DNA of 64,000 nucleotides from positions 28,930 to 92,929 of the forward strand of contig CAVZER010000008.1 of NCBI GenBank assembly GCA_963774355.1, read 5' to 3'. Origin of the DNA: an uncultured Thermoleophilia bacterium (lineage in GTDB: Bacteria; Actinomycetota; Thermoleophilia; Gaiellales; Gaiellaceae). Of the stretch, positions 1 to 64,000 are shown piece by piece (position 1 is the first letter of the stretch; the number at the start of each line of letters is the position of its first letter). A model generated the notes under the pieces. That model did not search any database and was not told where the DNA came from. It saw only the letters and a program-made list of their open reading frames with translations. The position numbers and the translations under genes were made by a program.

Positions 1-363
1 TCGATCACACCGGCCGCGCGCTGCGACACGACCATCGCCGCGGTGTCGAGGATGTCCTGGCTCGTCGCGCCGCGGTGCACGTCGCCGGCGTGCTCGTCGC
101 CGACCTGAGCCTTGAGCGCGCGGACGAGCGGCTCGACGGGATTGCCCGGCGGCACGACCTTGCTCTGCGAGCTCGTGCTCGTCGTAGAGGTCGGCGTGAC
201 AGGCGGCCGCGATCATGGCGGCGGAGCCCGAGGAGACGAGACCGGCCTGCGACGCCGCGACGGCGAGCGCACGCTCGGCCGCGAGCAGCGCCTCCAGCCA
301 GGCGCGGTCCGAGACCGCGTCCGCGGCGTCCGCGGGCACGAAGATCGCTTCGAAGGTCGTCAC
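1..363 (-). pseudogene. 3-carboxy-cis,cis-muconate cycloisomerase-like lyase (PcaB type, fumarase/aspartase superfamily), 5' part; continues past window edge; frame broken near 145-148
   Basis: GTG at 363 opens VTTFEAIFVPADAADAVSDRAWLEALLAAERALAVAASQAGLVSSGSAAMIAAACHADLYDEHELAEQGRAAG. The family-typical GNPVEPLVRALKAQVGDEHAGDVHRGATSQDILDTAAMVV follows in another frame. One extra G in the run at 145-148 reconciles the two. Confidence 0.7.
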
Positions 364-376
364 GCGGTGAACGGAA

Positions 377-1093
377 TCACGCTGCCTCGAGCATGCGCAA
401 TGCCGCGAGCTCGATCAGCGAGGGCGCCTCGGTGACGCGCAGGTCGTCCGCGACGCGCAGATCCCAACCGGTCGCCGCGCGGACGTCGTCGACCGCGACG
501 GAAGGGTGCACCGACGTCAGCGTCAGCTCGCCGTCGCGCGGCTCGAGCACGCCGAGGTCGGTGACGACGACCCGGACGCGATCGCCGAGACTCGTCGTGA
601 AGTCGAGCTGCTCGACGAACGCGCGGCGTGACTGGCGGAGCAGCACGAAGACGTCCTTCACGCCGGTCGCGATCTCCGGCGCGCCGCCGCCGCCCGGAAG
701 CCGGACGGCCGGATGGTCGTAGTCGCCGATCACCGTCGAGTTGAGGTTGCCGTGGCGGTCGATCTGCGCCGCGCCGAGGAAGCCGATGTCGATTCTCCCG
801 CCCTGAAGCCAGTAGCCGAACATCTCGGGCACGGAGACGACCGAGACGGCCGTCTCCGCCAGCTCGCCGTCGCCGATCGAGAGCGGAAGACGCTCGGGCT
901 TGGCGCCGATCGTGCCGCTCTCGTAGACGAGCACGCACTCCGGGGCGTGCGTCCGGCGGGCGAGATTCGCGGCCACGCTGGGCAGGCCGATGCCGACGAA
1001 GCACACCATGCCGTCCCGGAGCCGCCGCGCGGCCTCGACGGCCATCATCTCGTCGGCCGTGTAGTCGCTCGCGCGTCCTGGGATCCCGTTCAC
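377..1093 (-). CDS. CoA-transferase subunit B (3-oxoadipate/glutaconate CoA-transferase beta-subunit family)
   Basis: 238-aa ORF with YTADEMMAVEAARRLRDGMVCFVGIGLPS...ESG...GGGAPE typical of family I CoA-transferase beta subunits. It lies 13 nt upstream of the pcaB-like gene and divergent from an IclR regulator. Confidence 0.8.
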   Translation of the reverse strand: MNGIPGRASDYTADEMMAVEAARRLRDGMVCFVGIGLPSVAANLARRTHAPECVLVYESGTIGAKPERLPLSIGDGELAETAVSVVSVPEMFGYWLQGGRIDIGFLGAAQIDRHGNLNSTVIGDYDHPAVRLPGGGGAPEIATGVKDVFVLLRQSRRAFVEQLDFTTSLGDRVRVVVTDLGVLEPRDGELTLTSVHPSVAVDDVRAATGWDLRVADDLRVTEAPSLIELAALRMLEAA

Positions 1094-1165
1094 GCCGGCA
1101 TCTCGGGCACGATTATCACGCCCGTTCTTGTCCGATTGTCAAGATGCTGTTCTAATAGACGGAAC

Positions 1166-1975
1166 ATGGCGGGCGCGTCGTACTCCCAGTCGCTCGAACG
1201 GGGGCTGGCGATTCTCTCGGCGTTCAGGTCCGGCCGGCCGCTCCTCGGCATCTCGGAGCTGGCGCGGGAGATCGGCCTCGGCCGGTCGACGACGCACCGC
1301 TACGTCGCCACGCTCGCCGCGCTCGGCTACCTCCAGCAGGACCCGGGGACACGCAAGTACCGGCTCGGCCCCCGCGTCCTCGACCTCGGCTTCTCGGCGA
1401 TCAACTCGATGGAGCTGCGTGAGCTCGCTGCGCCGCACCTGCAGCAGCTGAGCGACGAGAGCGGGTTCACCGTCAACATGGCGGTGCTCGACGGCGTCGA
1501 CATCGTCTACGTGGAGCGCTGCCGCAGCTCGCGTGCCGGCCAGCGCGAGATCGACCTCAACCTGCACGTCGGATCGCGGATGCCCGCCTACTGCACCTCG
1601 ATGGGCAAGGTGCTGCTCGCGTTCCTCGGGCCGGGCGAGCGCGACGCGCTGATCGACGGCTCGATCCTGCAGCGGCGCGGGCCGAACACGCTCACCACGC
1701 GCCGGTCGCTGCACGCCGAGCTCGAGCGCGTGCGGCGCGAGGGCTTCGCGATCAACAACGAGGAGCTCGCCTACGGCCTGCGCTCGATCGCGGCGCCGGT
1801 GCGCGGCCACGACGGCGCGGTCGAGGCGGCGGTCAACCTCGCGGTGCACAGCTCGATGGTGTCGATGCAGGAGCTCGTCGCCCGGCTGACACCGGCGCTC
1901 CTGAAGACGGCGGCGGAGATCTCGGCCCGAGCGGGCTACCGGCATCAGCCGGCGGAGATGTACTCGGTCAGGTAG
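1166..1975 (+). CDS. IclR-family transcriptional regulator (PcaR-like by context)
   Basis: ATG at 1166 inside the longer ORF 713-1975. MAGASYSQSLERGLAILSAF..ISELAREIGLGRSTTHRYVATL is an IclR wHTH followed by an effector domain. The gene is divergent from the CoA-transferase/pcaB genes. Confidence 0.85.
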   Translation: MAGASYSQSLERGLAILSAFRSGRPLLGISELAREIGLGRSTTHRYVATLAALGYLQQDPGTRKYRLGPRVLDLGFSAINSMELRELAAPHLQQLSDESGFTVNMAVLDGVDIVYVERCRSSRAGQREIDLNLHVGSRMPAYCTSMGKVLLAFLGPGERDALIDGSILQRRGPNTLTTRRSLHAELERVRREGFAINNEELAYGLRSIAAPVRGHDGAVEAAVNLAVHSSMVSMQELVARLTPALLKTAAEISARAGYRHQPAEMYSVR

Positions 1976-2382
1976 CGGATCTGGAAGCTCTGCTGTTCGG
2001 ACTGCTTCCGCACGAGGTCGCCGATCGAGATCATCCCGACGACTCTGTCGTCCTCGACGACGGGAACGTGGCGGATGCGGCGGTCGGTCATCAGCGCCAT
2101 CGCCTCCTCGACCTCGGTCTCCGGCGTGATCACGACGACGGGCGAGGTCATCACCTCGCGCACCGGCGTCTCGCGCTCGCCGAGCCCTTGCACCGCCACG
2201 CGGCGCAGGTAGTCCCGCTCGGTGAAGATCCCCTCGACGTCGTTCAGGTCTTCGCCCGCGACGAGGATCGCGCCGACGTTGGCCTCGACCATCGCCCGCA
2301 CGGCCTCGATCACGGTCGTGCTGCCGTCGATCCGGATCACGTTGGCGCCCTTCTCCTCGAGGATCTTCGCGACGGTGGCCAT
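1945..2382 (-). CDS. CBS domain-containing protein
   Basis: 145-aa ORF with a tandem CBS pair pattern (GIFTERDYLRRV ... VGMISIGDLV). Confidence 0.8.
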   Translation of the reverse strand: MATVAKILEEKGANVIRIDGSTTVIEAVRAMVEANVGAILVAGEDLNDVEGIFTERDYLRRVAVQGLGERETPVREVMTSPVVVITPETEVEEAMALMTDRRIRHVPVVEDDRVVGMISIGDLVRKQSEQQSFQIRYLTEYISAG

Positions 2383-2437
2383 CCCACAGCATTCCGATCA
2401 GAGGCCCACCCGTGTCAAGGCTCGCCGTTAGGGTCAG

Positions 2438-3403
2438 TTGAAGATGAGCAGCGTCGAGGTGCTGACGATGGGGCGGATCGGGGTCGATCTCTATCCGGAG
2501 CAGATCGGCGTGCGCCTCGCCGACGTCCAGACGTTCCGCAAGATGCTCGGCGGCAGCGCGACGAACGTGGCGGTCGCGGCGGCGCGGTACGGCCGGCGGT
2601 CTGCGGTGATCACGAAGGTCGGTGACGATCCGTTCGGCCCCTATGTCCGCGAGGCGCTTCAGGGGTTCGGCGTCGACCCGGCACGGGTCGGCACCCACCC
2701 CACGCTGCGCACCCCGGTCGTGTTCTGCGAGATCTTCCCGCCGGACGACTTTCCGCTGCTCTTCTACCGGGAACCGATGGCGCCGGACATGACGGTGGAG
2801 CCGGAAGAGCTCGATTTCGAGGAGATCGCCGAGGTGCCGCTGTTCTGGACGACCGGCACCGGCCTCTCGGGCGAGCCGAGCCGTGCGGCGACGCTGGCGG
2901 CGCTCGAGGCGCGCGGCCGCCGGTCGATCACCGTGCACGACCTCGACTACCGCCCGGGTTTCTGGCAGTCGGAGCGCGAGGCGGGCAAGTGGGGACGGCA
3001 GGCGGTGAAGCACGCGACCGTCGCGATCGGCGGCCGCGCGGAGGCCGCGCCCATCGTCGGCGACCGGTCACCCGCAGACACGGCGAGCGCGCTCCTCGAC
3101 CTCGGCGTCTCGCTCGCGATCGTCAAGCTCGGGCCCGAGGGGGTCTTCGCGGCGACGCACGACGAGCAGTTGACGGTGCCGCCCGTCCCGGTGACGGTGC
3201 TGAACGGGCTGGGGGCCGGCGACGCGTTCGGCGGCGCACTCTGCCACGGGCTGCTCGCCGGTTGGGAGCTCGAGCGGACGCTCCGCTTCGCGAACGCCGC
3301 GGGCGCGCTGGTCGCCTCGCGGCTCGGCTGCGCCGACGACATGCCGACCGCCGCCGAGGTGGACGCCCTGCTCGCCTCGGTCTCGGCACCGGTCACGGAC
3401 TGA
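2438..3403 (+). CDS. iolC: 5-dehydro-2-deoxygluconokinase (PfkB family)
   Basis: 321-aa ORF; MGRIGVDLYPEQIG...GGSATNVAV...NGLGAGDAFGGAL matches the IolC ribokinase fold. It is adjacent to iolB and iolD. Start could be TTG 2438 or ATG 2444. Confidence 0.85.
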   Translation: MKMSSVEVLTMGRIGVDLYPEQIGVRLADVQTFRKMLGGSATNVAVAAARYGRRSAVITKVGDDPFGPYVREALQGFGVDPARVGTHPTLRTPVVFCEIFPPDDFPLLFYREPMAPDMTVEPEELDFEEIAEVPLFWTTGTGLSGEPSRAATLAALEARGRRSITVHDLDYRPGFWQSEREAGKWGRQAVKHATVAIGGRAEAAPIVGDRSPADTASALLDLGVSLAIVKLGPEGVFAATHDEQLTVPPVPVTVLNGLGAGDAFGGALCHGLLAGWELERTLRFANAAGALVASRLGCADDMPTAAEVDALLASVSAPVTD

Positions 3404-4164
3404 AGGCCGGGTCGGCCGTGATGCGCCACTCGCGCACCGGGCCTGCCATCACGTTCAGGTAGTAGCTCTCGTGCCGGGCGCCGGCCGAAAACGGGTGGTA
3501 GCCGCGCGGGACGAGGACGACGTCGCCGTCCACGACCGCGACCGCCTCGTCGAGCGTGCGGTCGTCGGTGTAGACGCGCTGGAACGCGAATCCGCCCTCA
3601 GGACGCAGCCGGTGGTAGTAGGTCTCCTCGAGCAGCGTCTCGCGCGGCGGGTCGTCGACGTCGTGCTTGTGCGGCGGGTAGCTCGACCAGTGCGCCGCCG
3701 GTGTGCGCACTTCCGTGACGAGCAGCGATTCGGCCGGCTGGTCCTCCATCAGGATGTGGAAGATCGAGCGTGACTCCGCGTCGGCGCCGCGCGACTCGAA
3801 GCGGGCGTCGGCGGCCTCGAGCAGGCGCAGCTCCGCCCCGGTCCGGGCCGGCGCGGTGCAGACCGCGAAGTCGTCGCCCTCGGCCGACCATTCGATCCCC
3901 GGCGGGACGTAGAGCGCCGTCGGCGGCCCGTCGAACACCGAGGCGCGGCCGCCGACGCCGCGCCACTCCTGGCCGCCCGCTCTCAGGTCGGCGGCGGCCG
4001 GAGAGGACGACCACACACGTCTCGCGGTCGTCGAGGCGCTGCGTGACACGCCCGTCGCGGTAGACGGCGAAGCCGACGTACGTCCAGCCCGCGGACTCGG
4101 GGGTCACGCGGAGGACGCATCCGTCCGCCTCGGCGTCGTGGGTGTGCACTACGAGCTTCGTCAT
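3393..4164 (-). pseudogene. iolB: 5-deoxy-glucuronate isomerase, frame broken near 3990-4002
   Basis: The N-terminal part MTKLVVHTHDAEADGCVLRVTPESAGWTYVGFAVYRDG...ETCVVVLSG starts at ATG 4164. The C-terminal part AADLRAGGQEWRGVGGRASVFDGPPTALYVPPG...HKHD...YYLNVMAGP is ORF 3393-4049 in a different frame. The span is 772 nt (3n+1). Confidence 0.8.
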
Positions 4165-4191
4165 GGAGTTCGCAGATCGTAGAGTCGTGGC

Positions 4192-6072
<1,881 letters not shown>

Positions 6073-6082
6073 GCGCGAACCA

Positions 6083-6095
6083 CGGTGCCTGGCAC
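6083..6095. repeat. Single 13-nt palindromic unit GGTGCCTGGCACC (half copy of the dispersed 28-nt palindrome)
   Basis: Exact unit in the 27-nt convergent spacer between the iolD stop (6072) and the stop of ORF 6100-6363. Confidence 0.8.
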
Positions 6096-6099
6096 CCGG

Positions 6100-6363
6100 C
6101 TAGGCCTCCTGTCCGGGCGGCGACGTGCGCCGTCGGAGGCGGTCGCGCAGCGCCGTCCCTAGGGCCGGCTCCGGCTCCCGTTCGGGCCCCGGCTCCTCAC
6201 CGGCCCGCACGTTCCAGAGATCGATGTTCAACCGGTCGATCTCGTCGACGAGCATCGTGATCGCCTTGCCGGCGGCGCGAACCTCGTCGCGCTCGTCGGA
6301 GGCGAGCCCTGCTCCCCACGTACGGAGCAGCTCGATCTGCTCAGAGTCGAGCCGACCCGCCAT
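6100..6363 (-). CDS. hypothetical small protein (87 aa)
   Basis: ORF with GC3-rich codon usage and no recognisable family. Confidence 0.5.
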   Translation of the reverse strand: MAGRLDSEQIELLRTWGAGLASDERDEVRAAGKAITMLVDEIDRLNIDLWNVRAGEEPGPEREPEPALGTALRDRLRRRTSPPGQEA

Positions 6364-6599
6364 GGCGCGACGCTACCACTGTCGATTGGTGAGCGTGCTC
6401 GCCGTCCACAGGGCGGCCGCCGAGCGCGCTCAAACGGCGCTGGGCCAAGTGATTGGCTGTGGATAACCGCTGTGGGAAAGCACGCGCAGTCTTCCGCGGG
6501 AGGATCGCGGTCGCAGGATCGTGCCCTCTTGCACGATCGGCGTCAAGGTCAGGTTTGTATGACGACCGGCATGCCGCCCGGAACGTCGGCGAGAGTCGG

Positions 6600-6845
6600 T
6601 CAGCCGTCGAGCTTGTCGGGCTCGTCGGCGCGCGAGCGCTTCAGCTTCACCGTCGCCACCGTCGCCGCGCCGAGGGCCGCGAGCGCGATCGCACTCTTGT
6701 TCGGCTTCTTCGTCTCGGGGTCGACCGACGGCACCGTGCTCCGGGCCTTCATCTTGAGGACCTTCTTCCACCCCTGCCAGGCGATGTAGCCCATCACCGC
6801 GTTACGACGGTTGAAGACCTCGTTGCGACGTTTCGGGGGACGCAT
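6600..6845 (-). CDS. hypothetical small basic protein (81 aa; may start at the internal Met, giving 64 aa)
   Basis: ORF 10 nt downstream of lpd on the same strand, with a hydrophobic AIALAALGAATVATV segment. Confidence 0.45.
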   Translation of the reverse strand: MRPPKRRNEVFNRRNAVMGYIAWQGWKKVLKMKARSTVPSVDPETKKPNKSAIALAALGAATVATVKLKRSRADEPDKLDG

Positions 6846-6854
6846 GGCTGAACC

Positions 6855-8255
6855 TTAGACGGTTGCGCGCTTGCGGTTCGGCAGGTGGATGGCCCGGCCG
6901 AGCGCGACGAGGCCTGCCTCCTTGACCGCCTCGGAGAGCGTCGGGTGCGCCGCCATGCCGTCTGCGACCGTCTCGACGGTCGACTCGGCGTCGATCGCGA
7001 CGACTCCTGCCTCGATCAGATCGGTCACGTGCGGGCCGACCATCACGATGCCGAGCAACTCGCCGTAGCGGGTCTCGTGGATCGACTTCACCCACCCGAC
7101 GGTCTCGGCCTGCATCACTGCACGCGCGTTCGCGACCCATGGAAACGTGCCGACGGCGACGTCGTCGCCGTACTGCTCGCGCGCCTCGGCCTCGGTGAGC
7201 CCGACGCCGGCGACCTCCGGATCGGTGTAGATGGGACGTGGCACCGCGCGGTTGTTCACCGCCGCGTCGTGACCGCACGCGTTCTCGGCCGCGACCTCGC
7301 CTTCGCGGAACGCCGTGTGGGCAAGCTGCCAGTGGCCCGCGCAGTCGCCGACCGCGTAGATGTGCCCGACCGACGTCCGGCGGCGCTCGTCCGTCTCGAT
7401 CCCCTTGCGCGGATCGAACGCGACACCTGCCGCCTCGAGCCCGATGCCCTCGACGAGCGGCCCGCGCCCGACCGAGACGAGCATCAGGTCGCACTCGACG
7501 GACTCGCCGTCGCCGAACCACACGTTGAGCGCGTTCCCGCGCTGCTCGACGCCTGTGCACTGCTTGCCGAGCTGCAGCGAGATGCCGCGCTTCCCGAACG
7601 CCTTCGCGAGCTCCTTCGCCGCGTCTGCGTCCTCCTGCGGGATCAGCGTGTCGAGCATCTCGATGATCGTCACCTCGGAGCCGAAGCGGTTGAAGATCGA
7701 GGCGAACTCGGAGCCGATGATGCCGCCGCCGAGGATCACGAGCCGGCGCGGTACCTCGGTCTGCGCGAGCAGTCCTGTCGAGTCGACGCAGAGATCCGAC
7801 TCGAGCCCCGGAATCGGCGGACGGAGCGGGAACGATCCGGTCGCGATCACCGCCGACTTGAAGCGGACGTCCTCGCCGCCCGCGACGGCGATCGTGTTCG
7901 CGTCGGTCAAGCTGCCGTGGCCCTTCACCCACTCGACGCCGTTCGTCTTGAACAGGCCGGCGACACCCTGGGTCATCTGCCGGGAGACGCGGGCCTTCCA
8001 CTCGTTGGCGGCGGCGAAGTCGAGCTGTGGCTGTTCGACGCGGACGCCGAGCAAGCCGAACACCTCGTTCGCCTGGTGCAGGAACTGCGCCGTCTGGACC
8101 CAGGCTTTCGTCGGGATGCAGCCGATGCGAAGGCACGTGCCGCCGAGCTCCGGCTCCTTCTCGATGCAGGCAACGTTCGCGCCGAGCTGTGCGGCGCGGA
8201 TTGCTGCCGTGTACCCGCCGGGGCCTCCGCCCAGGACGGCAACGTCGACTTCCAT
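6855..8255 (-). CDS. lpd: dihydrolipoyl dehydrogenase (E3)
   Basis: 466 aa; GGGPGGY FAD motif, redox-active GGTCLRIGCIPTK, and a C-terminal dimerisation domain with HAHPTLSE. Confidence 0.95.
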   Translation of the reverse strand: MEVDVAVLGGGPGGYTAAIRAAQLGANVACIEKEPELGGTCLRIGCIPTKAWVQTAQFLHQANEVFGLLGVRVEQPQLDFAAANEWKARVSRQMTQGVAGLFKTNGVEWVKGHGSLTDANTIAVAGGEDVRFKSAVIATGSFPLRPPIPGLESDLCVDSTGLLAQTEVPRRLVILGGGIIGSEFASIFNRFGSEVTIIEMLDTLIPQEDADAAKELAKAFGKRGISLQLGKQCTGVEQRGNALNVWFGDGESVECDLMLVSVGRGPLVEGIGLEAAGVAFDPRKGIETDERRRTSVGHIYAVGDCAGHWQLAHTAFREGEVAAENACGHDAAVNNRAVPRPIYTDPEVAGVGLTEAEAREQYGDDVAVGTFPWVANARAVMQAETVGWVKSIHETRYGELLGIVMVGPHVTDLIEAGVVAIDAESTVETVADGMAAHPTLSEAVKEAGLVALGRAIHLPNRKRATV

Positions 8256-8305
8256 CTCGCTCTCCCTCGATTCCGTTGGGTGCCGCAGGCGATGCTAGCG
8301 CCCCT

Positions 8306-9229
8306 CTACATCACGAGGACGAGCTTGCCGAACTTCCCGCCGGCGGCGAACGCATCGTAGGCAGCCTGCGCCTCGGCGAGCGGGAACGTCCGCTCGACGG
8401 GCACGTCGACCGCTCCGCCGTCGACGAGCGGAACCACGTGACGGCCGACCCGCTGCACGACGAGCGCCTTCTCCTCGAGCCTGCGGGCCCTGAGCATCGA
8501 GCTCGAGATCCGGCCGCGCGCCCGCATCAGCAGCCCGAGCTCGAGCGTCACGCGCGACCCGCCTCCCATGCCGATCACGACGATCCTGCCGCCCTCGGCG
8601 AGCCTGCCCAGGTCGTCCGCGACGTGATCGCCGCCGACGAGCTCGAGGATCACGTCGTATTCACCGTCGACGGTCGTGCCGGCGCCGAGCGCCTCGAGCC
8701 GCTCCTTGCTGTGCCGCGCGAGCGCCGTCACCTGCGCGCCCGCCGCCACGCCGAGCTGCACGCCGGCCACTCCCACTCCTCCTGCAGCGCCGTTGACGAG
8801 CAGGCGCTCACCGGCGGCGAGCCCCGCCTGCGTGAACAGCGCGTCGTGCGCGGTCGCGAACACCTCCATGAACCCGCCCGCCTGCGGGTCGGAGAAGGCG
8901 GCAGGTGCGGGCAGCGCATGTCGCTCGTGCACGGTCACGAGCTCGGCATGGCCACCTCCACCGAGCAGTGCGACGACGCGATCGCCCTCGCGGAAGTCAC
9001 GCACGCGCGGTCCTGTCGCGACGACCTCGCCCGCGCACTCGAGCCCGGGGATGTCCGGCGGCGCACCCGGAGGCGGCGGATACCGGCCCGCGCGCTGGGC
9101 GAGATCGGCGCCGTTGATGCCGGCGGCGCGCACCCGCACGAGCACCTCGCCGTCTCCCGGAACCGGGTCCGGCCGTTGCTCGAGCTCGAGACGTCCGTCG
9201 ACGACGACCGCGGCCAGCACGCCCGGCAT
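8306..9229 (-). CDS. NADPH:quinone reductase / zinc-type alcohol dehydrogenase family oxidoreductase
   Basis: MDR-family pattern (GEVLVRVRAAGINGADL..., GAAGGVGVAGVQL). The ORF extends to 9307. I chose the Met at 9229 (MPGVLAAVV) because the longer form overlaps the divergent HAD gene. Confidence 0.8.
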   Translation of the reverse strand: MPGVLAAVVVDGRLELEQRPDPVPGDGEVLVRVRAAGINGADLAQRAGRYPPPPGAPPDIPGLECAGEVVATGPRVRDFREGDRVVALLGGGGHAELVTVHERHALPAPAAFSDPQAGGFMEVFATAHDALFTQAGLAAGERLLVNGAAGGVGVAGVQLGVAAGAQVTALARHSKERLEALGAGTTVDGEYDVILELVGGDHVADDLGRLAEGGRIVVIGMGGGSRVTLELGLLMRARGRISSSMLRARRLEEKALVVQRVGRHVVPLVDGGAVDVPVERTFPLAEAQAAYDAFAAGGKFGKLVLVM

Positions 9230-9245
9230 CGTACGGGCGGGGTCG

Positions 9246-9926
9246 ATGTACGCTCGCCGAGTGCGTGCAGCGCTCATCTTCGACCTCGACGGCACGCTGG
9301 TCGACACCGTCTACGCCCATGTGTTCGCGTGGCAGCGCGTCTTCGCGGATGCAGGGTTGCCGATCGACGGTTGGCGCATCCACCGCCGTGTCGGCATGAG
9401 CGGAGGGCTGTTCGCGCGCGCCGCCGGGCGCGAGGCGGGACGCGAGCTCTCCCCTGAGGAGGCCGACGACCTGCAGCAGCGGCACGGCGAGCTGTTTCGA
9501 GAACTGCTCCCCGAGCGCCGACCGCTGCCCGGTGCCGTCGCGCTCCTGCAGGAGCTGCGCGAGCGCGGCGTCGTGCACGGGATCGCGACGTCGGGCAGGC
9601 GGCCGGAGATCGACAAGTCGCTGGAGGCGATCGGCGTGCCACCCGAGACCGTGGTCGTCGAGCGCGGAGACGTCCTGCGCGCGAAGCCCGAGCCCGACCT
9701 GTTCCTCGCCTGCGCCGAGCGGATGGGCGTGCCGCCCGCCGAGTGCTACGTGGTCGGGGACGCGGTCTGGGACCTGCTCGCCGCCCGCCGGGCGGGGATG
9801 CTGTCGGTCGGCCTGCAGAGCGGCGGCTACGGCGAGGCGGAGCTGACCGCCTCCGGTGCGTTTCGCGTCTACCGCGACGCCGAGGAGCTGCGCATGTCGC
9901 TCGACGAGCTCGGCGTCCTGCCCTGA
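9246..9926 (+). CDS. HAD-superfamily hydrolase (phosphatase, subfamily IA-like)
   Basis: ALIFDLDGTLVDT motif I, ATSG motif II and VGDAVWD motif IV. Start is ATG 9246 or GTG 9261. Confidence 0.8.
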   Translation: MYARRVRAALIFDLDGTLVDTVYAHVFAWQRVFADAGLPIDGWRIHRRVGMSGGLFARAAGREAGRELSPEEADDLQQRHGELFRELLPERRPLPGAVALLQELRERGVVHGIATSGRRPEIDKSLEAIGVPPETVVVERGDVLRAKPEPDLFLACAERMGVPPAECYVVGDAVWDLLAARRAGMLSVGLQSGGYGEAELTASGAFRVYRDAEELRMSLDELGVLP

Positions 9927-9959
9927 CGCCTTTTCGCATCGATCCGGAGCCGACGAACG

Positions 9960-10424
9960 CTACGTGCTTGCCCACCAGACAGCGACGAGGTAAACAATCG
10001 CCGCAGCCGGAACGCAAAGCAATCCGGCCATCCACGCGACTTCTCCGACGTCTGGCCACGGCTCCTCGGTGCCGGAGAGCGTGGTAGTTCCGGCGGTGCC
10101 ATCGTCGATCGCGCGGCTGAGTACGGTTGCCGCCCAATCGAACTGAATTCGTGCCGTCGCCAGTGCTCCGCCCCCCAAGATGATCAGCGTTGCCGCTATT
10201 GCGACAAGCGCCTTGGGGGCACCGTCGGCCACGTTGCTGGCGAGTAGGCCGATCAACGCGATGAGTCCCGCACCGACCCAGAGAATCATGCTCAGACGCC
10301 ATTGGTACTGTCGAAGGCGCTTGGCATAGGTCTGCTCGGCATTCTTGGGCGCGATGCGCTGTCCGAGACGCTTTATGAACGGCTGTGGCGTGTTGGGAAG
10401 GGCAGCCACGTGAGTGTCAGGCAT
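9960..10424 (-). CDS. hypothetical membrane protein (three predicted TM helices; possibly SLATT/DUF4231-like)
   Basis: 154-aa ORF in a lower-GC islet. A basic N-terminal helix (AEQTYAKRLRQYQWRL) is followed by two close TM helices, an amphipathic helix and a C-terminal TM helix. Confidence 0.55.
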   Translation of the reverse strand: MPDTHVAALPNTPQPFIKRLGQRIAPKNAEQTYAKRLRQYQWRLSMILWVGAGLIALIGLLASNVADGAPKALVAIAATLIILGGGALATARIQFDWAATVLSRAIDDGTAGTTTLSGTEEPWPDVGEVAWMAGLLCVPAAAIVYLVAVWWAST

Positions 10425-10761
10425 GTCGAAAGCTATTGAAGATCGAGAAGGAGTGATCCAAGTACGTTTCGATCTCCGACGGCTGTAAGGGTGCGTCCGC
10501 GTAGGCGTGGCGAGCTACGACTGCGACGGTCACCATCTCTGCGAACAGTTCGGCGAACCGGTCGCTCACGTCGCCTTGACTCATGAGCCGCTTGGCTTCC
10601 GCAAGCGCCTCGGGCAGCTCGTCGGCTGAAGGGACAGGATCAACAGTCAGCCGCGCGAGCAAATCCGGTCGCGCTTCGAGGCCATGGCGCGAAGCTCGCG
10701 CGATGCCTGCCTGCACGCCGGCCGAAAAAGCAACGTTCGACGGGGGTTCCAACACTGCCAT
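10417..10761 (-). CDS. hypothetical acidic helical protein (114 aa)
   Basis: The ORF overlaps the downstream membrane-protein gene by 8 nt and shares the same lower-GC islet. No family recognised. Confidence 0.5.
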   Translation of the reverse strand: MAVLEPPSNVAFSAGVQAGIARASRHGLEARPDLLARLTVDPVPSADELPEALAEAKRLMSQGDVSDRFAELFAEMVTVAVVARHAYADAPLQPSEIETYLDHSFSIFNSFRHA

Positions 10762-10861
10762 CTCGCACCTCCCGTATGGGACATCGCAAGGCTCTCAGCG
10801 TGTGGTACGCGGGTCAAGCAACTGGGTTCACTTCCATCGAGGCCCGTAGACTGCTCGGGAG

Positions 10862-11756
10862 ATGGCTTCAAAGCTTGACGGCATCCATCACGTCACCTGC
10901 ATCACCGGCGACGCGCCGCAGAACGTCGAGTTCTACGCGCACACGCTCGGGCTGCGGATGGTCAAGAAGACGGTCAACCAGGACGACCCGACCGTCTACC
11001 ACCTCTTCTACGCGGACGAGCGCGGCTCGGCGGGCGCCGACATCACGTTCTTCGAGTACCCGGGCGTGCCGCGGGGCCTCGCCGGCGACGGGATGGTCCA
11101 TCGAATCGTCTTCCGCGTCGGCTCCGACGACGCGCTCGACTTCTGGGAGGCGCGCGTCGGCGGGACGCGGACACGACGGCTCGCTCGTGTTCGACGATCC
11201 GGAAGGGCTCACGCTCGAGCTCGCGATCGACACCTCCGGCAACGAGCCGCTCGTCGCATCGCATCCCGAGATCCCCGAGGAGCATGCGCTGCGCGGTTTC
11301 GCAGGCGTTCGCGCGTACGCGTCGGAGCCCGAGACCAGCGCGCGGTTCCTGTCGTCGCTCGGCTTCGAGCCCGGCTGGAGCTCGCGCGGGAACGACCGCG
11401 AAGGGTTCTACGTCTACGACGAACCGCCCGCAACGGCGCCGCGGCAGGGCGCCGGCACCGTCCATCACGTCGCCTGGGCCGCACCGACCGACGAGCATGC
11501 AGCCTGGGTGCAGCGTGTCGCGCAGGCCGGCGGGCGGCCGACACCCGTGATCGACCGCTTCTGGTTCCGCTCGATCTACTTCCGCGAGCCGAGCGGCGTG
11601 CTGTTCGAGATCGCATCGCTCGGACCGGGCTTCCAGGTCGACGAGGACCCGGAGCACCTCGGCGAGAAGCTGATCCTGCCGCCGGCGTACGAGCACCTTC
11701 GTGCAGAGATCGAGCCGCGGCTGACGCCGCTGCCGAACCCGCGCGAGCTCGTGTGA
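10862..11756 (+). pseudogene. ring-cleaving dioxygenase / glyoxalase (VOC) family protein, frame broken near 11160-11165
   Basis: N-terminal part MASKLDGIHHVTCITGDAPQNVEFYAHTLGLRMVKKTVNQDDPTVYHLFYADE...ALDFWEARVGG. It continues in another frame as HDGSLVFDDPEGLTLELAID...HHVAW...IYFREPSGVLFEIA. The span is 895 nt (3n+1), and a GGG run at 11162-11164 is the likely site. Confidence 0.8.
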
Positions 11757-12373
11757 CCGTCCGCGAGCGCCCGGCGTCCGGCGAGGCCGAGGGCGCGCTC
11801 GTCCTCTTCCACGGGCGCGGCGCCGACGAGAACGACCTCTTCCCGCTGCTCGACGCGCTCGATCCGGAGCGCCGGCTGCACGGCTACACACCGCGCGGAC
11901 CGCTGCACCTCCCGCCGGGCGGCGCGCACTGGTACATCGTCCCGCGGGTCGGCTTCCCCGACCCCGCCACGTTCCATGCGTCGTACGACGAGCTGTCTGC
12001 ATGGCTCGACGCGCTCCCGCACGAGCGAATCGTGCTCGGCGGGTTCTCGCAGGGCGCGGTGATGTCGTACGCACTGTCCCTCGGACGCGGGCGCCGCCGA
12101 CCCGAGGCGATCCTCGCTTTCTCGGGGTTCGTCCCGCAGGTCGACGGCTTCGAGCTCGACCTCGACCCCCCGCTCCCGCCGGTCACGATCGCACACGGGA
12201 CGCTCGATCCCGTGATCCCGGTGGCATTCGGCCGGGCCGCACGCGACCTGCTCGTCGCCGCGGGCGCCGACGTCGCCTACCGCGAATCGGAGATTCCGCA
12301 CACGATCGACCCGCGCGCGGTCGACGACGCACGACGGCGCCTCGGCGAGGCGCTCGCTACGAGAAGCGCCTGA
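11753..12373 (+). CDS. phospholipase/carboxylesterase-family alpha/beta hydrolase
   Basis: GTG at 11753 overlaps the upstream stop (GTGTGA). LVLFHGRGADENDL...GGFSQGAVMS...HGTLDPVIP fits the esterase catalytic-triad layout. Confidence 0.8.
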   Translation: MTVRERPASGEAEGALVLFHGRGADENDLFPLLDALDPERRLHGYTPRGPLHLPPGGAHWYIVPRVGFPDPATFHASYDELSAWLDALPHERIVLGGFSQGAVMSYALSLGRGRRRPEAILAFSGFVPQVDGFELDLDPPLPPVTIAHGTLDPVIPVAFGRAARDLLVAAGADVAYRESEIPHTIDPRAVDDARRRLGEALATRSA

Positions 12374-12815
12374 TCATCGTCAGCGCACCGTGCTCGTGAC
12401 CGACCTGCGTGAAGCCGTTGCGCTCGTAGAACGCGACCGCCGGCGACTCGTCCTCGACGCTGAGCGACACCGCCTGGTGCCCGGCCGCGCGTGCCTGCTC
12501 GAGCAGCGAGTCGAGCAACTCCTGGCCGACGCCGTGGTGGCGGCGTGACGGCACCACCGCGATCGTCAGCTCCGGCGTCTGCCCGTCGACGAAGCCGTAC
12601 CCCGGTGAGGCGGCGGTGAAGCGACGGAGCCACGCTGCGCCGATCGGGTGCCCGGCCTCCATCGCGATCAGCGCGAGGTCGTCTGAGCGGCCCCAGTTCT
12701 CGGTGTAGCGCGAGAGCGGTATCTCGTCGTCGAATCCTGCGACGCGCCAGTGATAGGCATGGGTGAGCATCGACTTCATGAACGTGACGTCGGCGTGGGA
12801 GCCGCGACGAACCAT
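12357..12815 (-). CDS. GNAT-family N-acetyltransferase
   Basis: 152 aa; RRHHGVGQELL...AFYERNGF acetyl-CoA-binding motif. Confidence 0.8.
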   Translation of the reverse strand: MVRRGSHADVTFMKSMLTHAYHWRVAGFDDEIPLSRYTENWGRSDDLALIAMEAGHPIGAAWLRRFTAASPGYGFVDGQTPELTIAVVPSRRHHGVGQELLDSLLEQARAAGHQAVSLSVEDESPAVAFYERNGFTQVGHEHGALTMIRRFS

Positions 12816-13689
12816 CGTCGGCCTACAAGGCGAGCGCGGGCTCTTCGACGAGCTGCTTCACGGTACGGAGGAAGTCGGCCCCGCCGGCGCCGTCGACGGC
12901 GCGGTGGTCGACGGTGAGGGTCATGGTCATCATCGGCCGCACGACGAGCTCGCCGTCGACGACGACCGGACGGTCCTCGGTGGAGCCGACCGCGAGGATC
13001 GCAGCCTGCGGCGGGTTCAGCACCGCAACGAACTGCTCGATGCCGAACATGCCGAGGTTGGAGATGGTGAACGTCCCGCCTTCGAGATCGCCCGCGATCA
13101 GCTTGTTCGATCGAGCCCGCTCGACGACCTCAGCGCGCGCGCGGGCGACGTCGGACAGCGAACGCAGCTCGACGCTCGAGATCACGGGCACGACGAGACC
13201 CTGCGGCGCGGCGACGGCGATGCCGATGTTCGCCGTCGGATACCGCAGCAGCGAGTCCTCGTGGTAGGCCACGTTGACGTCGCGGTGGCGCTTGAGGCCG
13301 GCTGCGCAGACCTTCGCCAGCACATCGGTGACGGTGACGCGCACATCGGGGTCGAGCGCGCGCGCCTTCGCGATGAGCTCATTCGTCCGCGTCATGTCGG
13401 CGCTCACCGTGAGCTGGAAGACGGGTGCCTGCCATGCCGCAGTGAGGCGACGCGCGATCGTCTTGCGCACCTTTGTCAGCGGCACCGTTTCGACCTCGCC
13501 GGAGACCACCGGCGCAGGCGCGGATGCGGGCGCGGCGGCGGGAGCCGTGGCGGCCCCGCGCTCGACGTCCTCGGCGACGATGCGGCCGTCGGGGCCGGTG
13601 CCACGGAGCGAGGAGAGATCGACGCCGCGCTCGCGCGCGAGCCGGCGCGCGAGCGGCGAGGCCTTCACGCGGCCGCCGTTCGAGGAACT

Positions 13690-13717
13690 GGTGCCTGGCA
13701 CCTCGGTGCCAGGCACC
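13690..13717. repeat. 28-nt palindromic repeat GGTGCCTGGCACC-tc-GGTGCCAGGCACC, inside the E2 linker
   Basis: Perfect copy. In the downstream E2 frame it is translated as VPGTEVPGT. Confidence 0.9.
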
Positions 13718-13759
13718 GGGCTCGAGGGCGGGCGCGGCCGGGGCCGGGGCCGCAGAGCT

Positions 13760-13787
13760 GGTGCCTGGCACCTTGGTGACAGGCACC
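13760..13787. repeat. 28-nt palindromic repeat copy (one mismatch), inside the E2 linker
   Basis: GGTGCCTGGCACC-tt-GGTGaCAGGCACC, 70 nt from the copy at 13690. Translated as PVTKVPGT in the lipoyl-domain frame. Confidence 0.9.
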
Positions 13788-14051
13788 GGAGCGGCGACCT
13801 CTTCGCCCGCCTCTCCGATCCAGGCGATCGTCTCGCCGACCGGCGCCTCGCCCTCGGGCAGCGCGATCTTGAGCAGGACGCCGGCGAAGTCGGACTCGAC
13901 CTCCTGCGTCACCTTGTCGGTGTCGATCTCGTAGAGCGGCTCGCCCTTCGCGACCTCGTCGCCCTCCGACTTCAGCCAGCGCGTCACCGTGCCGGCCTCC
14001 ATGCCTTGACCGAGCCGCGGGAGCTTGACCTCGTTCGCCACGGCTACGAGC

Positions 14052-15029
14052 CTACTTCCCGACCGTGCGCCTGATCGCAGCGAGCACGTCGGCAACCTGC
14101 GGGACGACGAACTGTTCCATCACCGGCGCGAACGCGAGCGGCGCGAACTTCGACCCGACCCGCTCGATCGGCGCATCGAGCCAGTCGAACGCCTGGTACT
14201 GCAGCACGGCCGCGACCTCGGCGCCGAAGCCCATCCGCGTGACCGCCTCGTGCGCGATCACGGCGCGATTCGTCTTCTTCACGCTCGCAACGAGCCCATC
14301 CTCGTCGAGCGGCTGCAGCGTCCGCGGATCGACGACCTCGACGGAGATACCGTCGGCCTGCGCCTCGTCCGCCGCCTTGAGCGCGTGATGGACGAGCGGG
14401 CCGGTGGCGATCACGGTGACGTCGGAGCCCTCGCGAAGAACACGCGCCTTGCCGAGCGGGATCGGCTCGAGCTCCTCGGGCACCTCGCCTTTCACCGGAT
14501 AGAGCAGCCGGTGCTCGAAGACGATCACCGGGTTGTCGTCGTAGATCGCCGACCACAGCAGGCCGCGGACATCCTCGGGCGTCGACGGAAACACGACCTT
14601 GAGCCCCGGCACGTGCACGAGCCACGCTTCGAGCTGCTGGGCATGCTGCGCGCCCGGCGACCAGCCTGCGCCGCCCTGCGTCCTGATCGTGAGTGGGATC
14701 TTGAGCTGGCCACCCGACATGTAGCGGTGCTTGGCGGCCTGGTTGACGATCTGCTCGAGCGAGAGCGTCAGGAAGTCCTCGTACATGATCTCGACGATCG
14801 GCCGCATCCCCGCCATCGCAGCGCCGATGCCGGCGCCCACGATCGCCATCTCGGAGATCGGCGTGTTGCGCACGCGCTCGGGGCCGAACTCGTCGAGCAG
14901 CCCCTGCGTGACGCCCATCGAGCCGCCCATCTCGGCGATGTCCTCGCCCATGATGAAGACGTCGTCGTCGCGCCGCAGCGCGGTGCCGAGCGCGTCGCGA
15001 ACTGCCTCGCGATAGGTGAGCTCAGGCAT
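14052..15029 (-). CDS. 2-oxoacid (pyruvate/acetoin/branched-chain) dehydrogenase E1 beta subunit
   Basis: MPELTYREAVRDALGTALRRDDDVFIMGEDI... transketolase-like pyrimidine-binding and C-terminal domains. The ATG at 15029 overlaps the E1alpha stop by 8 nt. Confidence 0.9.
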   Translation of the reverse strand: MPELTYREAVRDALGTALRRDDDVFIMGEDIAEMGGSMGVTQGLLDEFGPERVRNTPISEMAIVGAGIGAAMAGMRPIVEIMYEDFLTLSLEQIVNQAAKHRYMSGGQLKIPLTIRTQGGAGWSPGAQHAQQLEAWLVHVPGLKVVFPSTPEDVRGLLWSAIYDDNPVIVFEHRLLYPVKGEVPEELEPIPLGKARVLREGSDVTVIATGPLVHHALKAADEAQADGISVEVVDPRTLQPLDEDGLVASVKKTNRAVIAHEAVTRMGFGAEVAAVLQYQAFDWLDAPIERVGSKFAPLAFAPVMEQFVVPQVADVLAAIRRTVGK

Positions 15030-15993
15030 AGACGTTCTTGAGAGCGTCTTCCGGCTGGGGGTCGGTGCCGTTCTTCGCGAACTCGACGGCTGCGTCGACG
15101 ACGCCGACCGCCTCGTCGTCCAGCGTCTGGAACTCGTCGTCGGACAACCCGAGGCGGGCGCGGAGCCGCGGGATCGGGTCGTGCTCGGCCGCATCCTCGC
15201 GATCCTCCTTCGAGCGGTACACCTGCGGGTCGCCGATGTAGTGGCCGTGCATGCGGTACACGCGCACGTCGAGGAAGACCGGGCCCCGTCCATCGCGCGC
15301 CCACTCGAGCGCGTCGAGCGCCGCCTCGTGGACCGCCTCGACGTCCTGGCCGTCGACCTTGCGCGAGCGCATGTCGTAGGCAAGCGCGCGCTTGCTCATG
15401 TCGTCCCAGACCGGTGAGTGCTGCCAGCCGGGCGTCGATTCCGCCCAGTGGTTGTTCTCGCAGACGAACACGGTCTTCGTCCGCCACAGCTGCGCCAGGT
15501 TGAGCGACTCGTGGAACGTCCCGATGTTCGTCGTCCCGTCGCCGAAGAACGCGACGGCGACGCGCGGCTCGTCGCGCAGCCGGAACGCGAGCCCCGCACC
15601 CGTGACCGCGGGCAGGCCGCCGCCGATGACGGCGTTCGCGCCGTAGTTGCCGCGTTCGACGTCGTAGAGGTGCATCGAGCCGCCGTAGCCGTGCGAGCAG
15701 CCCTCGATCTTCCCGTAGAGCTCTGCCATCACGTTGTTCGGATGCGTGCCGCGCGCGAGCGTGTGACCGTGCGCGCGATGCGTCGAGGCGAAGATGTCGC
15801 CCTCCTCCATCGCCTGGCAGACCCCGACAGCGGTCGCCTCCTGCCCGATCGCGACGTGCAGGAATCCGGGGAGCTCACCGGCGCGGAAACGCTCCTCTAC
15901 TCGCTCCTCGAAGCGGCGGATCAGCAGCATCTCCCGCAGGAACTCGCGTAGCGTCTCTTCTCCGAGCGCGCGCCTCTTCTCGACCTTGGCCAC
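15022..15993 (-). CDS. 2-oxoacid dehydrogenase E1 alpha subunit (ThDP-dependent)
   Basis: LLIRRFEERV...GFLHVAIGQEA...GDGTTNIGTFHESLNLA...ENNHWA ThDP motif. I chose the GTG at 15993 (VAKVEKRR). The annotated ORF extends further upstream without family-like sequence. Confidence 0.85.
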   Translation of the reverse strand: MAKVEKRRALGEETLREFLREMLLIRRFEERVEERFRAGELPGFLHVAIGQEATAVGVCQAMEEGDIFASTHRAHGHTLARGTHPNNVMAELYGKIEGCSHGYGGSMHLYDVERGNYGANAVIGGGLPAVTGAGLAFRLRDEPRVAVAFFGDGTTNIGTFHESLNLAQLWRTKTVFVCENNHWAESTPGWQHSPVWDDMSKRALAYDMRSRKVDGQDVEAVHEAALDALEWARDGRGPVFLDVRVYRMHGHYIGDPQVYRSKEDREDAAEHDPIPRLRARLGLSDDEFQTLDDEAVGVVDAAVEFAKNGTDPQPEDALKNVYA

Positions 15994-16018
15994 GGAAGGG
16001 CAGTGTACGTTTTGCGCC

Positions 16019-16669
16019 GTGAGCCTCGCCGGTGACTGGGCCAGACTGCAGGGCGTGCTGCCGCAGGGCTGGTCGCGCGCCGAGCTCCGTCTGACCGCCG
16101 CCGACGAAGGAGCGGCCGGCCGCGCCGCCGCGTTCCTCGCGCCCGCGCAGCCGTTCAGGCCGTCGCCGAACGTCTTGCGCTTCGCCTCGTCCCGCGACGG
16201 CAGCGCGGCGAGCCCCGACGGCCTCACCCGCCTCCTGCGACGGCTCGACGAGGAGCGGATCCGCGGCCACCTCGAACTGGCCGACACGACCTCGCCGGCG
16301 GCTCTCGAGGAGGTGCCCGAGCCGACCCTCTCGCTCGTCGAGTCGTGGCAGGCCGCGCTGGCCGGGGTGCCGCCCGACTGGAGCGATCTCTACGCGGAGC
16401 TGCGGCTCAGCTCGAGCGACTACATCGACCCGGGTGCGGTGCTGCTGGCCCCGATCAACCCGCGGCGCGACGGCACGCGCCTCGCACTGCGCTTCCGCGC
16501 GGCGCGCCTGGCCGGCTACGGCGCCTCGGCCGGCATGGTCGAGCGCTGCCTCGAGCGCTGCGACGGCATGGGCATGGAGGGGTCGCTCGAGGTCTTGCGC
16601 GTCCTGAGCGACACGCGCCTGGTCGGGACGCAGGGCCCGACGTGGCTCGTCTCGGGCTCGAACGTCTGA
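16019..16669 (+). CDS. hypothetical protein built from two tandem ~95-aa repeats
   Basis: GTG at 16019. The halves align as W..L.GV.P.WS....ELRL...LAP..P.R...LRF...G.S...L.R.D...G.LE. No family recognised. Confidence 0.5.
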   Translation: MSLAGDWARLQGVLPQGWSRAELRLTAADEGAAGRAAAFLAPAQPFRPSPNVLRFASSRDGSAASPDGLTRLLRRLDEERIRGHLELADTTSPAALEEVPEPTLSLVESWQAALAGVPPDWSDLYAELRLSSSDYIDPGAVLLAPINPRRDGTRLALRFRAARLAGYGASAGMVERCLERCDGMGMEGSLEVLRVLSDTRLVGTQGPTWLVSGSNV

Positions 16670-16938
16670 TGAGCCCCCACCCCGTCTCCTGGTTCCTGAT
16701 CGAACCGGGCTGGCGTGTGCAGGGCTCCGACGGCGGCGAGCTCGGGAGCGTCGAAGAGGTGCTCGGCGACCGGGACGAGGACGTCTTCGACGGGCTCTCC
16801 GTGGTCGCCGGCCTCGGCGGACGGCCGCACTACGTCCCGGCCGAGCACGTGGCGTCGATTGCGAGCGACGGGGCCGTCACGCTGGTCATCGACCACGACG
16901 CGTTCGAACAGCTCCCCGAGCCGGGCCGCCGGCCCTGA
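16669..16938 (+). CDS. PRC-barrel-like / DUF2171-type small protein
   Basis: The ATG overlaps the upstream stop (TGATG). WRVQGSDGGELGSVEEVLGD...HYVPAEHVASIASDGAVTL matches the PRC-barrel pattern. Confidence 0.6.
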   Translation: MSPHPVSWFLIEPGWRVQGSDGGELGSVEEVLGDRDEDVFDGLSVVAGLGGRPHYVPAEHVASIASDGAVTLVIDHDAFEQLPEPGRRP

Positions 16939-16988
16939 CCGACGCACTCGCCCAGTCTGCGGCGATCCGCGCCGGCGAGCTGACGCCG

Positions 16989-18299
16989 GTGGAGGCGGCC
17001 GAGGGCGCGATCGCGCGCATCGAGGCTGCGAACCCGAAGCTCAACTTCCTCGTCACCGACTGCTTCGAGCAGGCGCTCGAGACGGCGCGCGCGCCGCTTC
17101 CACAGGGGCCGTTCACGGGCGTGCCGATCCTCGTGAAGGACTTGACCGAGACCGCGGGCGTGCGCACGACGTTCTCGTCGCGTGCGTTCGCCGACTACGT
17201 GCCGGAGGCCGATGCGGCGGTGGTGCGGCGGATGAAGGAGGCCGGCTTCGTGGTGCTCGGCAAGTCGAACACGCCCGAGTTCGGGATCACCGCCGTGACC
17301 GAGTCGGATCTGAACGGGGCGTGCCGGAACCCGTGGGACACGGAGCGCACGCCGGGAGGCTCGTCGGGAGGTGCGGCGGCCGCGGTCGCCGCCGGCGTTC
17401 TGGCGCTCGCGCACGGCTCGGACGGCGGCGGCTCGCTCCGCATCCCCGCCGCGTGCTGCGGCCTCTTCGGCTTCAAGCCGTCACGCGGGCGCGTCTCGCC
17501 CGCGCCGTACGTCAGCGGCTCGCTCGAGTTCTCGCAGAACGGCCCGGTGTCGGTGACCGTGCGCGACGCCGCCGCGTTCCTCGACGTGCTCGCCGGGTAC
17601 GAGTGGGGCGACGCGAACGTGCTGCCGCCGCCCGAGCGCCCGTTCGTCGAGGAGGTCGGGCGGGATCCGGGCCGGTTGCGGATCGCGTTCACCGACGTGC
17701 CGCCGATCCCGCACCCGGTCGATGCGAGCGCCGTCGCCGTCGCACGCGCAGCCGCCGACGCGCTGACTGCGCTCGGCCACGATGTCGTCGAGCAGACGCC
17801 GCCCTGGCGCGACGACAACCTGCTCCGCGCGTTCGCGGTGCTCTGGCAGACGTCGCCGGCGCTCTTCCCCGTGCGAGACCGCTCCCTCCTGATGCCGCTC
17901 AACCGCGTGCTTGCCGAGTCGGCCGACCGGACGTCGAGCGTCCGCCTGGCCGAGGCGACGGTCGCGCTGCAGCGCGCCGCGAGGCAGGTGGTCGCCTTCT
18001 GGCAGCACGTCGACGTCGTCCTGACCCCGGCGCTTGCGATGCCGCCTGTGCCGATCGGCTGGATCTTCGAGCCCGACGACCCCTGGGAGCAGTTCGCCCG
18101 CGGCGGCCAGTTCACGCCGTTCACACCGATCGTCAACGTGACGGGACAGCCGGCCGTCTGCGTCCCGTTCGACGTCGTCGACGGTCTGCCCGTCGGGATC
18201 CAGCTGATCGGCCCGCCGGTCGGCGAGGCGTTGCTGTTCCGGCTCGCGGCTCAGCTCGAGCAGGCGCATCCCTGGGCCGACCGGCTCCCGCGTTCCTGA
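16989..18299 (+). CDS. amidase (amidase-signature family)
   Basis: GVPILVKDL...GGSSGGAAAAVAAG...GSDGGGSLRIPA signature. Family-like sequence (LTDALAQSAAIRAGELTP) continues in frame upstream to a CTG at 16935, with no ATG/GTG/TTG available there. Confidence 0.85.
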   Translation: MEAAEGAIARIEAANPKLNFLVTDCFEQALETARAPLPQGPFTGVPILVKDLTETAGVRTTFSSRAFADYVPEADAAVVRRMKEAGFVVLGKSNTPEFGITAVTESDLNGACRNPWDTERTPGGSSGGAAAAVAAGVLALAHGSDGGGSLRIPAACCGLFGFKPSRGRVSPAPYVSGSLEFSQNGPVSVTVRDAAAFLDVLAGYEWGDANVLPPPERPFVEEVGRDPGRLRIAFTDVPPIPHPVDASAVAVARAAADALTALGHDVVEQTPPWRDDNLLRAFAVLWQTSPALFPVRDRSLLMPLNRVLAESADRTSSVRLAEATVALQRAARQVVAFWQHVDVVLTPALAMPPVPIGWIFEPDDPWEQFARGGQFTPFTPIVNVTGQPAVCVPFDVVDGLPVGIQLIGPPVGEALLFRLAAQLEQAHPWADRLPRS

Positions 18300-18327
18300 G
18301 CGCGCCGGGTCCGGAATACTCTCGGCC

Positions 18328-18750
18328 ATGTCCGAACCGGCACAAGAGCCGAAGCCCCGCGGCCTGAGGGTGGTCGCGCCCCGCCGCGGGCTGATCGCCT
18401 CGTTCAAGCGCACGGCCGAACGCGCCCAAGCATTTGTCCGGCTCGAGCGCGAGCTCGCCACGACCGAGCTGAAGAAGAAGCTTCAGACGATGGGCGTCGG
18501 CGCCGGCCTCGGCCTGGTCGCGATCTTCTTCCTCTTCTTCGGCCTGATGTTCATGTTCGCAACGATCGCCGCCGGGCTGGCGACATTCCTTCCGGTCTGG
18601 GCCTCGCTGCTGATCGTGACGGTGGGGCTGTTCATCCTGTGCGCACTCTTCCTGCTGCTCGCGCGCGGGCGCTTCCGTGAGGCTTCGCCGCTCGTCCCCG
18701 AGGCCGCGATCAGAGAGGCGAAGCTCGCGGCGGAGGCGCTCAAGCGCTGA
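18328..18750 (+). CDS. Holin-X-like (phage holin 3_6 family) membrane protein
   Basis: 140 aa; LERELATTELKKK followed by two TM helices. This architecture is typical of the actinobacterial Holin-X family. Confidence 0.65.
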   Translation: MSEPAQEPKPRGLRVVAPRRGLIASFKRTAERAQAFVRLERELATTELKKKLQTMGVGAGLGLVAIFFLFFGLMFMFATIAAGLATFLPVWASLLIVTVGLFILCALFLLLARGRFREASPLVPEAAIREAKLAAEALKR

Positions 18751-19040
18751 TGCCCTTGGAGCGGACACCCGAGCAGATCAACCAGGAGCTCAATGCTGAG
18801 CGGACCGAGTTCGTCGACGCCGTCGGCGAGCTTCGTGTCTCGGTCGAAGAGACGCGCGCCAAGGTGAACGCCGTCAAGCGCAAGCTGCCGTTCATCGTCG
18901 CCGGCACGACCGCGGCCGCCTTCGTCGTCGCGAGCGGCCTGGGGGCGACCTTCCGGTTGTTCGCCGGTCGCCGTGGCACGCCGACCACCGAGCGGTGGCG
19001 GCTCGGCCGCTGGTCGCTCAACGAGGACGACGACGACTGA
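18750..19040 (+). CDS. DUF3618-like protein
   Basis: TPEQINQELNAERTEFVDAVGELR followed by one TM helix. The start overlaps the upstream stop (TGATG). This family commonly sits next to Holin-X genes. Confidence 0.6.
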   Translation: MPLERTPEQINQELNAERTEFVDAVGELRVSVEETRAKVNAVKRKLPFIVAGTTAAAFVVASGLGATFRLFAGRRGTPTTERWRLGRWSLNEDDDD

Positions 19041-19046
19041 AGGATC

Positions 19047-19074
19047 GGTGCCTGGCACCAAGGTGCCAGGGACC
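19047..19074. repeat. 28-nt palindromic repeat copy (one mismatch), convergent spacer upstream gene/pheT
   Basis: GGTGCCTGGCACC-aa-GGTGCCAGGgACC between stop codons at 19040 and 19085. It is positioned like a bidirectional terminator hairpin. Confidence 0.85.
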
Positions 19075-19084
19075 AGGTCTTCGC

Positions 19085-21364
19085 CTACTCGCGGAGCTCG
19101 GCGCCGAACTGCGCCCCGAGCGCCGAGACGATCGCGCTTCGCAACCGCCGTGCGTCCTCGTCCGTGAGGGTGCGCACCGGCGACTGGAACGAGACCGAGA
19201 ACGCGACCGACTTCTTCCCCGGGGGAATCGGATCGCCGGTGTAGACGTCGAAGACGCGGATCTCCTCCAGCTCGGCGCCGGCGGCCTCACGCGCCGCCGC
19301 GACGATCGCGCCCGCCTCGACGTCCTCGCCGACGACCACGGCGAGGTCCTGGCGGACGGGCGGGAAGGTGATCACGTCGTGGTAGATGACCGGCTCGCGG
19401 CTCTCCTCGAAGAGCGCGTCGAGATCGAGCTCGAACCCGCACCACGCCCCCTCGAGCAGGCTCGGATGCAGCTCGCCCACGAGGCCGGCGCCCGTGCGGG
19501 CCGCCTTGCCCGGGTGGAAGAGGCGATCCTCGGTGCGCTCGAAGACCGGGTCGGCCTTGAGCGCGGCGTACACCGCCTCGACGACGCCCTTGCCGTGGAA
19601 GAAGTCGCCAGTCGCGATGCCGGCGACGCGAACGTGCTCGTCGGGAAGGTCGCCGCCGGGCAGGTAGACGCGTGCGACCTCGAACAGCGCGATACCGGAC
19701 GCGCCGGCGTCGAGATTGCGCGCCGCGGCGTCGACGAGGCTCGGCAGGATCCGTGTCCGCAGGGCTGTGAAGTCGACCGAGATCGGCTCCGGCAGCCGCC
19801 AGGTCGTGTCGTCGTCGGGGCGCAGGCTCGGCGTGTACGTCTCGCTGAACCCGAGCCCGACGAGCGTGTCCTCCACCCTGCGCCGTAGCTGCTGCTCACG
19901 CGTCAGCGTCCCGAACATCGCGCGCCGCAACGGGAGCGTGAACGGCACGTCCTCGAGCCGGAAGCGGGCGACCTCCTCGACGACGTCGATCTCGCGTGTC
20001 ACGTCACGCGCCCTCCAGGTGGGGACCACGACCCGGTCGCCGTCGTGGTCGAATCCGAGCCGTTCGAGCAGCCGCCGCTGATCCGCCGGCGGCGTGTCGA
20101 CGCCGATCACCGCGTCGGCCCGCTCCGGCCGGTAGGCGATCACGGGCCGCGCCGGGAGCTCTCCGTGCGCGTCGGTGTGCGCGGTGAGCGTCGCGCCTGC
20201 GAGCTCGGCGAGCAGCTGCGTGGCGAAGTTGGCCGCAGGCTCGGCGACGTACGGATCGACGCCCTTCTCCCACCGGTTCGAGCCCTCCGTGCGCAGGCGC
20301 AGCCGCTCGCTGGTCTGGAAGAGGCCGTGCGGCTCGAAGTTCGCCGCCTCGAGCAGCACCGTCGACGTGGTCTCGCCGATCTCGGTCTCCTCTCCGCCCA
20401 TGATCCCTGCGAGCGCGACCGACCGATCGCCGTCGGCGATCATCAGGTCCGCCGTCGTCAGCTCGCGCTCGATCCCGTCGAGCGTCCTCAGGCGCTCACC
20501 GGGGTTAGCACGTCGTACGACGATCCGGCCACCGTGCAGCTTCGTGTGGTCGAACGCGTGGAGCGGGCTTCCGAGCGCGAGCATCACGTAGTTGGTGACG
20601 TCGACGACGTTCGAGATCGGCCGCATCCCCGCCGCAAGGAGTCGTCCCTTCAGCCACACCGGCGACGTCGCGATCGCGACGTTCTCGAACAGCCTTCCGA
20701 TGTAGCGCGGACAGCCGGCGAGATCGTCGATCTGCACCTCGACCGACGCCGCCGGCAGCTGGATCGGCTCGGTCCCCGGCTGCGCCGCGAGCGGCAGGTC
20801 GTACAGCGCCGCCACCTCCCGCGCGATGCCGTAGACGGAGAGCAGATCCGGGCGGTTCCCCGTCGACTCGACGATCATGATCGTCTCGCGGAGGGGCAGC
20901 ACCTCGTGCAGCGGGGTCCCGGGCTCGACGCCGTCGGGCAGCAGCATGATCCCGGTGTGGTCGGCGCCGAGGTCGACCTCGTCCTCCGCCAGGATCATCC
21001 CGTCGGACACCTCGCCGCGCACTTTTCTGCGCTCGAGCGTGAGGCCGTTCGGGAGCACCGCGCCGGGAAGCGCGACGGCGACCGTCGCGCCGGCACCGAA
21101 GTTCCACGCGCCGCAGACGATCGAACGCGCCTCGCCCTCGCCGATGTCCACCCTGGTCAGCTGGAGGCGGTCGGCGTTCGGATGCTTCACGGCCTCGAGG
21201 ACACGCCCGACGCGGAACAGCCCGAGGTTCCCGTCCACGTCGGCGACGCCGCGCGTCTCGACACCCTCCACCTCGGCGGAGGCGATCGAGAGCCGGGTCG
21301 CGAGCTCGTCGACGGGCATCTCGAGTGGGACGTACTCGGCCAGCCAGGAGAGCGGGACTCTCAT
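19085..21364 (-). CDS. pheT: phenylalanine--tRNA ligase beta subunit
   Basis: MRVPLSWLAEYVPLEMPVDELATRLSIASAEVEG... with tRNA-binding, B3/4, B5 and anticodon-binding-like regions. The ATG at 21364 lies 2 nt after the pheS stop. Confidence 0.95.
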   Translation of the reverse strand: MRVPLSWLAEYVPLEMPVDELATRLSIASAEVEGVETRGVADVDGNLGLFRVGRVLEAVKHPNADRLQLTRVDIGEGEARSIVCGAWNFGAGATVAVALPGAVLPNGLTLERRKVRGEVSDGMILAEDEVDLGADHTGIMLLPDGVEPGTPLHEVLPLRETIMIVESTGNRPDLLSVYGIAREVAALYDLPLAAQPGTEPIQLPAASVEVQIDDLAGCPRYIGRLFENVAIATSPVWLKGRLLAAGMRPISNVVDVTNYVMLALGSPLHAFDHTKLHGGRIVVRRANPGERLRTLDGIERELTTADLMIADGDRSVALAGIMGGEETEIGETTSTVLLEAANFEPHGLFQTSERLRLRTEGSNRWEKGVDPYVAEPAANFATQLLAELAGATLTAHTDAHGELPARPVIAYRPERADAVIGVDTPPADQRRLLERLGFDHDGDRVVVPTWRARDVTREIDVVEEVARFRLEDVPFTLPLRRAMFGTLTREQQLRRRVEDTLVGLGFSETYTPSLRPDDDTTWRLPEPISVDFTALRTRILPSLVDAAARNLDAGASGIALFEVARVYLPGGDLPDEHVRVAGIATGDFFHGKGVVEAVYAALKADPVFERTEDRLFHPGKAARTGAGLVGELHPSLLEGAWCGFELDLDALFEESREPVIYHDVITFPPVRQDLAVVVGEDVEAGAIVAAAREAAGAELEEIRVFDVYTGDPIPPGKKSVAFSVSFQSPVRTLTDEDARRLRSAIVSALGAQFGAELRE

Positions 21365-21366
21365 TC

Positions 21367-22362
21367 CTAGAACTGCCTCAGCACGCGCAGGTCGCCCTCC
21401 CAGAGGGCGCGGATGTCGGGCACGTCGTGGCGGAGTTGCGCGGCGCGCTCCAGGCCGCACCCGAAGGCGAAGCCGCTCCACCGGTCGGGGTCGACGCCGA
21501 CGTTCTCGAAGACGCGCGGGTCGACCATGCCGGCGCCGCCCATCTCGATCCAGCCGGAGAACTTGCACGTGCGGCATCCCACGCCGCCGCAGATCCCGCA
21601 CGAGACGTCGGGCTCGATCGAGGGCTCGGTGAACGGGAAGTAGTGCGTGCGGAAGCGCACCCGGCGGTCGGGGCCGTACAGCTTGCGCATCACGTGCAGC
21701 AGCGTCCCTTTGAGGTCGGCGAGCGTGAGGCCGGCGTCGACGGCGAGGCCCTCGAACTGATGGAAGATCGGGTAGCGCGTCGCGGTGATCGCATCGCGGC
21801 GGTACACGCGGCCGATCGACACCATGTAGATCGGCGGCGGCTTCTCCTCGAGGATGTGGATCTGGCTCGGCGACGTCTCCGTGCGGAGGACGTGCGTGTC
21901 GTCGAAGAAGAAGGTGTCTCGAGGAGAGCGCGAGGAGTGCGTCGGCGCGAAGGCCAGCTTGTCGAAGTTGTATTCGACCGTCTCGACCTCACGATCGTCG
22001 CGAACCTCGTAGCCGAGCCCGAGGAACGCGTCCTCGACGATGCGTCGCACCTGCGTGATCGGGTGCAGATGGCCGATCGGCAGCTGCTCGCCGGGAAGCG
22101 TGACGTCGACGACCTCGTCGCGCAGGCGGCGGTCGAGCTCCTCCCGGCGCAGGGTGTCGGCGCGGGCACCGAGGTCGGCCTCGAGCCGGCTGCGAATCCC
22201 GTTCAGCAACATTCCCGTCTCGCGGTCGCGCACGCCGCGCAGCGCCTGGGCGAGATCCGACTTGCGGCCGAGCACGCGGACGCGGACGTCCTCGAGCTCC
22301 GCCTCGTTCGTCGCAGCCGCGATCGCGGCCGTCGCCTCCTCTTCGTGCGCCGTCCAGTCCAC
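21367..22362 (-). CDS. pheS: phenylalanine--tRNA ligase alpha subunit
   Basis: HPITQV...FDKLAFAPTHSSRSPRDTFF...RVYRRD...FHQFEGL...GFAFGCGLER class II motifs. I chose the GTG at 22362; a TTG at 22377 is an alternative. Confidence 0.9.
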   Translation of the reverse strand: MDWTAHEEEATAAIAAATNEAELEDVRVRVLGRKSDLAQALRGVRDRETGMLLNGIRSRLEADLGARADTLRREELDRRLRDEVVDVTLPGEQLPIGHLHPITQVRRIVEDAFLGLGYEVRDDREVETVEYNFDKLAFAPTHSSRSPRDTFFFDDTHVLRTETSPSQIHILEEKPPPIYMVSIGRVYRRDAITATRYPIFHQFEGLAVDAGLTLADLKGTLLHVMRKLYGPDRRVRFRTHYFPFTEPSIEPDVSCGICGGVGCRTCKFSGWIEMGGAGMVDPRVFENVGVDPDRWSGFAFGCGLERAAQLRHDVPDIRALWEGDLRVLRQF

Positions 22363-22383
22363 GGCGGCGACACTACCCAAGAG

Positions 22384-23091
22384 ATGTCCGTGTACGACGC
22401 CATCGCTCGCCTCTACGACCCGTGGTCGCGCAGCGTCGTGGAGGACGTGCGCTTCTACGTGGAGGAGGCGCGCGCGGCCGGCGGCACGGTCGTCGAGCTC
22501 TGTGTCGGCACGGGCCGCATCGCCGTTCCGATCGCGACGGCCGGCGTGAAGGTGATCGGCATCGACACGTCGCAGGGCATGCTCGACGTGGCGGCCGAGC
22601 AGGCGCAGCTCGCCGGAGTGTCGGAGCTGGTCGACCTGCGATTCGGCGACATGCGCGACCCGCCGATCGAGGGGACGTACACGCTCGTCATCTGCCCCTT
22701 CCGCTCGTTGTTGCACATGGAGTCGGACGAGGACCGCCGTGCGGCGCTGCGCGCGATCCGCGGGCTCGCGGCGCCCGGCGGCCGGTTCGTGTTCGACGTC
22801 TTCACGCCGGCCGAGGACGACATCGTCGAGACGAACGGGCGGTGGATCGAGCGCGAACCGGGGATCTGGGAGCGGGCCGACTGGGACGAGCAGGCGCGCC
22901 GGCTGATCCTGCGTGTCCGGGGCGACGACGGCAGCGAGTCCCAGATGTCGCTCGCCTGGCTCTCGGTGCGCGAGTGGATCGAGATCCTGATGGACGAGGG
23001 GTTCGTCGTCGACGCGCTCTACGGCTGGTTCGACCGCTCGCCGTGGCAGGGCGGCGAGGACTCGGTCTGGGTCTGCCGCGCGCGTTCGTAG
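22384..23091 (+). CDS. class I SAM-dependent methyltransferase
   Basis: VVELCVGTGRIAVPIA (motif I) ...LAPGGRFVFDV. Divergent from pheS across a 21-nt spacer. Confidence 0.8.
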   Translation: MSVYDAIARLYDPWSRSVVEDVRFYVEEARAAGGTVVELCVGTGRIAVPIATAGVKVIGIDTSQGMLDVAAEQAQLAGVSELVDLRFGDMRDPPIEGTYTLVICPFRSLLHMESDEDRRAALRAIRGLAAPGGRFVFDVFTPAEDDIVETNGRWIEREPGIWERADWDEQARRLILRVRGDDGSESQMSLAWLSVREWIEILMDEGFVVDALYGWFDRSPWQGGEDSVWVCRARS

Positions 23092-23798
23092 AGCGCGATC
23101 GCCCCAGCGGCAGCGACGTTCAACGACTCGGCGCCGAAGAGCGGGATCGTCGCCTCCACGTCGCGCTCGACCCGGGGCGGCAGCCCTTCGCGCTCGGCGC
23201 CGAGCAGGAAGGAGACCCTCCCCGACAAGTCGACCTCCGACAGCGGCCTGCCGCCGTGGGCAGCCAGCGCAACCCGCAGCGTCCCCTGTAACAGGGTTTT
23301 GCCCGGGGCTCCGCCGTCGCCCCAGCTGCCGAGCGGGACCTGCCAGATCGAGCCGGCGCAGGCACGTAACGCCTTCGGCGAGGTGGGATCTGCGCACTGG
23401 TCGGAGAGGCAGACGGCCGCGCCGAACGCGTGCGCGGTGCGGATGAGCGTGCCGACGTTGCCGGGGTCGGCCAGCCGCCAGAGCGCGAGCGTCGCCGGCC
23501 GCTCGTCGAAGCCCAGCAGGTCAGCGCGGCGATAGACGCCGATCACCCGCGGCGGGTGGGGCGCCGTTGCGATCTCGGACAGCAGCCGGGCCTCGACCTC
23601 GTCGCCGGCGCGGAGCAGGTCCACGGGCTCGGCGGTCGCAGCGCCGACTGCATCCTCGCCCTCGACGAAGAAGAGGCCGAGCTTGTCCCGCCAGCGCCGC
23701 TCGTGCAGCCTGCGGACGGTGCGGGCGATGCACTGCCCCGATCGGCAGGGAGCGCCGATCCGCCCGCAGCGACCCCCGGCTAGCAGGCAGCGCGCCAT
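23019..23798 (-). CDS. TrmH/SpoU-family RNA 2'-O-methyltransferase
   Basis: FFVEGEDAV...DPGNVGTLIRTAHAFG...LLGAEREGLP...ESLNVAAAGAIALYE motifs. The 3' end overlaps the convergent methyltransferase gene by 73 nt. Confidence 0.8.
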   Translation of the reverse strand: MARCLLAGGRCGRIGAPCRSGQCIARTVRRLHERRWRDKLGLFFVEGEDAVGAATAEPVDLLRAGDEVEARLLSEIATAPHPPRVIGVYRRADLLGFDERPATLALWRLADPGNVGTLIRTAHAFGAAVCLSDQCADPTSPKALRACAGSIWQVPLGSWGDGGAPGKTLLQGTLRVALAAHGGRPLSEVDLSGRVSFLLGAEREGLPPRVERDVEATIPLFGAESLNVAAAGAIALYERARQTQTESSPPCHGERSNQP

Positions 23799-23854
23799 GC
23801 GCTGCGACGCTACCTACCGGCGCATCGGCGAGCGGCATCTTGGAATCGCCGGCC

Positions 23855-23884
23855 TTGACAGATACATGCCCATATCGGAATATT
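23855..23884 (+). promoter_or_regulatory. sigma-70-type promoter candidate for the ArsR gene (probably leaderless)
   Basis: TTGACA at 23855-23860, an 18-nt spacer, then AATATT at 23879-23884. The in-frame GTG at 23893 lies about 8 nt downstream. The palindrome GAATATTC (23878-23885) overlaps the -10 box and may be the operator. Confidence 0.5.
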
Positions 23885-23892
23885 CTGGGATC

Positions 23893-24234
23893 GTGGCCCG
23901 CTCTTCGACGACGTCGGATGTCTTCAACGCGATTGCCGAGGCGCGGCGACGCGACATCCTCGACACGCTGATCGCAGGCGAGAAGGCGGTCGGGACGATC
24001 GTGAACGACCTCTCGATGTCCCAGCCCCAGGTCTCGAAGCACCTCCGGGTGCTCAGTGAGGTCGGACTCGTCCAGTCCCGGGCGGAGGGGCGTCGTCGGC
24101 TCTACAGCCTGGAACCCGCTCACCTCCGGCCGTTTCACGACTGGTTGGCCAAGTACGAGCAGGCGTGGAACGACCGACTCGATCGGCTGGACGACTACCT
24201 GAAAGAACTACAAGAACAAGGAGAGCCGCAGTGA
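23893..24234 (+). CDS. ArsR/SmtB-family transcriptional regulator
   Basis: DVFNAIAEARRRDILDTL...VNDLSMSQPQVSKHLRVLSEVGLV wHTH. An alternative upstream ATG at 23866 would sit inside the predicted promoter. Confidence 0.8.
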   Translation: MARSSTTSDVFNAIAEARRRDILDTLIAGEKAVGTIVNDLSMSQPQVSKHLRVLSEVGLVQSRAEGRRRLYSLEPAHLRPFHDWLAKYEQAWNDRLDRLDDYLKELQEQGEPQ

Positions 24235-24725
24235 CACCTACACGGCACGATTCGGCAGTCATCGAGTTCCCGAACGAGCTCGAGATTCTCACCACTCGAG
24301 AGTTCGACGCCCCGCTCGAACTCGTCTTCGACGTATTGACGAAGCCAGAGCACGTGAGCAAATGGTTCGCTCCGTTTACCTGTGAGATGACGGTGTGCTC
24401 GATCGACCTGCGTGTCGGAGGGAGCTACCACCTGGTCTTCGTGACCGAAGACGGAAAGGAATGCTCGTTTCGGGGAACCTACTTGGAGGTCGAGCCGCCG
24501 ACCCGGACCGTCGCAACGTGGCTGTTCGAAGGGTGGCCAGATGCGGACGCCGTCGAGACCGTGGATCTGCACGAAACGGACGGAGTGACGACGTTGACGA
24601 TGAAGCTCGCCTTCCGCGACCAGGCCGGCCGTGACCACATGACCAAGTCCGACGGTCAGGAAGACAGTTTCAACAAGATGGAGGATTACTTGCGGTCACT
24701 GCTCGAGCAAAAGGCAACTGCCTGA
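24231..24725 (+). CDS. SRPBCC / AHSA1 (activator of Hsp90 ATPase homologue 1-like) family protein
   Basis: GTGA overlap with the ArsR stop. ILTTREFDAPLELVFDVLTKPEHVSKWF...TYLEVEPPTR pattern. The ArsR-SRPBCC pairing is common. Confidence 0.75.
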   Translation: MTPTRHDSAVIEFPNELEILTTREFDAPLELVFDVLTKPEHVSKWFAPFTCEMTVCSIDLRVGGSYHLVFVTEDGKECSFRGTYLEVEPPTRTVATWLFEGWPDADAVETVDLHETDGVTTLTMKLAFRDQAGRDHMTKSDGQEDSFNKMEDYLRSLLEQKATA

Positions 24726-24758
24726 GGAGCCGCAACCTGTCGTTGTCGCGGGAGCTGC

Positions 24759-25710
24759 TCACCCGCCCCACTCGAGCCACGCCGCGTGGAAGTCGACCTT
24801 CGCCAGGCGCCGCGTCTCGCCGCGCGGCCAGTGGGTGACCGCGAGAGCGACGCCCCCGTAGTCCGGATCGTGCCGCGGGCCCTCGAACGAGACCCAGGCG
24901 AGCGGGCCGTCGGCGCCGCCGCGCTCGAGCACCGAGACGAGCTGCGCGTAGCGGTCGTCGTCGAGGTAGGTGGTCGAGACGGAATGGAAGACGACCATCA
25001 GCGCGTCGTCGCGGCGCTCGGCGAGGACGCTCGGGAGGAGGTCGACGTAGTCGCCTCGTCGCAGGTCGATGTCGCACGTGCGTGCGATCGCGATCGCGCG
25101 CCGCAGCCGCTCGATCCGCTCGTGCTGGTCGGGCCAGACGAACGCCTCGAGCAGGCGCGCGCCACGCTCGTCGAGCGCCGACCGGGTCGAGGTCGAGCCC
25201 GATCCGGCGTTGGATGGTGAGCTCGCCCGCGAGCAGGTCGGCGGGCGGCCCTCCCCGGTCGTCGCCTTCGAGCACGAGGTCGCCGGCACCCGTGCCGAAG
25301 CTCCCGGCGCGGTAGCGGTAGTCGTAGCGGTCGAGTGCGAGCAGCAGCCCCGCGCTGGCGCCGAGCTCGACGAGATCGATGCGAGGAGCCTCGAGGGCCA
25401 GAAGCGCGGGCAGGATCCCCCACGCCCTCCGCACCTCGTTCGTCTGCACCGACTGCTTGCGGACGAACCGCGCCAGCAGCTCGCGCTCGTCGTCGAGCGC
25501 GGCGTCGACGTCGTCCCAGCTCGCCCGGCCGTCGAGGACGAGGTAGTGCAGCCCGGCGAGCAGCCGCAGCGGCAGGTCCCAGCGGAAGTCCGGCGCGAGC
25601 TCGCCGACGCGCCGGTCGGTCGCGAGGCGCCGGCAGAGCTGTGCGTAGAACGGCGAGCGGCTGTCGCAGAACTGCGCCTGCCGATTGAAGATCTCCGCCT
25701 GGCGGTCTAT
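24759..25710 (-). pseudogene. DUF2332-family protein, frame broken near 25175-25185 and no canonical start codon
   Basis: The N-terminal part (AEIFNRQAQFCDSRSPFYAQLCRRLATD...ELGASAGLLL...RIGLDLDPV) and the C-terminal part (ALDERGARLLEAFVWPDQHERIERLRRAI...HSVSTTYL) are in different frames. The span is 952 nt (3n+1). Between the rplT stop and the GTG at 25449 there is no in-frame ATG/GTG/TTG. Confidence 0.7.
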
Positions 25711-26075
25711 TTCGCGGCTGTCGCGAGAGCAGCTTTGGCCTGTTCGGCGAGCTCGCCGAACTTCGCCGGGTCGCTGACCGCGAGGTCGGCGAGAATCTTC
25801 CGGTCGAGCTCGACATCCGCTGCCTTCAGGCCCGCGATGAACTGGTTGTACGAGAGGCCGTTCTCGCGCGCACCCGCGTTGATGCGCATGATCCAGAGCC
25901 GCCGGAACTCGCGCTTGCGCACCTTGCGGTCGCGATAGGCATAGGCGAGCGAGCGCTCGACCTGTTCCTTCGCGTACTTGTAGTTCGACTTCTTGAGGCC
26001 CCAGTAACCCTTGGCCTCCTCGAGCACCTTGCGCCGCTTCTTGCGGGCGTGAACCGATCGCTTGACGCGGGCCAT
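25707..26075 (-). CDS. rplT: 50S ribosomal protein L20
   Basis: [26 protein letters not shown]... Confidence 0.97.
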
Positions 26076-26078
26076 CGC

Positions 26079-26276
26079 CTAGCGCCTCCCGAGCAGGCGG
26101 TTGACGGTGCGCTCGTTGTCGGCCGCGACTGACTTGAACTTACTGAACGTTCGCTTCTGCTTCGGCGACTTGTGCTCCAGATTGTGGCTCTGGTTCGCCG
26201 ACCGACGCAGCAACTTGCCCGTCCCCGTCACCTTGAACTTCTTCTTCGCTCCCGAGTGTGTTTTCTGTTTCGGCAT
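26079..26276 (-). CDS. rpmI: 50S ribosomal protein L35
   Basis: [25 protein letters not shown]...; AGGAG Shine-Dalgarno 8 nt upstream. Confidence 0.97.
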
Positions 26277-26844
26277 CTCGTTTGACTCCTGCGTTCTTCG
26301 TGGGGCCGAGCACCATCGTCATGTTCCGGCCTTCGAGCAGCGGCTGCGTCTCGATCATGCCGATGTCCTTCACGTCGTCTGCCAACCGCATCAGCAGGTC
26401 GCGCCCACGATCCGGATGCTCGCGCTCACGGCCGCGGAACATGATCGTGACCTTCACCTTCGCGCGCTGGTTCAGGAAGCGCTCGACGTGGCCTCGTTTC
26501 GTGTCGTAGTCGTGCTGCCCGATCTTGGGTCTGAGCTTGATCTCCTTGACGTGGATCTGTGTCTGGTGCTTGCGGGCGAGCTTTGCCTTCTGCTCCAGCT
26601 CGTACCGGTACTTGCCGTAGTCCATGACGCGCGCGACCGGCGGGTCCGCCTGCGCTGCGACCTCGACGAGGTCGAGGTTCTTCGCGTACGCGTACTCCCG
26701 CGCCTCGTCCGTGGACTTGATCCCCATCTGGCCGCCGTTCTCGTCGATCAGCCTCACGCGCGGAACCCGGATCGCGTCGTTGATACGCGTCTGCGGCTCC
26801 GGACGGCGCGGTGGCTCTACCGACCGCCTACCTCTGGGCCTCAA
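26140..26844 (-). CDS. infC: translation initiation factor IF-3 (UUG start; 3' end overlaps rpmI by 137 nt as sequenced)
   Basis: [23 protein letters not shown]...LDLVEVA...[12 protein letters not shown]...MFRGRE. The first in-frame start is TTG at 26844. No stop occurs before rpmI in this frame. Confidence 0.9.
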
Positions 26845-26886
26845 GGCTGTGGCCTCAAATCTGTGGCCTCAAATGCACTTCACCAA
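26841..26886 (-). promoter_or_regulatory. Three tandem 5-codon UUG-initiated mini-ORFs chained by UUGA overlaps into the infC start
   Basis: Minus strand: TTG GTG AAG TGC ATT TGA (26886-26869), TTG AGG CCA CAG ATT TGA (26872-26855) and TTG AGG CCA CAG CCT TGA (26858-26841), then the infC TTG at 26844. Spacing is 14 nt, and each GAGG sits 8 nt before the next TTG. Confidence 0.5.
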
Positions 26887-26912
26887 GCTCGTCGTTTCCT
26901 CCTCCGTCAATG

Positions 26913-26942
26913 AAAAAACCGCCGGCGTGCATGGCGCAGCGG
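26913..26942 (-). terminator. hairpin plus U6 between thrS and infC (terminator or attenuator)
   Basis: Minus strand: CCGCUG...CGGCGG stem (26942-26919) followed by UUUUUU (26918-26913). Confidence 0.55.
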
Positions 26943-26992
26943 TCTCGTCAACCTGCTCGGTGAGCAACTCGGTTGAACCCCCGAAGCTCTCG

Positions 26993-28918
26993 CTAGGAGG
27001 TGAGAGACGGTTCCGCCCCTGCTTGCCAGGACTCAAGGTTAGCAAGTTTGTCGCGGAAATCGGCCAGCGACAGCGTGCTCTGACCCCCGCCGTGCTCTCG
27101 GATCGCCAGGGAATCGCTCGATTCCTTGTCGCCGTAGACGACGACGAACGGGATCTTGTCGATCTCGGCGTTCCGGATCCGCTTGCCGACCGTCTCGTCC
27201 GAGGCGTCGACCTCGACCCGGTACGGCGCAAGCTCATCGGCGAGCTGGACCGCCGCCTCGCGATGGCTCTCGCCCACCGGGATCACGCGGATCTGCACGG
27301 GAGCGAGCCAGAAGGGGAACGCGCCGGCGTAGTGCTCGATCAGGATCCCGACGAACCGCTCGAGCGACCCGAACAACGCGCGGTGGACGACGTAGGGCGA
27401 ATGTTCGTGGTTGTCGGCGCCCATGTAGGTGAGCCCGAAGCGCTGGGGCATCTGGGAATCGAGCTGGATCGTCCCCATCTGCCACGAGCGGCCGATCGCG
27501 TCGGTCATGTGCAGGTCGATCTTGGGCCCGTAGAACGCGCCGTCGCCCTCGTTGACGACGTAGTCGATCCCGCGCCGATCAAGCGCGGCGCGGAGCGCAC
27601 CCTCGGTGAAGTCCCATTCCTCGTCGCTGCCGATCTTGTGCTCGGGTCGCGTCGAGAGCTCGAAGCGCGCCTCGAGCCCGAAGAGGTCGTAGAGGAACGA
27701 CGCGTAGTCGATGCAGCCGAAGATCTCGTCCTCGATCTGGTCGGCCCGGCAGAAGATGTGCGCATCGTCCTGGGTGACGTGCTTCACGCGGAGCAGGCCG
27801 TGCAGCGTGCCGCCCTTCTCGTCGCGGTGCAGCGTCGACGACTCCGCGAAGCGCATCGGTAGGTCTTTGTAGCTCCGCAGACGCGACCCGAACAGCAGCA
27901 TGTGCCCGGGGCAGTTCATCGGCTTGAGGGCGAAACGACGGTCGCTCTCGTCGTGGCTCTGCACCCAGAAGATGTGCTCCTCGTAGTTCTCGAAGTGGCC
28001 CGAGGTGACGTAGGTCTCCTGGTCGTACAGAAGCGGCGTCTTCACCTCCAGATAGCCGCGCCTTTCGTTCTCGCGACGCCGGAGATCCTCGAGCTCGTTC
28101 CAGATCACCATCCCCTTCGGGTGCCAGAAGGGCGAGCCGGGCGAATGCTCGGAGAGATGGAAGAGGTCGAGCTGTAGCCCGAGCCGGCGATGGTCGCGGC
28201 GCCGTGCCTCCTCGACGCGCTCGAGGTACGCGGCCAGGTCGGCCTGCGAGTAGAAGGCCGTCCCGTAGATCCGCGTGAGCTGCGTGTTGTGCTCGTCGCC
28301 GCGCCAGTAGGCGCCGGCCAGGCCGGTGAGCTTGAACGCCTTGATCGGCCTCGCGTTCTGCAGGTGCGGGCCGCGGCAGAGATCGGTGAAGTCACCCTGG
28401 GTGTAGAGGGAGATGTCGCCCTCCGCGGTGTCGACGAGCTCGACCTTGTACGGCTCGCCCTCGGCGGTGAACCGCTTCCGTGCGTCGTCGCGGCTGATCT
28501 CCTGCCGAGTCCACTCGCGGCCCTCGGCGATCTCGCGCGCCACCTCGTCCTCGATGCGCGGGAGATCGGACTCGGAGATCGGCTCCGGGAACTCGAAGTC
28601 GTAGTAGAACCCGTTCTCGACCGGCGGGCCGATAGCGACCTTGACGCCGGGATACAGCCGTCTGACCGCCTCGGCCAGCAGGTGTGCAGACGAGTGGCGC
28701 AGCACGGCGAGCGCATCGGGGTCCTGCGCGTCGCGTGTCGTCAGAATCTGCAGGCGGGCACCGTCGGGAAGCGGCGCGCGCAGATCCTGCGGTGTGCCGT
28801 CAGCCCGCACCAGCACCGCCTGCTCGGCGAGCTTCGGGCCGATCGCCCGCGCAGCGTCGAGGCCGGTCGCGCCGTCGGGCAGCTCGAGCTCGGAATTGTC
28901 GGGCAAGAAGACTTTCAT
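26993..28918 (-). CDS. thrS: threonine--tRNA ligase
   Basis: MKVFLPDNSELELPDGATGLDAA (TGS domain), HSSAHLLA editing domain, class II core (FRCEQ-like HRDEKGGTLHGLLRV) and a C-terminal anticodon-binding domain. ATG at 28918. Confidence 0.95.
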   Translation of the reverse strand: MKVFLPDNSELELPDGATGLDAARAIGPKLAEQAVLVRADGTPQDLRAPLPDGARLQILTTRDAQDPDALAVLRHSSAHLLAEAVRRLYPGVKVAIGPPVENGFYYDFEFPEPISESDLPRIEDEVAREIAEGREWTRQEISRDDARKRFTAEGEPYKVELVDTAEGDISLYTQGDFTDLCRGPHLQNARPIKAFKLTGLAGAYWRGDEHNTQLTRIYGTAFYSQADLAAYLERVEEARRRDHRRLGLQLDLFHLSEHSPGSPFWHPKGMVIWNELEDLRRRENERRGYLEVKTPLLYDQETYVTSGHFENYEEHIFWVQSHDESDRRFALKPMNCPGHMLLFGSRLRSYKDLPMRFAESSTLHRDEKGGTLHGLLRVKHVTQDDAHIFCRADQIEDEIFGCIDYASFLYDLFGLEARFELSTRPEHKIGSDEEWDFTEGALRAALDRRGIDYVVNEGDGAFYGPKIDLHMTDAIGRSWQMGTIQLDSQMPQRFGLTYMGADNHEHSPYVVHRALFGSLERFVGILIEHYAGAFPFWLAPVQIRVIPVGESHREAAVQLADELAPYRVEVDASDETVGKRIRNAEIDKIPFVVVYGDKESSDSLAIREHGGGQSTLSLADFRDKLANLESWQAGAEPSLTS

Positions 28919-28978
28919 CGGACGTCCAAGGTTAGTCGCGCGGCTCTCCGGGATAGAGAGAAGCCGGCGGGAGGGGCC

Positions 28979-29006
28979 GGTGCCTGGCACCTAGGTGCCA
29001 GGCACC
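28979..29006. repeat. 28-nt palindromic repeat, perfect copy
   Basis: GGTGCCTGGCACC-ta-GGTGCCAGGCACC, 61 nt upstream of the thrS start. Confidence 0.9.
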
Positions 29007-29053
29007 GCGCATTCACTTGCTGCAAAGTGCGCCTCTTTCATCGAGCGGGGCTC

Positions 29054-29083
29054 TTGCGCGGATCGAGTTCCGCCGCATAGATT
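29054..29083 (+). promoter_or_regulatory. promoter-like box of sRNA candidate copy 1
   Basis: TTGCGC (29054-29059), an 18-nt spacer, then TAGATT (29078-29083). The same arrangement precedes copy 2. Confidence 0.5.
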
Positions 29084-29208
29084 GCGGCTCCCGTCGGGTG
29101 CGTGACGCGAGTAGGTCGAAGCCCCGCCGAGCGACTGCAAAAAGGCGCAAGCCCAAAGCGGCCGGTTGGCGAGGTGGACGAAAGCGACACCGCTCGGCGG
29201 GATTTTTG
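29084..29208 (+). ncRNA. candidate structured sRNA or cis-leader, copy 1 (family not recognised)
   Basis: About 125 nt from the promoter box to a CCGC-UCG-GCGG hairpin plus U5. By manual alignment it is about 70-75% identical to 34942-35068. Invariant blocks are GCGGCUCCCG, CGCGAGUAGGUCGA, CCGAGCGACU, GGCCGGU and GGUGGACGAAAGCG. Confidence 0.55.
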
Positions 29209-29351
29209 GTTGGGGGAGCACCTCCGGTTCTCCCCCCAAGGCCCCCCTCTCCGACACTTGGCGACTCGCGGTGGGCGAGCACGGGCAGAGCCCGCACTCG
29301 CCGTCAAGCGCTCCGCACCCGCGACCCGCGCGACTGCGTCAAGATCGCTTC

Positions 29352-30503
29352 GTGGACTTCTCACTCAGTCCGGAGCAGGAACTGATCAAGAGCACAGCTC
29401 GGGCGTTTTGCGATTCGGAGATCGCTCCTCACGCGGCTGCTTGGGATCGCGCGGAGGCGGTCGACCGCGGGATCGTGGCGAAGCTCGCCGAGCTCGGCTT
29501 TCTCGCGGCTGCGCTGCCCGCCGAGCACGGCGGGCTCTCACTCGACCACGTCTCGTACGCGCTGATCGTCGAGGAGCTCGGCCGGGCAGACTCGAACATC
29601 CGCGGGATCGTCTCGGTCTCGAACGGGCTCTACGGCAAGTCCGTCGCCCGCTTCGGCTCGCCCGAGCAGCGGCAGCGGCTGCTGCCGCCGCTGGCAGCAG
29701 GCGAGGAGCTCGGCTGTTACGCGCTCACCGAGCCTGGCGCCGGATCGGACCCGGGCGGGCTCGAGACGCGCGCCGTCCGCGACGGCGCCGACTGGCTGAT
29801 CAGCGGCAGGAAGATCTTCATCACGCTCGGCACGTGGGCCGCGCACGCGCTCGTGTTCGCCCGCACCGGCGAGCCGGGGCCGCGCGGGATCACGTGCTTC
29901 GTCGTCCCGACAAACGCGCCGGGCTTCGAGTCCCGGCCGGTCAAGGGGAAGCTCGGTCTCCGCGCGCAGGACACGGCCGAGCTTTTCCTCGACGACGTCC
30001 GCGTGCCGGACAGCGCCCGCCTCGGCGACGAGGGCAGCGGGTTCAAGATCGCGATGACGGCGCTCGACCACGGACGCATCTCGCTCGGCGCGGGTTGCGT
30101 CGGGATCGCGCAGGGGTGCCTCGACGCGTCGGTGGCGTACACGAAGGAACGGCACCAGTTCGGCCGGCCGATCGCGAGCTTCCAGCTCGTCCAGGAGCTG
30201 CTCGCGGACATCGCCGTCGAGACGGAGGCCGCGCGCCTCCTCGTCTGGCGCGCGGCCGCGATCGCCGACCGTGGCGAGCGCCACACGGTCGAGGCCTCCG
30301 TGGCGAAGTACTTCGCGAGCGAGGTCGCCGTCCGCGCCGCCAACGCAGCCCTTCAGGCGCACGGCGGCTACGGCTACGTCGACGAGTTCCCGGTCGGCAA
30401 GTACCTCCGCGACGCCCGCGTGACAACGCTCTACGAGGGCACGAGCCAGATCCAGAAGCTCCTGATCGGGCGCGCGCTGACCGGTGAGAATGCGTTCACG
30501 TGA
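29352..30503 (+). CDS. acyl-CoA dehydrogenase
   Basis: GTG at 29352. VDFSLSPEQELIKSTARAFCDSEIAPHAAAWD...YALTEPGAGSD...YEGTSQIQKLLIGRAL. Confidence 0.9.
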   Translation: MDFSLSPEQELIKSTARAFCDSEIAPHAAAWDRAEAVDRGIVAKLAELGFLAAALPAEHGGLSLDHVSYALIVEELGRADSNIRGIVSVSNGLYGKSVARFGSPEQRQRLLPPLAAGEELGCYALTEPGAGSDPGGLETRAVRDGADWLISGRKIFITLGTWAAHALVFARTGEPGPRGITCFVVPTNAPGFESRPVKGKLGLRAQDTAELFLDDVRVPDSARLGDEGSGFKIAMTALDHGRISLGAGCVGIAQGCLDASVAYTKERHQFGRPIASFQLVQELLADIAVETEAARLLVWRAAAIADRGERHTVEASVAKYFASEVAVRAANAALQAHGGYGYVDEFPVGKYLRDARVTTLYEGTSQIQKLLIGRALTGENAFT

Positions 30504-30570
30504 GGTCCTGGACCGACCCGGGACAAAGGTCTAGGTTGAACCCACTTTCCTACCCTTTACACCAAGGTTG

Positions 30571-31323
30571 ATGCGTAGAACCATACGGAGGGCCAGGAAA
30601 AACGCAGACAACCAAATTCGAAAGGCGGCCCTTTCGATGGGTAATGGGGAGGAACGGACGGCAGTCGTACTCGACGACCAGCCGTTGTGGCTTGACGCAC
30701 TCGAACAACTGCTCGCCAAGGCAGGGGTCCGGGTTGTCGGGAAGACCACGCAAATCGAAAGCGCACTCGGGCTCGTCGATGAGCTCCGGCCCGACGTGCT
30801 CATCGCCGGCACGGACGCGGCGAACATCCCGGACGGGGGAATCAGGTGCGTTGCCCGCGCTCACCAGCGCTGGCCCGAGCTCAAGTCAGTCGTTCTCGCA
30901 CCGGATTACGATCCAAGGCAGATCGAGGCAGCGTTCGCTGCCGGCGCGTCGGTCTGCTGCATCAAGCGGGCAGCCGTCGACGATCTGGCGGTTGCGATTC
31001 GCCAGGCGTTCGACCACTCGATCTTTCTCGCCTCATCGCACGGCACGCCGGTTGTCGCGCGTACCCCGTCGAGGGGCGTGGGACGCGAGGAGGGCGTAGG
31101 CGTCCTGACGCGTCGCGAGATCGAGATTCTGCGGCTCGTCGCCGAGGGTCATTCCAACTCGGCCCTTGCGAAGATGCTGTGGGTGACGGAACAGACCGTC
31201 AAGTTCCATCTCGCCAACATCTACCGCAAGCTGGATGTCGCAAACAGGACCGAAGCGAGTCGGTGGGCACATGTCAACGGCATGCTGACACCCGCAAGCC
31301 CGGCGGTGAACGCGGCGGCGTGA
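30571..31323 (+). CDS. LuxR/NarL-type response regulator with an atypical receiver domain
   Basis: The C-terminal LTRREIEILRLVAEGHSNSALAKMLWVTEQTVKFHLANIYRKL is an HTH. The receiver-like N-terminus has AVVLDDQPLW, but the usual phospho-Asp context reads DVLIAGTD. Alternative starts are TTG 30568 and ATG 30637. Confidence 0.75.
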   Translation: MRRTIRRARKNADNQIRKAALSMGNGEERTAVVLDDQPLWLDALEQLLAKAGVRVVGKTTQIESALGLVDELRPDVLIAGTDAANIPDGGIRCVARAHQRWPELKSVVLAPDYDPRQIEAAFAAGASVCCIKRAAVDDLAVAIRQAFDHSIFLASSHGTPVVARTPSRGVGREEGVGVLTRREIEILRLVAEGHSNSALAKMLWVTEQTVKFHLANIYRKLDVANRTEASRWAHVNGMLTPASPAVNAAA

Positions 31324-31555
31324 CCCGCCGATAGCGGCGACTGCCCAGCGTGGGCTGACAGGGGGAACATGCGGCCCAGCCCCCTGCCGCCCACGCGAAG
31401 GGCATCCCGCGCCTCAGCCATCGAGGGCGAGTTGACGAACCTCCCATAAGGGTGGGGAATCTTTCACCCCCCGCTTGGCCGGACCGAAAGGCTCCGGAGT
31501 GTCGAAAGGATCGCGCTTTGCGCGAATTGGGCGGCTAACCCTTCGGACGGGTACC

Positions 31556-32542
31556 TCAGAACGCGAAGCGCGCCCGCAACTGCTGGAGCACCTGGCCTGC
31601 GATGAGGTCGCCGGCGGCGGCGGTGTAGTGGACACCGTCGGGGAGGCGCATCAGCGTCAGCTGGCCGTGCACCCGGAGGTACGCGGCGTAGCGGCCGTGC
31701 GCATCGGCGAGCATGTCCCACGTGTCGACGTACGTCGACGTTCGCGGATTCTCCTTCGCGACGGATTCGAGAATGCGGTTGACGATCGGGAAGCTGTGCC
31801 GGAAGCCCGAGCCGTCCGGGATCGGCAGGCCGAGCCACACGACGTAGACGCCTCGATCGGCCAGCTCGCGCGTGACACCCTCGACGCGGCGCCGGTACTC
31901 GGCGTCCCACGATGGGCTCCCGAGCGGGCCGACCGTCTTCCCCTTTGGCACGCCCGCCATGTAGTTATGGGCGTCGTCGGCACCGAACGAGAACACGACG
32001 ACCTTCGGCGCGAGCTGATGGACCGCCGCCGGGATGCGCAGGAACCAGTTGTAGAGATCCGGCCGCGCGAGGCCCGTCGACAGGCGGCTCTCGATGCCGA
32101 CGATGTCTACGGAGGAGCCCGCAACGCGCTGGAGCCCCTGGCCCGGGACCTCGGCGAGCGAGTCACCCGCGACCCAGAGCCGCAGTGGATGTGCCGCGGT
32201 GAACCGCGGGAGCGGAGCCGCGTGGTGCGTGTGCGGCTTCACCCTCGACGGAGCGGTCGCGGGATGCGCCGGCGGCAATGCGAAGTGCACCTGGGTATCG
32301 ATCTGATCCCAGCTCTGACGCCCGAGCGCCACCTGGATCGCGTGTCTCGGCGCCGTCAGGTGCAGGAAGCTGCTCACGTCCACGAGCGGCCGCGCGACGG
32401 CGAGCCCGATGTCGCGGCGGAGCCCCGGCTGCTGGATCTCTGCCGTCTTGCGCATCCCCTTGGCGTTGAGCAGCGCCGCGAAGACCAACGTCAGCAGGCA
32501 GACGGCGACGCTGCGGGCGGCTGATTGTGGCGGGATTCTCAT
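31556..32542 (-). CDS. SGNH/GDSL-like hydrolase (DUF459-type), secreted or membrane-anchored
   Basis: N-terminal TM/signal segment, then LWVAGDSLA (block I GDS) ...FSFGADD...PDGVHYT. Lies immediately downstream of the MBOAT gene. Confidence 0.7.
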   Translation of the reverse strand: MRIPPQSAARSVAVCLLTLVFAALLNAKGMRKTAEIQQPGLRRDIGLAVARPLVDVSSFLHLTAPRHAIQVALGRQSWDQIDTQVHFALPPAHPATAPSRVKPHTHHAAPLPRFTAAHPLRLWVAGDSLAEVPGQGLQRVAGSSVDIVGIESRLSTGLARPDLYNWFLRIPAAVHQLAPKVVVFSFGADDAHNYMAGVPKGKTVGPLGSPSWDAEYRRRVEGVTRELADRGVYVVWLGLPIPDGSGFRHSFPIVNRILESVAKENPRTSTYVDTWDMLADAHGRYAAYLRVHGQLTLMRLPDGVHYTAAAGDLIAGQVLQQLRARFAF

Positions 32543-32548
32543 GAGCGT

Positions 32549-33931
32549 CTAGAAGCGGAAGTAGATGAAGGGAGCGACACCTTGCGGCCCGAGCGCGTCG
32601 ATCACCAGTAGGCATACGGCGAGGCAGGCGGCCTGGAGGACGGTCGCCAGGCGCCCGAACCGGAGCTCGATCCACGAGAGGGCGCTCGGGCGGACGTACT
32701 GCACCCCGATGCCGAACACGATCGCGACGACGACGGAGGTGGTCACGAGCGGCGAGGGTTGCCCCCACGCGTCGAAGAGCCGCTGCAGGATCTGCCACGC
32801 GCGCCCGAACGAGTCTGCGCGGAAGAACACCCACGCGAAGCAGACGATCTGGAAGGTCAGGATCCGGCCGAACCAGATGCCTGCGGTCGAGGTCGGCCTT
32901 CGTCCGATCGCCCGCTCGATGCAGAGCCCGGTGCCGTGGATGGCGCCCCAGGCGACGAACGTCCACGCGGCGCCGTGCCAGAGGCCGCCGAGCAGCATCG
33001 TGATCATGAGGTTGACGTACGTCCGGACGCGACCCTTGTGACTGCCCCCGAGCGGGATGTAGAGGTAGTCGCGGAGCCACCGCGAGAGCGTCATGTGCCA
33101 GCGGCGCCAGAAGTCCTGCAGCGAGACCGCCGAGTAGGGCGAATCGAAGTTCTGCGGGAACTTGAACCCGAGCAGGAGCGCGATCCCGATCGCGATGTTC
33201 GTGTAGCCGCAGAAGTCGGCGAAGATCTGGACGGCGTAGCCGTAGATCGCGACGAGCACCTCTAGCGACGAGTAGCGGTTCGGAGCCGCGAACACCTCGT
33301 CGACGATGTGGGTCGACAGGTGGTTCGCGATCACCACCTTGAGGAACAGGCCGCTGACGATCAGGAAGAACGCGCGCGAGTTGTCGACGCGACGCGGATC
33401 GCGCGGGCTTTCGAGCTGCGGCATGAGCTCGCTGGCGCGGACGATCGGGCCGGCGACGAGGTGCGGAAAGAACGCCTGGAAGACCGCGAAGCGCGCGAAA
33501 GACGCGGGCACGACCTCTCCGCGGTAGGTGTCGACGACGTACGAGATCGCCATGAACGTGTAGAAGGAGATGCCGATCGGCAGCGCCGCGTTGACGAGCC
33601 ACGACGTTCCGACGAGGTTGTCGACCGAGCTGACCAGGAACCCGGAGTACTTGAAGTAGGCGAGCAGGCCGACGTCGAACCCGACCGCCAGCGTGAGGAA
33701 GGTCTTGCGCGCCGCGGTCGTCGTCGACCGGAAGATGGCCACGGCGAGAACGTGGTTCACGACCGTCGAGGCCATGAGCAGGAACACGAATCGCCAGTCC
33801 CACCAGCCGTAGAACACGTAGCTGGCGAGCAGGATCCAGCCCATCCATGTGCGCCGGTGCCGCTGCAGCGCCCACGAGACGGGCAGGACGATCATGAAGA
33901 AGACTGCGAAGGTGGCGGTCGGGAACAGCAT
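32549..33931 (-). CDS. MBOAT-family O-acyltransferase (AlgI/DltB/PatA-like)
   Basis: 460 aa, multi-TM, with the conserved FWRRWHMTLSRWLRDYLYIPLGG ... LLGGLWHGAAW histidine motif. Confidence 0.9.
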   Translation of the reverse strand: MLFPTATFAVFFMIVLPVSWALQRHRRTWMGWILLASYVFYGWWDWRFVFLLMASTVVNHVLAVAIFRSTTTAARKTFLTLAVGFDVGLLAYFKYSGFLVSSVDNLVGTSWLVNAALPIGISFYTFMAISYVVDTYRGEVVPASFARFAVFQAFFPHLVAGPIVRASELMPQLESPRDPRRVDNSRAFFLIVSGLFLKVVIANHLSTHIVDEVFAAPNRYSSLEVLVAIYGYAVQIFADFCGYTNIAIGIALLLGFKFPQNFDSPYSAVSLQDFWRRWHMTLSRWLRDYLYIPLGGSHKGRVRTYVNLMITMLLGGLWHGAAWTFVAWGAIHGTGLCIERAIGRRPTSTAGIWFGRILTFQIVCFAWVFFRADSFGRAWQILQRLFDAWGQPSPLVTTSVVVAIVFGIGVQYVRPSALSWIELRFGRLATVLQAACLAVCLLVIDALGPQGVAPFIYFRF

Positions 33932-33946
33932 CGGCCCGCGGCAGCG

Positions 33947-34837
33947 TTAACGGACGACGTGGAGGGTGAGTCGCCGAGTCGACGATGTCCCGGTCGAATC
34001 GGTGATGCGCACGTTGAACGTGTAGGCACCGGCGGCCGCCCGCGGACGGCCGCGGACGACACCGTCCGCCTCCAGGTGCAGGCCGGCCGGGGCGCGTTCG
34101 AGCAGCGACCACCGGTACGGCCCGATGCCGGCGCCGCCCACGAGCCGTGCCGAGTAGGCCGCGCCCAGCGTCGCAACGGGCAGGCGGGAGGTCTTGACGC
34201 GAACGTCGGGTGGGGCGACACCGCCCGCGTCGAGCGCCTTGTGGATCAACGTCGCCATCGCCTGGGCGCCCGACCCGTTCAGGTGGAGCCCGTCGCTCTG
34301 GAACCAGTCAGGGTGGCTCCGGGAGTAGACGTTCCAGTCGACGATCGTGAGCTCGGGGTGGTTCGCGACCGCCGCCTCGAGCGCAGCGTTCATGGTCAGG
34401 TAGGGGTGCCGCGCGGCACGCAGGGTGAGCCAGAAGATGTGCTTGACGCCGGCGCTCTCGAGCGCAGCAAGGGCGTTCTGGAGATCCTGCGGATAGGTGT
34501 CCTCGTGGTCGTTGTAGCCGACGGCAACCACGACGTTCGGCCCGATCGACGCGCCGAGCGACTGGACGAGCTGGATCACGTTGGGCGGGCGAACGCCGTT
34601 GTAGGGGCAGCTGTCGCCGGCGAGTCGCCGGCACGGAGCCACCTGAAGGTTCAGCGAGACCTCCCGACGTACCTCGGCGAGCGCCGTGCTCGTCTCCGCG
34701 ATCGCGTCGGCGACCGAGTCGCCGATCAGGGTCACCTGGGGCGCCTTCGTCTGGGCGCGCGGCGCACCCGTAGCGCCGGCGGCGAGCGCCCCCAAGACGA
34801 CGAACGCTGCGACCCCTGCGAGAGCGCGCGCCATCAC
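33947..34837 (-). CDS. secreted SGNH-hydrolase-like protein with a C-terminal Ig-like domain
   Basis: Signal peptide, VTLIGDSVAD (GDS block), GYNDH, DGLHLN and a C-terminal YRWSL...GAYTFNVRITD beta-sandwich-like tail. Confidence 0.7.
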   Translation of the reverse strand: MMARALAGVAAFVVLGALAAGATGAPRAQTKAPQVTLIGDSVADAIAETSTALAEVRREVSLNLQVAPCRRLAGDSCPYNGVRPPNVIQLVQSLGASIGPNVVVAVGYNDHEDTYPQDLQNALAALESAGVKHIFWLTLRAARHPYLTMNAALEAAVANHPELTIVDWNVYSRSHPDWFQSDGLHLNGSGAQAMATLIHKALDAGGVAPPDVRVKTSRLPVATLGAAYSARLVGGAGIGPYRWSLLERAPAGLHLEADGVVRGRPRAAAGAYTFNVRITDSTGTSSTRRLTLHVVR

Positions 34838-34911
34838 GCCCGATCGTAGCCGCTCGTTCCGCCCGCCAGACGCGGAGTCGCAACGAGCGCGTTTTTCGTC
34901 GCGACCCCTGC

Positions 34912-34941
34912 TTGCGCGCCGCGATCGGCCGCGGATAGTCT
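34912..34941 (+). promoter_or_regulatory. promoter-like box of sRNA candidate copy 2
   Basis: TTGCGC (34912-34917), an 18-nt spacer, then TAGTCT (34936-34941). Confidence 0.5.
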
Positions 34942-35068
34942 GCGGCTCCCGCCGGGCGCGGAGCGCGAGTAGGTCGATATCCCACCGAGCGACTCAGGCG
35001 CGCGCAAGCGCGAACGGGCCGGTCGGAGGGGTGGACGAAAGCGCCCCCCGCGCCAGGCGGGTTTTTTC
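34942..35068 (+). ncRNA. candidate structured sRNA or cis-leader, copy 2
   Basis: Paralogue of 29084-29208. It ends in a CCCGC-GCCAG-GCGGG hairpin plus U6, and similarity stops at the U-run. Confidence 0.55.
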
Positions 35069-35115
35069 TTGGCAGACTGCGGGCAGGAGTAGCAGGCAGA
35101 CGCGGCCAAACAGCT

Positions 35116-36126
35116 GTGGTCCGGATGTCTGTCACCTCCGAACCCAGCGAGACGTTCGCTCTGCCGATGTCAGAGACTGCATCTCCCCCCGTTCCTGCCG
35201 AGCAGACGGCCGGGAACGACGACGTGGTCAGCCCGGAGCTGGTGCTCGTCGATCCGGATTTGCGGGATCGGCTCGCCTCGCTTCCGCTCCCTGCGCCTGC
35301 CGTTGCACCGGCACACGCGGAGCCGGAGCCCGAGCCGGAGCCGGACCCCGAGCCGGAGCCGGAGCCGGCCCTGCGTGTCGCGCCACTGCCGCCCCCGCCC
35401 GAGCCCGAGCCCGTGCGCGCCGCACCCGAGCCGGTCGAGCCGCCCACCACTGCGCCGGTCCCGCATCGACGGAGGCGCCGTTTCGCGCTCGTCGTCGCAG
35501 CGCTCGCCGGTGCCGGGCTTGCGGCGGCGGCCACGATCGTCTTTCTTCCACGCGACAATTCCTCATCGTCGGGCGCTCGGGTGATCGACCCTGCGACCAC
35601 GGGGCACATCGGCCGGCCGGCCTCGTCGACACCGGCGCCTCCCGCCACCGTCACGGTCGCCCCGGCGACGACGGCGCCGGCGAGGCCGACGACCGCCCCG
35701 GCGAAGCACCGCACCTCGACCGTGCGCACGACACACGGACAGACGACCGCGGGAGCACCGCCGGTCGCGCCGACGACAACTAAACCGTCGACGCCGAAAC
35801 AGAAGCCCAAGCCCAAACCCAAACCGACTTCGACGAGCCCCTCCACGCCACCACCGCCGGCGTCCGCCACGACCCACGAGAAACTCGCCTGGGCACCGAC
35901 GGCCGGCGCCACCGCGTACGAGATGGAGCTCCTCAAGAACTCGAAGAGCGTCCTCCATGTGCGCACGCGCCAGACGAGCCTGATCATCGCCGTGCGGCGG
36001 ACCGGCGCGACAGGCCCGGCCGGCTCGGTGCCCCCGGGGAGCTACGAGTGGGTCGTGTGGCCGATCGTCGGCGGGCACCGGGGGCAGCCGACGGTCCGCT
36101 CGAAGCTGACCCTCCCCGGCCGCTGA
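35116..36126 (+). CDS. hypothetical Pro/Thr/Ala-rich single-pass membrane protein with (EP)8 and (KP)4 repeats
   Basis: 336-aa ORF. EPEPEPEPDPEPEPEP is encoded at 35320-35367, followed by a RRRRRFALVVAALAGAGLAAAATIVFL TM helix, KPKPKPKP, and a C-terminal ~90-aa globular region (YEMELLKNS...YEWVVWPIVGG). Confidence 0.6.
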   Translation: MVRMSVTSEPSETFALPMSETASPPVPAEQTAGNDDVVSPELVLVDPDLRDRLASLPLPAPAVAPAHAEPEPEPEPDPEPEPEPALRVAPLPPPPEPEPVRAAPEPVEPPTTAPVPHRRRRRFALVVAALAGAGLAAAATIVFLPRDNSSSSGARVIDPATTGHIGRPASSTPAPPATVTVAPATTAPARPTTAPAKHRTSTVRTTHGQTTAGAPPVAPTTTKPSTPKQKPKPKPKPTSTSPSTPPPPASATTHEKLAWAPTAGATAYEMELLKNSKSVLHVRTRQTSLIIAVRRTGATGPAGSVPPGSYEWVVWPIVGGHRGQPTVRSKLTLPGR

Positions 36127-36129
36127 GCG

Positions 36130-36711
36130 CTAGCCGGCGAGCTCGGCGATCCGCAGGGCTGCCCTGCGGAGGGCGGGCTCGTCGAACAGGTACGGCGTCG
36201 CGTTCGCGACGTCGTGCAGCGGCCGGTCGAGATCGGCGCTGCCGCCGGCCGCATTCATCGCGTAGCGCACCGGGATCTCGTGGCACGCCACGAGCGTCGT
36301 CGGCTCGTGCCGGTCGCACAGGCGCAGGAAGGCGGCGGCGTAGCGCCTCGCGGCGTCGTTGAGACTTTCCCCGCCCGGAAAGGCGACGTCACGGTCCAGG
36401 TGCGCCGACGACAGCCGGTAGTCGGCGAGCGAGCCGCCCTCGAGGCTGCCGATCCGCACGTCACCCAGGTCGGGATCGATCTCGGAGGGCACGTTCCGCC
36501 CGCCGAGCGCGATGTCGGCGGTCTGCCGCGCGCGGGGAAACGGCGAGACGACGAGCACGTCGATCGGCAGATGGGCGATCTGACCGGCGAGTTGCCTCGC
36601 CTGCTCGATCCCCCGCTCCGAGAGACCGCGGTCGAGCGCCGGATCCCCGTTGACGACGCCGTCGACGTTGAGCAGCGATTGGCCGTGGCGAACGATCACG
36701 AAGGTGCGCAC
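36130..36711 (-). CDS. histidine phosphatase (phosphoglycerate mutase-like) family protein
   Basis: IVRHGQSLLN (RHG motif) ...ERG...CHEIPVR. Confidence 0.85.
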   Translation of the reverse strand: MRTFVIVRHGQSLLNVDGVVNGDPALDRGLSERGIEQARQLAGQIAHLPIDVLVVSPFPRARQTADIALGGRNVPSEIDPDLGDVRIGSLEGGSLADYRLSSAHLDRDVAFPGGESLNDAARRYAAAFLRLCDRHEPTTLVACHEIPVRYAMNAAGGSADLDRPLHDVANATPYLFDEPALRRAALRIAELAG

Positions 36712-36767
36712 CGGCGGAGCCTACGAGAAGGACGAGGAGGAGCGCCGCCGCGGGAGAATCCGTTGGA

Positions 36768-37241
36768 ATGCCGTATCGCTCGTCACGGCTCTTCCGAGCT
36801 CAGTTCCGGCTGCTCGTCGATCTCAATCTCCTCGAAGCGGCGCAGGACCGGATGATGACGGAGAGCAAGGCCGGCCACCGCTTCCGTGCGCGGCGCGCGC
36901 GACGGGACGTGGTCGAGCTCAGGAAGGAGATCGACGCGCAACGGTTCGTGATCGCGGAGTGGAAGCCGCGGGCGCTCGACGAGGGCGAGCTCCTGACCCG
37001 CCTGCAGCCACTCCTCGCGGTGCCGCTGCCGCTGCCGCCGGCATCACCTCGCGCGCGCCGTGCCCCGGTCTCGGAGCAACTGCTCGCCTGGCTCGTCCTG
37101 TTGGCGGCAGGTGTCGCCTGGGCCTACGCGTTCGCCAGCATCGCCGCCAACGGGATCGACGATCGGCCGTCGCTGATCGTCGCCCAGATCTGCGCGATCG
37201 TTCTCTCGCCGATCGCGATCGCGCTCTTCGGTCGCCGCTGA
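36768..37241 (+). CDS. hypothetical membrane protein (157 aa)
   Basis: ORF with a charged N-terminal half and two C-terminal TM helices. Confidence 0.5.
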   Translation: MPYRSSRLFRAQFRLLVDLNLLEAAQDRMMTESKAGHRFRARRARRDVVELRKEIDAQRFVIAEWKPRALDEGELLTRLQPLLAVPLPLPPASPRARRAPVSEQLLAWLVLLAAGVAWAYAFASIAANGIDDRPSLIVAQICAIVLSPIAIALFGRR

Positions 37242-37274
37242 CGGTCGTTCCGCGCAGCCTGGAATAGTCTCGAT

Positions 37275-39458
37275 GTGACCGCAAGCGCGCAGGCACTGGC
37301 GCCGCCGTCGGCGTCGACGCGCGTCGGGCCCGTCTTCGGCGCGCTGATGCTCGTGATGCTGATGGCGTCGCTCGACTCGACGATCGTGTCGACGGCACTA
37401 CCGACGATCGCGGGCAGCCTCGGCGGGATCGACAAGCTGTTCTGGGTCGTCACCGCGTACCTGCTCACGTCGACGATCACGACGCCGGTCGCAGGAAAGC
37501 TCGGCGACATGTACGGGCGGAAGCTCGTGCTGCAGGTCGCCCTGATCGTCTTCCTCACGGGGTCGGCGCTGTGCGGGCTCAGCCGTGACATGCCGGAGCT
37601 GATCGCGTTCCGCGGCATCCAGGGCCTCGGCGGCGGCGCGTTGTTGGTGAGCACCCAGGCCGTCATCGGCGACGTCGTCTCCCCGCGGGAGCGCGGGCGG
37701 TACTCGGGGCTGATGGGCGCCGTCTTCGGCATCTCGACCGTGATCGGGCCGCTGATCGGCGGTCTGTTCGTCGATCACCTGTCGTGGCGCTGGATCTTCT
37801 ACGTCAACATCCCGATCGGCGTCGTCGCGTTCATCGTGCTGCAGATCGTGCTCGCGACGCCGACCGTTCGCGTCAAGAGGACGATCGATTACCTCGGCAT
37901 GGCGCTGCTCGCAGGCGGACTGACGTCGATCGTGCTCTACACCAGCCTCGGCGGGTCGACCTACGCGTGGTGGTCCTGGCAGATGCTCGCGCTGCTGGTA
38001 CTGAGCGTCGTGCTGTCGGTCGGGTTCGTGGTCGCCGAACACCGCTCCGACGAGCCGACGCTGCCACTCTCGCTGTTCTCGAACCGTGTCTTCACGGTCT
38101 CGAGCATCGTCGGCTTCATCGTCGGCGTCGCGCTGTTCGGGTCGGTGACCTATATCCCGCTCTACCTACAGGTCGTGCGAGGGGCGAGCCCGACCGAGTC
38201 CGGCCTGCAGATGCTGCCGTTGATGGTGGGGGTGTTGATTGCGTCGATCGGCAGCGGGCAGTTGATCTCCCGTGTCGGCCGCTACAAGGTCTTCCCGATC
38301 ATCGGCACCGGTCTGATGGTCGTCGGCCTCCTGCTTCTGTCGCGTCTCACGCCGGGAACCTCGACGCTGCTCGCCGACCTCTACATGCTCGTCCTCGGCT
38401 TCGGCCTCGGCTTCGTCATGCAGGTGCTGATCCTGGCGGTCCAGAACGCCGCCGACTACCGCGACCTCGGCGTCGCCACCGCGAGCGCGACGCTCTTCCG
38501 GTCGATGGGCGGAACGATCGGCGTGCCGATCTTCGGCGCGATCTTCACGAACCAGTTCGCGAACAAGCTCGCCTCCCACCTCCCTCCCGGCGCGGCGGGC
38601 CAGCTGCCGTCGCACCTCGGCCCCGAGCAAATCGGGAAGCTTCCGCCGGCGATCCGCGACCCCTACATCGACGCATATGCCTCGGCACTCCACCCGGTCT
38701 TCCTGATCGCTGCGTTCCTCGCAGTCGCTGCGTTCGCGTTCACCTGGTTGCTCGAGGAACGGCCGCTGCGCCAGACGGTCGCCGATCAGGGAATCGGCGA
38801 CAGCTTCGCGTCGCCTCGGGACGCAAGCTCACTCGACGAGCTCGAAGCGCGGCTGAGCTCGCTCGCGCGCCGCGAGAACCGCCACGTCGTGTACGAGCGC
38901 CTCGCGAGCGCGGCGGAGATCGACGTCACGCCGGGTGAGGCCTGGCTGCTCCTGCGGATCGACCAGGTCGACGCCGTCACCGCAGACGAGCTGGCCGCGC
39001 GCTACAAGCTGCAGCCGGATGCGGTCGCGTCGCTGCTCGCCGACCTCGGTACACACGGTCTGGTCGAGGGCGCACCGGGCGTGCGGCTGACCGAGCGCGG
39101 ACACCAGGCGGTTCAGAAGATGGACGAGGCGCGGCAAGAGGCGCTCCAGCGCCTCCTCGAGGACTGGCAGCCCGAGCAGCACGCAGAGGTGCTTCAGCTA
39201 CTCGAGCGGTTCACACGCTCGCTGCGGGGGACCCCACGGCCGCCCGGCGATACGCGGCCTCCCGCGGCATACGCCCGGTCGGGCGAGGGCGCCGTTCAGG
39301 GAGCGTGCGCCCAGTCCGCTCCGACGTGCTCGAGGATCGACATGAGGAGCGCGAAGGAGTGCATGACGTGCTCGTGCGCGAGCCCGCGCGCGCCCGCGAC
39401 CGACCCGGCGACGAGCGCCTGCCGGATCGCGGCGTGCTCCGCCTGGTTGCGTGCGTAG
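37275..39458 (+). CDS. DHA2-type MFS transporter fused to a C-terminal MarR-like winged-helix domain
   Basis: [22 protein letters not shown]...[10 protein letters not shown] and about 14 TM helices. After about residue 500 comes [49 protein letters not shown]...[20 protein letters not shown]. The last ~160 nt overlap the convergent GntR gene. Confidence 0.8.
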
Positions 39459-40012
39459 AGACGGTCGAGCTCCTCGTCGACCGGGGCCCAGACGGCGGGG
39501 CCCGAGAACGTGCGCCGCGAACCCTTCGCGATCGCCTCGATGTACGGCACGTCGGCCGCGCGGTAGATGACGTCGTGAAAGGCGTGGTTCGCGCGCATCC
39601 AGTTGGCCATCAACGAGCGCCGGTCGCCGCCGGGCTCGCGCGAGCGCAGCTCCTTGGTCAACCGAGCGAAGCGCTGCTCGCAGGAATGGAGCTCCGCCAG
39701 GCCTTCGGCGGTGAGCTTCGGCGCGGCGATCTCCGTGACGAGAGCCTCGAGCTCGGCCCGGACGAGGAACGCCTGCTCGAGCTCGTCGTGGGAGAGCGTT
39801 CGGACACGCACGCCCCGGTTGGGCACGAAGGAGACGAGGCCGAGCGCAGCGAGGCGGCGGAGCGCCTCGCGGACCGGCGTACGCGAGACGCCGAACTGCT
39901 CGGAGAGCTGCTCCTGCCGCAAGACCGATCCCGGCTCGAGCTCTCCCGAGACGATCGCTTCCTCGATGAAGACGGCGATGTCGTCGGCCTTGGTGCTGTC
40001 GCTCACGTGCAC
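39296..40012 (-). CDS. GntR-family transcriptional regulator (FadR/FCD subfamily)
   Basis: [30 protein letters not shown] wHTH plus a helical FCD domain. Lies immediately upstream of aceA on the same strand. Confidence 0.85.
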
Positions 40013-40040
40013 CGATCGTACGCCTCGCGTCCCCTGCGGC

Positions 40041-41330
40041 CTATCCGAATTGCGCCTCCTCGGTGGAGCCGAGCAGGGCGAGCGTGGAGCTGTCGCCTCC
40101 CGAGAGCGCCGTCATCACCTGGTCGAAGTAGCCCGCGCCGACCTCGTGTTGATGACGCGTCGCCGTGTAGCCGCTCGACTCGAGCGCGAACTCGCGCTCC
40201 TGCAGCTCCACGTACGCACCCATCCCACGCTCGCGGTAGCCGCGGGCCAGATGGAACATCCCGGCGTTCAGCGAGTGGAAGCCCGCCAGCGTGATGAACT
40301 GGAAGCGGTACCCGAAGGAGGCGAGCCGCTGCTGGAACGACGCGATCTCGGCGTCGTCGAGGTGCTCCCGCCAGTTGAACGACGGCGAGCAGTTGTAGGC
40401 GAGCAGCTTGCGCGGGTGACGCTCGTGGATCGCGGCCGCGAAGGTCTCGGCCTCGCCGAGGTCGGGCGTCGAGGTCTCGAACCAGATCAGGTCCGCATAC
40501 GGCTCGTACGCAAGCCCTCGCGCGATCGCCGAGCTCAGCCCGTCTTGCACGCGGAAGAAGCCCTCGCTCGTCCGCTCGCCGGTCACGAACCCGGCATCGA
40601 CCTCGTCGATGTCGCTGGTGAGGAGCGTGGCGCTGAGCGCGTCGGTGCGGGCGACGAGCACGGCCGGCACGTCGAGGACGTCGGCCGCAAGTCGCGCCGC
40701 GCTCAGCGTCCGGATGAACTGCGACGTGGGAACGAGCACCTTCCCGCCGAGGTGACCGCACTTCTTCTCGGCCGCGAGCTGATCCTCGAAGTGGACGCCC
40801 GCTGCGCCGGCCTCGATCAGCGAGCGCATCAGCTCGAACGCGTTCAACGCGCCGCCGAACCCCGCCTCGGCGTCGGCGACGATCGGCGCGAACCAGTCGA
40901 CGTCCTCACGCCCCTCGGCCCAGTCGATCTGATCGGCGCGCTGCAGGGCCGCGTTCAGCCGCCGCACGAGCGCCGGGACCGAGTTCGCCGGATACAGGCT
41001 CTGGTCGGGATACGTCGCTCCGGCCAGGTTCGCGTCCGCGGCCACCTGCCACCCCGACACGTAGATCGCCTCGAGCCCGGCGCGCACCATCTGCACCGCC
41101 TGGCCGCCGGTGAGCGCCCCGAGCGCCGCGACGTAGTCCTGGCCGGTGAGAAGCCGCCAGAGCCGCTCGGCGCCGATCCGCGCAACGGTGTTCTCGGGGA
41201 CAACCGAGCCGCGCAGCCGCACGACGTCCTCGGCCGTGTAGTTCCGCTCGATCCCCGACCAGCGCTCGTCGTCGCGCCACTGCTCGTCGAGCCGGCGAAC
41301 CTGCTCGTGCCTAGTCGACGTCATGGTCAC
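40041..41330 (-). CDS. aceA: isocitrate lyase
   Basis: 429 aa; the KKCGHLGGK catalytic motif, [10 protein letters not shown] and NCSPSFNW. Start is GTG 41330 or ATG 41324. Confidence 0.95.
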
Positions 41331-41508
41331 GTTCGCAGAACTCGGGGCACGTGCACTCCGCCACTTCCGCCGTCGTCAGGACCAGGTGCCGGTCGGCGAC
41401 TGCGACCGGTCGAATGCGCGGCGTCCGTAGAGGACGCCCGCCGAGCGCGCGGCCGCCGCTCCCAGGGGTCGGCGCGAGCCGAGGCGCGTGCTGTAACGGC
41501 GCGGTCAT
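41311..41508 (-). CDS. hypothetical small protein with a C-terminal CxCPxxCxxDH motif (65 aa or shorter)
   Basis: The ORF is ATGA-coupled to the upstream gene and overlaps the aceA start by 20 nt. It ends ...[21 protein letters not shown] and has GC3-rich codons. Confidence 0.4.
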
Positions 41509-41786
41509 CCCGCTGCCGGCCGGAGCACGAAGCTCGTGGGCCCGATCTGCTCAGGAACGAGCGACCGTCCTTCGGTCAGCACCAGGCTGTCGAGCGCTGC
41601 GGAGACGCGCCGGCCGAGCGAAAGGGGCTCCGCCCCGCCCGGCACCTGAAGCTCGAAGCAGGAGCCCGTGGTGACGACCGAGCCGTCGACCCCCTGCTGC
41701 GCGAGCGAGCTCATGAGCCGCTCGGTGACGATCGTCGGCATCGCCTGGATCCGAATGACCGTTGCAATGACGCGCGAATCGGGCAT
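41505..41786 (-). CDS. hypothetical protein (93 aa)
   Basis: ATG at 41786 preceded by AAGAGGAGG 5 nt upstream. No family recognised. Confidence 0.5.
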   Translation of the reverse strand: MPDSRVIATVIRIQAMPTIVTERLMSSLAQQGVDGSVVTTGSCFELQVPGGAEPLSLGRRVSAALDSLVLTEGRSLVPEQIGPTSFVLRPAAG

Positions 41787-41800
41787 GACAGCCTCCTCTT

Positions 41801-41913
41801 GGATCCCGTTGTTCATCATCTGGGATCCTAACAGCATCGCTTCAAAAGGTAAAGCCTGCTGTTTGAGCCATTTAGCGGACATTGCTGGATCCAAGTTGGA
41901 TGGAGCAGGATCC
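41801..41913. promoter_or_regulatory. cluster of four GGATCC palindromes in a divergent promoter region
   Basis: GGATCC at 41801, 41823, 41887 and 41908 in a TGGATCC-like context. The two pairs are spaced 22 and 21 nt. The site is AT-poorer than the local lower-GC spacer around it. Confidence 0.45.
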
Positions 41914-42005
41914 GGGGGCAGTTGCGGCAAATCGTCCTCGAGGACGACGCGAGGATCGTTCTCGCTCCCGTTTTGCGGACGCGGCGCGGCCCCTAGCTTG
42001 AGGGG

Positions 42006-43403
42006 ATGCTGGGCGGGGACGGTGAGCGGCAGCGAGCGCGATCGGCGGCGGTCCTCGCGATCTGGCTTGCGGCCGCCGCCCTGCCGCTGATCGGGCTCGT
42101 CTCGCTGCTCCTGCGCTCGCAGTTCGACCCGCACTTCGAGAACTACCGCGCCCACTTCGTGATCTTCGGAGCGGTCGGCGCCCTGGCGTTCGTTCTCGGC
42201 TACACGGCCGGCGAGGCGGCCAAACGACGTGGCGATGCCCGCGTGTTGCTCCTCTCGCTCGCGTTCATGGCGACCGGCGGCTTCATCGGTCTACACGCGT
42301 TCGGAACGGCGGGCGTGCTCTTCACCAAGGAGCACGCCGGCTTCCAGGTCGCGATCCCGGTGGGACTGCTCGTGAGCGCGATGTTCGCGTTCGGGTCGGC
42401 GTTCGTCGACGTCCACCCCGCGATCGGGCCGTCGATCGTTCGGCATCGGACGCTCCTACGCGGATTCGTGCTCTCGGCGATGGCAGTGTGGTTCGTGTGG
42501 ACGGTCATCGACCTGCCGCCGCTGCGCGCGCCCGACAGCGAGGCGGCGCGCGGGAGCCTGCTTGCCGTGCTGGCGATCGTCGGCACCACTGTCTACGCGG
42601 CCAGCGCCGCGCGCTACTGGAAGATCTTCCGCCACGACCGCCAGGTGCTACCGGTCGCCGTGATCGCATGCTTCCTGCTCCTGTCGGAGGCGATGATCGG
42701 GGTCGCATTGACCGGCGAACGCAAGTGGCATGCGAGCTGGTGGGAATGGCACGGCCTGATCGTCACGGCGTACCTGATCATCGGCTTCGCCGCTCGCCGG
42801 GAGTGGCGCGACGAGCGCTTCCGCCATCTCTACCTCCCCACCACTCGCGAACGGAGCCAGAACATCAGCGTCCTCTTCGGCGATCTCGTCGGGTTCACGC
42901 AGTTCTCCGAGCGATCGACACCTGCCGAGGCCGCCGCGGTGCTCAACACCTACTGGGGCGCAGCCGCGCCGTTGATCACGCGTCAGTTCGGCGGCGAGCT
43001 GGAGAAGTTCATCGGCGACAGCATCGCCGCCACGTTCAACAGCCGCGGCGACCAACCCGATCACGCGCTGAGAGCGGCGCGAGCAGCGCTGGCGCTGCAG
43101 GCGAAGCTCGGCGCGCTTGCCAAGGAGCATCCAGAGTGGCCGCAGCTCCGTGTGGGCGTGAACAGCGGCGAAGCGGTGCTGCGGGAGATCGGAGGCGACG
43201 GCCATGTCGCGTATCCGCTCGTCGGCGACACGATCAACACCGGCTCGAGGCTCGAGAGCCTGGCGCCCGCCGGCGGCGTGCTCATCGGCCCGGGGACGTA
43301 CGACCAGCTGCCCGACGGTGCGGTCGTGGAGGCGAAGACCGGGCTGCGGATCAAGGGCAAGACCGACGTCGTCCACGCGTACGTGCTGCTCGCGCTGCCC
43401 TGA
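42006..43403 (+). CDS. membrane-anchored class III adenylate/guanylate cyclase
   Basis: Six or seven N-terminal TM helices, then VLFGDLVGFTQFSE...EKFIGDSIAATF...VGDTINTGSRLES cyclase homology domain. Confidence 0.85.
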   Translation: MLGGDGERQRARSAAVLAIWLAAAALPLIGLVSLLLRSQFDPHFENYRAHFVIFGAVGALAFVLGYTAGEAAKRRGDARVLLLSLAFMATGGFIGLHAFGTAGVLFTKEHAGFQVAIPVGLLVSAMFAFGSAFVDVHPAIGPSIVRHRTLLRGFVLSAMAVWFVWTVIDLPPLRAPDSEAARGSLLAVLAIVGTTVYAASAARYWKIFRHDRQVLPVAVIACFLLLSEAMIGVALTGERKWHASWWEWHGLIVTAYLIIGFAARREWRDERFRHLYLPTTRERSQNISVLFGDLVGFTQFSERSTPAEAAAVLNTYWGAAAPLITRQFGGELEKFIGDSIAATFNSRGDQPDHALRAARAALALQAKLGALAKEHPEWPQLRVGVNSGEAVLREIGGDGHVAYPLVGDTINTGSRLESLAPAGGVLIGPGTYDQLPDGAVVEAKTGLRIKGKTDVVHAYVLLALP

Positions 43404-43528
43404 CAAACCGCGAGAGGGGATTGCATCGCGGCGAGATCGAGCTTAAGTGAGATACAGCGTGCCCTCAATGACACGCTCGGAGGGGGTGGCCCCAGCTGCC
43501 GCCGCACCGGGGGCCGCCCTCTTCCATC

Positions 43529-44113
43529 TCATCGAGAGCGGCGGAGCAGGTTGAGGCCGGGAACGAGCCGCGGCACGCGGTCGCGGTAGCGCGGGTATTC
43601 GTCGGGGAACGTCTTCGTCATCAGGCGCTCCTCGACCGGGATCCTCGTCGCCAGGACGACGACACCCACCACGAGGAACGCCAGGGCGGGACCGAGACCG
43701 TTCAGCAGGACGCTGCCGAGCAGCATGCCGAAGAGACCGGTGTAGATCGGATGGCGCGTGACGCCGTAGGCGCCGTCGGTTCGCAGCTCGTGGCCCGCCC
43801 TGAGCATGTTCGGCGTCGCCGACCACATCCGCCCGATCGACACGCGAGCCCACAGCGTGAACATCGTCGAGGCGAGCAGCAGAACGAGCCCCGAGAGCTC
43901 GACCCACAAGGAGTGGCTGGCAAGCCGCTGCAGGTCGTGCCGCGCGAATCGAACCAGCCCAACTACGACGATCGCCGCCGCAACACGCCAGAGCGCGTCG
44001 GTGCTCGAGCCCTGGCGTTGCGCACGGGGGCCCCGTGCTCCGTAGACGGCGCCGGCGATCCAGACCACGATCACGACGCCCCAGCAGATCGCGGTCGCAA
44101 CGACGGGCCACAT
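43529..44113 (-). CDS. isoprenylcysteine carboxyl methyltransferase (ICMT/Ste14-like) family membrane protein
   Basis: ATG at 44113. LRTDGAYGVTRHPIYTGLFGMLLG...EERLMTKTFPDEYPRYRDRVPRLVP is the family signature. Confidence 0.8.
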   Translation of the reverse strand: MWPVVATAICWGVVIVVWIAGAVYGARGPRAQRQGSSTDALWRVAAAIVVVGLVRFARHDLQRLASHSLWVELSGLVLLLASTMFTLWARVSIGRMWSATPNMLRAGHELRTDGAYGVTRHPIYTGLFGMLLGSVLLNGLGPALAFLVVGVVVLATRIPVEERLMTKTFPDEYPRYRDRVPRLVPGLNLLRRSR

Positions 44114-44136
44114 GCCCTGACGGTATTCCTTGTCGG

Positions 44137-45330
44137 ATGACTCGGGAGAGCGCGGTCGAACTGTTCGGCGAAGAGCAGGTGGTGCGGGCCTGGCGCTACC
44201 ACCGGCCGCTGTACGCCGCCGCGGCGACTCAGCTCGCCCTGCAACTCGTCGTGCTCGGGCTGATCGTCTTCGGCCCGCTCGGCGATTGGCTCTTCGAACC
44301 GGTGGAGGGATGGTCGTGGTGGGCGCAGGTCGTCGCATTCACCGTGCTGATCGATGCGGTGACGACAGTAGTCGCGCTGCCCATCTCGGTCTGGACGAGT
44401 TTCGTGCGGGAGCGCCGCTGGGGGTTCTCGACCCAGGATCTCGCCGGCTTCGCGGCCGACCGGGCCAAGGCATTCGCGCTCGGTGTCGTGCTGTCGGCCG
44501 CTGCCTTCGTCGGTCTCGTCGGGACCGCGCGTGCTGTTCCGCGAGTCTGGCCCCTGGTCGCTGCTGCCGGCGGTGCGACGCTGGTGCTGGCGCTGGGCTT
44601 CCTGGCGCCCCTCGTCGTCGAGCCACTCTTCAATCGCTTTCGCCCGCTCGACGACTCGCGGCTGGCATCCGAGCTCCGGGCGCTCGCCGACAGGGCGCAG
44701 ATCCCGATCAGGGAGGTGCTGGTGGCGGATGCCAGCCGACGCACCCGCAAGGCAAACGCCTACGTATCCGGGCTCGGTCGAACGCGCCGTCTGGTCCTCT
44801 ACGACACGCTGCTCGCGCAGGCGACGCCGGACGAGGTCGGGCTCGTTCTGGCACACGAGCTCGGGCATCGCCGAGCCCACCATCTCGTCAAGGCGACGCT
44901 GCTCGGCATGTTCGGCATCGCCGGCTTCGTCATCCTGCTCTGGGCACTGCTGCGTTGGCCGGAGCTGCGCACGCAGATCGGAGCGCCCGGAGGAGCCCGC
45001 GACCCTCGCGTCGTCGGGTTCGTCCTGCTGCTCGCCACGACGCTCGAGGTCGTCGGGATGCCGATCGGGGCCGCCTTGTCGCGAAGCTGGGAACGCGAGG
45101 CCGACCGCTTCTCACTCGACTTGACCAACGACCTCGCCGTGTTCGAGGCCACACACCGCTCGCTTGCAACGTCCAACCTCGCGGACCTCGACCCGCCGCG
45201 GCCGATCTATCTCGCGTTCTTCAGCCACCCGACGCCCGTCGAGCGGATCGAGGAGGCACGCCGTCGGCTCACGGATTCTCGGCGAGCGCCGCCTCCAACC
45301 GATCGAGGAATGGAACCTGCGCCGCCTTGA
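44137..45330 (+). CDS. M48-family zinc metalloprotease (Ste24/HtpX-like CAAX-prenyl-protease fold)
   Basis: ATG at 44137. Multi-TM N-terminus, NAYVSGLGRTRRLVLYDTLL, the HELGHRRAHH zinc motif and a SHPTPVERI C-terminal motif. Confidence 0.85.
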   Translation: MTRESAVELFGEEQVVRAWRYHRPLYAAAATQLALQLVVLGLIVFGPLGDWLFEPVEGWSWWAQVVAFTVLIDAVTTVVALPISVWTSFVRERRWGFSTQDLAGFAADRAKAFALGVVLSAAAFVGLVGTARAVPRVWPLVAAAGGATLVLALGFLAPLVVEPLFNRFRPLDDSRLASELRALADRAQIPIREVLVADASRRTRKANAYVSGLGRTRRLVLYDTLLAQATPDEVGLVLAHELGHRRAHHLVKATLLGMFGIAGFVILLWALLRWPELRTQIGAPGGARDPRVVGFVLLLATTLEVVGMPIGAALSRSWEREADRFSLDLTNDLAVFEATHRSLATSNLADLDPPRPIYLAFFSHPTPVERIEEARRRLTDSRRAPPPTDRGMEPAPP

Positions 45331-45754
45331 GCTTTCGGCGCGCCGCGTCGAGGTCGAACCATTCGACGCGGTCGATCTCGGGAAACGCCTGAATGACGCC
45401 GGAACGCGGCGGCCATTCCAGCTCGTACGTGTTGCTGACCGCGGTCGACGGGTCGAGATCTCCCTCGACCGCCCACGCGAACACGACCTTGCCCGACTTC
45501 TGCGTGATCTGACCGAGCGCGATCAGCAGCTGGTCGGGCACTTCCGCTCCCGTCTCCTCCGCGAACTCCCGCCGGGCCACGTCGACGAGCTCCTCACCCG
45601 GCTCCGCCTCTCCTTTCGGGACCGTCCAGTGCCCGAGATCCTTCTTGGCCCAGAACGGCCCGCCCTGATGGGCGAGGAGCACCTCGAGACGACCCTTCCG
45701 GGTGCGCCAGAGCAGGATCCCGGCGCTCGTGCGCCCCGATTTGTCGGACTTCAC
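45269..45754 (-). CDS. NUDIX hydrolase
   Basis: Nudix box GEAEPGEELVDVARREFAEETG. I chose the GTG at 45754, which lies 5 nt after GGAGG. The ORF also has a GTG at 45760. Confidence 0.85.
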   Translation of the reverse strand: MKSDKSGRTSAGILLWRTRKGRLEVLLAHQGGPFWAKKDLGHWTVPKGEAEPGEELVDVARREFAEETGAEVPDQLLIALGQITQKSGKVVFAWAVEGDLDPSTAVSNTYELEWPPRSGVIQAFPEIDRVEWFDLDAARRKLKAAQVPFLDRLEAALAENP

Positions 45755-45778
45755 ACTCACCTCCTCGCTCGTTCCCGA

Positions 45779-46363
45779 TTACACACCGCGCGCGAGGCTC
45801 ACCATCGCCTCGACCGCGTCGTCGTCGGCGAGGTGTTCTCGGCGCGTGAGTGAGCGCCATGTTTCGAACGCGATCGCGTGGCCGATCACGGCCCGCACGA
45901 GAGCTCGCCTGTGCCCGCGGGACTTCCAACCGCGATCGAGCACGTCACGGACCGTCTGCCAGTACTCGGTGAGCGGTGCGGCGACCTCCTGCAGGACGGG
46001 CGAGGTCGGTAGATCTCGGACGATGTTCCCGGTCATCCCCTCCGTCGATCGGTAGAAGCCATAGATCTCCGTGAGTGCGATTCGCAGCCGCGCTTCCGGA
46101 TCGTCGACGGCGGCCCACGAGGAAGGATCGGGTTTGGGGTTGTGGGCCGTCCAGTGCGCCGAGCAGGCCTGGAACAGGGAACGTTCGTCGGGAAAGTGCC
46201 GATAGACGGTCAGGCGTTGGACGCCGGCGCGCTCGGCAATCGCGCTGATCGTCGTCTGCGCCGGCCCGAGCGAGTCGTGGAGCTCGACGGTTGCCTCGAC
46301 GATCCGCTCGCGCGTCGCGGCGAGGCTTTCAGCCCGCTGCTTGAGCTCGTATTTCCTCGTCAT
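45779..46363 (-). CDS. TetR-family transcriptional regulator
   Basis: RERIVEATVELHDSLGPAQTTISAIAERAGVQRLTVYRHF HTH. Confidence 0.85.
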   Translation of the reverse strand: MTRKYELKQRAESLAATRERIVEATVELHDSLGPAQTTISAIAERAGVQRLTVYRHFPDERSLFQACSAHWTAHNPKPDPSSWAAVDDPEARLRIALTEIYGFYRSTEGMTGNIVRDLPTSPVLQEVAAPLTEYWQTVRDVLDRGWKSRGHRRALVRAVIGHAIAFETWRSLTRREHLADDDAVEAMVSLARGV

Positions 46364-46381
46364 CGTTCGCGCTCCGCTTTG

Positions 46382-46410
46382 TTGACGCCTCGGTCGGCGG
46401 CCTGTAGCTT
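46382..46410 (+). promoter_or_regulatory. promoter candidate for the cupin gene
   Basis: TTGACG (46382-46387), a 17-nt spacer, then TAGCTT (46405-46410). Confidence 0.5.
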
Positions 46411-46420
46411 CCTATTCTAG

Positions 46421-46436
46421 TAAACAATGCTGTTTA
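46421..46436. promoter_or_regulatory. TetR operator candidate (perfect inverted repeat TAAACA-ATGC-TGTTTA)
   Basis: A 6-4-6 palindrome just downstream of the predicted -10 box, in the TetR/cupin divergent spacer. Confidence 0.55.
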
Positions 46437-46451
46437 TCTAAAGGAGATCGC

Positions 46452-46961
46452 ATGAGCACGCAAGTCGACAGGGTCACGATTCCGGCGGACGGTAGTGAGC
46501 AGGTCGATCTGGGCGGGCTCGGCATCGTCTGGAAGATCGAAGGTGCGGAGGCCGGCGAGCGCTTCTCCGTCGTCCACCACCCGCTCGCGCCACGCGCTCT
46601 CGCGGCGCCACTGCATCGGCATACGCGGGAGGACGAATACTCGTACGTGCTCGAGGGAACGCTGGGCGCGCTGCTCGGCGACGACGTCGTCACGGCCGAG
46701 CCCGGAACGTGGGTGTTCAAGCCCCGCAACCAGTGGCACACGTTCTGGAACGCCGGAGACACACCGTGCGAGATCATCGAGATCATCTCGCCCGCGGGAT
46801 TCGAGAACTTCTTCCGCGAGCTCGCCGATGTCTACGCGACCGACGGCGGACCTGATCTCGCCCGCTTCGCCGACCTCTGCTCCCGCTACGCGCTCGAGAT
46901 GGATCCGGACAGCGTGCCGGGCCTCTGCAAGCGCTTCGGGGTCAGGCATCCGTTGGCTTGA
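46452..46961 (+). CDS. cupin-domain protein
   Basis: HRHTREDEYSYVLEG...GTWVFKPRNQWHTFWN cupin motifs. AAGGAG RBS 5 nt upstream. Confidence 0.8.
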   Translation: MSTQVDRVTIPADGSEQVDLGGLGIVWKIEGAEAGERFSVVHHPLAPRALAAPLHRHTREDEYSYVLEGTLGALLGDDVVTAEPGTWVFKPRNQWHTFWNAGDTPCEIIEIISPAGFENFFRELADVYATDGGPDLARFADLCSRYALEMDPDSVPGLCKRFGVRHPLA

Positions 46962-46990
46962 CGACCCACGATTGATCGGCACGTGATCGG

Positions 46991-47725
46991 CTATTCGGGC
47001 TTTCGACCGACGATGACCGCACGGTTGCCATAGAGGTGGAGGCAACAAGCGTGGAGACCGGCGCTTTCCAGCCATGCGAGCTGGTCCTGTAGAAGCGCCG
47101 GCCGGTCACCTGCCTGAGCCAATTCATCGACGTGCTCGGCGTACGTCTCGGGGGTCTTCGAGCCGAGCCGGCCCCAGACGACCGCCCAGTCGCGAAACAG
47201 AAGCTCATCGACCTTCACGCGATCGACGATCACGACCAAGCCCCCCGGATCGACAACCTCGGCCGCCCACGCGAATGCAGCCGCTTTGTCCGAGTCGGAC
47301 AGGTGGTGCATCGTCTGAATCGAGAACGCGACCCGGTAGCGCAGATCGGGCAAGACGATCGAATCCAGCGCAGAGAGGTCATGCTGGAGAAGAGAGACAC
47401 GTGACCCGAAGCGCTCGAGTCGCACACGCGCAAGGTCGAGCATCGCCGCAGAGAAATCGACTCCGACGAGCTGCGCATCCGGCAGCGCGTCGAGCACCGC
47501 TTCGGCAACGAGGCCCGAACCGATGCCCAGATCAAGGACGGCACCGTCACCGACCTCTGACGCTGCGACCAACGCCAGAAAAACGTCCTGCTGCTCGAGA
47601 CGTGTTGGGAGTTGCTCGCCCCCTCGAGCATCCCAGTCGGCCGCCGTATCGTGCGAATGCCACTGGTGCACCCGAACAACGATAGGCGACGCAATGAGGA
47701 GGGCGACTGCTGCCGCCCTCCTCAT
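46991..47725 (-). CDS. class I SAM-dependent methyltransferase (with an N-terminal hydrophobic segment)
   Basis: VLDLGIGSGLVAEAV motif I ...VVDPGGLVVIVD. Confidence 0.75.
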   Translation of the reverse strand: MRRAAAVALLIASPIVVRVHQWHSHDTAADWDARGGEQLPTRLEQQDVFLALVAASEVGDGAVLDLGIGSGLVAEAVLDALPDAQLVGVDFSAAMLDLARVRLERFGSRVSLLQHDLSALDSIVLPDLRYRVAFSIQTMHHLSDSDKAAAFAWAAEVVDPGGLVVIVDRVKVDELLFRDWAVVWGRLGSKTPETYAEHVDELAQAGDRPALLQDQLAWLESAGLHACCLHLYGNRAVIVGRKPE

Positions 47726-47747
47726 GCGCCGTCTCAGAACTTGGGGT

Positions 47748-48020
47748 CTAGTGCGAGGTTGCGAGTCGGTTGCGCGTGCGCGTGCCGTATGCGTAGACCA
47801 GCGCGACGAGCGTCAAGGCGACGACGACAGCTACGGCGAATCCGGCTTGGCTCCAGTTGAGGCCGCTGGGGTCGCCGGCGATCGGCACACGGCGCGCCTT
47901 GACGGGGGCGCCACCGTCGACTGCCCTCATCGCCGAGGCGCTCGATGCGAGCGCAAGCGGTGTGGCCATGGCGACGGCGGTGGTCAGCCAGCTCTTCATC
48001 CTGATCCGGTGGCGCTTCAT
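47748..48020 (-). CDS. hypothetical small secreted protein with a C-terminal TM anchor (90 aa)
   Basis: GGAGA RBS, signal peptide MKSWLTTAVAMATPLALASSASA, and a C-terminal hydrophobic helix plus a basic tail. Confidence 0.55.
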   Translation of the reverse strand: MKRHRIRMKSWLTTAVAMATPLALASSASAMRAVDGGAPVKARRVPIAGDPSGLNWSQAGFAVAVVVALTLVALVYAYGTRTRNRLATSH

Positions 48021-48122
48021 CTCTCCGTCTCCCTCGCTCGATCTCTGGGGGTTCTGCGGGTCATGCCCACAGGACGAAGGCGAGCGAAGGTCTCTTGCGC
48101 CTGTGTGCGCGCTTGACACACC

Positions 48123-48824
48123 GTGTGTCGCGCCCGTCACACTCCTCTCGCGATGCTCGGTGGCGACCTGTTCCGGGAACTGCCCGAGCCGGAGCTCCGG
48201 CGCCTGGTTGCGATCGCCGAGCGGCGCCGCTTCGCGCGCGCCGAGGTTGTGTTCCATCGTGGCGACCCGGCGGACACGCTCCACCTGATCGTCCAGGGCC
48301 GATTCGCCGCCCGCCTGGACAGCAGTCTCGGCGACAGCGTCACGGTCTCGGTCCATGGAGCGGGAGATGCGTTCGGTGAACTGGCGCTCCTCGACCTCGA
48401 GCAGCATCGGTCGACGACGGTCGCCGCACTCGAGCCGGGCGAGACCTACGCGGTGCAGCGGGAGGATTTCACGCGACTGCGGCACCAGTATCCGGCGGTG
48501 CACGAGGTGCTGGCGCGGCTGCTCGCAGCCCGTGTGCGGCGGATCAGCGAGCTGTACGCCGAGGCACTCTTCCTCGACGCGGAGACGCGCGTGTTGCGGC
48601 GCCTGCACGAGCTCAACGCGTTGTACGGACGCGGCGCGGCGGGCACGGTCATCCCGCTCTCGCAGCAGGAGATCGCCGGTCTGGCCGCGACGTCGCGGGC
48701 GACGGTGAACCGGGTGCTGCGGGCAGAGGCGGCGCGCGGGATCGTCGCGCTGCACCGCGGCCAGACGAGCATCGTCGACCCGGCGGCGCTCGCCAAGCGC
48801 GCGGGCGTGTCTGTCGCTCGTTGA
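48123..48824 (+). CDS. Crp/Fnr-family transcriptional regulator
   Basis: cNMP-binding fold (FHRGDPADTLHLIVQG...FGELALL) plus a C-terminal HTH (SQQEIAGLAATSRATVNRVL). The start is more likely the ATG at 48153 (MLGGDLFRELP). Confidence 0.85.
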   Translation: MCRARHTPLAMLGGDLFRELPEPELRRLVAIAERRRFARAEVVFHRGDPADTLHLIVQGRFAARLDSSLGDSVTVSVHGAGDAFGELALLDLEQHRSTTVAALEPGETYAVQREDFTRLRHQYPAVHEVLARLLAARVRRISELYAEALFLDAETRVLRRLHELNALYGRGAAGTVIPLSQQEIAGLAATSRATVNRVLRAEAARGIVALHRGQTSIVDPAALAKRAGVSVAR

Positions 48825-48834
48825 CGGGCGTGCC

Positions 48835-50239
48835 TCAGTCTTGCCCGTCGCCGTTGCCGCCGCCTGCTCCGCGTTTGCAGCTCTTGCGGAGCTGGTCGAT
48901 TTGCTTGCGGTGGCCCTGGATCGCCTGCGACGCGTCCAGGAGCTGGAGCAGCTCCGTCGAGCAGCCCTGAATCCTCGCGAGCGCGTAGGCGAGGTTGTAG
49001 TCGTTGTACGCTTCGCCGAGCGAGTTCGTCCCCTGGAGCTTCCGGGCCGCCTGCTCCAGGAGCGCAAGCGCGCCGGCTGTGTCGCCCGCCTGCAGCTTCT
49101 GAAATCCCCGCTGCGCGAGCTGCTGCACCGCTCGGGCTCGAGGCCGGCGGATTGGCGGTCGTCGTCTGCGCGGTCGTCGTCTGCGCCGTCACGGTCTCGC
49201 GTACCGTCGGGCCCGGTTCGGTCACCGTGACGCGCGTCGGCGCGTTCGCCTCGCGACCTCCGCCGCCGACGATCAGCGCCCCGACGGCTCCACCGGCGAG
49301 CAAGAGAAGGGCAAGGAGGCCGGCGGCGAGCGGCACCCGCCAAGAGCGTCTCGAGGAGTCGACCGAGCGCTGCTCCGGCAACGCGGCGATGCGTGTTGGC
49401 CCGGCGGCAGTGGAGTACGCGTCGTGAAGCGCGGCGACGAACTCGGCGCAGCTCGAGAATCGGTCCGACGGCGCCTTCGCCAAAGCTCGCCGGAAGACCG
49501 CGTCTGCCTCGCGAGGGATTCCGTGTCCCCGGCTCGAGACCGACGGCACCGGCGCGCCCACGTGAGCCGCAGCTTCGGCGGCCGTTGACTCCGTCTCGAA
49601 CGGGCGACTGCCGGTCAGGAGCTCGAATGCGACGACACCGAGCGCGTACCGGTCGGCCGCGGGGCCGGCCGTACGGCCCTCCGCCTGTTCAGGGGACAGG
49701 TAGCCGGCGGTGCCGAGAATCGTTCCGGTCTGCGTCAGCGAGTCGAGCCCCGCCGCGCTGGCGATGCCGAAGTCGGCAACGTAAACAGACCCCTCGTCGT
49801 CGAGCAGAATGTTTGCCGGCTTCACATCACGGTGAACGACGCCGTTCCGGTGCGCGTAATCGAGTGCGCTACCCGCCGATTCGAGCCACCCCAGCGCACG
49901 CTCCGGCGGCTGCGCACCCCCTCGTTTCAGAACATCGTCGAGCGAGCCCCCGGCGAGATACTGCATCACGATGAACGGCCGGCCGCTCGACTCGCCGACG
50001 TCGTAAATCGTCACGACGTTCGGGTCAGCCGAAAGCCGCGCCGCCGCCAGAGCCTCCCGCGTGAAGCGCTTGCGGATGTCCTCGTTCGCCGCGAAACGCT
50101 CGGAGAGGAGCTTCACCGCCACAGGCCGGCCGAGAACGCTGTCGGTCGCACGGTAGACGTCACCCATCCCACCGCGCGCGACCCTTGTCGCGTCTCCGTA
50201 CCGAGCGGGGAGGATCAGCGTCTCTTCAGCCATCAGCAC
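48835..50239 (-). pseudogene. Ser/Thr protein kinase with one TM helix and an extracytoplasmic TPR-like domain, frame broken near 49125-49145
   Basis: Hanks kinase motifs (VAVKLL, HRDVKPANILL, DFGIA, GYLSPEQ), TM helix LAAGLLALLLLAGGAVGALIV and a TAQTTTAQTTTANPPASSPS linker. The helical C-terminal domain (VQQLAQRGFQKLQAGDTAGALALLEQAARKL...) is ORF 48835-49128 in a different frame. The span is 1405 nt (3n+1). Confidence 0.8.
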
Positions 50240-50435
50240 TCAATACCCGCGGATGCGTCACTTTGAACGGGCCGTCTGTTGCCCGAAGCGAGAGGCGCGC
50301 CCCGAACCGACCCCTTCGCGTCATTGTCGCTCCGCCGGGGTCTGGCTACCGTCGTTCTCACGAGAGCAGCTCGAGATCCCAGGCCGAATGCTGCTCCCGT
50401 CTCGTGAGGGCCTGGAGATAAAGAGAGGAACGACC

Positions 50436-51076
50436 TTGAAGAAGGGAATCACGCTGATCGCGGTGCTCGTCGCTGTGCTCGCGGTCACCTCCGGCGGATA
50501 CGCCGCCGCCAACCACTATCTGATCACGTCGTCCAGCCAGATCAAGAACGGCGCCGTCTCGGCGTCCGATCTCTCGCCCGCCGCCCACAAGGCGCTGCAG
50601 GGCAAGAAGGGCGACCGCGGCGCGACAGGCCCCCAGGGGCCGAAGGGCGACACGGGCGCGACCGGTGCAACCGGTGCGACCGGCGCAACGGCGCAACCGG
50701 CGCTCAGGGTCCGCAGGGACCGGCCGGCGTGAAGGGCTACGAGGTTCGCACCTGGCGCTACTCGAAGGACGACGCCAACTCGGACATGGGTCCGGGGTAC
50801 GTCGGCGTCGGCAGCGGCGCTATCGCCACAGTCGCCTGCTCGCCCGGAAAGGTCGCGCTGGCCGGCGGCTACCGGTTCACGTCCGACCACGGCGAAGGCT
50901 TCAACTCGCCGGCGGTGTCGGACGGAAGCGGCGTCGTCGCATCCTTCCCTGGTCGCATGGACTGGGACACGAATACGGTCAAGCCGAACGACAACTCTGG
51001 CTGGATCGTGCAGGTCAACAACAAGGTGAACGCCGCAGACATGACGCTGTACGTCGTCTGCGCAAACGCCAACTAG
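50436..51076 (+). pseudogene. secreted protein with a short collagen-like G-X-Y tract and a C-terminal Cys-containing domain, frame broken near 50685-50692
   Basis: TTG at 50436 after AGAGAGG. Signal peptide, then GKKGDRGATGPQGPKGDTGATGATGATG. It continues in another frame as (GATGAQGPQGPAG)VKGYEVRTW...CSPGKVALAGGY...YVVCANAN. The span is 641 nt (3n-1). Paralogue at 57195-57776. Confidence 0.7.
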
Positions 51077-51101
51077 CGCAGCCACCCGATCCACCCGAAC
51101 G

Positions 51102-51128
51102 CGAAGGGCGCCATTACGGCGCCCTTCG
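51102..51128. terminator. bidirectional terminator hairpin
   Basis: Perfect 11-bp stem CGAAGGGCGCC / GGCGCCCTTCG with a 5-nt loop in a convergent spacer, followed by GCGTTTCGG. Confidence 0.65.
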
Positions 51129-51165
51129 GCGTTTCGGCGACACGTGACAGAGGACCCGGAAGTCC

Positions 51166-52074
51166 TTATGCCGCGTCCGCGGCGGTGAAGAAGTCGATAA
51201 GCAGGTCGTTGACGCGATCGGCCTCGTCGTGATGGACCCAGTGCGACGCGTCGGCCAGACGTTCCACGCGGTCGAGGTTGGGTACGTCGTTGTGGTCGGG
51301 CTCGGCGAGTTCGGACCCGAGGTACGAATCGCGCTCCCCCCAGATGACCAGTGTCCGCGCCGAGATCGGGCGAAGCTTCGCTGCCGCCTCCTTCTGGGAC
51401 TGTCTTACCGATGCGCGGTAGTAGTTGATCATCCCGCTGGCTGCCCCTGGCTGCGACCATGCCTCGACGTAGCGTTCGATTTCCGACGGCGTGTAAGGCG
51501 GGTTCGCGTCAGCCAGGAAGTGCCGGAAGAAGTGCCAGTCTCTGGCGTGCACCACGTCCTCGGGCAGTCCCGGTGTCGCAAAGAAGAAGAAGTACCACGA
51601 CTTCCGGAGCTGGCTCGGGTGCTTCAGTCCCTCCGAGAGCCTCCGCGGATGGGCCGCGTTGAGGATGGCGAGCCGGTCGACCACCTCGGGGTGGTTCATC
51701 GCGGTCGTCCAGGCGATGCTTCCGCCCCAGTCGTGACCGACCAACAGCGCGGACTCGGCACCGAGCTCTCGAATGAGGCCGCGGATGTCGGCGGCGAGCA
51801 GGTCGACGGAGTAGGCCTCGAAGCCGTCTGGCTTCGATGACAGGTTGTAGCCACGCGTGTCCGGGGCGACTACCCGAAAACCCGCCGCAACGAGCGGCTC
51901 GATCTGTAGGCGCCAACCGAACCAGAACTCCGGGAAGCCGTGCAGCAGAACGATCAGCGGCCCGTCACCGGCCTCGACGTAATGCAAGGTCTGATCGCCC
52001 ACCTCGGCGTAACCCTCCCGAAGCTGAATCCCGACGTCCGGGAGCAAGCTGGTGGTGGTCATGATGACCTCCAA
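51166..52074 (-). CDS. alpha/beta hydrolase (epoxide hydrolase / haloalkane dehalogenase-like)
   Basis: LLHGFPEFWFGWR...GHDWGGSIAW...SHWVHHDEADRV. Start may be the ATG at 52062. Confidence 0.85.
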   Translation of the reverse strand: MEVIMTTTSLLPDVGIQLREGYAEVGDQTLHYVEAGDGPLIVLLHGFPEFWFGWRLQIEPLVAAGFRVVAPDTRGYNLSSKPDGFEAYSVDLLAADIRGLIRELGAESALLVGHDWGGSIAWTTAMNHPEVVDRLAILNAAHPRRLSEGLKHPSQLRKSWYFFFFATPGLPEDVVHARDWHFFRHFLADANPPYTPSEIERYVEAWSQPGAASGMINYYRASVRQSQKEAAAKLRPISARTLVIWGERDSYLGSELAEPDHNDVPNLDRVERLADASHWVHHDEADRVNDLLIDFFTAADAA

Positions 52075-52166
52075 GGGTAGGGAACTCGCGTGCCACCCTA
52101 CGCCCGCCGGTCTGCAGAAGCAACAACGCTTGAAACCGAGATGTTCCTAGCCCGAAACAAACAGGG

Positions 52167-53267
52167 TCACGCCGGTACTGCAGCCGATTCGCGGTGCCCA
52201 AGATGGGCGTTGGGCATGGTGCGCCACAGTCCCCAGCCGAGCGGGACGAGGGCCCAGGCGCTGATGATTCGGTAGAGGACCACCGCCGCGATCACCGCGG
52301 CGCCCGTGCCGCCTGCCACAACGAGCCCGGCGCTCATGGTCGCTTCGATCGTGCCGCCGCCGCCCGGAAGAATCGGGATCGCGGAGACGAGTTGGCCGAG
52401 CGTGTAGGCGACGACCACTCCCCGGACCGGGATCGTCTGGCCCATTGCTGCGAGGGCCGCGAAAAGAGCCGCAGCGTCGAACAGCCAGTTGAGAAAACCG
52501 AGCACGAGCAACAACACGAGGTGGTTGGCGGCGACCGGCTGCTCGGGCGGGGCGTCGGGCCCACTCAGATGTCCGGCCGCCCAAAGCGCGACGGGCACAA
52601 ACCGGCGGCGACCGAGGACGGCTGCGATCACGATGGCTGCCGCGACCGCGAGCACCGGATACCGCGCTTGCGATCCGAACCCGTGACCGCCGACGGCGAG
52701 ACCACATGCCGAGAGCAGCACGAGCGTCACGATGCCTACCAGGCTCGAGACCAGCAGCGCGAATGCCGCGACCGAACGCTTCACCGAGTACCGCCTCAGT
52801 TGCTCGTACCAGTAGACCGTAGAGATCGCCAGCCCGCCCGGTATGGAGTTGATCATCGCGATACCGATCACCGTGAGCGAGAAGAGAGCCCGAAACGGAA
52901 CCGTCACCGCGCCGAGCTGCAGAAGCACCCGGACCAGCGCCGCATAGCAGACCAGCGATGCAAGCTCGGCCGCAACGGCCACGGAGACCCAGCCCGGTTG
53001 CGCGCCCCCCAGCCTCGAGAGTGAATGTTCGATCGAGCCGCGGCGAGCTACGACCAGGTAGACGGCGAAGCCGAGCACGGCCGCCGTTCCTACGATCCTC
53101 AACTCACGCAACGGCAGTTTCGCCCAGAACGCATAGAGAGTGCGATCGAGCCGATGCAGCCCGTACAGCGCTCGCTCGCGGGCTCGTAGCTCGCGCACGC
53201 TCGCGGGGCAATCCCGTAACCGTGGCCTCGTTGCGCCGGACACCGGAGTTGCTTCCGCCGAGCGCAC
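52167..53267 (-). CDS. lysylphosphatidylglycerol-synthase-TM-region (UPF0104, flippase-like) membrane protein
   Basis: 366-aa multi-TM ORF. GTG 10 nt after the ABC gene stop. IPGGLAISTVYWYEQLRR and ILPGGGGTIE segments are typical of the family. Confidence 0.65.
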   Translation of the reverse strand: MRSAEATPVSGATRPRLRDCPASVRELRARERALYGLHRLDRTLYAFWAKLPLRELRIVGTAAVLGFAVYLVVARRGSIEHSLSRLGGAQPGWVSVAVAAELASLVCYAALVRVLLQLGAVTVPFRALFSLTVIGIAMINSIPGGLAISTVYWYEQLRRYSVKRSVAAFALLVSSLVGIVTLVLLSACGLAVGGHGFGSQARYPVLAVAAAIVIAAVLGRRRFVPVALWAAGHLSGPDAPPEQPVAANHLVLLLVLGFLNWLFDAAALFAALAAMGQTIPVRGVVVAYTLGQLVSAIPILPGGGGTIEATMSAGLVVAGGTGAAVIAAVVLYRIISAWALVPLGWGLWRTMPNAHLGHRESAAVPA

Positions 53268-53277
53268 GATCGCCGAG

Positions 53278-55128
53278 CTAACTCATCCGCCGGTAGCGCC
53301 AGATCGAGAGCGGCACGAAGACGGCCACGATTCCGACGATCCAGGCGAGTGCGCCCCAAAGCGAATGCGGCACCCCACCCACAAGGGCGAGGTTGCGCGC
53401 CGCGTCTGCAGTCAGCGTCACCGGGGAGACTTTGGCGATCGGCTGCAGCCAGCTCGGCAACGTAGCGACGGGAACGAAGACCGAGCTGGCGAAGACGAGC
53501 GGGAACAGGATTACGAAACCGGCCGTCTGCGCGCTCTCCGCGCCGCGGACGACCAAGGAGACGAACGCGAAGATCCAGCTGAGGGCGACGCCCCAGGCGG
53601 CGATGAGGGCCACGCAGCCGAGCGCCGGAAGGAGGCCCGCCTGGAAACGGAAGCCGACCAGATACCCAACGACGATCATCAGGCCGATGATCAAGACGTT
53701 TCGGACGAGGTCTGCGGACGTGCGTCCGACCAGAACCGCCGAACGCGCCATCGGCATCGAGCGAAAGCGGTCGATCACGCCTCGGCGCAGATCCTCGGAG
53801 AGGCCGACGGCCGTCTGGCTCGCTCGGAAGGTCACCGACTGAACGAAGATCCCAGGCAGGAGGTAGTCGACGTAGCTGACCCCCGGCGGCAGCGCCTTGC
53901 CGATGGCACCGCTGAAGACATAAACAAACAGGAGCACGAACATGACGGGCTGGATCGTCGAGAAGATGAGCAAGTCGGGCTGGCGCCAGAAATGACGGAG
54001 ATTGCGCATCGTCACGACGCCTGTGTCGGTGAGACTCGACTCGACGTCTCGCAGTGACGGGGCACGCGGGCGCCACAGCCGACGAGGCCGCTTCGCCGGC
54101 CTCTCGGGCAGGGCAACGGCGCTCTCGGGTCTCCCGTTCTCGCTCGGCGCCTGGCCGGTCAGCTGCAGGAAGACATCGTCGAGCGTCGGTCCACGCAGGC
54201 CCATCTCGCTGACGCCGATCTCTGCGCGACGCAGCTCGGCCGCGGCCTCTTCGACCAGGACGAGGCTCTCCCGCGGCGCCGGCAACGTCAGCCGGTTCGG
54301 CCGACCGTCGTCCTCCGGCTGGCCGCAGCCGATGCGAAGCAGTGCGGCCCTGGCCTCGTCACGCTGCCGCACGTCGGTCAGCTCGACCTCGAGGATGTGA
54401 CCCCCGACGCGGTCTTTGAGCTCGTTACCGGTCCCCTTCGCGATCACGCGGCCGTGATCGATGACGGCGATCTCGTCAGCAAGCTGATCCGCCTCCTCGA
54501 GGTACTGCGTCGTCAACAGAATCGTCGTCCCCTCGCGCCGTAAATCGCGGACGATGTCCCAGATCTCGTTGCGACTTCGAGGATCGAGACCTGTCGTCGG
54601 CTCGTCGAGGAAGAGCACGCGCGGCTGCGTGAGCAGGCTGGACGCGAGGTCGAGCCGCCGTCGCATGCCGCCCGAGTACGTCTTCGCGGTTCGGTCGGCT
54701 GCGTCGGTGAGCTCGAAGCGCTCGAGCAGTTCCGACGCGCGGCGGCGGGCCGCCGCGCGAGAGAGCCGGAACAGGCGTCCGAACATCTCGAGGTTCTCGC
54801 GGCCGGTCAGCAGCTCGTCGACCGCGGCGAACTGACCGGTCAGGGCGAGCAGCTCGCGCACGCTCGACGACTCGGCGACGACGTCGTGACCGAGCAGCTC
54901 GGCCCGTCCCGCGTCCGGCTCGAGCAGCGTCGCCAGGATGCGGACGAGCGTCGTCTTGCCCGCGCCGTTCGGGCCGAGGAGACCGAAGACCATGCCCTCC
55001 GGAACCTCCAGGTCGACGCCGGCCAGGGCGGTCGTCGACCCGAACCGCTTGACCACGCGCTTGACACGAACCGCGGGCGTCGTGCCGTCGAGCGACCCGC
55101 TGGTGGCGGGCTGCGACAACGCATTCAC
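53278..55128 (-). CDS. ABC-2-type exporter with ATPase and permease fused in one ORF (DrrA/DrrB-like)
   Basis: Walker A GPNGAGKTT, signature YSGGMRRRL and Walker B LFLDEPTTGLD. After a ~40-aa basic linker comes a six-TM ABC-2 permease (RNLRHFWRQPDLLIFSTIQP...). I chose the GTG at 55128. Confidence 0.8.
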   Translation of the reverse strand: MNALSQPATSGSLDGTTPAVRVKRVVKRFGSTTALAGVDLEVPEGMVFGLLGPNGAGKTTLVRILATLLEPDAGRAELLGHDVVAESSSVRELLALTGQFAAVDELLTGRENLEMFGRLFRLSRAAARRRASELLERFELTDAADRTAKTYSGGMRRRLDLASSLLTQPRVLFLDEPTTGLDPRSRNEIWDIVRDLRREGTTILLTTQYLEEADQLADEIAVIDHGRVIAKGTGNELKDRVGGHILEVELTDVRQRDEARAALLRIGCGQPEDDGRPNRLTLPAPRESLVLVEEAAAELRRAEIGVSEMGLRGPTLDDVFLQLTGQAPSENGRPESAVALPERPAKRPRRLWRPRAPSLRDVESSLTDTGVVTMRNLRHFWRQPDLLIFSTIQPVMFVLLFVYVFSGAIGKALPPGVSYVDYLLPGIFVQSVTFRASQTAVGLSEDLRRGVIDRFRSMPMARSAVLVGRTSADLVRNVLIIGLMIVVGYLVGFRFQAGLLPALGCVALIAAWGVALSWIFAFVSLVVRGAESAQTAGFVILFPLVFASSVFVPVATLPSWLQPIAKVSPVTLTADAARNLALVGGVPHSLWGALAWIVGIVAVFVPLSIWRYRRMS

Positions 55129-55561
55129 GGTTGTCTCGTTGGCGAGACGGCTGCAGCAGCGACGCGCTCGGCCGAGTCTTCGCACTTCCTGGCGCGCTGA
55201 GGCGTTGCGTGATTTGCGAAGCGAGTGGCGACAGGCACGACCTCGGCTCCCCATTCGAGCGCGTTCTTGAAGGCCCCCGAGACTCGGAACCCTAGTTGGA
55301 CGCCGATGAGCTCCCCGAGGAGGTGGTCGGCGTTCCGGACATTCTCCTGCGCTTTGCGATCGGCGAGCGGAGCTTGCTTTCGTGGTTTCGCAGCGATGGT
55401 CAAGTCCTCATAGTGATCGCTACCAACCGGCGGTCGTATCCTTGATTCCCATAGTTGCATTCGAATCCCGGAAACCCCCAGTCTCAACCGAGTAGTCCCA
55501 AACTGAGGTAATTCGGGATTCGAGACGCCCTACGAGTCGATGTAGACGCCGATCGAACCGT

Positions 55562-56542
55562 CTAGCGGCTCCCCGTTACGAGTGCAACGAGGGCGCCGAG
55601 CGGGTCACCCTCGAGCCGCAACGCAGCCCAGGTATCCCCACCGTCGCGGCTTTCCCAGATCTGCCCGTCGGCGAGGCCCGCGAAGAGCCGACCCTCCGTG
55701 GCGAGGAGTGCGTAGGGCATCGCCGGGAGCGGCTCCGGTAACCCGCCGGCGAGCGGCCGCCACGGTTCCCCGTCGCGACGCCGGTAGATCCGCGCCTGCG
55801 GGTCGCGACGGCCGTGGGCGGCGTAGGGGCCGGTGCTGGCCGACAGGTACCAGCAGTCTGGGTCGTTAGGGTCGACGGTGACCGACCAGGTGTAGTGGCG
55901 GTCGCGGCCCTCGTCGGCAGGCTGCCAGGTCTCGCCTCCGTTCGTGCTGAAGGCGGCGCCACCGCCTCCTGCCTCGTACGCGTGCCCTGGGACGCGTGGG
56001 TGCCAGGCGAGCGAGTGCACGTCGGGTTGCGCGCCGGGGCGATGGTCCTGCCAGGTTGCGCCGCCGTCGGTCGAGCGCATCAGGCCGCCCAGCTCAATCC
56101 CGAGCAGCAGTAGATCGGCGTCGTACGGGCTGGGAGCGATCCAGCGCACGTGCGATGTCCACGGCCGGGGTGGGAAGCTCCAGCTCGGACGCGAGGGAAG
56201 CTCGAGCAGCGCCTCGAGTTCGCGCCAGCTCTCGCCGCGGTCGTCGCTGCGGAACAGCCGGCTCGGTTCGGTACCTGCGTACACCGCCCCGTCGACCGCG
56301 CTCACCGCGATCGAGAACACACCCGGTTCTGGCAGCGCGCAGTCGAGCCAGCTTCGCCCGGCATCCACGGTTCGCCGCACGCCGCCCTCGCGAAGCCCGG
56401 CGTAGACGGTGTCCGGATCATCCGGGGCGGCGGCGAGACACTGCGCGCCACTTCCCGGCAGGCACAGCTCGACCGTCCACGCCCCACGTGACTCATCGAG
56501 CCGGGCGATCCCGTCCCCCGTGGCCGCGTACAGGCGCGCCAT
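55562..56542 (-). CDS. BNR/Asp-box repeat beta-propeller protein (sialidase / Ycf48-like fold)
   Basis: Repeated SxDxGxxW motifs: TVDAGRSW, SDDRGESW, STDGGATW, STNGGETW and SRDGGDTW. Confidence 0.75.
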   Translation of the reverse strand: MARLYAATGDGIARLDESRGAWTVELCLPGSGAQCLAAAPDDPDTVYAGLREGGVRRTVDAGRSWLDCALPEPGVFSIAVSAVDGAVYAGTEPSRLFRSDDRGESWRELEALLELPSRPSWSFPPRPWTSHVRWIAPSPYDADLLLLGIELGGLMRSTDGGATWQDHRPGAQPDVHSLAWHPRVPGHAYEAGGGGAAFSTNGGETWQPADEGRDRHYTWSVTVDPNDPDCWYLSASTGPYAAHGRRDPQARIYRRRDGEPWRPLAGGLPEPLPAMPYALLATEGRLFAGLADGQIWESRDGGDTWAALRLEGDPLGALVALVTGSR

Positions 56543-56582
56543 CTCGACAGCCTAGGCACCAGGCTCCCTGCTCTGCTCGAGC

Positions 56583-56610
56583 GGTGCCTGGCACCGTGGT
56601 GCCAGGCACC
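56583..56610. repeat. 28-nt palindromic repeat, perfect copy
   Basis: GGTGCCTGGCACC-gt-GGTGCCAGGCACC between genes 56623-57033 and 55562-56542. A degenerate fragment (CCTAGGCACCAGG) lies at 56551-56563. Confidence 0.9.
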
Positions 56611-56622
56611 GTCCTTACGCCG

Positions 56623-57033
56623 TCAGCGGCCGTCGAACGCCGTGCGCGGGCAGCTGTAGATCCAGCGGTACCCGGAGTCGACCATCGCCCTGCAGCTGCT
56701 CGGGATCGCACCTCTCGAGACGCCCTGAACGTACGCGCCGCCCGGCTTGCCAGACGGACAGCTGTACGTCCAGAGGTAACCAGCTGCGACGTTCAGCGTG
56801 CAGCGACCACCGTTCGCGTGGCTCTGCGTGCCGCCGGGGCAGCGGAAACTCGAGACGTGACCGGCGATCAATGTCATCGTGCAGCTTCCCGGGACCGCGC
56901 TCGTGCCCGGATAGACAGACGTCACGACGGCTGTCTGGACGTAATGGTGCTCGGGCGGTGCCGCCCCGGCGACCGCCGGCACGGCGATGGCCACGATCGC
57001 GGCCGTCGTAACGATTGCTGTATGGATTCTCAC
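56623..57033 (-). CDS. hypothetical secreted Cys-rich protein (136 aa)
   Basis: Signal peptide AIVAIAVPAVAGAAP and recurring W(T/I)YSCP motifs. Confidence 0.55.
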   Translation of the reverse strand: MRIHTAIVTTAAIVAIAVPAVAGAAPPEHHYVQTAVVTSVYPGTSAVPGSCTMTLIAGHVSSFRCPGGTQSHANGGRCTLNVAAGYLWTYSCPSGKPGGAYVQGVSRGAIPSSCRAMVDSGYRWIYSCPRTAFDGR

Positions 57034-57194
57034 CGCAGACTCCTCTCTCTTGACCCCTCATCGAGAAGGAGGCCGACCTATCGCCACGTGATACATCGAG
57101 GTTGCGGCGGCCTTCGCGGGCGGAAGCGTCCCAGCCTGGCGCGAAGTTCGTCAGATTGCGGGCTCCACTGAAGTGCGACGAAAGGAGACCCCCA

Positions 57195-57776
57195 ATGGGT
57201 CAGCGTGCCGCCCTTGTTCTTTCGCTCTGTGCTCTCGTCGTTGCCTTACTCGCGGCAACTCCGCTCGGCCGCGCTGCCGGCGATTCGCTCGCCTCGGTCG
57301 TGCCATATGCAAAGACGGCGGGGTTCGCGAAGCTCGCCGGCAACTCAGCGAAGCTGAACGGCCGCAAGTCAACGCTCGCGGGAATCCCTGGAACGATCCC
57401 CGTCGTCGGCGCCAACGGCAAGCTGCCCGCCGCGATCGGCGCAGTCGGGTCGCAGGGACCGCAGGGGCCTCAGGGACCGCAGGGGCCGAAAGGTTCGTCC
57501 GGAGCTCCCGGGATCAGCGGCTTGCAGATCGTAGGCTTGGAATCACCTACCGCGATCTATAAGTCAGTCGACGTCTCAGCAGCGTGTCCGACCGGCAAGA
57601 AGCTCATCGGAGGTGGCGCCTACGTGAGCCCATCGGGAGAGCCGGCCGCCCTGACTGCAAGCTGGCCAGACACGGGCCGCAATCAGTGGACTGCTTCAGC
57701 CCGTCAGTACGCGACGGACAACACGACCTACTGGGGCGTCTATGTGTTCGCGTTTTGCGCCAACGTCTCGCCATGA
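57195..57776 (+). CDS. secreted protein with a collagen-like G-X-Y tract (paralogue of 50436-51076)
   Basis: AAAGGAGA RBS, signal peptide, GSQGPQGPQGPQGPKGSSGAPGISG, then CPTGKKLIGGGAY...FAFCANVSP. Confidence 0.7.
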   Translation: MGQRAALVLSLCALVVALLAATPLGRAAGDSLASVVPYAKTAGFAKLAGNSAKLNGRKSTLAGIPGTIPVVGANGKLPAAIGAVGSQGPQGPQGPQGPKGSSGAPGISGLQIVGLESPTAIYKSVDVSAACPTGKKLIGGGAYVSPSGEPAALTASWPDTGRNQWTASARQYATDNTTYWGVYVFAFCANVSP

Positions 57777-58252
57777 ATTCGTACTCGCGACTCTGGGGGC
57801 CCGGTCGGGTTAGCCAACAGGCGCAACTCGAAGTGCAGTAGAACGCATTCGACGCGTCGAAGTGATCGCAGCTTCGCTGCCCGTCGCGTCAGGCTGCGAT
57901 GCGGAAGGCGCGGCCGCGGTGACTGCTTGGGTCCTGGTGTCTCTGGCCGTTTGGGCGATCTGTGAACGTCGATCTCGGTCTTACGTGAGTGAGCGGGGCT
58001 GGGCACGGCAGAGGTGCGTCAGGGGCACCATGCCGCGTCCCGGCCCCGCCGATTGTCACCAGTTCCTTACGCGCGGAGCCGTCGATCTCCGAACAGGGTG
58101 ACCTCGAGCCGGACGAGCAGACCCGTTTGTCGGGGGTGGATCCTTCGCGAATTCTTCGCGGCGCTGGGAACTACTTCGCCCGGACAGCGATCGTGTATGA
58201 GATATGACGTTGGCCGCGACGGCGGTAGTTCACGTGCCCGGTTGAGGGGACG

Positions 58253-58621
58253 TCACGCTTCGTCGCCGAAGGAATCGGGTTCTGCTTCGTCGTTTCCTTC
58301 ACGATGTTCTCCTGGCCTCCTGATCTCACCAAAGAACGCTTCGTACCCCGTCATAGCCTCGTTCAGAGTCCTCAGCACGTCAAATATGAGCCCGACAGGG
58401 ATGCGGACACGCGCGACCACCGTTGCGGGCACCCGCACCCCCGCAGAGACGTCATCTGGATCTTGCGCCTCCGCCGGTTGCGTGACCGCCCAATCGAGCG
58501 TGAACTCGTAAGGGGAGTGCCAGACATTCACCGTGTTCGCGTAAAGCCCGATCTCCCACTCTGGGGGCATCAAGAAGTCGAATGTGACGTCCGGTGGGTC
58601 CGGCGTCCGATCGTCGTCCAT
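58253..58621 (-). CDS. DUF3467-family protein
   Basis: GLYANTVNVWHSPYEFTLDW...VARVRIPVGLIFDVLRTLNEAM matches the family pattern. Confidence 0.65.
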   Translation of the reverse strand: MDDDRTPDPPDVTFDFLMPPEWEIGLYANTVNVWHSPYEFTLDWAVTQPAEAQDPDDVSAGVRVPATVVARVRIPVGLIFDVLRTLNEAMTGYEAFFGEIRRPGEHREGNDEAEPDSFGDEA

Positions 58622-58739
58622 AACTGACGATCTTCCTATCTCGTCCCCGTTTCGCCAAATCCTCTCTCAGCAGACGCGTCATATGCCGGACGCCGTGCCC
58701 CGGCCTACTCAGAGCCGTTCCATTACCTGACGCGCGCGG

Positions 58740-59216
58740 TCAGCTGCGCACTTCGCACGACGCGTCGACTCTCAATAGCCGGGCGAAGGTGGCGCGGTGG
58801 TCGGCGATGAAGCGATAAGCAGTCTCGGTCGCGCCGGGAAAAGTGGTGAAGAATGCGGCGAACGGCTGGCCTCCAGGTAGGACGCGCGCCAGCGGGGCGG
58901 CAGCAGCGCCGGCGGAATAGAGCTTGCCCCCCTCGGTGATGAGGTGCCAGGAGTCGAATCGCTCATCCGGTTCCATCGTTGACAGCAGATGTTTGCCCTC
59001 GTCACTCTGAATCGGGACAGGTTCGAGTCGGTGCGCACGGTCCCACCGCAGGATCTGGTTCAGCGCCCACTTGCAAAACCCACAGTCGCGGTCATAAAGA
59101 ACAGCCGTGCGGATCGACTTCGGTCCGTTGGTCGCGCTTGGTTGCGCGTACGCGGCTTGGGCCGGAAGATGGCTGCCGAGGGGCATGGACTGAAGACGTC
59201 GGAGGCATTTCCGCAA
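58740..59216 (-). CDS. thiol-disulfide oxidoreductase DCC (DUF393) family protein
   Basis: VLYDRDCGFCKWALNQILRWD motif. The true start is probably an internal codon (for example the Met at 59186). Confidence 0.75.
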   Translation of the reverse strand: MRKCLRRLQSMPLGSHLPAQAAYAQPSATNGPKSIRTAVLYDRDCGFCKWALNQILRWDRAHRLEPVPIQSDEGKHLLSTMEPDERFDSWHLITEGGKLYSAGAAAAPLARVLPGGQPFAAFFTTFPGATETAYRFIADHRATFARLLRVDASCEVRS

Positions 59217-59247
59217 TCCGTGCGGCGGTGCGGCACCGCTTGTTCGA

Positions 59248-60708
59248 TCAAGGCGTGAAGCTTGCGAGGTCGATGTCGGTTGGGTCCGTGATCGTGTTGC
59301 CGACCTCGAATGCAGCGTAGAACGTGTTGCCGGCGTGCGCGAGCGCTTCGTAGTCGCCGATCATCAGCCCCCCGGCACTCGGCGCGTATTCCATGTCGGT
59401 ACCGGGTGAGAGCGTGATCTCCGGTCCCCACGTGCTTCCTCCGTCTGGCGACGTGATTGCCGAATAGGTCGTCGGCAGCGCCGGCCCCGAAGTGAAGTGC
59501 CGGAAGTCGTAGTAGGTGACGGCAACCGTGCCGTCGGCGGAGACGTCGACCGACGGCGTGAACGATTGCTCAAGCAGTTGGTTGGAGTTGCTTGGCGTTT
59601 CGGCGATCTGGCGCGGCGTCGTCCACGTCGAGCCACTGTTCGTCGACGCAGAGAACGCCACCTGGTCGATTGCCCCGTTGCTGAACCGCGCGTCCTGCCA
59701 GACCGCATACAACGTCCCGCTCGATGGGTCGTACGCAACATCGAACAGGCTGTCAGCAGCACGGACATAATTCAGGTTTCGCGGATCGACCGTCCCGACC
59801 GCTTGCATGTCCGAAACGACGGTCGGGTTCGTCCAGCTGTTCCCACGGTTGGTCGAGCGGACGAAGTCCAGCTGCGCCGAGAAACCAGAGCCGTTCTTTC
59901 CGAGGACGAAGTTCGTGAAGAAGTCGACGAGTGTGCCGTCATTGAGCACGACCAGCTGGTTGCCGAGCGTCCCGTTACCCTGCGTATACATCGGCTTCGC
60001 CGCCGACCATGTCTTGCCGCCGTCGGTAGTGGTCGAGATGTACGCCGGGCCTTTGTTCGCGTTCTGCCCGTTCCCGGACGTGAAGTCCGGCTTCTGGTTC
60101 GAATACCGGTCCCACACGACGTAGGCGACTCCCGGTTTCGTCGGGTCGGCCGTGACCGACTCCTTGTCGAACCCATGCGTGAAGCTCTTCTGGTCGGAGC
60201 TCACGACAACCGCCGGATCGCTCCAACTGCGTCCATCATCCGTTGACGTGCTAACGGTCACGGCGTTACGGCCGGTGAACCAGTCGAAGACGAGCGCCGA
60301 CTGGTACAACCTGCCGTCCGGACCATAGGAGAGCCAGACGTCGCTCGCCCGGTCATAGTCGCCGCTGTTCCCGGCAGTCCCGCCGGAACAGCGCGTGAAT
60401 GGAGCCCAGGAATTGCTCGCGCTGACACTCGACCAGGAGACCAAGCCGAAGGCACCGCCCTCGTTCGGATCGCCCCAACGGTCTTGCTGCCAGGCGATCG
60501 CGTAGTTCGAGTTCGTCGGATTGACGGCGAGCCACGGTTCGACCTCGGCGTTCGGGTTACTCCCTGCAAGCCCTTGGTTGTCGCAGCTCGCGAACGGGCT
60601 CGGGTCAGGAGAGACCGGCGTCGCCGAGATCACCACTCCGGCCGAGACCGCCTGCACCGAGACGAAGAGTGTTGCCGCCAAGCTGGCGACCAACAGCCAT
60701 CTTCTCAT
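59248..60708 (-). CDS. secreted BNR/Asp-box repeat protein (exo-alpha-sialidase-like fold)
   Basis: ATG at 60708 after GGGAGGA, a signal peptide, and Asp-boxes STDDGRSW, TTDGGKTW, STNRGNSW, STNSGSTW and SPDGGSTW. Confidence 0.8.
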   Translation of the reverse strand: MRRWLLVASLAATLFVSVQAVSAGVVISATPVSPDPSPFASCDNQGLAGSNPNAEVEPWLAVNPTNSNYAIAWQQDRWGDPNEGGAFGLVSWSSVSASNSWAPFTRCSGGTAGNSGDYDRASDVWLSYGPDGRLYQSALVFDWFTGRNAVTVSTSTDDGRSWSDPAVVVSSDQKSFTHGFDKESVTADPTKPGVAYVVWDRYSNQKPDFTSGNGQNANKGPAYISTTTDGGKTWSAAKPMYTQGNGTLGNQLVVLNDGTLVDFFTNFVLGKNGSGFSAQLDFVRSTNRGNSWTNPTVVSDMQAVGTVDPRNLNYVRAADSLFDVAYDPSSGTLYAVWQDARFSNGAIDQVAFSASTNSGSTWTTPRQIAETPSNSNQLLEQSFTPSVDVSADGTVAVTYYDFRHFTSGPALPTTYSAITSPDGGSTWGPEITLSPGTDMEYAPSAGGLMIGDYEALAHAGNTFYAAFEVGNTITDPTDIDLASFTP

Positions 60709-61234
60709 CCGTGTCCTCCCCTCACGTCTCTTTTCGTGCGCAGATGGGACGGGACCTTGTAGGTCTATCGCCATCCACTGCGACGACCGCCTAATCAACG
60801 ATGCCCGGTGTGCACGCAGGCAAAACACCGTGCCGGCGGAGATGCTCCGGCTTTCTTCAGGAGCGCGCGATCCTGAGATCCTGACCCCAGCTTGTCGATC
60901 CGTTCTCGAACTTAGCCGCCTGCGGCGATCACTCGTCTCTGCAGGAACTTTCGACATCGTCGCTTACCGCTTGGAAGTCGTATTTCGCGGGGGCTGGCGA
61001 CCTGCCGTTTCCGAATTCTTTCCACGAGGTGACCCACAACTCTCACGTGCCCATCCTCCACAGCACTAGCCGCCTGATTTCCCGCCTCAAGACCGTCTAC
61101 CACCGGTCCCTGGGCTCCGGGCGCAGCGAGTCAGAAATCAGGCCTCTACGTCGCTGCGTCTCCCAGGTGCCCCCGAGCAGTGGATTGAACCTTCGGGACG
61201 GATCAGTTCGAGGGAGCGGTGTGAGGTCAGTCCT

Positions 61235-62518
61235 TCAGCCTTTTGCGTCGGCGACTCCGGCGATAGCCCGTTCTGTCTGCGGGTGCCGTACGACCGGCTC
61301 GCCCGCCTTGAAGACTCCCGAGACGGCGTCGGATCGCTCGAATAACGTCACGTCGGACGGGTCATCGTCAAGCAGTACCGCATCGAAGACGTAGCCTGGC
61401 GCGATCCGACCGAAGCGATCGGCGACACCGCAGAGTTCTGCGCCGCGTGTCGTCGCCGCAAGAAGGGCCTCCTCGACTGTCAAGCCGGCGCGATGGAGGT
61501 GCGCAATCTCCTCCAAGTTGCCGCCATGCTGCGTGCGTTCGATGTAGTCACTCCCGGCGGCGATGGGAACCCCGTATTCGCGGGCGATCGCCACGGCATC
61601 GCCGAGCGACGCTTCGAAGCCGAGGGCCTTCTGTGCCGCGTACTGCGGCAGTGCGCCTTCCTTGGCCCAGCGGACACACGCCCACAGAACGGACAACGTT
61701 GGGACGAGCCAGCAGCCGGCGGAGGCCATCGCTGAAGCTTGCGCTTCCGTCAGAAAAGTTCCGTGCTCGATCGAGCGGGCGCCGGCCTTGATCGCGTTGT
61801 CGAGGCCTGCTCCACCGTAGGCATGGGTCATGACCGACTTACCGCGGACCCTCGCCTCTGTGACTGCAACGACGATCTCGTCGAAGCTGAGCTCGGGTTG
61901 CTCGGGAAGGTCATGCTCGGAGACGATCCCGCCGGTCGTGCACAACTTGATCCAGTCCGCTCCTGCTCGCAGTAGCTCTCGTACGGCGCGCCGCATCTCA
62001 TCGACGCCGTCCACGCGGTACGGAGGGCGACCCGGGTATTCGGGCAGGACGTATTCGGCGGAGATCTCGAGCCCGAGCCCGGCGAGGAAGCCGTCCACGT
62101 GTCCGCCGGTTTGACAGAGCGCCGTGATCGACAGCTGTGTTCGCGGTCCGGCTGCGATGCCCGAGTCGATGCTCTGCTTCAGGCCGAGGTCGAGCCCGGC
62201 CGCATCTCGTACGAACGTGACGCCAGCCTCCAGCGTGACGCGCGCGTTTCTCGCCGTCTCCAAAGCCCAGCGCGACAGCGGAGTCTTTAGGGCTTCCAAG
62301 GCATCGATCGTGCTCAAGGCGAGGTGGTCGTGACAATCGAAGAAGCCTGGAAGGAGCCATAGGCCCGAGCAGTCGAGCGATCGGAGGTGGGTGGCGCCGA
62401 GATTTCGTCCCAGTTCACGCACAACGCCGCCTTCCACGTGCACGTCGAGTGGGCCATCAAAACCGCCAGCGTCGTCGAAGACGTTTGCCTCACGGATGAC
62501 GAAGGACGGTCCCGTCAT
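61235..62518 (-). CDS. amidohydrolase-family metallo-hydrolase (imidazolonepropionase / Xaa-Pro-dipeptidase-like)
   Basis: PGFFDCHDHL metal motif ...HAYG...IEHG...GSDY. ATGA overlap with the upstream hydantoinase B gene. Confidence 0.8.
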   Translation of the reverse strand: MTGPSFVIREANVFDDAGGFDGPLDVHVEGGVVRELGRNLGATHLRSLDCSGLWLLPGFFDCHDHLALSTIDALEALKTPLSRWALETARNARVTLEAGVTFVRDAAGLDLGLKQSIDSGIAAGPRTQLSITALCQTGGHVDGFLAGLGLEISAEYVLPEYPGRPPYRVDGVDEMRRAVRELLRAGADWIKLCTTGGIVSEHDLPEQPELSFDEIVVAVTEARVRGKSVMTHAYGGAGLDNAIKAGARSIEHGTFLTEAQASAMASAGCWLVPTLSVLWACVRWAKEGALPQYAAQKALGFEASLGDAVAIAREYGVPIAAGSDYIERTQHGGNLEEIAHLHRAGLTVEEALLAATTRGAELCGVADRFGRIAPGYVFDAVLLDDDPSDVTLFERSDAVSGVFKAGEPVVRHPQTERAIAGVADAKG

Positions 62519-64000
62519 CGCGGTATCTCGACGCCGTACGTCTCGTGGGCCGCGTCCGCGGAAACGACTCCGTCGTGCACGTCGATCTCGACCAACTCCG
62601 GATTGCGGTCTTCTACCGGGCCGCAACCGCCGCCGCCGCCCGTCTCCGCGCGGATGACATCGCCCCGGGAGAGCGGCAGCGCGCTGACCTTCAGCAGCGT
62701 CCGTTCGTCCTTACGCCCCGGGTTGATCGTGATGCGCGGGGGCGCGCCAGCACCACCCCCGAAAATCCCCCAAGCCGGCGTCCGCGAACGCTCGAACCAT
62801 GCAGTCAAGACAGCCTGCTCTGCATCGAGCACATACTCGCGGACGATGCCGCAACCGCCCCGCCATTGGCCAACGCCCCCCGAATCCTGCCGGAAGCCGT
62901 AACGATTTATCCGCATTGGCACCTTGGTCTCGACGACCTCAATCGGGAAGTCCTTGACCTCGCTGTTAACGGCGTTGATCAGTCCACTCTCACCATCCGA
63001 TCCACTCCAGGCGCCCCAGCCGCCGACGTGCGCTTGCAGATCGACGAAGAACTGATTGGAGCGCGGGTCCGTGCCGGCAAAGATCGTGATGCACGAGTCC
63101 CCGTAGTGTGCTCCGGCCGCGCGCTCCGGCATGGCCGGCGCGAGAGCCTTCGTCACGAGGTCGATCAAGAGGCCGAGTGGCGTGAAGTACCACCAGCACG
63201 GTGACGGCTCCTGCGCTGCGAGCAGGCTGCCTTCGCGAACCTCCACCTCCAGCGGGGCGAAGGATCCACCGTTGACCGGTTGGTCCGGATTGATCATGCG
63301 CTTGAAGGCCAGCCGACAGCTGGCGATCGCCTGGGAGCGGCCACAGTTGACCGGGCCGGCCGCGGCATCACCTGACTCGGTGAGATCGATGAGCATCTGG
63401 TCTCCGTCGACCCTGATGCGCACTTTGACGGTGCAGGGCGTGTCGGTGAGACCGTCGCCGTCGAGCGATCCCTCGGCCTCGTATACGCCATCGGGAATCC
63501 GCTGTACCGCGGAGCGGTCGAGTTGTTCGGTCTGCTTGAAGATCGCCTCTCGCGCTGCGGCAACAGTTTCACGACCGTAACGTCTGAGCAGCTCGGCATA
63601 GCGCCGCTCCGCGATCGTGCCCACGGAGAGTTGGGCCTTGAGGTCGCCGACGAGCTGATTGGGCAGCCGGGAATTCAGTGCCATCAGTTGGACCACGTCT
63701 TCGCGAAGCCGGCCGCCCTCGACCAGGCGGATCGGCTCGAGCCGCAACCCTTCCTGGTAGATCTCCGTCGAGTCGGTCGTCCCACCGGGATCCTTCGCGC
63801 CGATGTCCATGTGGTGTGCTCGCGAGGCCGCGAATCCGACGAGGTCGTCGTCGACGAAGATCGGCGCGACGACGGTGACGTCGTTCAAGTGTGTGCCCCC
63901 GATATACGAGTCGTTCATCACCCAGGCGTCGCCCGGCTGCCACGCGTTGCGCCCGAAACGCTCCTCGGTGTAGGCGACGCAGGCCTCGAGATTGCCAAGG
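62515..64000 (-). CDS. hydantoinase B / oxoprolinase family protein, 5' end outside the window
   Basis: MNDSYIGGTHLNDVTVVAPIF...GDSCITIFAG...GGGGCGP. The frame stays open to position 64000. Confidence 0.85.
   Translation of the reverse strand, partial: LGNLEACVAYTEERFGRNAWQPGDAWVMNDSYIGGTHLNDVTVVAPIFVDDDLVGFAASRAHHMDIGAKDPGGTTDSTEIYQEGLRLEPIRLVEGGRLREDVVQLMALNSRLPNQLVGDLKAQLSVGTIAERRYAELLRRYGRETVAAAREAIFKQTEQLDRSAVQRIPDGVYEAEGSLDGDGLTDTPCTVKVRIRVDGDQMLIDLTESGDAAAGPVNCGRSQAIASCRLAFKRMINPDQPVNGGSFAPLEVEVREGSLLAAQEPSPCWWYFTPLGLLIDLVTKALAPAMPERAAGAHYGDSCITIFAGTDPRSNQFFVDLQAHVGGWGAWSGSDGESGLINAVNSEVKDFPIEVVETKVPMRINRYGFRQDSGGVGQWRGGCGIVREYVLDAEQAVLTAWFERSRTPAWGIFGGGAGAPPRITINPGRKDERTLLKVSALPLSRGDVIRAETGGGGGCGPVEDRNPELVEIDVHDGVVSADAAHETYGVEIPR

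What the first reader, a model, noticed from the sequence alone, without database searches (positions are those of the whole stretch)
26841..26886. Cascade of three UUG-initiated 5-codon mini-ORFs leading into the UUG start of infC
- On the minus strand the infC leader reads TTG GTG AAG TGC ATT TGA, then TTG AGG CCA CAG ATT TGA, then TTG AGG CCA CAG CCT TGA, then TTG AGG CCC AGA GGT... (infC).
- The starts are exactly 14 nt apart (26886, 26872, 26858, 26844).
- Each UGA stop overlaps the next UUG in a UUGA arrangement.
- Each GAGG lies 8 nt upstream of the following UUG, which is Shine-Dalgarno spacing. A GGAGGAGG precedes the first mini-ORF.
- The last two mini-ORFs and infC share the same opening codons (UUG AGG CC).
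- IF-3 is known to discriminate against non-AUG starts, and in E. coli it autoregulates through its own unusual start codon. A relay of UUG starts upstream of infC could amplify that feedback. I am not aware of this architecture having been described.
Basis: partly seen in the sequence, partly recalled or inferred. Interest (0 to 1): 0.65.

Follow-up and report, generated by a model that had tools for sequence, protein, structure and literature searches.

The report
Triplicated mini-ORF relay before infC
A tiny upstream reading frame whose stop codon overlaps the UUG start of the initiation-factor-3 gene is conserved across a whole group of soil actinobacteria, and in this genome a 14-base tandem duplication has turned that single link into a chain of three, so the conserved link is the notable part and the chain is a private variant.

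Summary
On the minus strand, UUG codons at 26886, 26872, 26858 and 26844 are 14 nt apart. Each mini-ORF ends in a UGA that overlaps the next UUG, and the last UUG starts infC.

The listed features are one event, not several: a 14-nt tandem repeat of about 3 copies. Because 14 = 2 mod 3, every copy of UUGA falls in frame.

Among 160 related Gaiellales/Thermoleophilia loci, only one (L001, 98% identical DNA) has three units. The others of this type have one unit: AGGAGG, then 9-12 nt, then UUG-GUG, then 7 variable nt, then UUGA-GRCC (infC). So the first mini-ORF is a conserved uORF, and the other two are recent copies of the infC start site.

Best explanation: infC is translated by termination-reinitiation after the uORF. 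Repression of such reinitiation by IF3 is shown only in E. coli, so a feedback role here is inferred.

Main rival: the conserved GGUGA is simply the infC Shine-Dalgarno sequence.

Verdict: a new variant of a known kind, of moderate interest.

The parts
27036..27044 (-). Extended -10-like promoter element TGCTAACCT, inside the 3' end of thrS. It is the likely promoter of the infC-rpmI-rplT leader.
   Evidence: TGnTAnnnT occurs 155-220 nt upstream of infC in 57 of 67 loci and is nearly invariant in alignment A1. No transcription start data are available.
26907..27030 (-). Structured leader resembling the L20 leader. It overlaps the thrS stop codon (TAG 26995-26993) and ends in a terminator-like hairpin.
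   Evidence: Sub-threshold full-length RF00558 hits fall at the same place: window 18.6 bits, L005 28.5, L026 23.7, L013 22.5, against a gathering score of 58.7. Of 19 consensus pairs, 7 show compensatory changes.
26913..26943 (-). Terminator-like or attenuator-like hairpin (ACCGCUG...CGGCGGU) followed by UUUUUU.
   Evidence: Read from the sequence and seen in the minimum-free-energy fold. A conserved GCCGCUGC-loop-GCAGCGG hairpin with a U-rich tail is present in relatives.
26898..26905 (-). Shine-Dalgarno sequence GGAGGAGG that serves the first mini-ORF.
   Evidence: A 5-7 nt match to AAGGAGG occurs in 126 of 134 relatives, 9-12 nt (aligned spacing, mode 11) before the UUG. The rpmI SD in the same loci has mode 8.
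26869..26886 (-). Conserved uORF (mini-ORF 1): UUG 26886 and/or GUG 26883, then AAG UGC AUU, then UGA 26871-26869. It contains the SD-like GGUGA (26884-26880).
   Evidence: CTTGGTGA, then 7 variable nt, then TTGA is present in 134 of 144 distinct junctions. The length is fixed (one exception, L149) and the inner sequence varies. No locus has lost both start codons.
26855..26872 (-). Mini-ORF 2 (UUG AGG CCA CAG AUU UGA). It is a duplicated copy of the infC start site.
   Evidence: It is absent from 159 of 160 related loci and is part of the 14-nt tandem repeat.
26841..26858 (-). Mini-ORF 3 (UUG AGG CCA CAG CCU UGA). It is a second duplicated copy, and its UGA overlaps the infC UUG.
   Evidence: Same evidence as for mini-ORF 2.
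26833..26874 (-). The 14-nt tandem repeat, 3.1 copies. Relative to single-unit relatives it amounts to a 28-nt insertion.
   Evidence: Tandem Repeats Finder score 63. Alignment A1 shows a 28-column insertion only in the window and L001.
26140..26844 (-). infC (IF3). The start is UUG 26844, codon 2 is AGG, and the N-terminus is RPRG. The ORF runs 137 nt into rpmI.
   Evidence: Pfam finds IF3_N at residues 21-88 and IF3_C at 97-181. The start codon is TTG in 137 and GTG in 7 of 144 junctions. Three-base periodic conservation begins at codon 2. An in-frame stop lies within 30 nt upstream in 80 of 128 loci.

Best explanation
**What it is.** This is the translation start region of infC in a Gaiellales (class Thermoleophilia) genome.

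**The conserved core.** In the clade, the infC-rpmI-rplT leader is transcribed from a promoter in the 3' end of thrS. It passes an L20-leader-like structure and a terminator-like hairpin, and then carries a strong Shine-Dalgarno sequence (AGGAGG). A 4-5 codon uORF (UUG-GUG-N9) follows 9-12 nt later. Its UGA stop overlaps the UUG (rarely GUG) start of infC as UUGA.

**How infC is most likely translated.** Ribosomes load at the strong SD, translate the uORF, terminate at the UGA and restart on the overlapping UUG. The weak SD-like GGUGA inside the uORF probably helps the restart.

**What is special in this genome.** In this lineage (the window and one 98%-identical relative), the 14 nt that contain the infC start (UUG plus the next 11 nt) were tandemly duplicated twice.
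- Because 14 = 2 mod 3, each copy is a 5-codon mini-ORF that ends in a UGA overlapping the next UUG. The single stop-start link became a relay of three.
- Each copy also places GAGG 8 nt before the next UUG.

**Shown versus inferred.**
- Shown: the anatomy, the conservation of the first link, and the lineage-specific duplication.
- Inferred from sequence patterns: that the uORF is translated and coupled to infC.
- Inferred by analogy with E. coli only: that the coupling makes infC expression sensitive to IF3 (IF3 inhibits SD-poor reinitiation), and that three steps sharpen that feedback.
For: **Anatomy.** Read from the sequence and the tandem-repeat call.

**Conservation of the first link.**
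- Of 144 distinct junctions from 160 loci, 134 are of the type CTTGGTGA, 7 variable nt, TTGAGRCC. 116 have TTG+GTG, 18 have one start codon changed (to TAG, CTG, GTA, GAT or ATG), and none has lost both.
- GTG is replaced by ATG in 3 junctions, which keeps a start codon but breaks GGUGA.
- A 3-nt insertion (TTG ATG GTG...) in L085 keeps the frame.
- Other lineages have uORFs of 5, 7, 8-10 or 23 codons. In each, the first start codon after the SD is in frame with the TGA that overlaps infC.
- The five Solirubrobacterales-type loci (L075, L076, L078-L080) instead have TAGTG, a 1-nt stop-start overlap, in 5 of 5.

**Codon 2 of infC.** It is AGR in 69 of 69 loci where CGN was allowed. Arg codon 4 is AGR in 35%, codon 5 in 18%, and Arg codons in the rest of infC in 11%. 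This keeps the A of the UGA.

**No alternative infC start.** There is no conserved alternative start and no own GGAGG.

**Structure.** The junction folds no better than shuffled sequence, mean z = +0.74.

**The duplication.** The 28-nt insertion is found only in the window and L001. These two differ at about 2% of flanking positions, so they are separate genomes.

**IF3 link.** IF3 overproduction lowers SD-less reinitiation about 3-fold in E. coli, and less so when an SD is present (PMC2268962). NUGA and URRUG overlaps between uORFs and genes are common in M. tuberculosis.
Against: - There are no expression, ribosome-profiling or transcription-start data for any of these organisms.
- The SD-to-UUG spacing (mode 11) is longer than at rpmI (mode 8). 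For the GUG it is 12-15.
- GGUGA, extended to GGUGAU(C) in 36 of 134 junctions, is complementary to the 16S rRNA tail at an aligned spacing of 10 from the infC UUG. It could serve as an ordinary SD for direct initiation.
- AGR at codon 2 could be favoured for expression in its own right: AGA/AGG at codons 2-3 outperform CGN in E. coli lacZ (PMC2034473).
- The uORF peptide is not conserved.
- The triple relay is seen in only two near-identical genomes, so nothing shows selection for it. Zero differences over 56 nt is unremarkable at 2% divergence.
- Three serial restarts should lower IF3 output unless the new GAGG motifs allow direct entry.
- The IF3 effect on reinitiation comes from one E. coli reporter.
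Confidence: 0.55

Rival explanations
1. Direct initiation. The conserved CUUGGUGA is simply the Shine-Dalgarno sequence of infC: GGUGA(UC) pairs with the 5'-GAUCACC part of the 16S rRNA tail. The UUG/GUG inside it are not used, or do not matter. The upstream AGGAGG is a standby or decoy site. The extra 14-nt units are a neutral tandem duplication that happens to supply GAGG as a new SD.
For: - GGTGA lies at an aligned spacing of 10 from the infC TTG in 127 of 134 junctions, within the 8-12 range seen for SDs in this clade. It is extended to GGTGAT or GGTGATC in 36.
- A at -8 is invariant, which fits an SD.
- AGR at codon 2 may be an expression effect.
- In the window, each duplicated unit places GAGG at spacing 8, the rpmI optimum.
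Against: - GGUGA is broken in 7 distinct junctions (GATGA, GGTAG/GGTAC, GGATA) that all keep a start codon.
- Lineages without GGUGA at that position (L061-L068, L074) still have an SD-led ORF in frame with the overlapping TGA.
- The five Solirubrobacterales-type loci keep a stop-start overlap (TAGTG) although codon 2 does not begin with A.
- This reading leaves the strong, position-conserved AGGAGG 25 nt upstream without a role.
Confidence: 0.25
2. The three UUG mini-ORFs are an evolved relay. IF3 discriminates against each UUG start, so the feedback on infC is multiplied.
For: - All four starts are UUG, and infC is never AUG in 144 junctions.
- An in vitro survey reports that IF3 tolerates only Watson-Crick pairs at codon positions 1 and 2 (PMC10158994 abstract). 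This would disfavour UUG.
Against: - The cascade is not conserved: 2 of 144 junctions have it. It is explained by one 14-nt duplication event.
- In the in vivo work summarised in PMC5472188 and PMC2268962, IF3 represses codons other than AUG, GUG and UUG.
- The first mini-ORF has a GUG, or an AUG in some relatives, as an alternative start.
Confidence: 0.1
3. The conserved CUUGGUGA...UUGAGRCC block is an RNA structure or a protein-binding operator (for example for L20 or IF3), not a set of start and stop codons.
For: - Conservation extends beyond the codons themselves: A-17, R-16, C-15 and A-8.
- RNAalifold draws a 3-bp GGU/RCC pairing across the junction.
Against: - The region -35..+30 folds no better than shuffled sequence in 125 junctions (mean z = +0.74). 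No pair is predicted in more than 16% of them.
- The proposed pairs never covary, because the columns are invariant.
- The substitutions that are tolerated are exactly those that keep a start codon.
Confidence: 0.06
4. Assembly or sequencing artefact: the extra 14-nt units are not in the real genome.
For: Short tandem repeats can be miscounted by assemblers.
Against: The identical three-unit array is present in an independent metagenome-assembled genome (L001, CAVQKS010000005.1). That genome differs from the window at about 20 of 600 flanking positions.
Confidence: 0.03

Closest known systems
Termination-reinitiation coupling through 4-nt NUGA (and 1-nt URRUG) stop-start overlaps, including uORF-gene overlaps in Actinobacteria (Huber et al. 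2019, PMC6728339; D'Halluin et al., bioRxiv 10.1101/2022.06.01.494293)
   Same: A UUGA overlap links a short SD-led ORF to a downstream gene that lacks a canonical SD. The five Solirubrobacterales-type loci show the URRUG form, UAGUG.
   Different: The downstream gene is infC itself. The uORF is only 4-5 codons long and is conserved across an order. In this genome three such links are chained by a tandem repeat. No paper was found that links infC to a uORF.
E. coli-type infC autoregulation through a non-canonical start codon (AUU; AUC in Streptomyces)
   Same: The same gene and operon (infC-rpmI-rplT), and a never-AUG start that is conserved.
   Different: The start here is UUG or GUG, which are canonical-class codons. 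The defining non-canonical codon is therefore absent. If feedback exists, it would have to act through reinitiation.
IF3 inhibition of SD-less reinitiation at the M13 gene V-VII junction (Yoo and RajBhandary 2008, PMC2268962)
   Same: A restart at a start codon next to a stop codon, without a strong SD. It gives a tested route by which the IF3 level could set infC output.
   Different: It was shown only with an E. coli reporter and an AUG restart. Nothing has been tested in Thermoleophilia.
Bacillus subtilis L20 leader (Rfam RF00558; Choonee et al. 2007, PMC1865079)
   Same: It lies upstream of infC-rpmI-rplT, has helices followed by a terminator hairpin, and gives recurring full-length sub-threshold hits at the same place.
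   Different: Scores are 18.6-28.5 bits against a gathering score of 58.7. It concerns the region upstream of the finding, not the mini-ORFs.
Yeast GCN4 multi-uORF reinitiation control
   Same: Several very short uORFs in series, where the restart probability sets expression of the main ORF (PMC4793210 and PMC4027193 were listed; the analogy is from general knowledge).
   Different: GCN4 uses eukaryotic scanning with spaced uORFs. Here the stops and starts overlap and there is no scanning. This is an analogy only.

Membership tests
Termination-reinitiation (NUGA) translational coupling | The stop codon of the upstream ORF overlaps the start codon of the downstream ORF (NUGA). | tested here: met
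   UUGA is present at 26872-26869, 26858-26855 and 26844-26841. [T/G]TGA at the infC start is present in 149 of 160 related loci.
Termination-reinitiation (NUGA) translational coupling | The upstream ORF has its own ribosome-binding site and start codon. | tested here: met
   AGGAGG-type SD lies 9-12 nt before the UUG in 121 of 134 junctions. At least one of UUG or GUG/AUG is kept in all 134. This is sequence-level evidence only.
Termination-reinitiation (NUGA) translational coupling | The downstream start lacks an efficient SD of its own. | tested here: inconclusive
   There is no GGAGG, but a conserved GGUGA(UC) lies at an aligned spacing of 10. In the window, GAGG lies 8 nt before each later UUG.
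Termination-reinitiation (NUGA) translational coupling | Downstream translation depends on upstream translation. | not testable with these tools
   This needs reporter or ribosome-profiling experiments.
E. coli-type infC autoregulation | A non-canonical infC start codon (AUU, AUC or AUA) that IF3 discriminates against. | tested here: not met
   The start is TTG in 137 and GTG in 7 of 144 junctions. No conserved in-frame near-cognate start lies upstream, and an in-frame stop lies within 30 nt in 80 of 128 loci. Codon-periodic conservation begins at codon 2.
E. coli-type infC autoregulation | infC expression responds inversely to the IF3 level. | not testable with these tools
   This needs IF3 titration experiments.
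L20 leader (Rfam RF00558) | A covariance-model score at or above the gathering threshold (58.7 bits). | tested here: not met
   Scores are 18.6 bits in the window and 22.5-28.5 bits in L013, L026 and L005.
L20 leader (Rfam RF00558) | Location upstream of infC-rpmI-rplT, with a terminator hairpin at the 3' end. | tested here: met
   The hit at 27030-26907 ends at the hairpin with the U6 run, 26943-26913. Gene identities come from Pfam.
prfB-type programmed +1 frameshift (CUU UGA) | The downstream protein is encoded in the +1 frame after CUU UGA, with an SD about 3 nt upstream of the slip site. | tested here: not met
   38 of 58 relatives do end the uORF in CUU UGA. However, infC lies in the -1/+2 frame relative to the uORF. 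In the window the last sense codon is AUU, and by hand reading of the sequence the +1 frame stops after 10 codons. No SD lies 3 nt upstream.
Leader-peptide transcription attenuation (trp type) | The leader ORF overlaps alternative terminator/antiterminator helices and carries regulatory codons. | tested here: not met
   In the window type, the uORF lies downstream of the hairpin and its codons are not conserved. The L069/L073 lineage does have a 23-codon uORF that spans the hairpin.

The most novel reading that the evidence does not exclude
In Thermoleophilia, the near-universal non-canonical infC start codon has been replaced by a different IF3 sensor. In this reading, infC is made only by SD-poor reinitiation after a 4-5 codon uORF, and IF3 itself suppresses that step. 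The level of IF3 would therefore be set by its recycling and fidelity activity at a stop-start overlap. In this species, a tandem triplication of the junction would create a natural three-step relay that raises the effective cooperativity of that feedback.
Probability: 0.13. Interest if true: 0.8.

Novelty: new variant of a known kind. Interest (0 to 1): 0.5.

Why it matters
IF3 autoregulation through an abnormal start codon is a textbook case, and it is conserved in distant bacteria (AUU in E. coli, AUC in Streptomyces). Here a whole actinobacterial class uses UUG or GUG instead and has a conserved, overlapping mini-uORF in front of infC.

If infC is expressed by reinitiation in this clade, that would be a second, mechanistically different route to IF3 homeostasis. 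It would also be a natural in vivo read-out of IF3's disputed role in reinitiation and ribosome recycling.

The 1-unit and 3-unit natural alleles form a ready-made allelic series for testing whether serial stop-start links change the gain of such a circuit.

If the rival is right and GGUGA is an ordinary SD, the finding reduces to an unusual SD plus a neutral 28-nt duplication.

Tried and rejected
1. **Known RNA families.** Rfam found nothing on the mini-ORFs. It found only a sub-threshold L20 leader upstream.
2. **prfB-like +1 frameshift at CUU UGA.** Rejected because infC is in the wrong frame for it.
3. **A non-canonical (AUU/AUC) infC start hidden near the UUG**, as is mis-annotated in Streptomyces. 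Rejected because codon-periodic conservation and AGR/CGN switching begin right after the UUG, the frame is closed just upstream in most loci, and no near-cognate codon is conserved.
4. **A third-frame ORF ending at the TGA of GGTGA**, which would make a cascade in all relatives. Rejected because its possible starts are scattered, and absent in 42 of 128 loci.
5. **A hairpin across the junction.** Not supported.
6. **A promoter between the hairpin and the uORF.** The consensus scan finds nothing there. By eye, the TTGACG in the window is not conserved in relatives.
7. **Copy-number variants in close relatives.** None were found: no 2-unit or 4-unit allele among 160 loci. The nearest single-unit relatives are 87-89% identical in IF3.
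8. **Statistical rarity of 'three linked mini-ORFs'.** This is not rare by itself.
9. **Literature.** No paper was found that couples infC to a uORF or mentions Gaiella infC.

Full report
**1. The observation**

There are three 5-codon frames, TTG GTG AAG TGC ATT TGA, TTG AGG CCA CAG ATT TGA and TTG AGG CCA CAG CCT TGA. They are followed by TTG AGG CCC AGA GGT..., which opens a 234-codon ORF.
- Pfam finds IF3_N (residues 21-88) and IF3_C (97-181) in that ORF. The neighbouring genes are thrS upstream and rpmI and rplT downstream.
- The starts are 14 nt apart and every junction is TTGA.
- GAGG lies 8 nt before each later TTG. GGAGGAGG (26905-26898) lies 11 nt before the first.

**2. How much of it is chance**

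The listed regularities are one fact. Tandem Repeats Finder reports a 14-nt repeat of 3.1 copies at 26833-26874 (score 63). A 14-nt repeat containing TTGA automatically gives the period, the overlaps, the GAGG spacing and the identical opening codons.
- It gives in-frame stops only because 14 = 2 mod 3, which has a prior of one in three.
- Chains of three TGA-overlapped mini-ORFs are not rare as such. First-order Markov sequences of this composition give about 0.7 per 64 kb.
- The window holds two more such chains, at 10390 and 46953. Neither ends on a gene.
- What sets the infC chain apart is its position and its history.

**3. Relatives**

A scan of one genome per species with the IF3 protein returned 80 loci. 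All are Gaiellales, other Thermoleophilia or unclassified Actinomycetota MAGs. A metagenome scan returned 80 more.

Among 144 distinct junction sequences, 134 share one architecture:
- an AGGAGG-type Shine-Dalgarno sequence;
- 9-12 nt later, CTTGGTGA;
- then 7 nt that vary freely in sequence, with fixed length apart from a 1-nt deletion in L149;
- then TTGAGRCC, where TTG (137) or GTG (7) is the infC start.

The 28-nt insertion that makes three units exists only in the window and in L001. L001 is an independent MAG that differs from the window at about 2% of flanking positions. The nearest single-unit relatives have 87-89% identical IF3.

So mini-ORF 1 is an old, conserved uORF. Mini-ORFs 2 and 3 are recent tandem copies of the first 14 nt of infC itself.

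**4. Is the conserved uORF real?**

Evidence for:
- TTG at -14 and GTG at -11 are each occasionally lost: TAG or CTG eight times, GTA or GAT four times. They are never lost together.
- GTG is replaced by ATG in three junctions.
- A 3-nt insertion in L085 keeps the frame.
- In lineages with quite different leaders, the first start codon after the SD is again in frame with the TGA that overlaps infC. These uORFs have 5, 7, 8-10 or 23 codons.
- The five Solirubrobacterales-type loci (L075, L076, L078-L080) have TAGTG, a one-base stop-start overlap, in 5 of 5.
- infC codon 2 is AGR in 69 of 69 loci even when CGN was allowed. Arg codons 4 and 5 are AGR in 35% and 18%, and the rest of the gene in 11%. 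This preserves the A of the UGA.
- If the UGA were lost, the uORF frame would run a median of 29 codons over the infC start.
- The junction is not structured: mean z = +0.74 against shuffles, with no recurrent pair.

Evidence against, or ambiguous:
- The SD-to-UUG spacing (mode 11) is longer than at rpmI in the same loci (mode 8).
- GGUGA, often GGUGAU(C), is complementary to the 16S rRNA tail at an aligned spacing of 10 from the infC UUG. It could be an ordinary SD for infC.
- AGR at codon 2 can favour expression in its own right in E. coli (PMC2034473).

I weigh the patterns as favouring a translated, coupled uORF (about 0.6), with GGUGA probably helping the restart. Direct initiation is the main rival.

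**5. The true infC start**

Streptomyces infC starts at AUC and is often mis-annotated (PMC5472188), so I checked for a hidden non-canonical start.
- Three-base periodic conservation and AGR/CGN switching begin immediately after the UUG.
- The infC frame is closed within 30 nt upstream in 80 of 128 loci.
- No near-cognate codon is conserved.
- The start is therefore UUG/GUG, never AUG and never AUU/AUC. This clade does not meet the defining feature of E. coli-type autoregulation.

**6. Surroundings**
- A conserved extended -10 element (TGnTAnnnT; 27044-27036 in the window) lies 155-220 nt upstream of infC in 57 of 67 loci.
- Just downstream, Rfam's L20 leader model gives full-length but sub-threshold hits at the same place in the window, L005, L013 and L026 (18.6-28.5 bits against 58.7).
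- The helices show compensatory changes.
- The element ends in a hairpin with a U-rich tail (26943-26913).
- The mini-ORFs therefore most likely sit in a 5' leader that is also under L20-type attenuation. This is inference only, because no transcription-start data exist.

**7. Mechanism**

Shown: the anatomy, the conservation and the duplication.

Inferred: ribosomes load at AGGAGG, translate 4-5 codons, terminate at UGA and restart on the overlapping UUG.

In E. coli, IF3 overproduction lowers SD-less reinitiation about three-fold without affecting de novo initiation, and an SD softens the effect (PMC2268962). This is a better-founded route to IF3 feedback than discrimination against UUG, because the in vivo literature describes IF3 as acting on codons other than AUG, GUG and UUG. 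One in vitro survey is stricter.

In the window, three restarts in series could multiply both the loss and the IF3 sensitivity. However, each new unit also brings GAGG at the clade's preferred spacing of 8, which could allow direct entry. Nothing in the data shows that the triplication is selected.

**8. Comparison and novelty**
- Stop-start (NUGA/URRUG) coupling, including uORF-gene overlaps, is well known and common in Actinobacteria (PMC6728339 was listed).
- I found no paper that places such a uORF in front of infC, and none on Gaiella infC.
- I therefore rate this a new variant of a known kind. It is a conserved uORF-infC overlap that replaces the non-canonical start codon in one class, with a private three-link allele in one species.
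- Interest is moderate (0.5). The conserved link is the interesting part.

Noticed in passing
window 26140-26276 (minus strand); loci L002-L160: infC has no stop codon before rpmI. It runs 137 nt into rpmI in another frame, which gives IF3 an acidic tail of about 50 aa beyond the IF3_C domain. An overlap of 116-176 nt is present in most related loci (about 105 of 139 measured), so it appears conserved in Gaiellales.
   Followed up: partly
window 26907-27030 (minus strand); L005 2837-2957, L013 2846-2965, L026 2847-2965: A conserved structured leader upstream of infC gives full-length but sub-threshold hits to Rfam L20_leader (18.6-28.5 bits against a gathering score of 58.7). It has compensatory pairs and a terminator-like hairpin. 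It is probably a diverged L20-type attenuator that the Rfam model does not capture.
   Followed up: partly
window 26993-27044 (minus strand): The infC-operon promoter (extended -10 TGCTAACCT) and the first helices of the leader lie inside the 3' end of thrS. The thrS stop codon (TAG 26995-26993) sits within the conserved leader motif CUCACCUCC-UAG, so the last roughly 15 codons of thrS are read from leader RNA sequence.
   Followed up: partly
L069 and L073, positions -68 to +4 relative to the infC ATG: In another Thermoleophilia lineage, a 23-codon uORF (AAAGGAG-atc-GTG) spans the terminator hairpin and ends in ATGA overlapping an ATG infC start. This could link uORF translation to attenuation.
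   Followed up: no
L075, L076, L078, L079, L080 (infC start region): Five Solirubrobacterales-type loci (three titled Solirubrobacterales, one Solirubrobacteraceae, one only Actinomycetes) start infC at GTG, immediately preceded by TAG (cTAGTG, a 1-nt stop-start overlap). In four of the five (L076, L078-L080) an in-frame TTG lies 7-9 codons upstream (TTGACGC in three of them), with no obvious Shine-Dalgarno sequence; in L075 the nearest in-frame start is at -89. A TATACT-like -10 element lies about 100 nt upstream.
   Followed up: partly
window 6084, 13690-13717, 13760-13787, 19047-19074, 28979-29006, 56583-56610: A REP-like palindrome, GGTGCCTGGCACC-nn-GGTGCCAGGCACC, recurs at six sites. There are 11 matches against 0.1 expected. 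One pair sits at the 5' end of thrS and produced spurious microRNA hits in Rfam.
   Followed up: partly
L149 (Ga0136846_1225199), infC junction: This is the only junction with a 1-nt shorter spacer (TTGGTGAGAGCAT|TTGAGG). The uORF frame then misses the TGA and stops at a TAG 8 nt into infC. It is either a sequencing error or a natural exception.
   Followed up: no
window 10390-10453 (+) and 46953-46983 (+): Two other chains of three TGA-overlapped mini-ORFs occur here. Neither is periodic and neither leads into an ORF of 80 aa or more. They serve as chance examples for calibration.
   Followed up: yes

Follow-up and report, generated by a model that had tools for sequence, protein, structure and literature searches.

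Introduction

Several families of multi-copy bacterial small RNAs, among them the sibling sRNAs Qrr1–5, LhrC1–5, AbcR1/2 and PrrF1/2, regulate by base pairing, for which they use conserved unpaired seeds, and multiple and tandem copies with their own promoters are typical of such families. For the Gaiellales and the Thermoleophilia as a whole, which are common and almost wholly uncultured soil actinobacteria (although Gaiella occulta is in culture), we know of essentially no described RNA biology. The bacterial Y RNAs are 80–130 nt long, have a stem formed by their two ends and occur as more than one paralogue; the 5′ strand of this stem carries the motif GNCGAAN0-1G, which resembles the GGUCCGA contacted by Ro60, and the Y RNA genes lie no more than 2–4 kb from rsr and share its strand (PMC4201824).

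We describe here two units in a 64-kb stretch of DNA from an uncultured Thermoleophilia bacterium (the window), which are probably genes of an independently transcribed, structured sRNA family of ∼ 120 nt that is absent from Rfam. Like the sibling sRNAs, they appear as short stand-alone genes with their own promoter, a hairpin and U-run at the end and several paralogues, often in tandem; they differ in having a conserved rod with internal loops, no evident seed or target, and no relation in Rfam or in sequence. With 4.5S/SRP RNA and 6S RNA they share the size class, the pairing of the ends into an extended hairpin and conserved internal loops (likely protein sites), and with 4.5S RNA also a GNRA tetraloop at the tip. 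However, they match neither Rfam model even at E up to 10, exist in many copies rather than one or two, lack the central bubble of 6S RNA and have unlike loop sequences. Yrn1 and YrlA/YrlB resemble them in length (80–130 nt), end-formed stem, paralogues and a motif of the GNCGAAN0-1G type, but the RNAs described here have no tRNA-like module, rsr neighbour or Rfam match, and their copies are many and dispersed.

Results and discussion

The window holds two paralogous units

The two units that the initial annotation had placed at 29054–29208 (copy 1) and 34912–35068 (copy 2) were verified at these positions on the + strand, and the five invariant blocks it had named are identical in both. The units share 76% identity in a global alignment, compared with 53% for upstream and 49% for downstream flanks of equal length. 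A covariance model built from relatives matches copy 1 at 29088–29214 (81 bits, E = 8e-20) and copy 2 at 34946–35074 (79.7 bits); its runner-up in the window scores only 13.7 bits, so that the two copies alone stand out. The minimum free energies are −62.2 kcal/mol for copy 1 (z = −2.9 against shuffles) and −72.3 kcal/mol for copy 2 (z = −2.95). Orthologues were found for each copy (L024, L063 and L081 for copy 1; L109, L056, L063:310–434 and L167 for copy 2); the two are paralogues within a large RNA family, in which both fall into subtype ‘B’. Their features are listed in Table 1.

Table 1. Features of the two RNA units in the window.
Feature	Position	Strand	Basis or remark
Copy 1, T-rich stretch CTCTTTC	29033–29039	+	∼ 15 nt before −35 box; possible UP-like element
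Copy 1, −35 box TTGCGC	29054–29059	+	sequence, family logo
Copy 1, −10 box TAGATT	29078–29083	+	sequence, family logo
Copy 1, RNA, ∼ 119 nt, rod-shaped hairpin with U5 end	29089–29207	+	5′ end uncertain (29087–29091)
Copy 1, closing helix, 5′ strand: UCCCGUCGGGUG, C bulge, GUG	29089–29104	+	pairs with 29188–29202 (MFE fold)
Copy 1, GAGUAG, 5′ strand of internal loop (AGUA half, sarcin-ricin-like)	29109–29114	+	faces GAAA 29180–29183
Copy 1, GUC, then unpaired GAA	29115–29120	+	GUC pairs with GAC 29177–29179 (fold)
Copy 1, apical hairpin GGC-GCAA-GCC, GNRA tetraloop	29144–29153	+	fold, relatives
Copy 1, GAC-GAAA-GCG, 3′ strands of loop-flanking helices and GAA(A) loop half	29177–29186	+	
Copy 1, closing helix, 3′ strand: CACCGCUCGGCGGGA	29188–29202	+	fold and covariation
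Copy 1, U-run T5 right behind closing helix	29203–29207	+	predicted terminator-like end
Copy 2, −35 box TTGCGC	34912–34917	+	sequence, family logo
Copy 2, −10 box TAGTCT	34936–34941	+	sequence, family logo
Copy 2, RNA, ∼ 121 nt	34947–35067	+	5′ end uncertain by a few nt
Copy 2, closing helix	34948–34961 with 35048–35061	+	
Copy 2, GAGUAG	34967–34972	+	
Copy 2, GUC	34973–34975	+	
Copy 2, apex CGCGC-GCAA-GCGCG	34999–35012	+	
Copy 2, GAC-GAAA-GCGC	35034–35044	+	
Copy 2, U6	35062–35067	+	

A large family outside Rfam

The initial annotation had matched the unit to no RNA family and called it a candidate unclassified structured sRNA or leader. A search of the whole window against Rfam 15 at the gathering score indeed returned nothing, and this, together with the conserved promoter and + strand covariation described below, supports that description. 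With the threshold relaxed to E up to 10, both copies, a type A copy and an extended variant gave chance miRNA and sRNA matches only. Literature searches yielded nothing relevant on RNA motifs of Gaiellales or Thermoleophilia or on the conserved blocks; the matches to GGACGAAAGCG lay in unrelated papers. The family appears ready for deposition in RNA databases, where it would improve the annotation of many soil MAGs.

The homologue search and covariation check that had been proposed for the unit revealed a large family with compensatory changes in its pairs. There are at least 125 exact-pattern copies in at least 117 genome loci and at least 131 pattern matches in at least 120 soil-metagenome loci (these matches include one or more due to chance), and the covariance model added ∼ 20 copies that deviate from the pattern. 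Almost all genome copies listed come from MAGs labelled Gaiellaceae, Gaiellales or Thermoleophilia, to which the family is confined as far as sampled. Copies are single or stand in tandem arrays of two to three, each with its own promoter, and single MAGs can hold at least four. Among the matches listed, the soil-metagenome contigs that carry the RNA are all at least ∼ 1 kb long; none is a short metatranscriptome contig delimited by the ends of the RNA, as had been looked for, and assembly breaks at a repeat would explain contig ends close to the RNA equally well.

With at least four copies in single MAGs, strong conserved promoters and a core that is nearly invariant across hundreds of genomes and metagenomes (at least ∼ 255 pattern copies), the family seems unusually important to the cell. 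A short RNA with clear mutational targets, together with the cultured Gaiella occulta, also offers an experimentally tractable entry.

Promoter elements are conserved across the family

The unit had been claimed to possess its own promoter. A generic sigma-70 scanner called none on either window copy, and the assignment is therefore founded on family-wide conservation, which bears it out: the boxes are kept at a fixed distance amid unconserved flanks in the genome logo, and the pattern is replicated in metagenomes. Among the matches listed, almost every copy has cTTG, a spacer of 17–18 nt (18 nt in both window copies) and TAGnTT. Numbered relative to GAGTAGG, cTTG spans −55 to −52, with T 92%, T 78% and G 75% at −54 to −52, and the −10 box at −31 to −26 reads T 92%, A 92%, G 72%, n, T 75%, T 95%. 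TTG is found in 117 and TAnnnT in 118 of the 122 metagenome copies listed. Upstream of the −35 box the family logo is enriched in A/T; the T-rich stretch of copy 1 has the counterpart GTTTTTC in copy 2, and orthologues retain TTTC or TTTTC, suggesting that it may be an UP element. The first helix is likely to be preceded by the transcription start at a distance of ∼ 1 nt.

The RNA is predicted to fold into an unbranched rod

Covariation in the whole family supports a rod that has no branch points and whose internal loops are small. Over 35 pairs, 90.4% of cells are paired, versus 28–40% in slid controls; 22 of the 35 pairs show compensatory changes, and none of 500 shuffles matches any of these measures. 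Type B alone gives 91.5% paired versus 29–45% slid, with compensatory changes in 11 of 36 pairs, the closing helix included. G-U pairs are abundant (at two positions, for example, 84 of 128) and occur on one strand only, which fixes the strand of the RNA as +.

The closing helix covaries between type A (CACCGAGC/GCUCGGUG) and type B (CCCGCCGGG/CCCGGCGGG), and metagenome copies supply further compensations (CCAAGC/GCUUGG, CCGGGC/GCCCGG). CCCGyC had been suggested to pair with GGCGGG as either a closing helix or an antiterminator. The closing helix stands: it covaries and forms the stem before the U-rich tail. For an antiterminator, no covarying alternative pairing was found. A local 3′ hairpin fails to track the closing-helix variants (A still lies opposite C after U → C). 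When type B is folded alone with RNAalifold, a local 5′ hairpin is preferred over the long-range closing helix, but it contains little covariation.

The proposed GCAA-tetraloop hairpin, which forms the apex, was borne out by covariation. Type B variants include GAC-GCAA-GUC, CGCGC-GCAA-GCGCG, GCGU-GCAA-ACGC, GGCC-UUCG-GGCC and a GCGA loop, and both sides are changed in eight sequences at pair 60–72 and in five at pair 61–71 of A4. Two other local pairings had to be given up. The bases of the supposed hairpin GCG-UGA-CGC (GCG-GAG-CGC in copy 2) pair long-range with the 3′ strand instead. CCGCC, which with its copy 2 form CCACC had been assigned to GGUGG, pairs with GGCG in the family model, where the partner of GGU is the GCC just before it (in copy 2, AUC-type).

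A conserved internal loop may be a protein site

In the copy 1 fold, the GAGUAG/GAAA internal loop sits between the helices GCG/CGC and GUC/GAC. The sequence signature of the sarcin-ricin (bulged-G) motif is GAA opposite AGUA (PMC5737476), and the loop has these strands with helices on either side, which suggests that it may adopt a sarcin-ricin-type three-dimensional motif. The AGUA and GAA strands and the flanking G-C helices are common to this loop and the sarcin-ricin/bulged-G (loop E type) motif of rRNA; the sRNA loop differs by one additional G on the 5′ strand, and the likeness is to a structural motif, not to a gene family. Covariation is absent from the GUC/GAC helix, which could equally well adopt the register UCG/CGA, so that the sarcin-ricin assignment is one from sequence. 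All copies examined, off-pattern ones included, keep GGAC in the 3′ strand. The search pattern itself accounts for part of the apparent invariance of both loop blocks; tandem neighbours found by the covariance model alone keep these blocks bar single-base changes.

The basal half is conserved in sequence beyond what pairing demands, its loop is of a type used in protein recognition and there is no C/U-rich seed. On these grounds we tentatively suggest that the RNA does not pair with mRNAs but binds a protein, for which it would be a scaffold, decoy or sponge. A more specific version, which we regard as unlikely, makes the RNA a subunit of a lineage-wide Gaiellales ribonucleoprotein, an abundant housekeeping RNA like 6S, Y or 4.5S RNA. 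Such a particle would be built round the exposed sarcin-ricin-like loop, which might, for example, be a decoy or docking site for proteins that bind the sarcin-ricin loop of the ribosome (translational GTPases, VapC-type toxins that cleave it); alternatively, the RNA might be a Y-RNA-like tether without an adjacent rsr gene. If the loop does dock a protein, it would define a new bacterial ribonucleoprotein. Among the recurrent neighbouring genes, whose top clusters were annotated, there is no obvious candidate for an RNA-binding partner.

The 3′ end and a model for transcription

Both copies had been said to end in a hairpin and a U-run. The T-runs at 29203–29207 and 35062–35067 are present; a generic terminator scanner called a local hairpin with the T-run only in copy 2 (35047–35061). 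Among 245 copies listed, the closing helix is followed by five or more Ts in 123, by four in 24 and by fewer in 98. Copies without T5 have a T-rich broken run, and some carry a second hairpin with a T-run. The closing helix and the U-rich tail most likely form a terminator-like end, and since only half of these copies have T5 or more, termination may be inefficient in many of them.

We propose the following model, in which both the start and the end of transcription are predicted. A sigma-A-type promoter (T-rich stretch, cTTG, 17–18 nt, TAGnTT) would start transcription ∼ 1 nt ahead of the rod, and the transcript would fold co-transcriptionally into a single long hairpin. Its base would consist of the G+C-rich closing helix from both ends and a short GCGC helix; its core of the near-invariant asymmetric GAGUAG/GAAA loop, the invariant GUC/GAC helix and GAA; and its upper part of freely covarying middle helices and the GNRA-capped apex. 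Once the 3′ strand of the closing helix has emerged, it would zip up the rod directly before the U-rich tail, and the transcript would most likely be released; thus the whole rod would serve as the terminator hairpin.

Among the matches listed, 75 of 129 genome copies have GGTCC just past the tail, where 0.025 per copy would be expected, as do 69 of 122 metagenome copies. This suggests that transcription often continues past the tail or that the site has some other role. The sole complement of GGUCC in the RNA is the invariant GGAC, which is already paired with the 5′ GUC, and no covariation supports a pseudoknot or switch formed through GGUCC.

The enrichment of GGTCC bears on a different function, that of trans-acting sibling sRNAs which pair antisense through the 3′ tail GAAUUUnUGGUCC or an opened basal helix, perhaps with an Sm/Hfq-like chaperone. 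The multiple and tandem copies with their own promoters agree with this, and the tail, where GGTCC is so frequent, is the only longer conserved unpaired segment. With an A-U-rich stretch and then GG, the tail is reminiscent of an Sm site, which is a lead only. Against this, neither window copy has GGTCC, a conserved C/U-rich anti-Shine-Dalgarno loop is absent, the rod is very stable and its conservation is centred on positions that are paired or in internal loops, and no target was identified. A tblastn search of ∼ 1.5 Mb of Gaiellales DNA found no Hfq homologue, a depth at which the result is uninformative. We consider antisense action of this kind rather doubtful.

Gene context favours a stand-alone sRNA over a leader

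The initial annotation had left open whether the units are sRNAs or leaders. As leaders, they would be cis-acting 5′ attenuators of the downstream gene, with closing helix and U-run as a ligand- or protein-regulated terminator. Both window copies do precede a same-strand gene, for an acyl-CoA dehydrogenase (ACAD; copy 1) and a Pro-rich protein (copy 2), and linkage to the ACAD gene is kept in seven loci among the matches listed. In the type B orthologues L086 and L017 the ACAD start codon lies ∼ 10–20 nt past the tail, near enough for read-through into ACAD, and hence an effect in cis, to be possible. Another type B group lies 6–8 nt (a crude estimate) before a conserved gene, MQTATVAERPDL, and the imperfect T-runs of many copies would permit read-through.

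However, by a crude ORF call the downstream gene is on the same strand for 60 of the matches listed, on the opposite strand for 41 and absent for 30, so that, where a downstream gene was called, it lies on the opposite strand for ∼ 40% of copies. The consistent co-orientation upstream of genes that would be expected of riboswitches and leaders is thus not seen. One subfamily is directly followed by a convergent, Pfam-confirmed SpoU methylase gene. In tandem arrays, the next element after a copy is the promoter of another copy, and the commonest downstream gene, for a 65-aa membrane protein (at least 30–38 loci), has its own TAGGAT −10 box, which separates it from the RNA. The same-strand downstream genes belong to unrelated families with unrelated functions. 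Recurrent neighbours within 2.5 kb encode a sigma-70 factor, a small membrane protein, an FHA protein, a phosphoribosyltransferase and BacA, as well as the SpoU methylase, ThrRS, L35, L20, IF3 and ACAD; those kept by synteny (the sigma-70 gene, the small membrane protein gene, thrS/infC-rpmI-rplT and ACAD) are nevertheless functionally unrelated. The RNA itself is a plain rod with neither junction nor pseudoknot, unlike known ligand-binding aptamers, and it contains no conserved, mutually exclusive terminator and antiterminator: the closing helix alone covaries, with no covarying antiterminator pairing. We therefore regard a leader as quite improbable. The diverse downstream genes, at least one of them confirmed by Pfam as convergent, argue instead for a stand-alone sRNA that is not an obligatory leader, and the mixed gene orientation, the convergent SpoU gene and the tandem arrays all fall on the sRNA side of the earlier alternative.

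Comparison with Y RNAs and other known RNAs

The rod could also be the partner of a Ro60/Rsr-type ring protein, bound via GUCGAAG. This sequence lies within the most conserved block of the family (about 29115–29122 in copy 1), UGGUCCGA stands right behind the tail in many copies, and the size, the long stem formed from the ends and the several paralogues per genome all fit. But the motif specifies just six bases and so carries little information, and copy 2 has GUCGAUA, which lies outside the GNCGAAN0-1G motif that the family consensus GUCGAAG fits. Relaxing the threshold to E up to 10 brings no match to the Rfam models Y_RNA and YrlA. A tRNA-like domain and a large internal loop are both lacking, and no TROVE-like protein is among the annotated top clusters of recurrent neighbours within 2.5 kb. 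A Y-RNA-like role is accordingly very unlikely.

Four further likenesses were considered on consensus sequences and rejected: homology to loop E of 5S rRNA, whose strand topology is opposite; a hammerhead-like core; a likeness of the apex to domain V of group II introns, given the free variation of the apical helix; and a T-box leader of thrS, the divergent gene, for which there is no Rfam match either.

Mobility and DNA-level repeats

The unit had been read as a transcription unit and not as a mobile repeat, and its surroundings agree: copies occupy orthologous sites across MAGs, their flanks are unrelated, similarity stops at the promoter and the tail, and a search of viral contigs gave no matches. 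A DNA-level repeat (REP- or MITE-like, or a promoter-terminator cassette) without function as RNA would account for multiple intergenic copies, in a window where other repeats occur, but it can hardly be reconciled with pairing kept by compensatory changes during sequence drift, with G-U pairs on one strand only, with promoter boxes at constant distance, or with the orthologous positions, the unrelated flanks and the absence of terminal inverted repeats and target duplications around the copies. The other repeats in the window are a family of REP-like palindromes that is unrelated to the RNA.

Two copies of one unit and their relatives

The two window copies are 76% identical, and flanks of the same length are 53% and 49% identical, the background of this 69% G+C DNA. 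The initial annotation had positioned both units correctly, and each has the five invariant blocks that it described, as well as the TTGCGC-18 nt-TAG(A/T)(T/C)T boxes and terminal T-runs. The minimum free energy fold of each copy is one long hairpin (-62.2 and -72.3 kcal/mol, z about -2.9 against dinucleotide shuffles). Rfam 15 gave no match at gathering score over the entire window and chance matches only at E up to 10 around both copies, which bears out the earlier failure to recognize a known RNA family in either. Spurious miRNA matches in this E-value mode are due to a REP-like intergenic repeat in which a 13-nt palindrome stands twice in tandem (GGTGCCTGGCACC-NN-GGTGCCAGGCACC); the window has six or more of these repeats, and related MAGs have them too (L063:6234, L081:3555). 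One of the repeats separates the thrS start from the promoter of RNA copy 1.

Scanning one genome per species with the pattern GAGTAGGTCGA-N40-70-GGACGAAAGC gave at least 120 loci (L numbers denote loci). Three of the genome loci listed were chance matches (Pseudoclavibacter twice, a Coriobacteriia MAG once) and were left out, leaving at least 125 copies in at least 117 loci; nearly all of the loci listed are labelled Gaiellaceae, Gaiellales, Thermoleophilia or unclassified Actinomycetota MAGs. The same pattern had at least 131 matches in at least 120 loci of JGI metagenomes, at least one of them by chance, and none in viral contigs. A covariance model built from 57 representatives found 128 matches in the first 100 loci, ∼ 20 of them departing from the search pattern by single bases. 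In the window it found only the two copies (81 and 79.7 bits; next best 13.7). Both are of subtype B (closing helix CCCGyCGGG.../...CCGGCGGG), which is rarer than subtype A. Copies are single or arranged in tandem arrays of two or three, ∼ 240–300 nt apart, in which every copy has promoter boxes of its own. Both subtypes occur together in single MAGs, with four copies or more per MAG (CAVXLT01, for instance: L002 with two copies, L051, L075).

Features of the RNA copies and their surroundings (window positions unless a locus is named; promoter positions are relative to the anchor GAGTAGG in a 130-copy logo)
Feature	Position	Details
Unit, copy 1	29054-29208 (+)	orthologues L024, L063, L081
Unit, copy 2	34912-35068 (+)	orthologues L109, L056, L063:310-434, L167
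REP-like repeat	28979-29006, 6084-6096, 13690-13717, 13760-13787, 19047-19074, 56583-56610	
G/C-rich hairpin	29213-29238	GGGGGAGCACCUCCGGUUCUCCCCCC
Acyl-CoA dehydrogenase (ACAD) start	29352	
ORF downstream of copy 2	35125-36123	
SpoU methylase gene	L104 3947-4477 (-)	Pfam E=4e-29
65-aa membrane protein gene	L080:3374-3571	MHLRPPSxDHGV...
Short RNA-ACAD spacing	L086 3837-3850	
A/T-rich patch	upstream of boxes	
cTTG	-55..-52	T 92%, T 78%, G 75%
TAGnTT	-31..-26	T 92%, A 92%, G 72%, n, T 75%, T 95%
G	-18	86%; seven to eight nt past -10 box, 1 nt before first helix

Structure of the rod

The rod was drawn by hand from single-sequence folds and the alignment, and its pairs were then counted. In the whole-family alignment (128 sequences, 35 pairs) 90.4% of cells are standard pairs, versus 28–40% in controls with the 3' partners slid by 1–3 columns; 22 of the 35 pairs change on both sides, and none of 500 shuffles reached any of these measures. 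For subtype B alone (31 sequences, 36 pairs) the figure is 91.5% versus 29–45%, with 11 compensatory pairs, three of them in the closing helix, where metagenome copies add further compensations (CCAAGC/GCUUGG and CCGGGC/GCCCGG). The frequency of G-U pairs (84/128 at two positions of the whole-family alignment) identifies the + strand as the RNA strand. RNAalifold on MAFFT alignments recovered the rod in part only and, for subtype B alone, preferred a local 5' hairpin that covaries little.

At the base, the 5' and 3' ends form the closing helix (type A CACCGAGC/GCUCGGUG, type B CCCGCCGGG/CCCGGCGGG), followed by CGG/CCG, GCGC/GCGC, an asymmetric loop GAGUAG/GAAA, GUC/GAC and GAA opposite G. In the middle, small loops (GUA/GAA in type A) separate three helices that covary freely, and the tip is an apical hairpin whose GNRA loop reads GGAA or GCAA, at times GAAA, GCGA or UUCG. 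An extra hairpin is inserted in some subfamilies. GUC/GAC shows no covariation, and the register could equally be UCG/CGA. Because the GAGUAG and GAAA blocks were in the search pattern, their invariance is partly by construction; however, neighbour copies found by the model alone retain the two loop blocks save for single substitutions.

The GCAA hairpin proposed in the initial annotation is confirmed, relatives having GGC/GCC, CGCGC/GCGCG, GAC/GUC, GCGU/ACGC and GGCC/GGCC stems. The annotation's pairing of 5' CCCGyC with 3' GGCGGG is likewise confirmed; it is the closing helix, and the antiterminator reading of that pairing falls away. A local GCG-NNN-CGC hairpin, whose bases pair long-range, and pairing of CCGCC/CCACC with GGUGG are not supported.

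Promoter and gene context

The upstream flank is conserved at promoter positions and nowhere else across 130 anchored copies. The spacing from the TTG hexamer to TAGnTT is 17 nt, or 18 nt in subtype B, and the G at -18 is the likely transcription start. Metagenome copies replicate the boxes at the expected places (TTG in 117/122, TAnnnT in 118/122). The promoter call rests on this conservation, since a generic E. coli-style scanner missed the boxes of the window copies.

By a crude gene call from G+C at third positions, the next downstream gene is on the same strand for 60 copies and on the opposite strand for 41, with none called for 30. The commonest same-strand neighbour (30–38 loci) encodes a membrane protein of 65 aa with two helices, which has no Pfam family; a TAGGAT box of its own stands between this gene and the RNA. 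ACAD follows in seven loci including window copy 1 (Pfam-confirmed); MFS-like protein, sigma factor, SmpB and glycosyltransferase genes occur elsewhere. Beside thrS/infC-rpmI-rplT, the subfamily there has a convergent SpoU methylase gene next. The principal sigma-70 gene is ∼ 1.3 kb away from the main type A locus (35 loci). Such diverse neighbours, together with the tandem arrays, speak for an RNA that stands alone; of the original 'structured sRNA or leader', the first part is upheld and the second argued against. It is conceivable that read-through from the type B RNA affects the ACAD gene, whose start codon in L086 and L017 is only ∼ 10–20 nt past the RNA tail.

Among orthologous loci the distance from the type B RNA to the ACAD start varies from ∼ 10 to ∼ 145 nt, and at the short spacings neither a Shine-Dalgarno sequence nor a separate promoter would fit outside the RNA. 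The conserved 65-aa protein, with two predicted hydrophobic helices, is encoded directly downstream of type A at L080 and 37 other loci, near the principal sigma-70 gene; its gene is apparently leaderless behind the TAGGAT box. The ORF downstream of copy 2 encodes a protein rich in Pro, Thr and Ala, with (E/P)-repeats and a single hydrophobic segment. The protein belongs to no Pfam family, and a long antisense ORF overlaps the gene.

The rod RNA is of the same working kind as stand-alone bacterial sRNAs, its copies are organized like those of sibling sRNA families, and its shape recalls 4.5S RNA and similar protein-binding rods. It fails the membership tests of every named RNA family considered, and we found no literature on structured RNAs in Gaiellales or Thermoleophilia. 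We therefore file it as a new, large, lineage-specific predicted sRNA family. The finding is real and the first reading of it essentially right; it matters because the family is large, has many copies and keeps a near-invariant core, in a soil lineage that is abundant but poorly known.

The 3' end and sequence beyond the tail

In both window copies U5 or U6 directly follows the closing helix, so that the entire rod resembles an intrinsic terminator. Among 245 copies the T-run has at least five T in 123, four in 24 and fewer in 98, 19 of which have a second hairpin with a T-run. GGTCC stands immediately past the tail, also behind broken T-runs, in 75/129 copies from genomes (expectation 0.025 per copy) and 69/122 from metagenomes; it forms the foot of the second hairpin where there is one. 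It is absent from the window copies, which have GGUUGG and CUUGGC at its place.

In most type A copies GGTCC, often as TGGTCCGA, lies 21–26 nt after GGACGAAAGC, just past the U-rich tail (L007, L011, L013, L015, L047, L093 and about 140 others; broken-T-run form AATCTCTGGTCC); its complement inside the RNA is the invariant GGAC only. A subfamily with closing helix GCAGCGAGC/GCUCGCUG (L005, L019, L049, L053, L061, L111, L114, L152) has a second long covarying hairpin in the 70–80 nt past the RNA, GGCGC..GGGAUCnGC-GGAA-GCnGAUCCC..GCGCC followed by AAGAnCCCUGAAG. This hairpin has no Rfam match; it may extend the RNA at its 3' end or be an element in its own right. The G/C-rich hairpin a few nt past copy 1, between the RNA and the ACAD gene, lacks a U-run and is conserved at L024, L063 and L081. 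About 70 nt past the tandem type A pair, a conserved non-coding stretch with the palindrome CGCAAATTGCG ends in GAAGTTnnCGCAAATTGCGGnAAA (L002, L016, L025, L034, L048, L062, L065, L070, L072, L093), possibly an operator or another small element.

Proposed function

We favour a role in which the RNA would bind a protein, as scaffold, decoy or sponge, because the rod's basal half conserves its sequence and not pairing alone, the loop of AGUA opposite GAA is conserved and the family has no conserved C/U-rich single-stranded seed. No Hfq gene was found in ∼ 1.5 Mb of Gaiellales DNA, a sample too shallow to inform. Bacterial Y RNAs carry the motif GNCGAAN0-1G on the 5' side of the terminal stem, and Ro60 contacts GGUCCGA (PMC4201824). 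The GUCGAAG segment of the rod fits that motif and many copies have UGGUCCGA past the tail, like the Ro60-contacted sequence, which makes a Y-RNA-like RNA a candidate lead; against it, the rod has no tRNA-like domain, no rsr was found among the recurrent neighbour genes within 2.5 kb and Rfam Y_RNA/YrlA do not match. A further lead is the tail, AAUUUnUGG, which resembles an Sm-type site.
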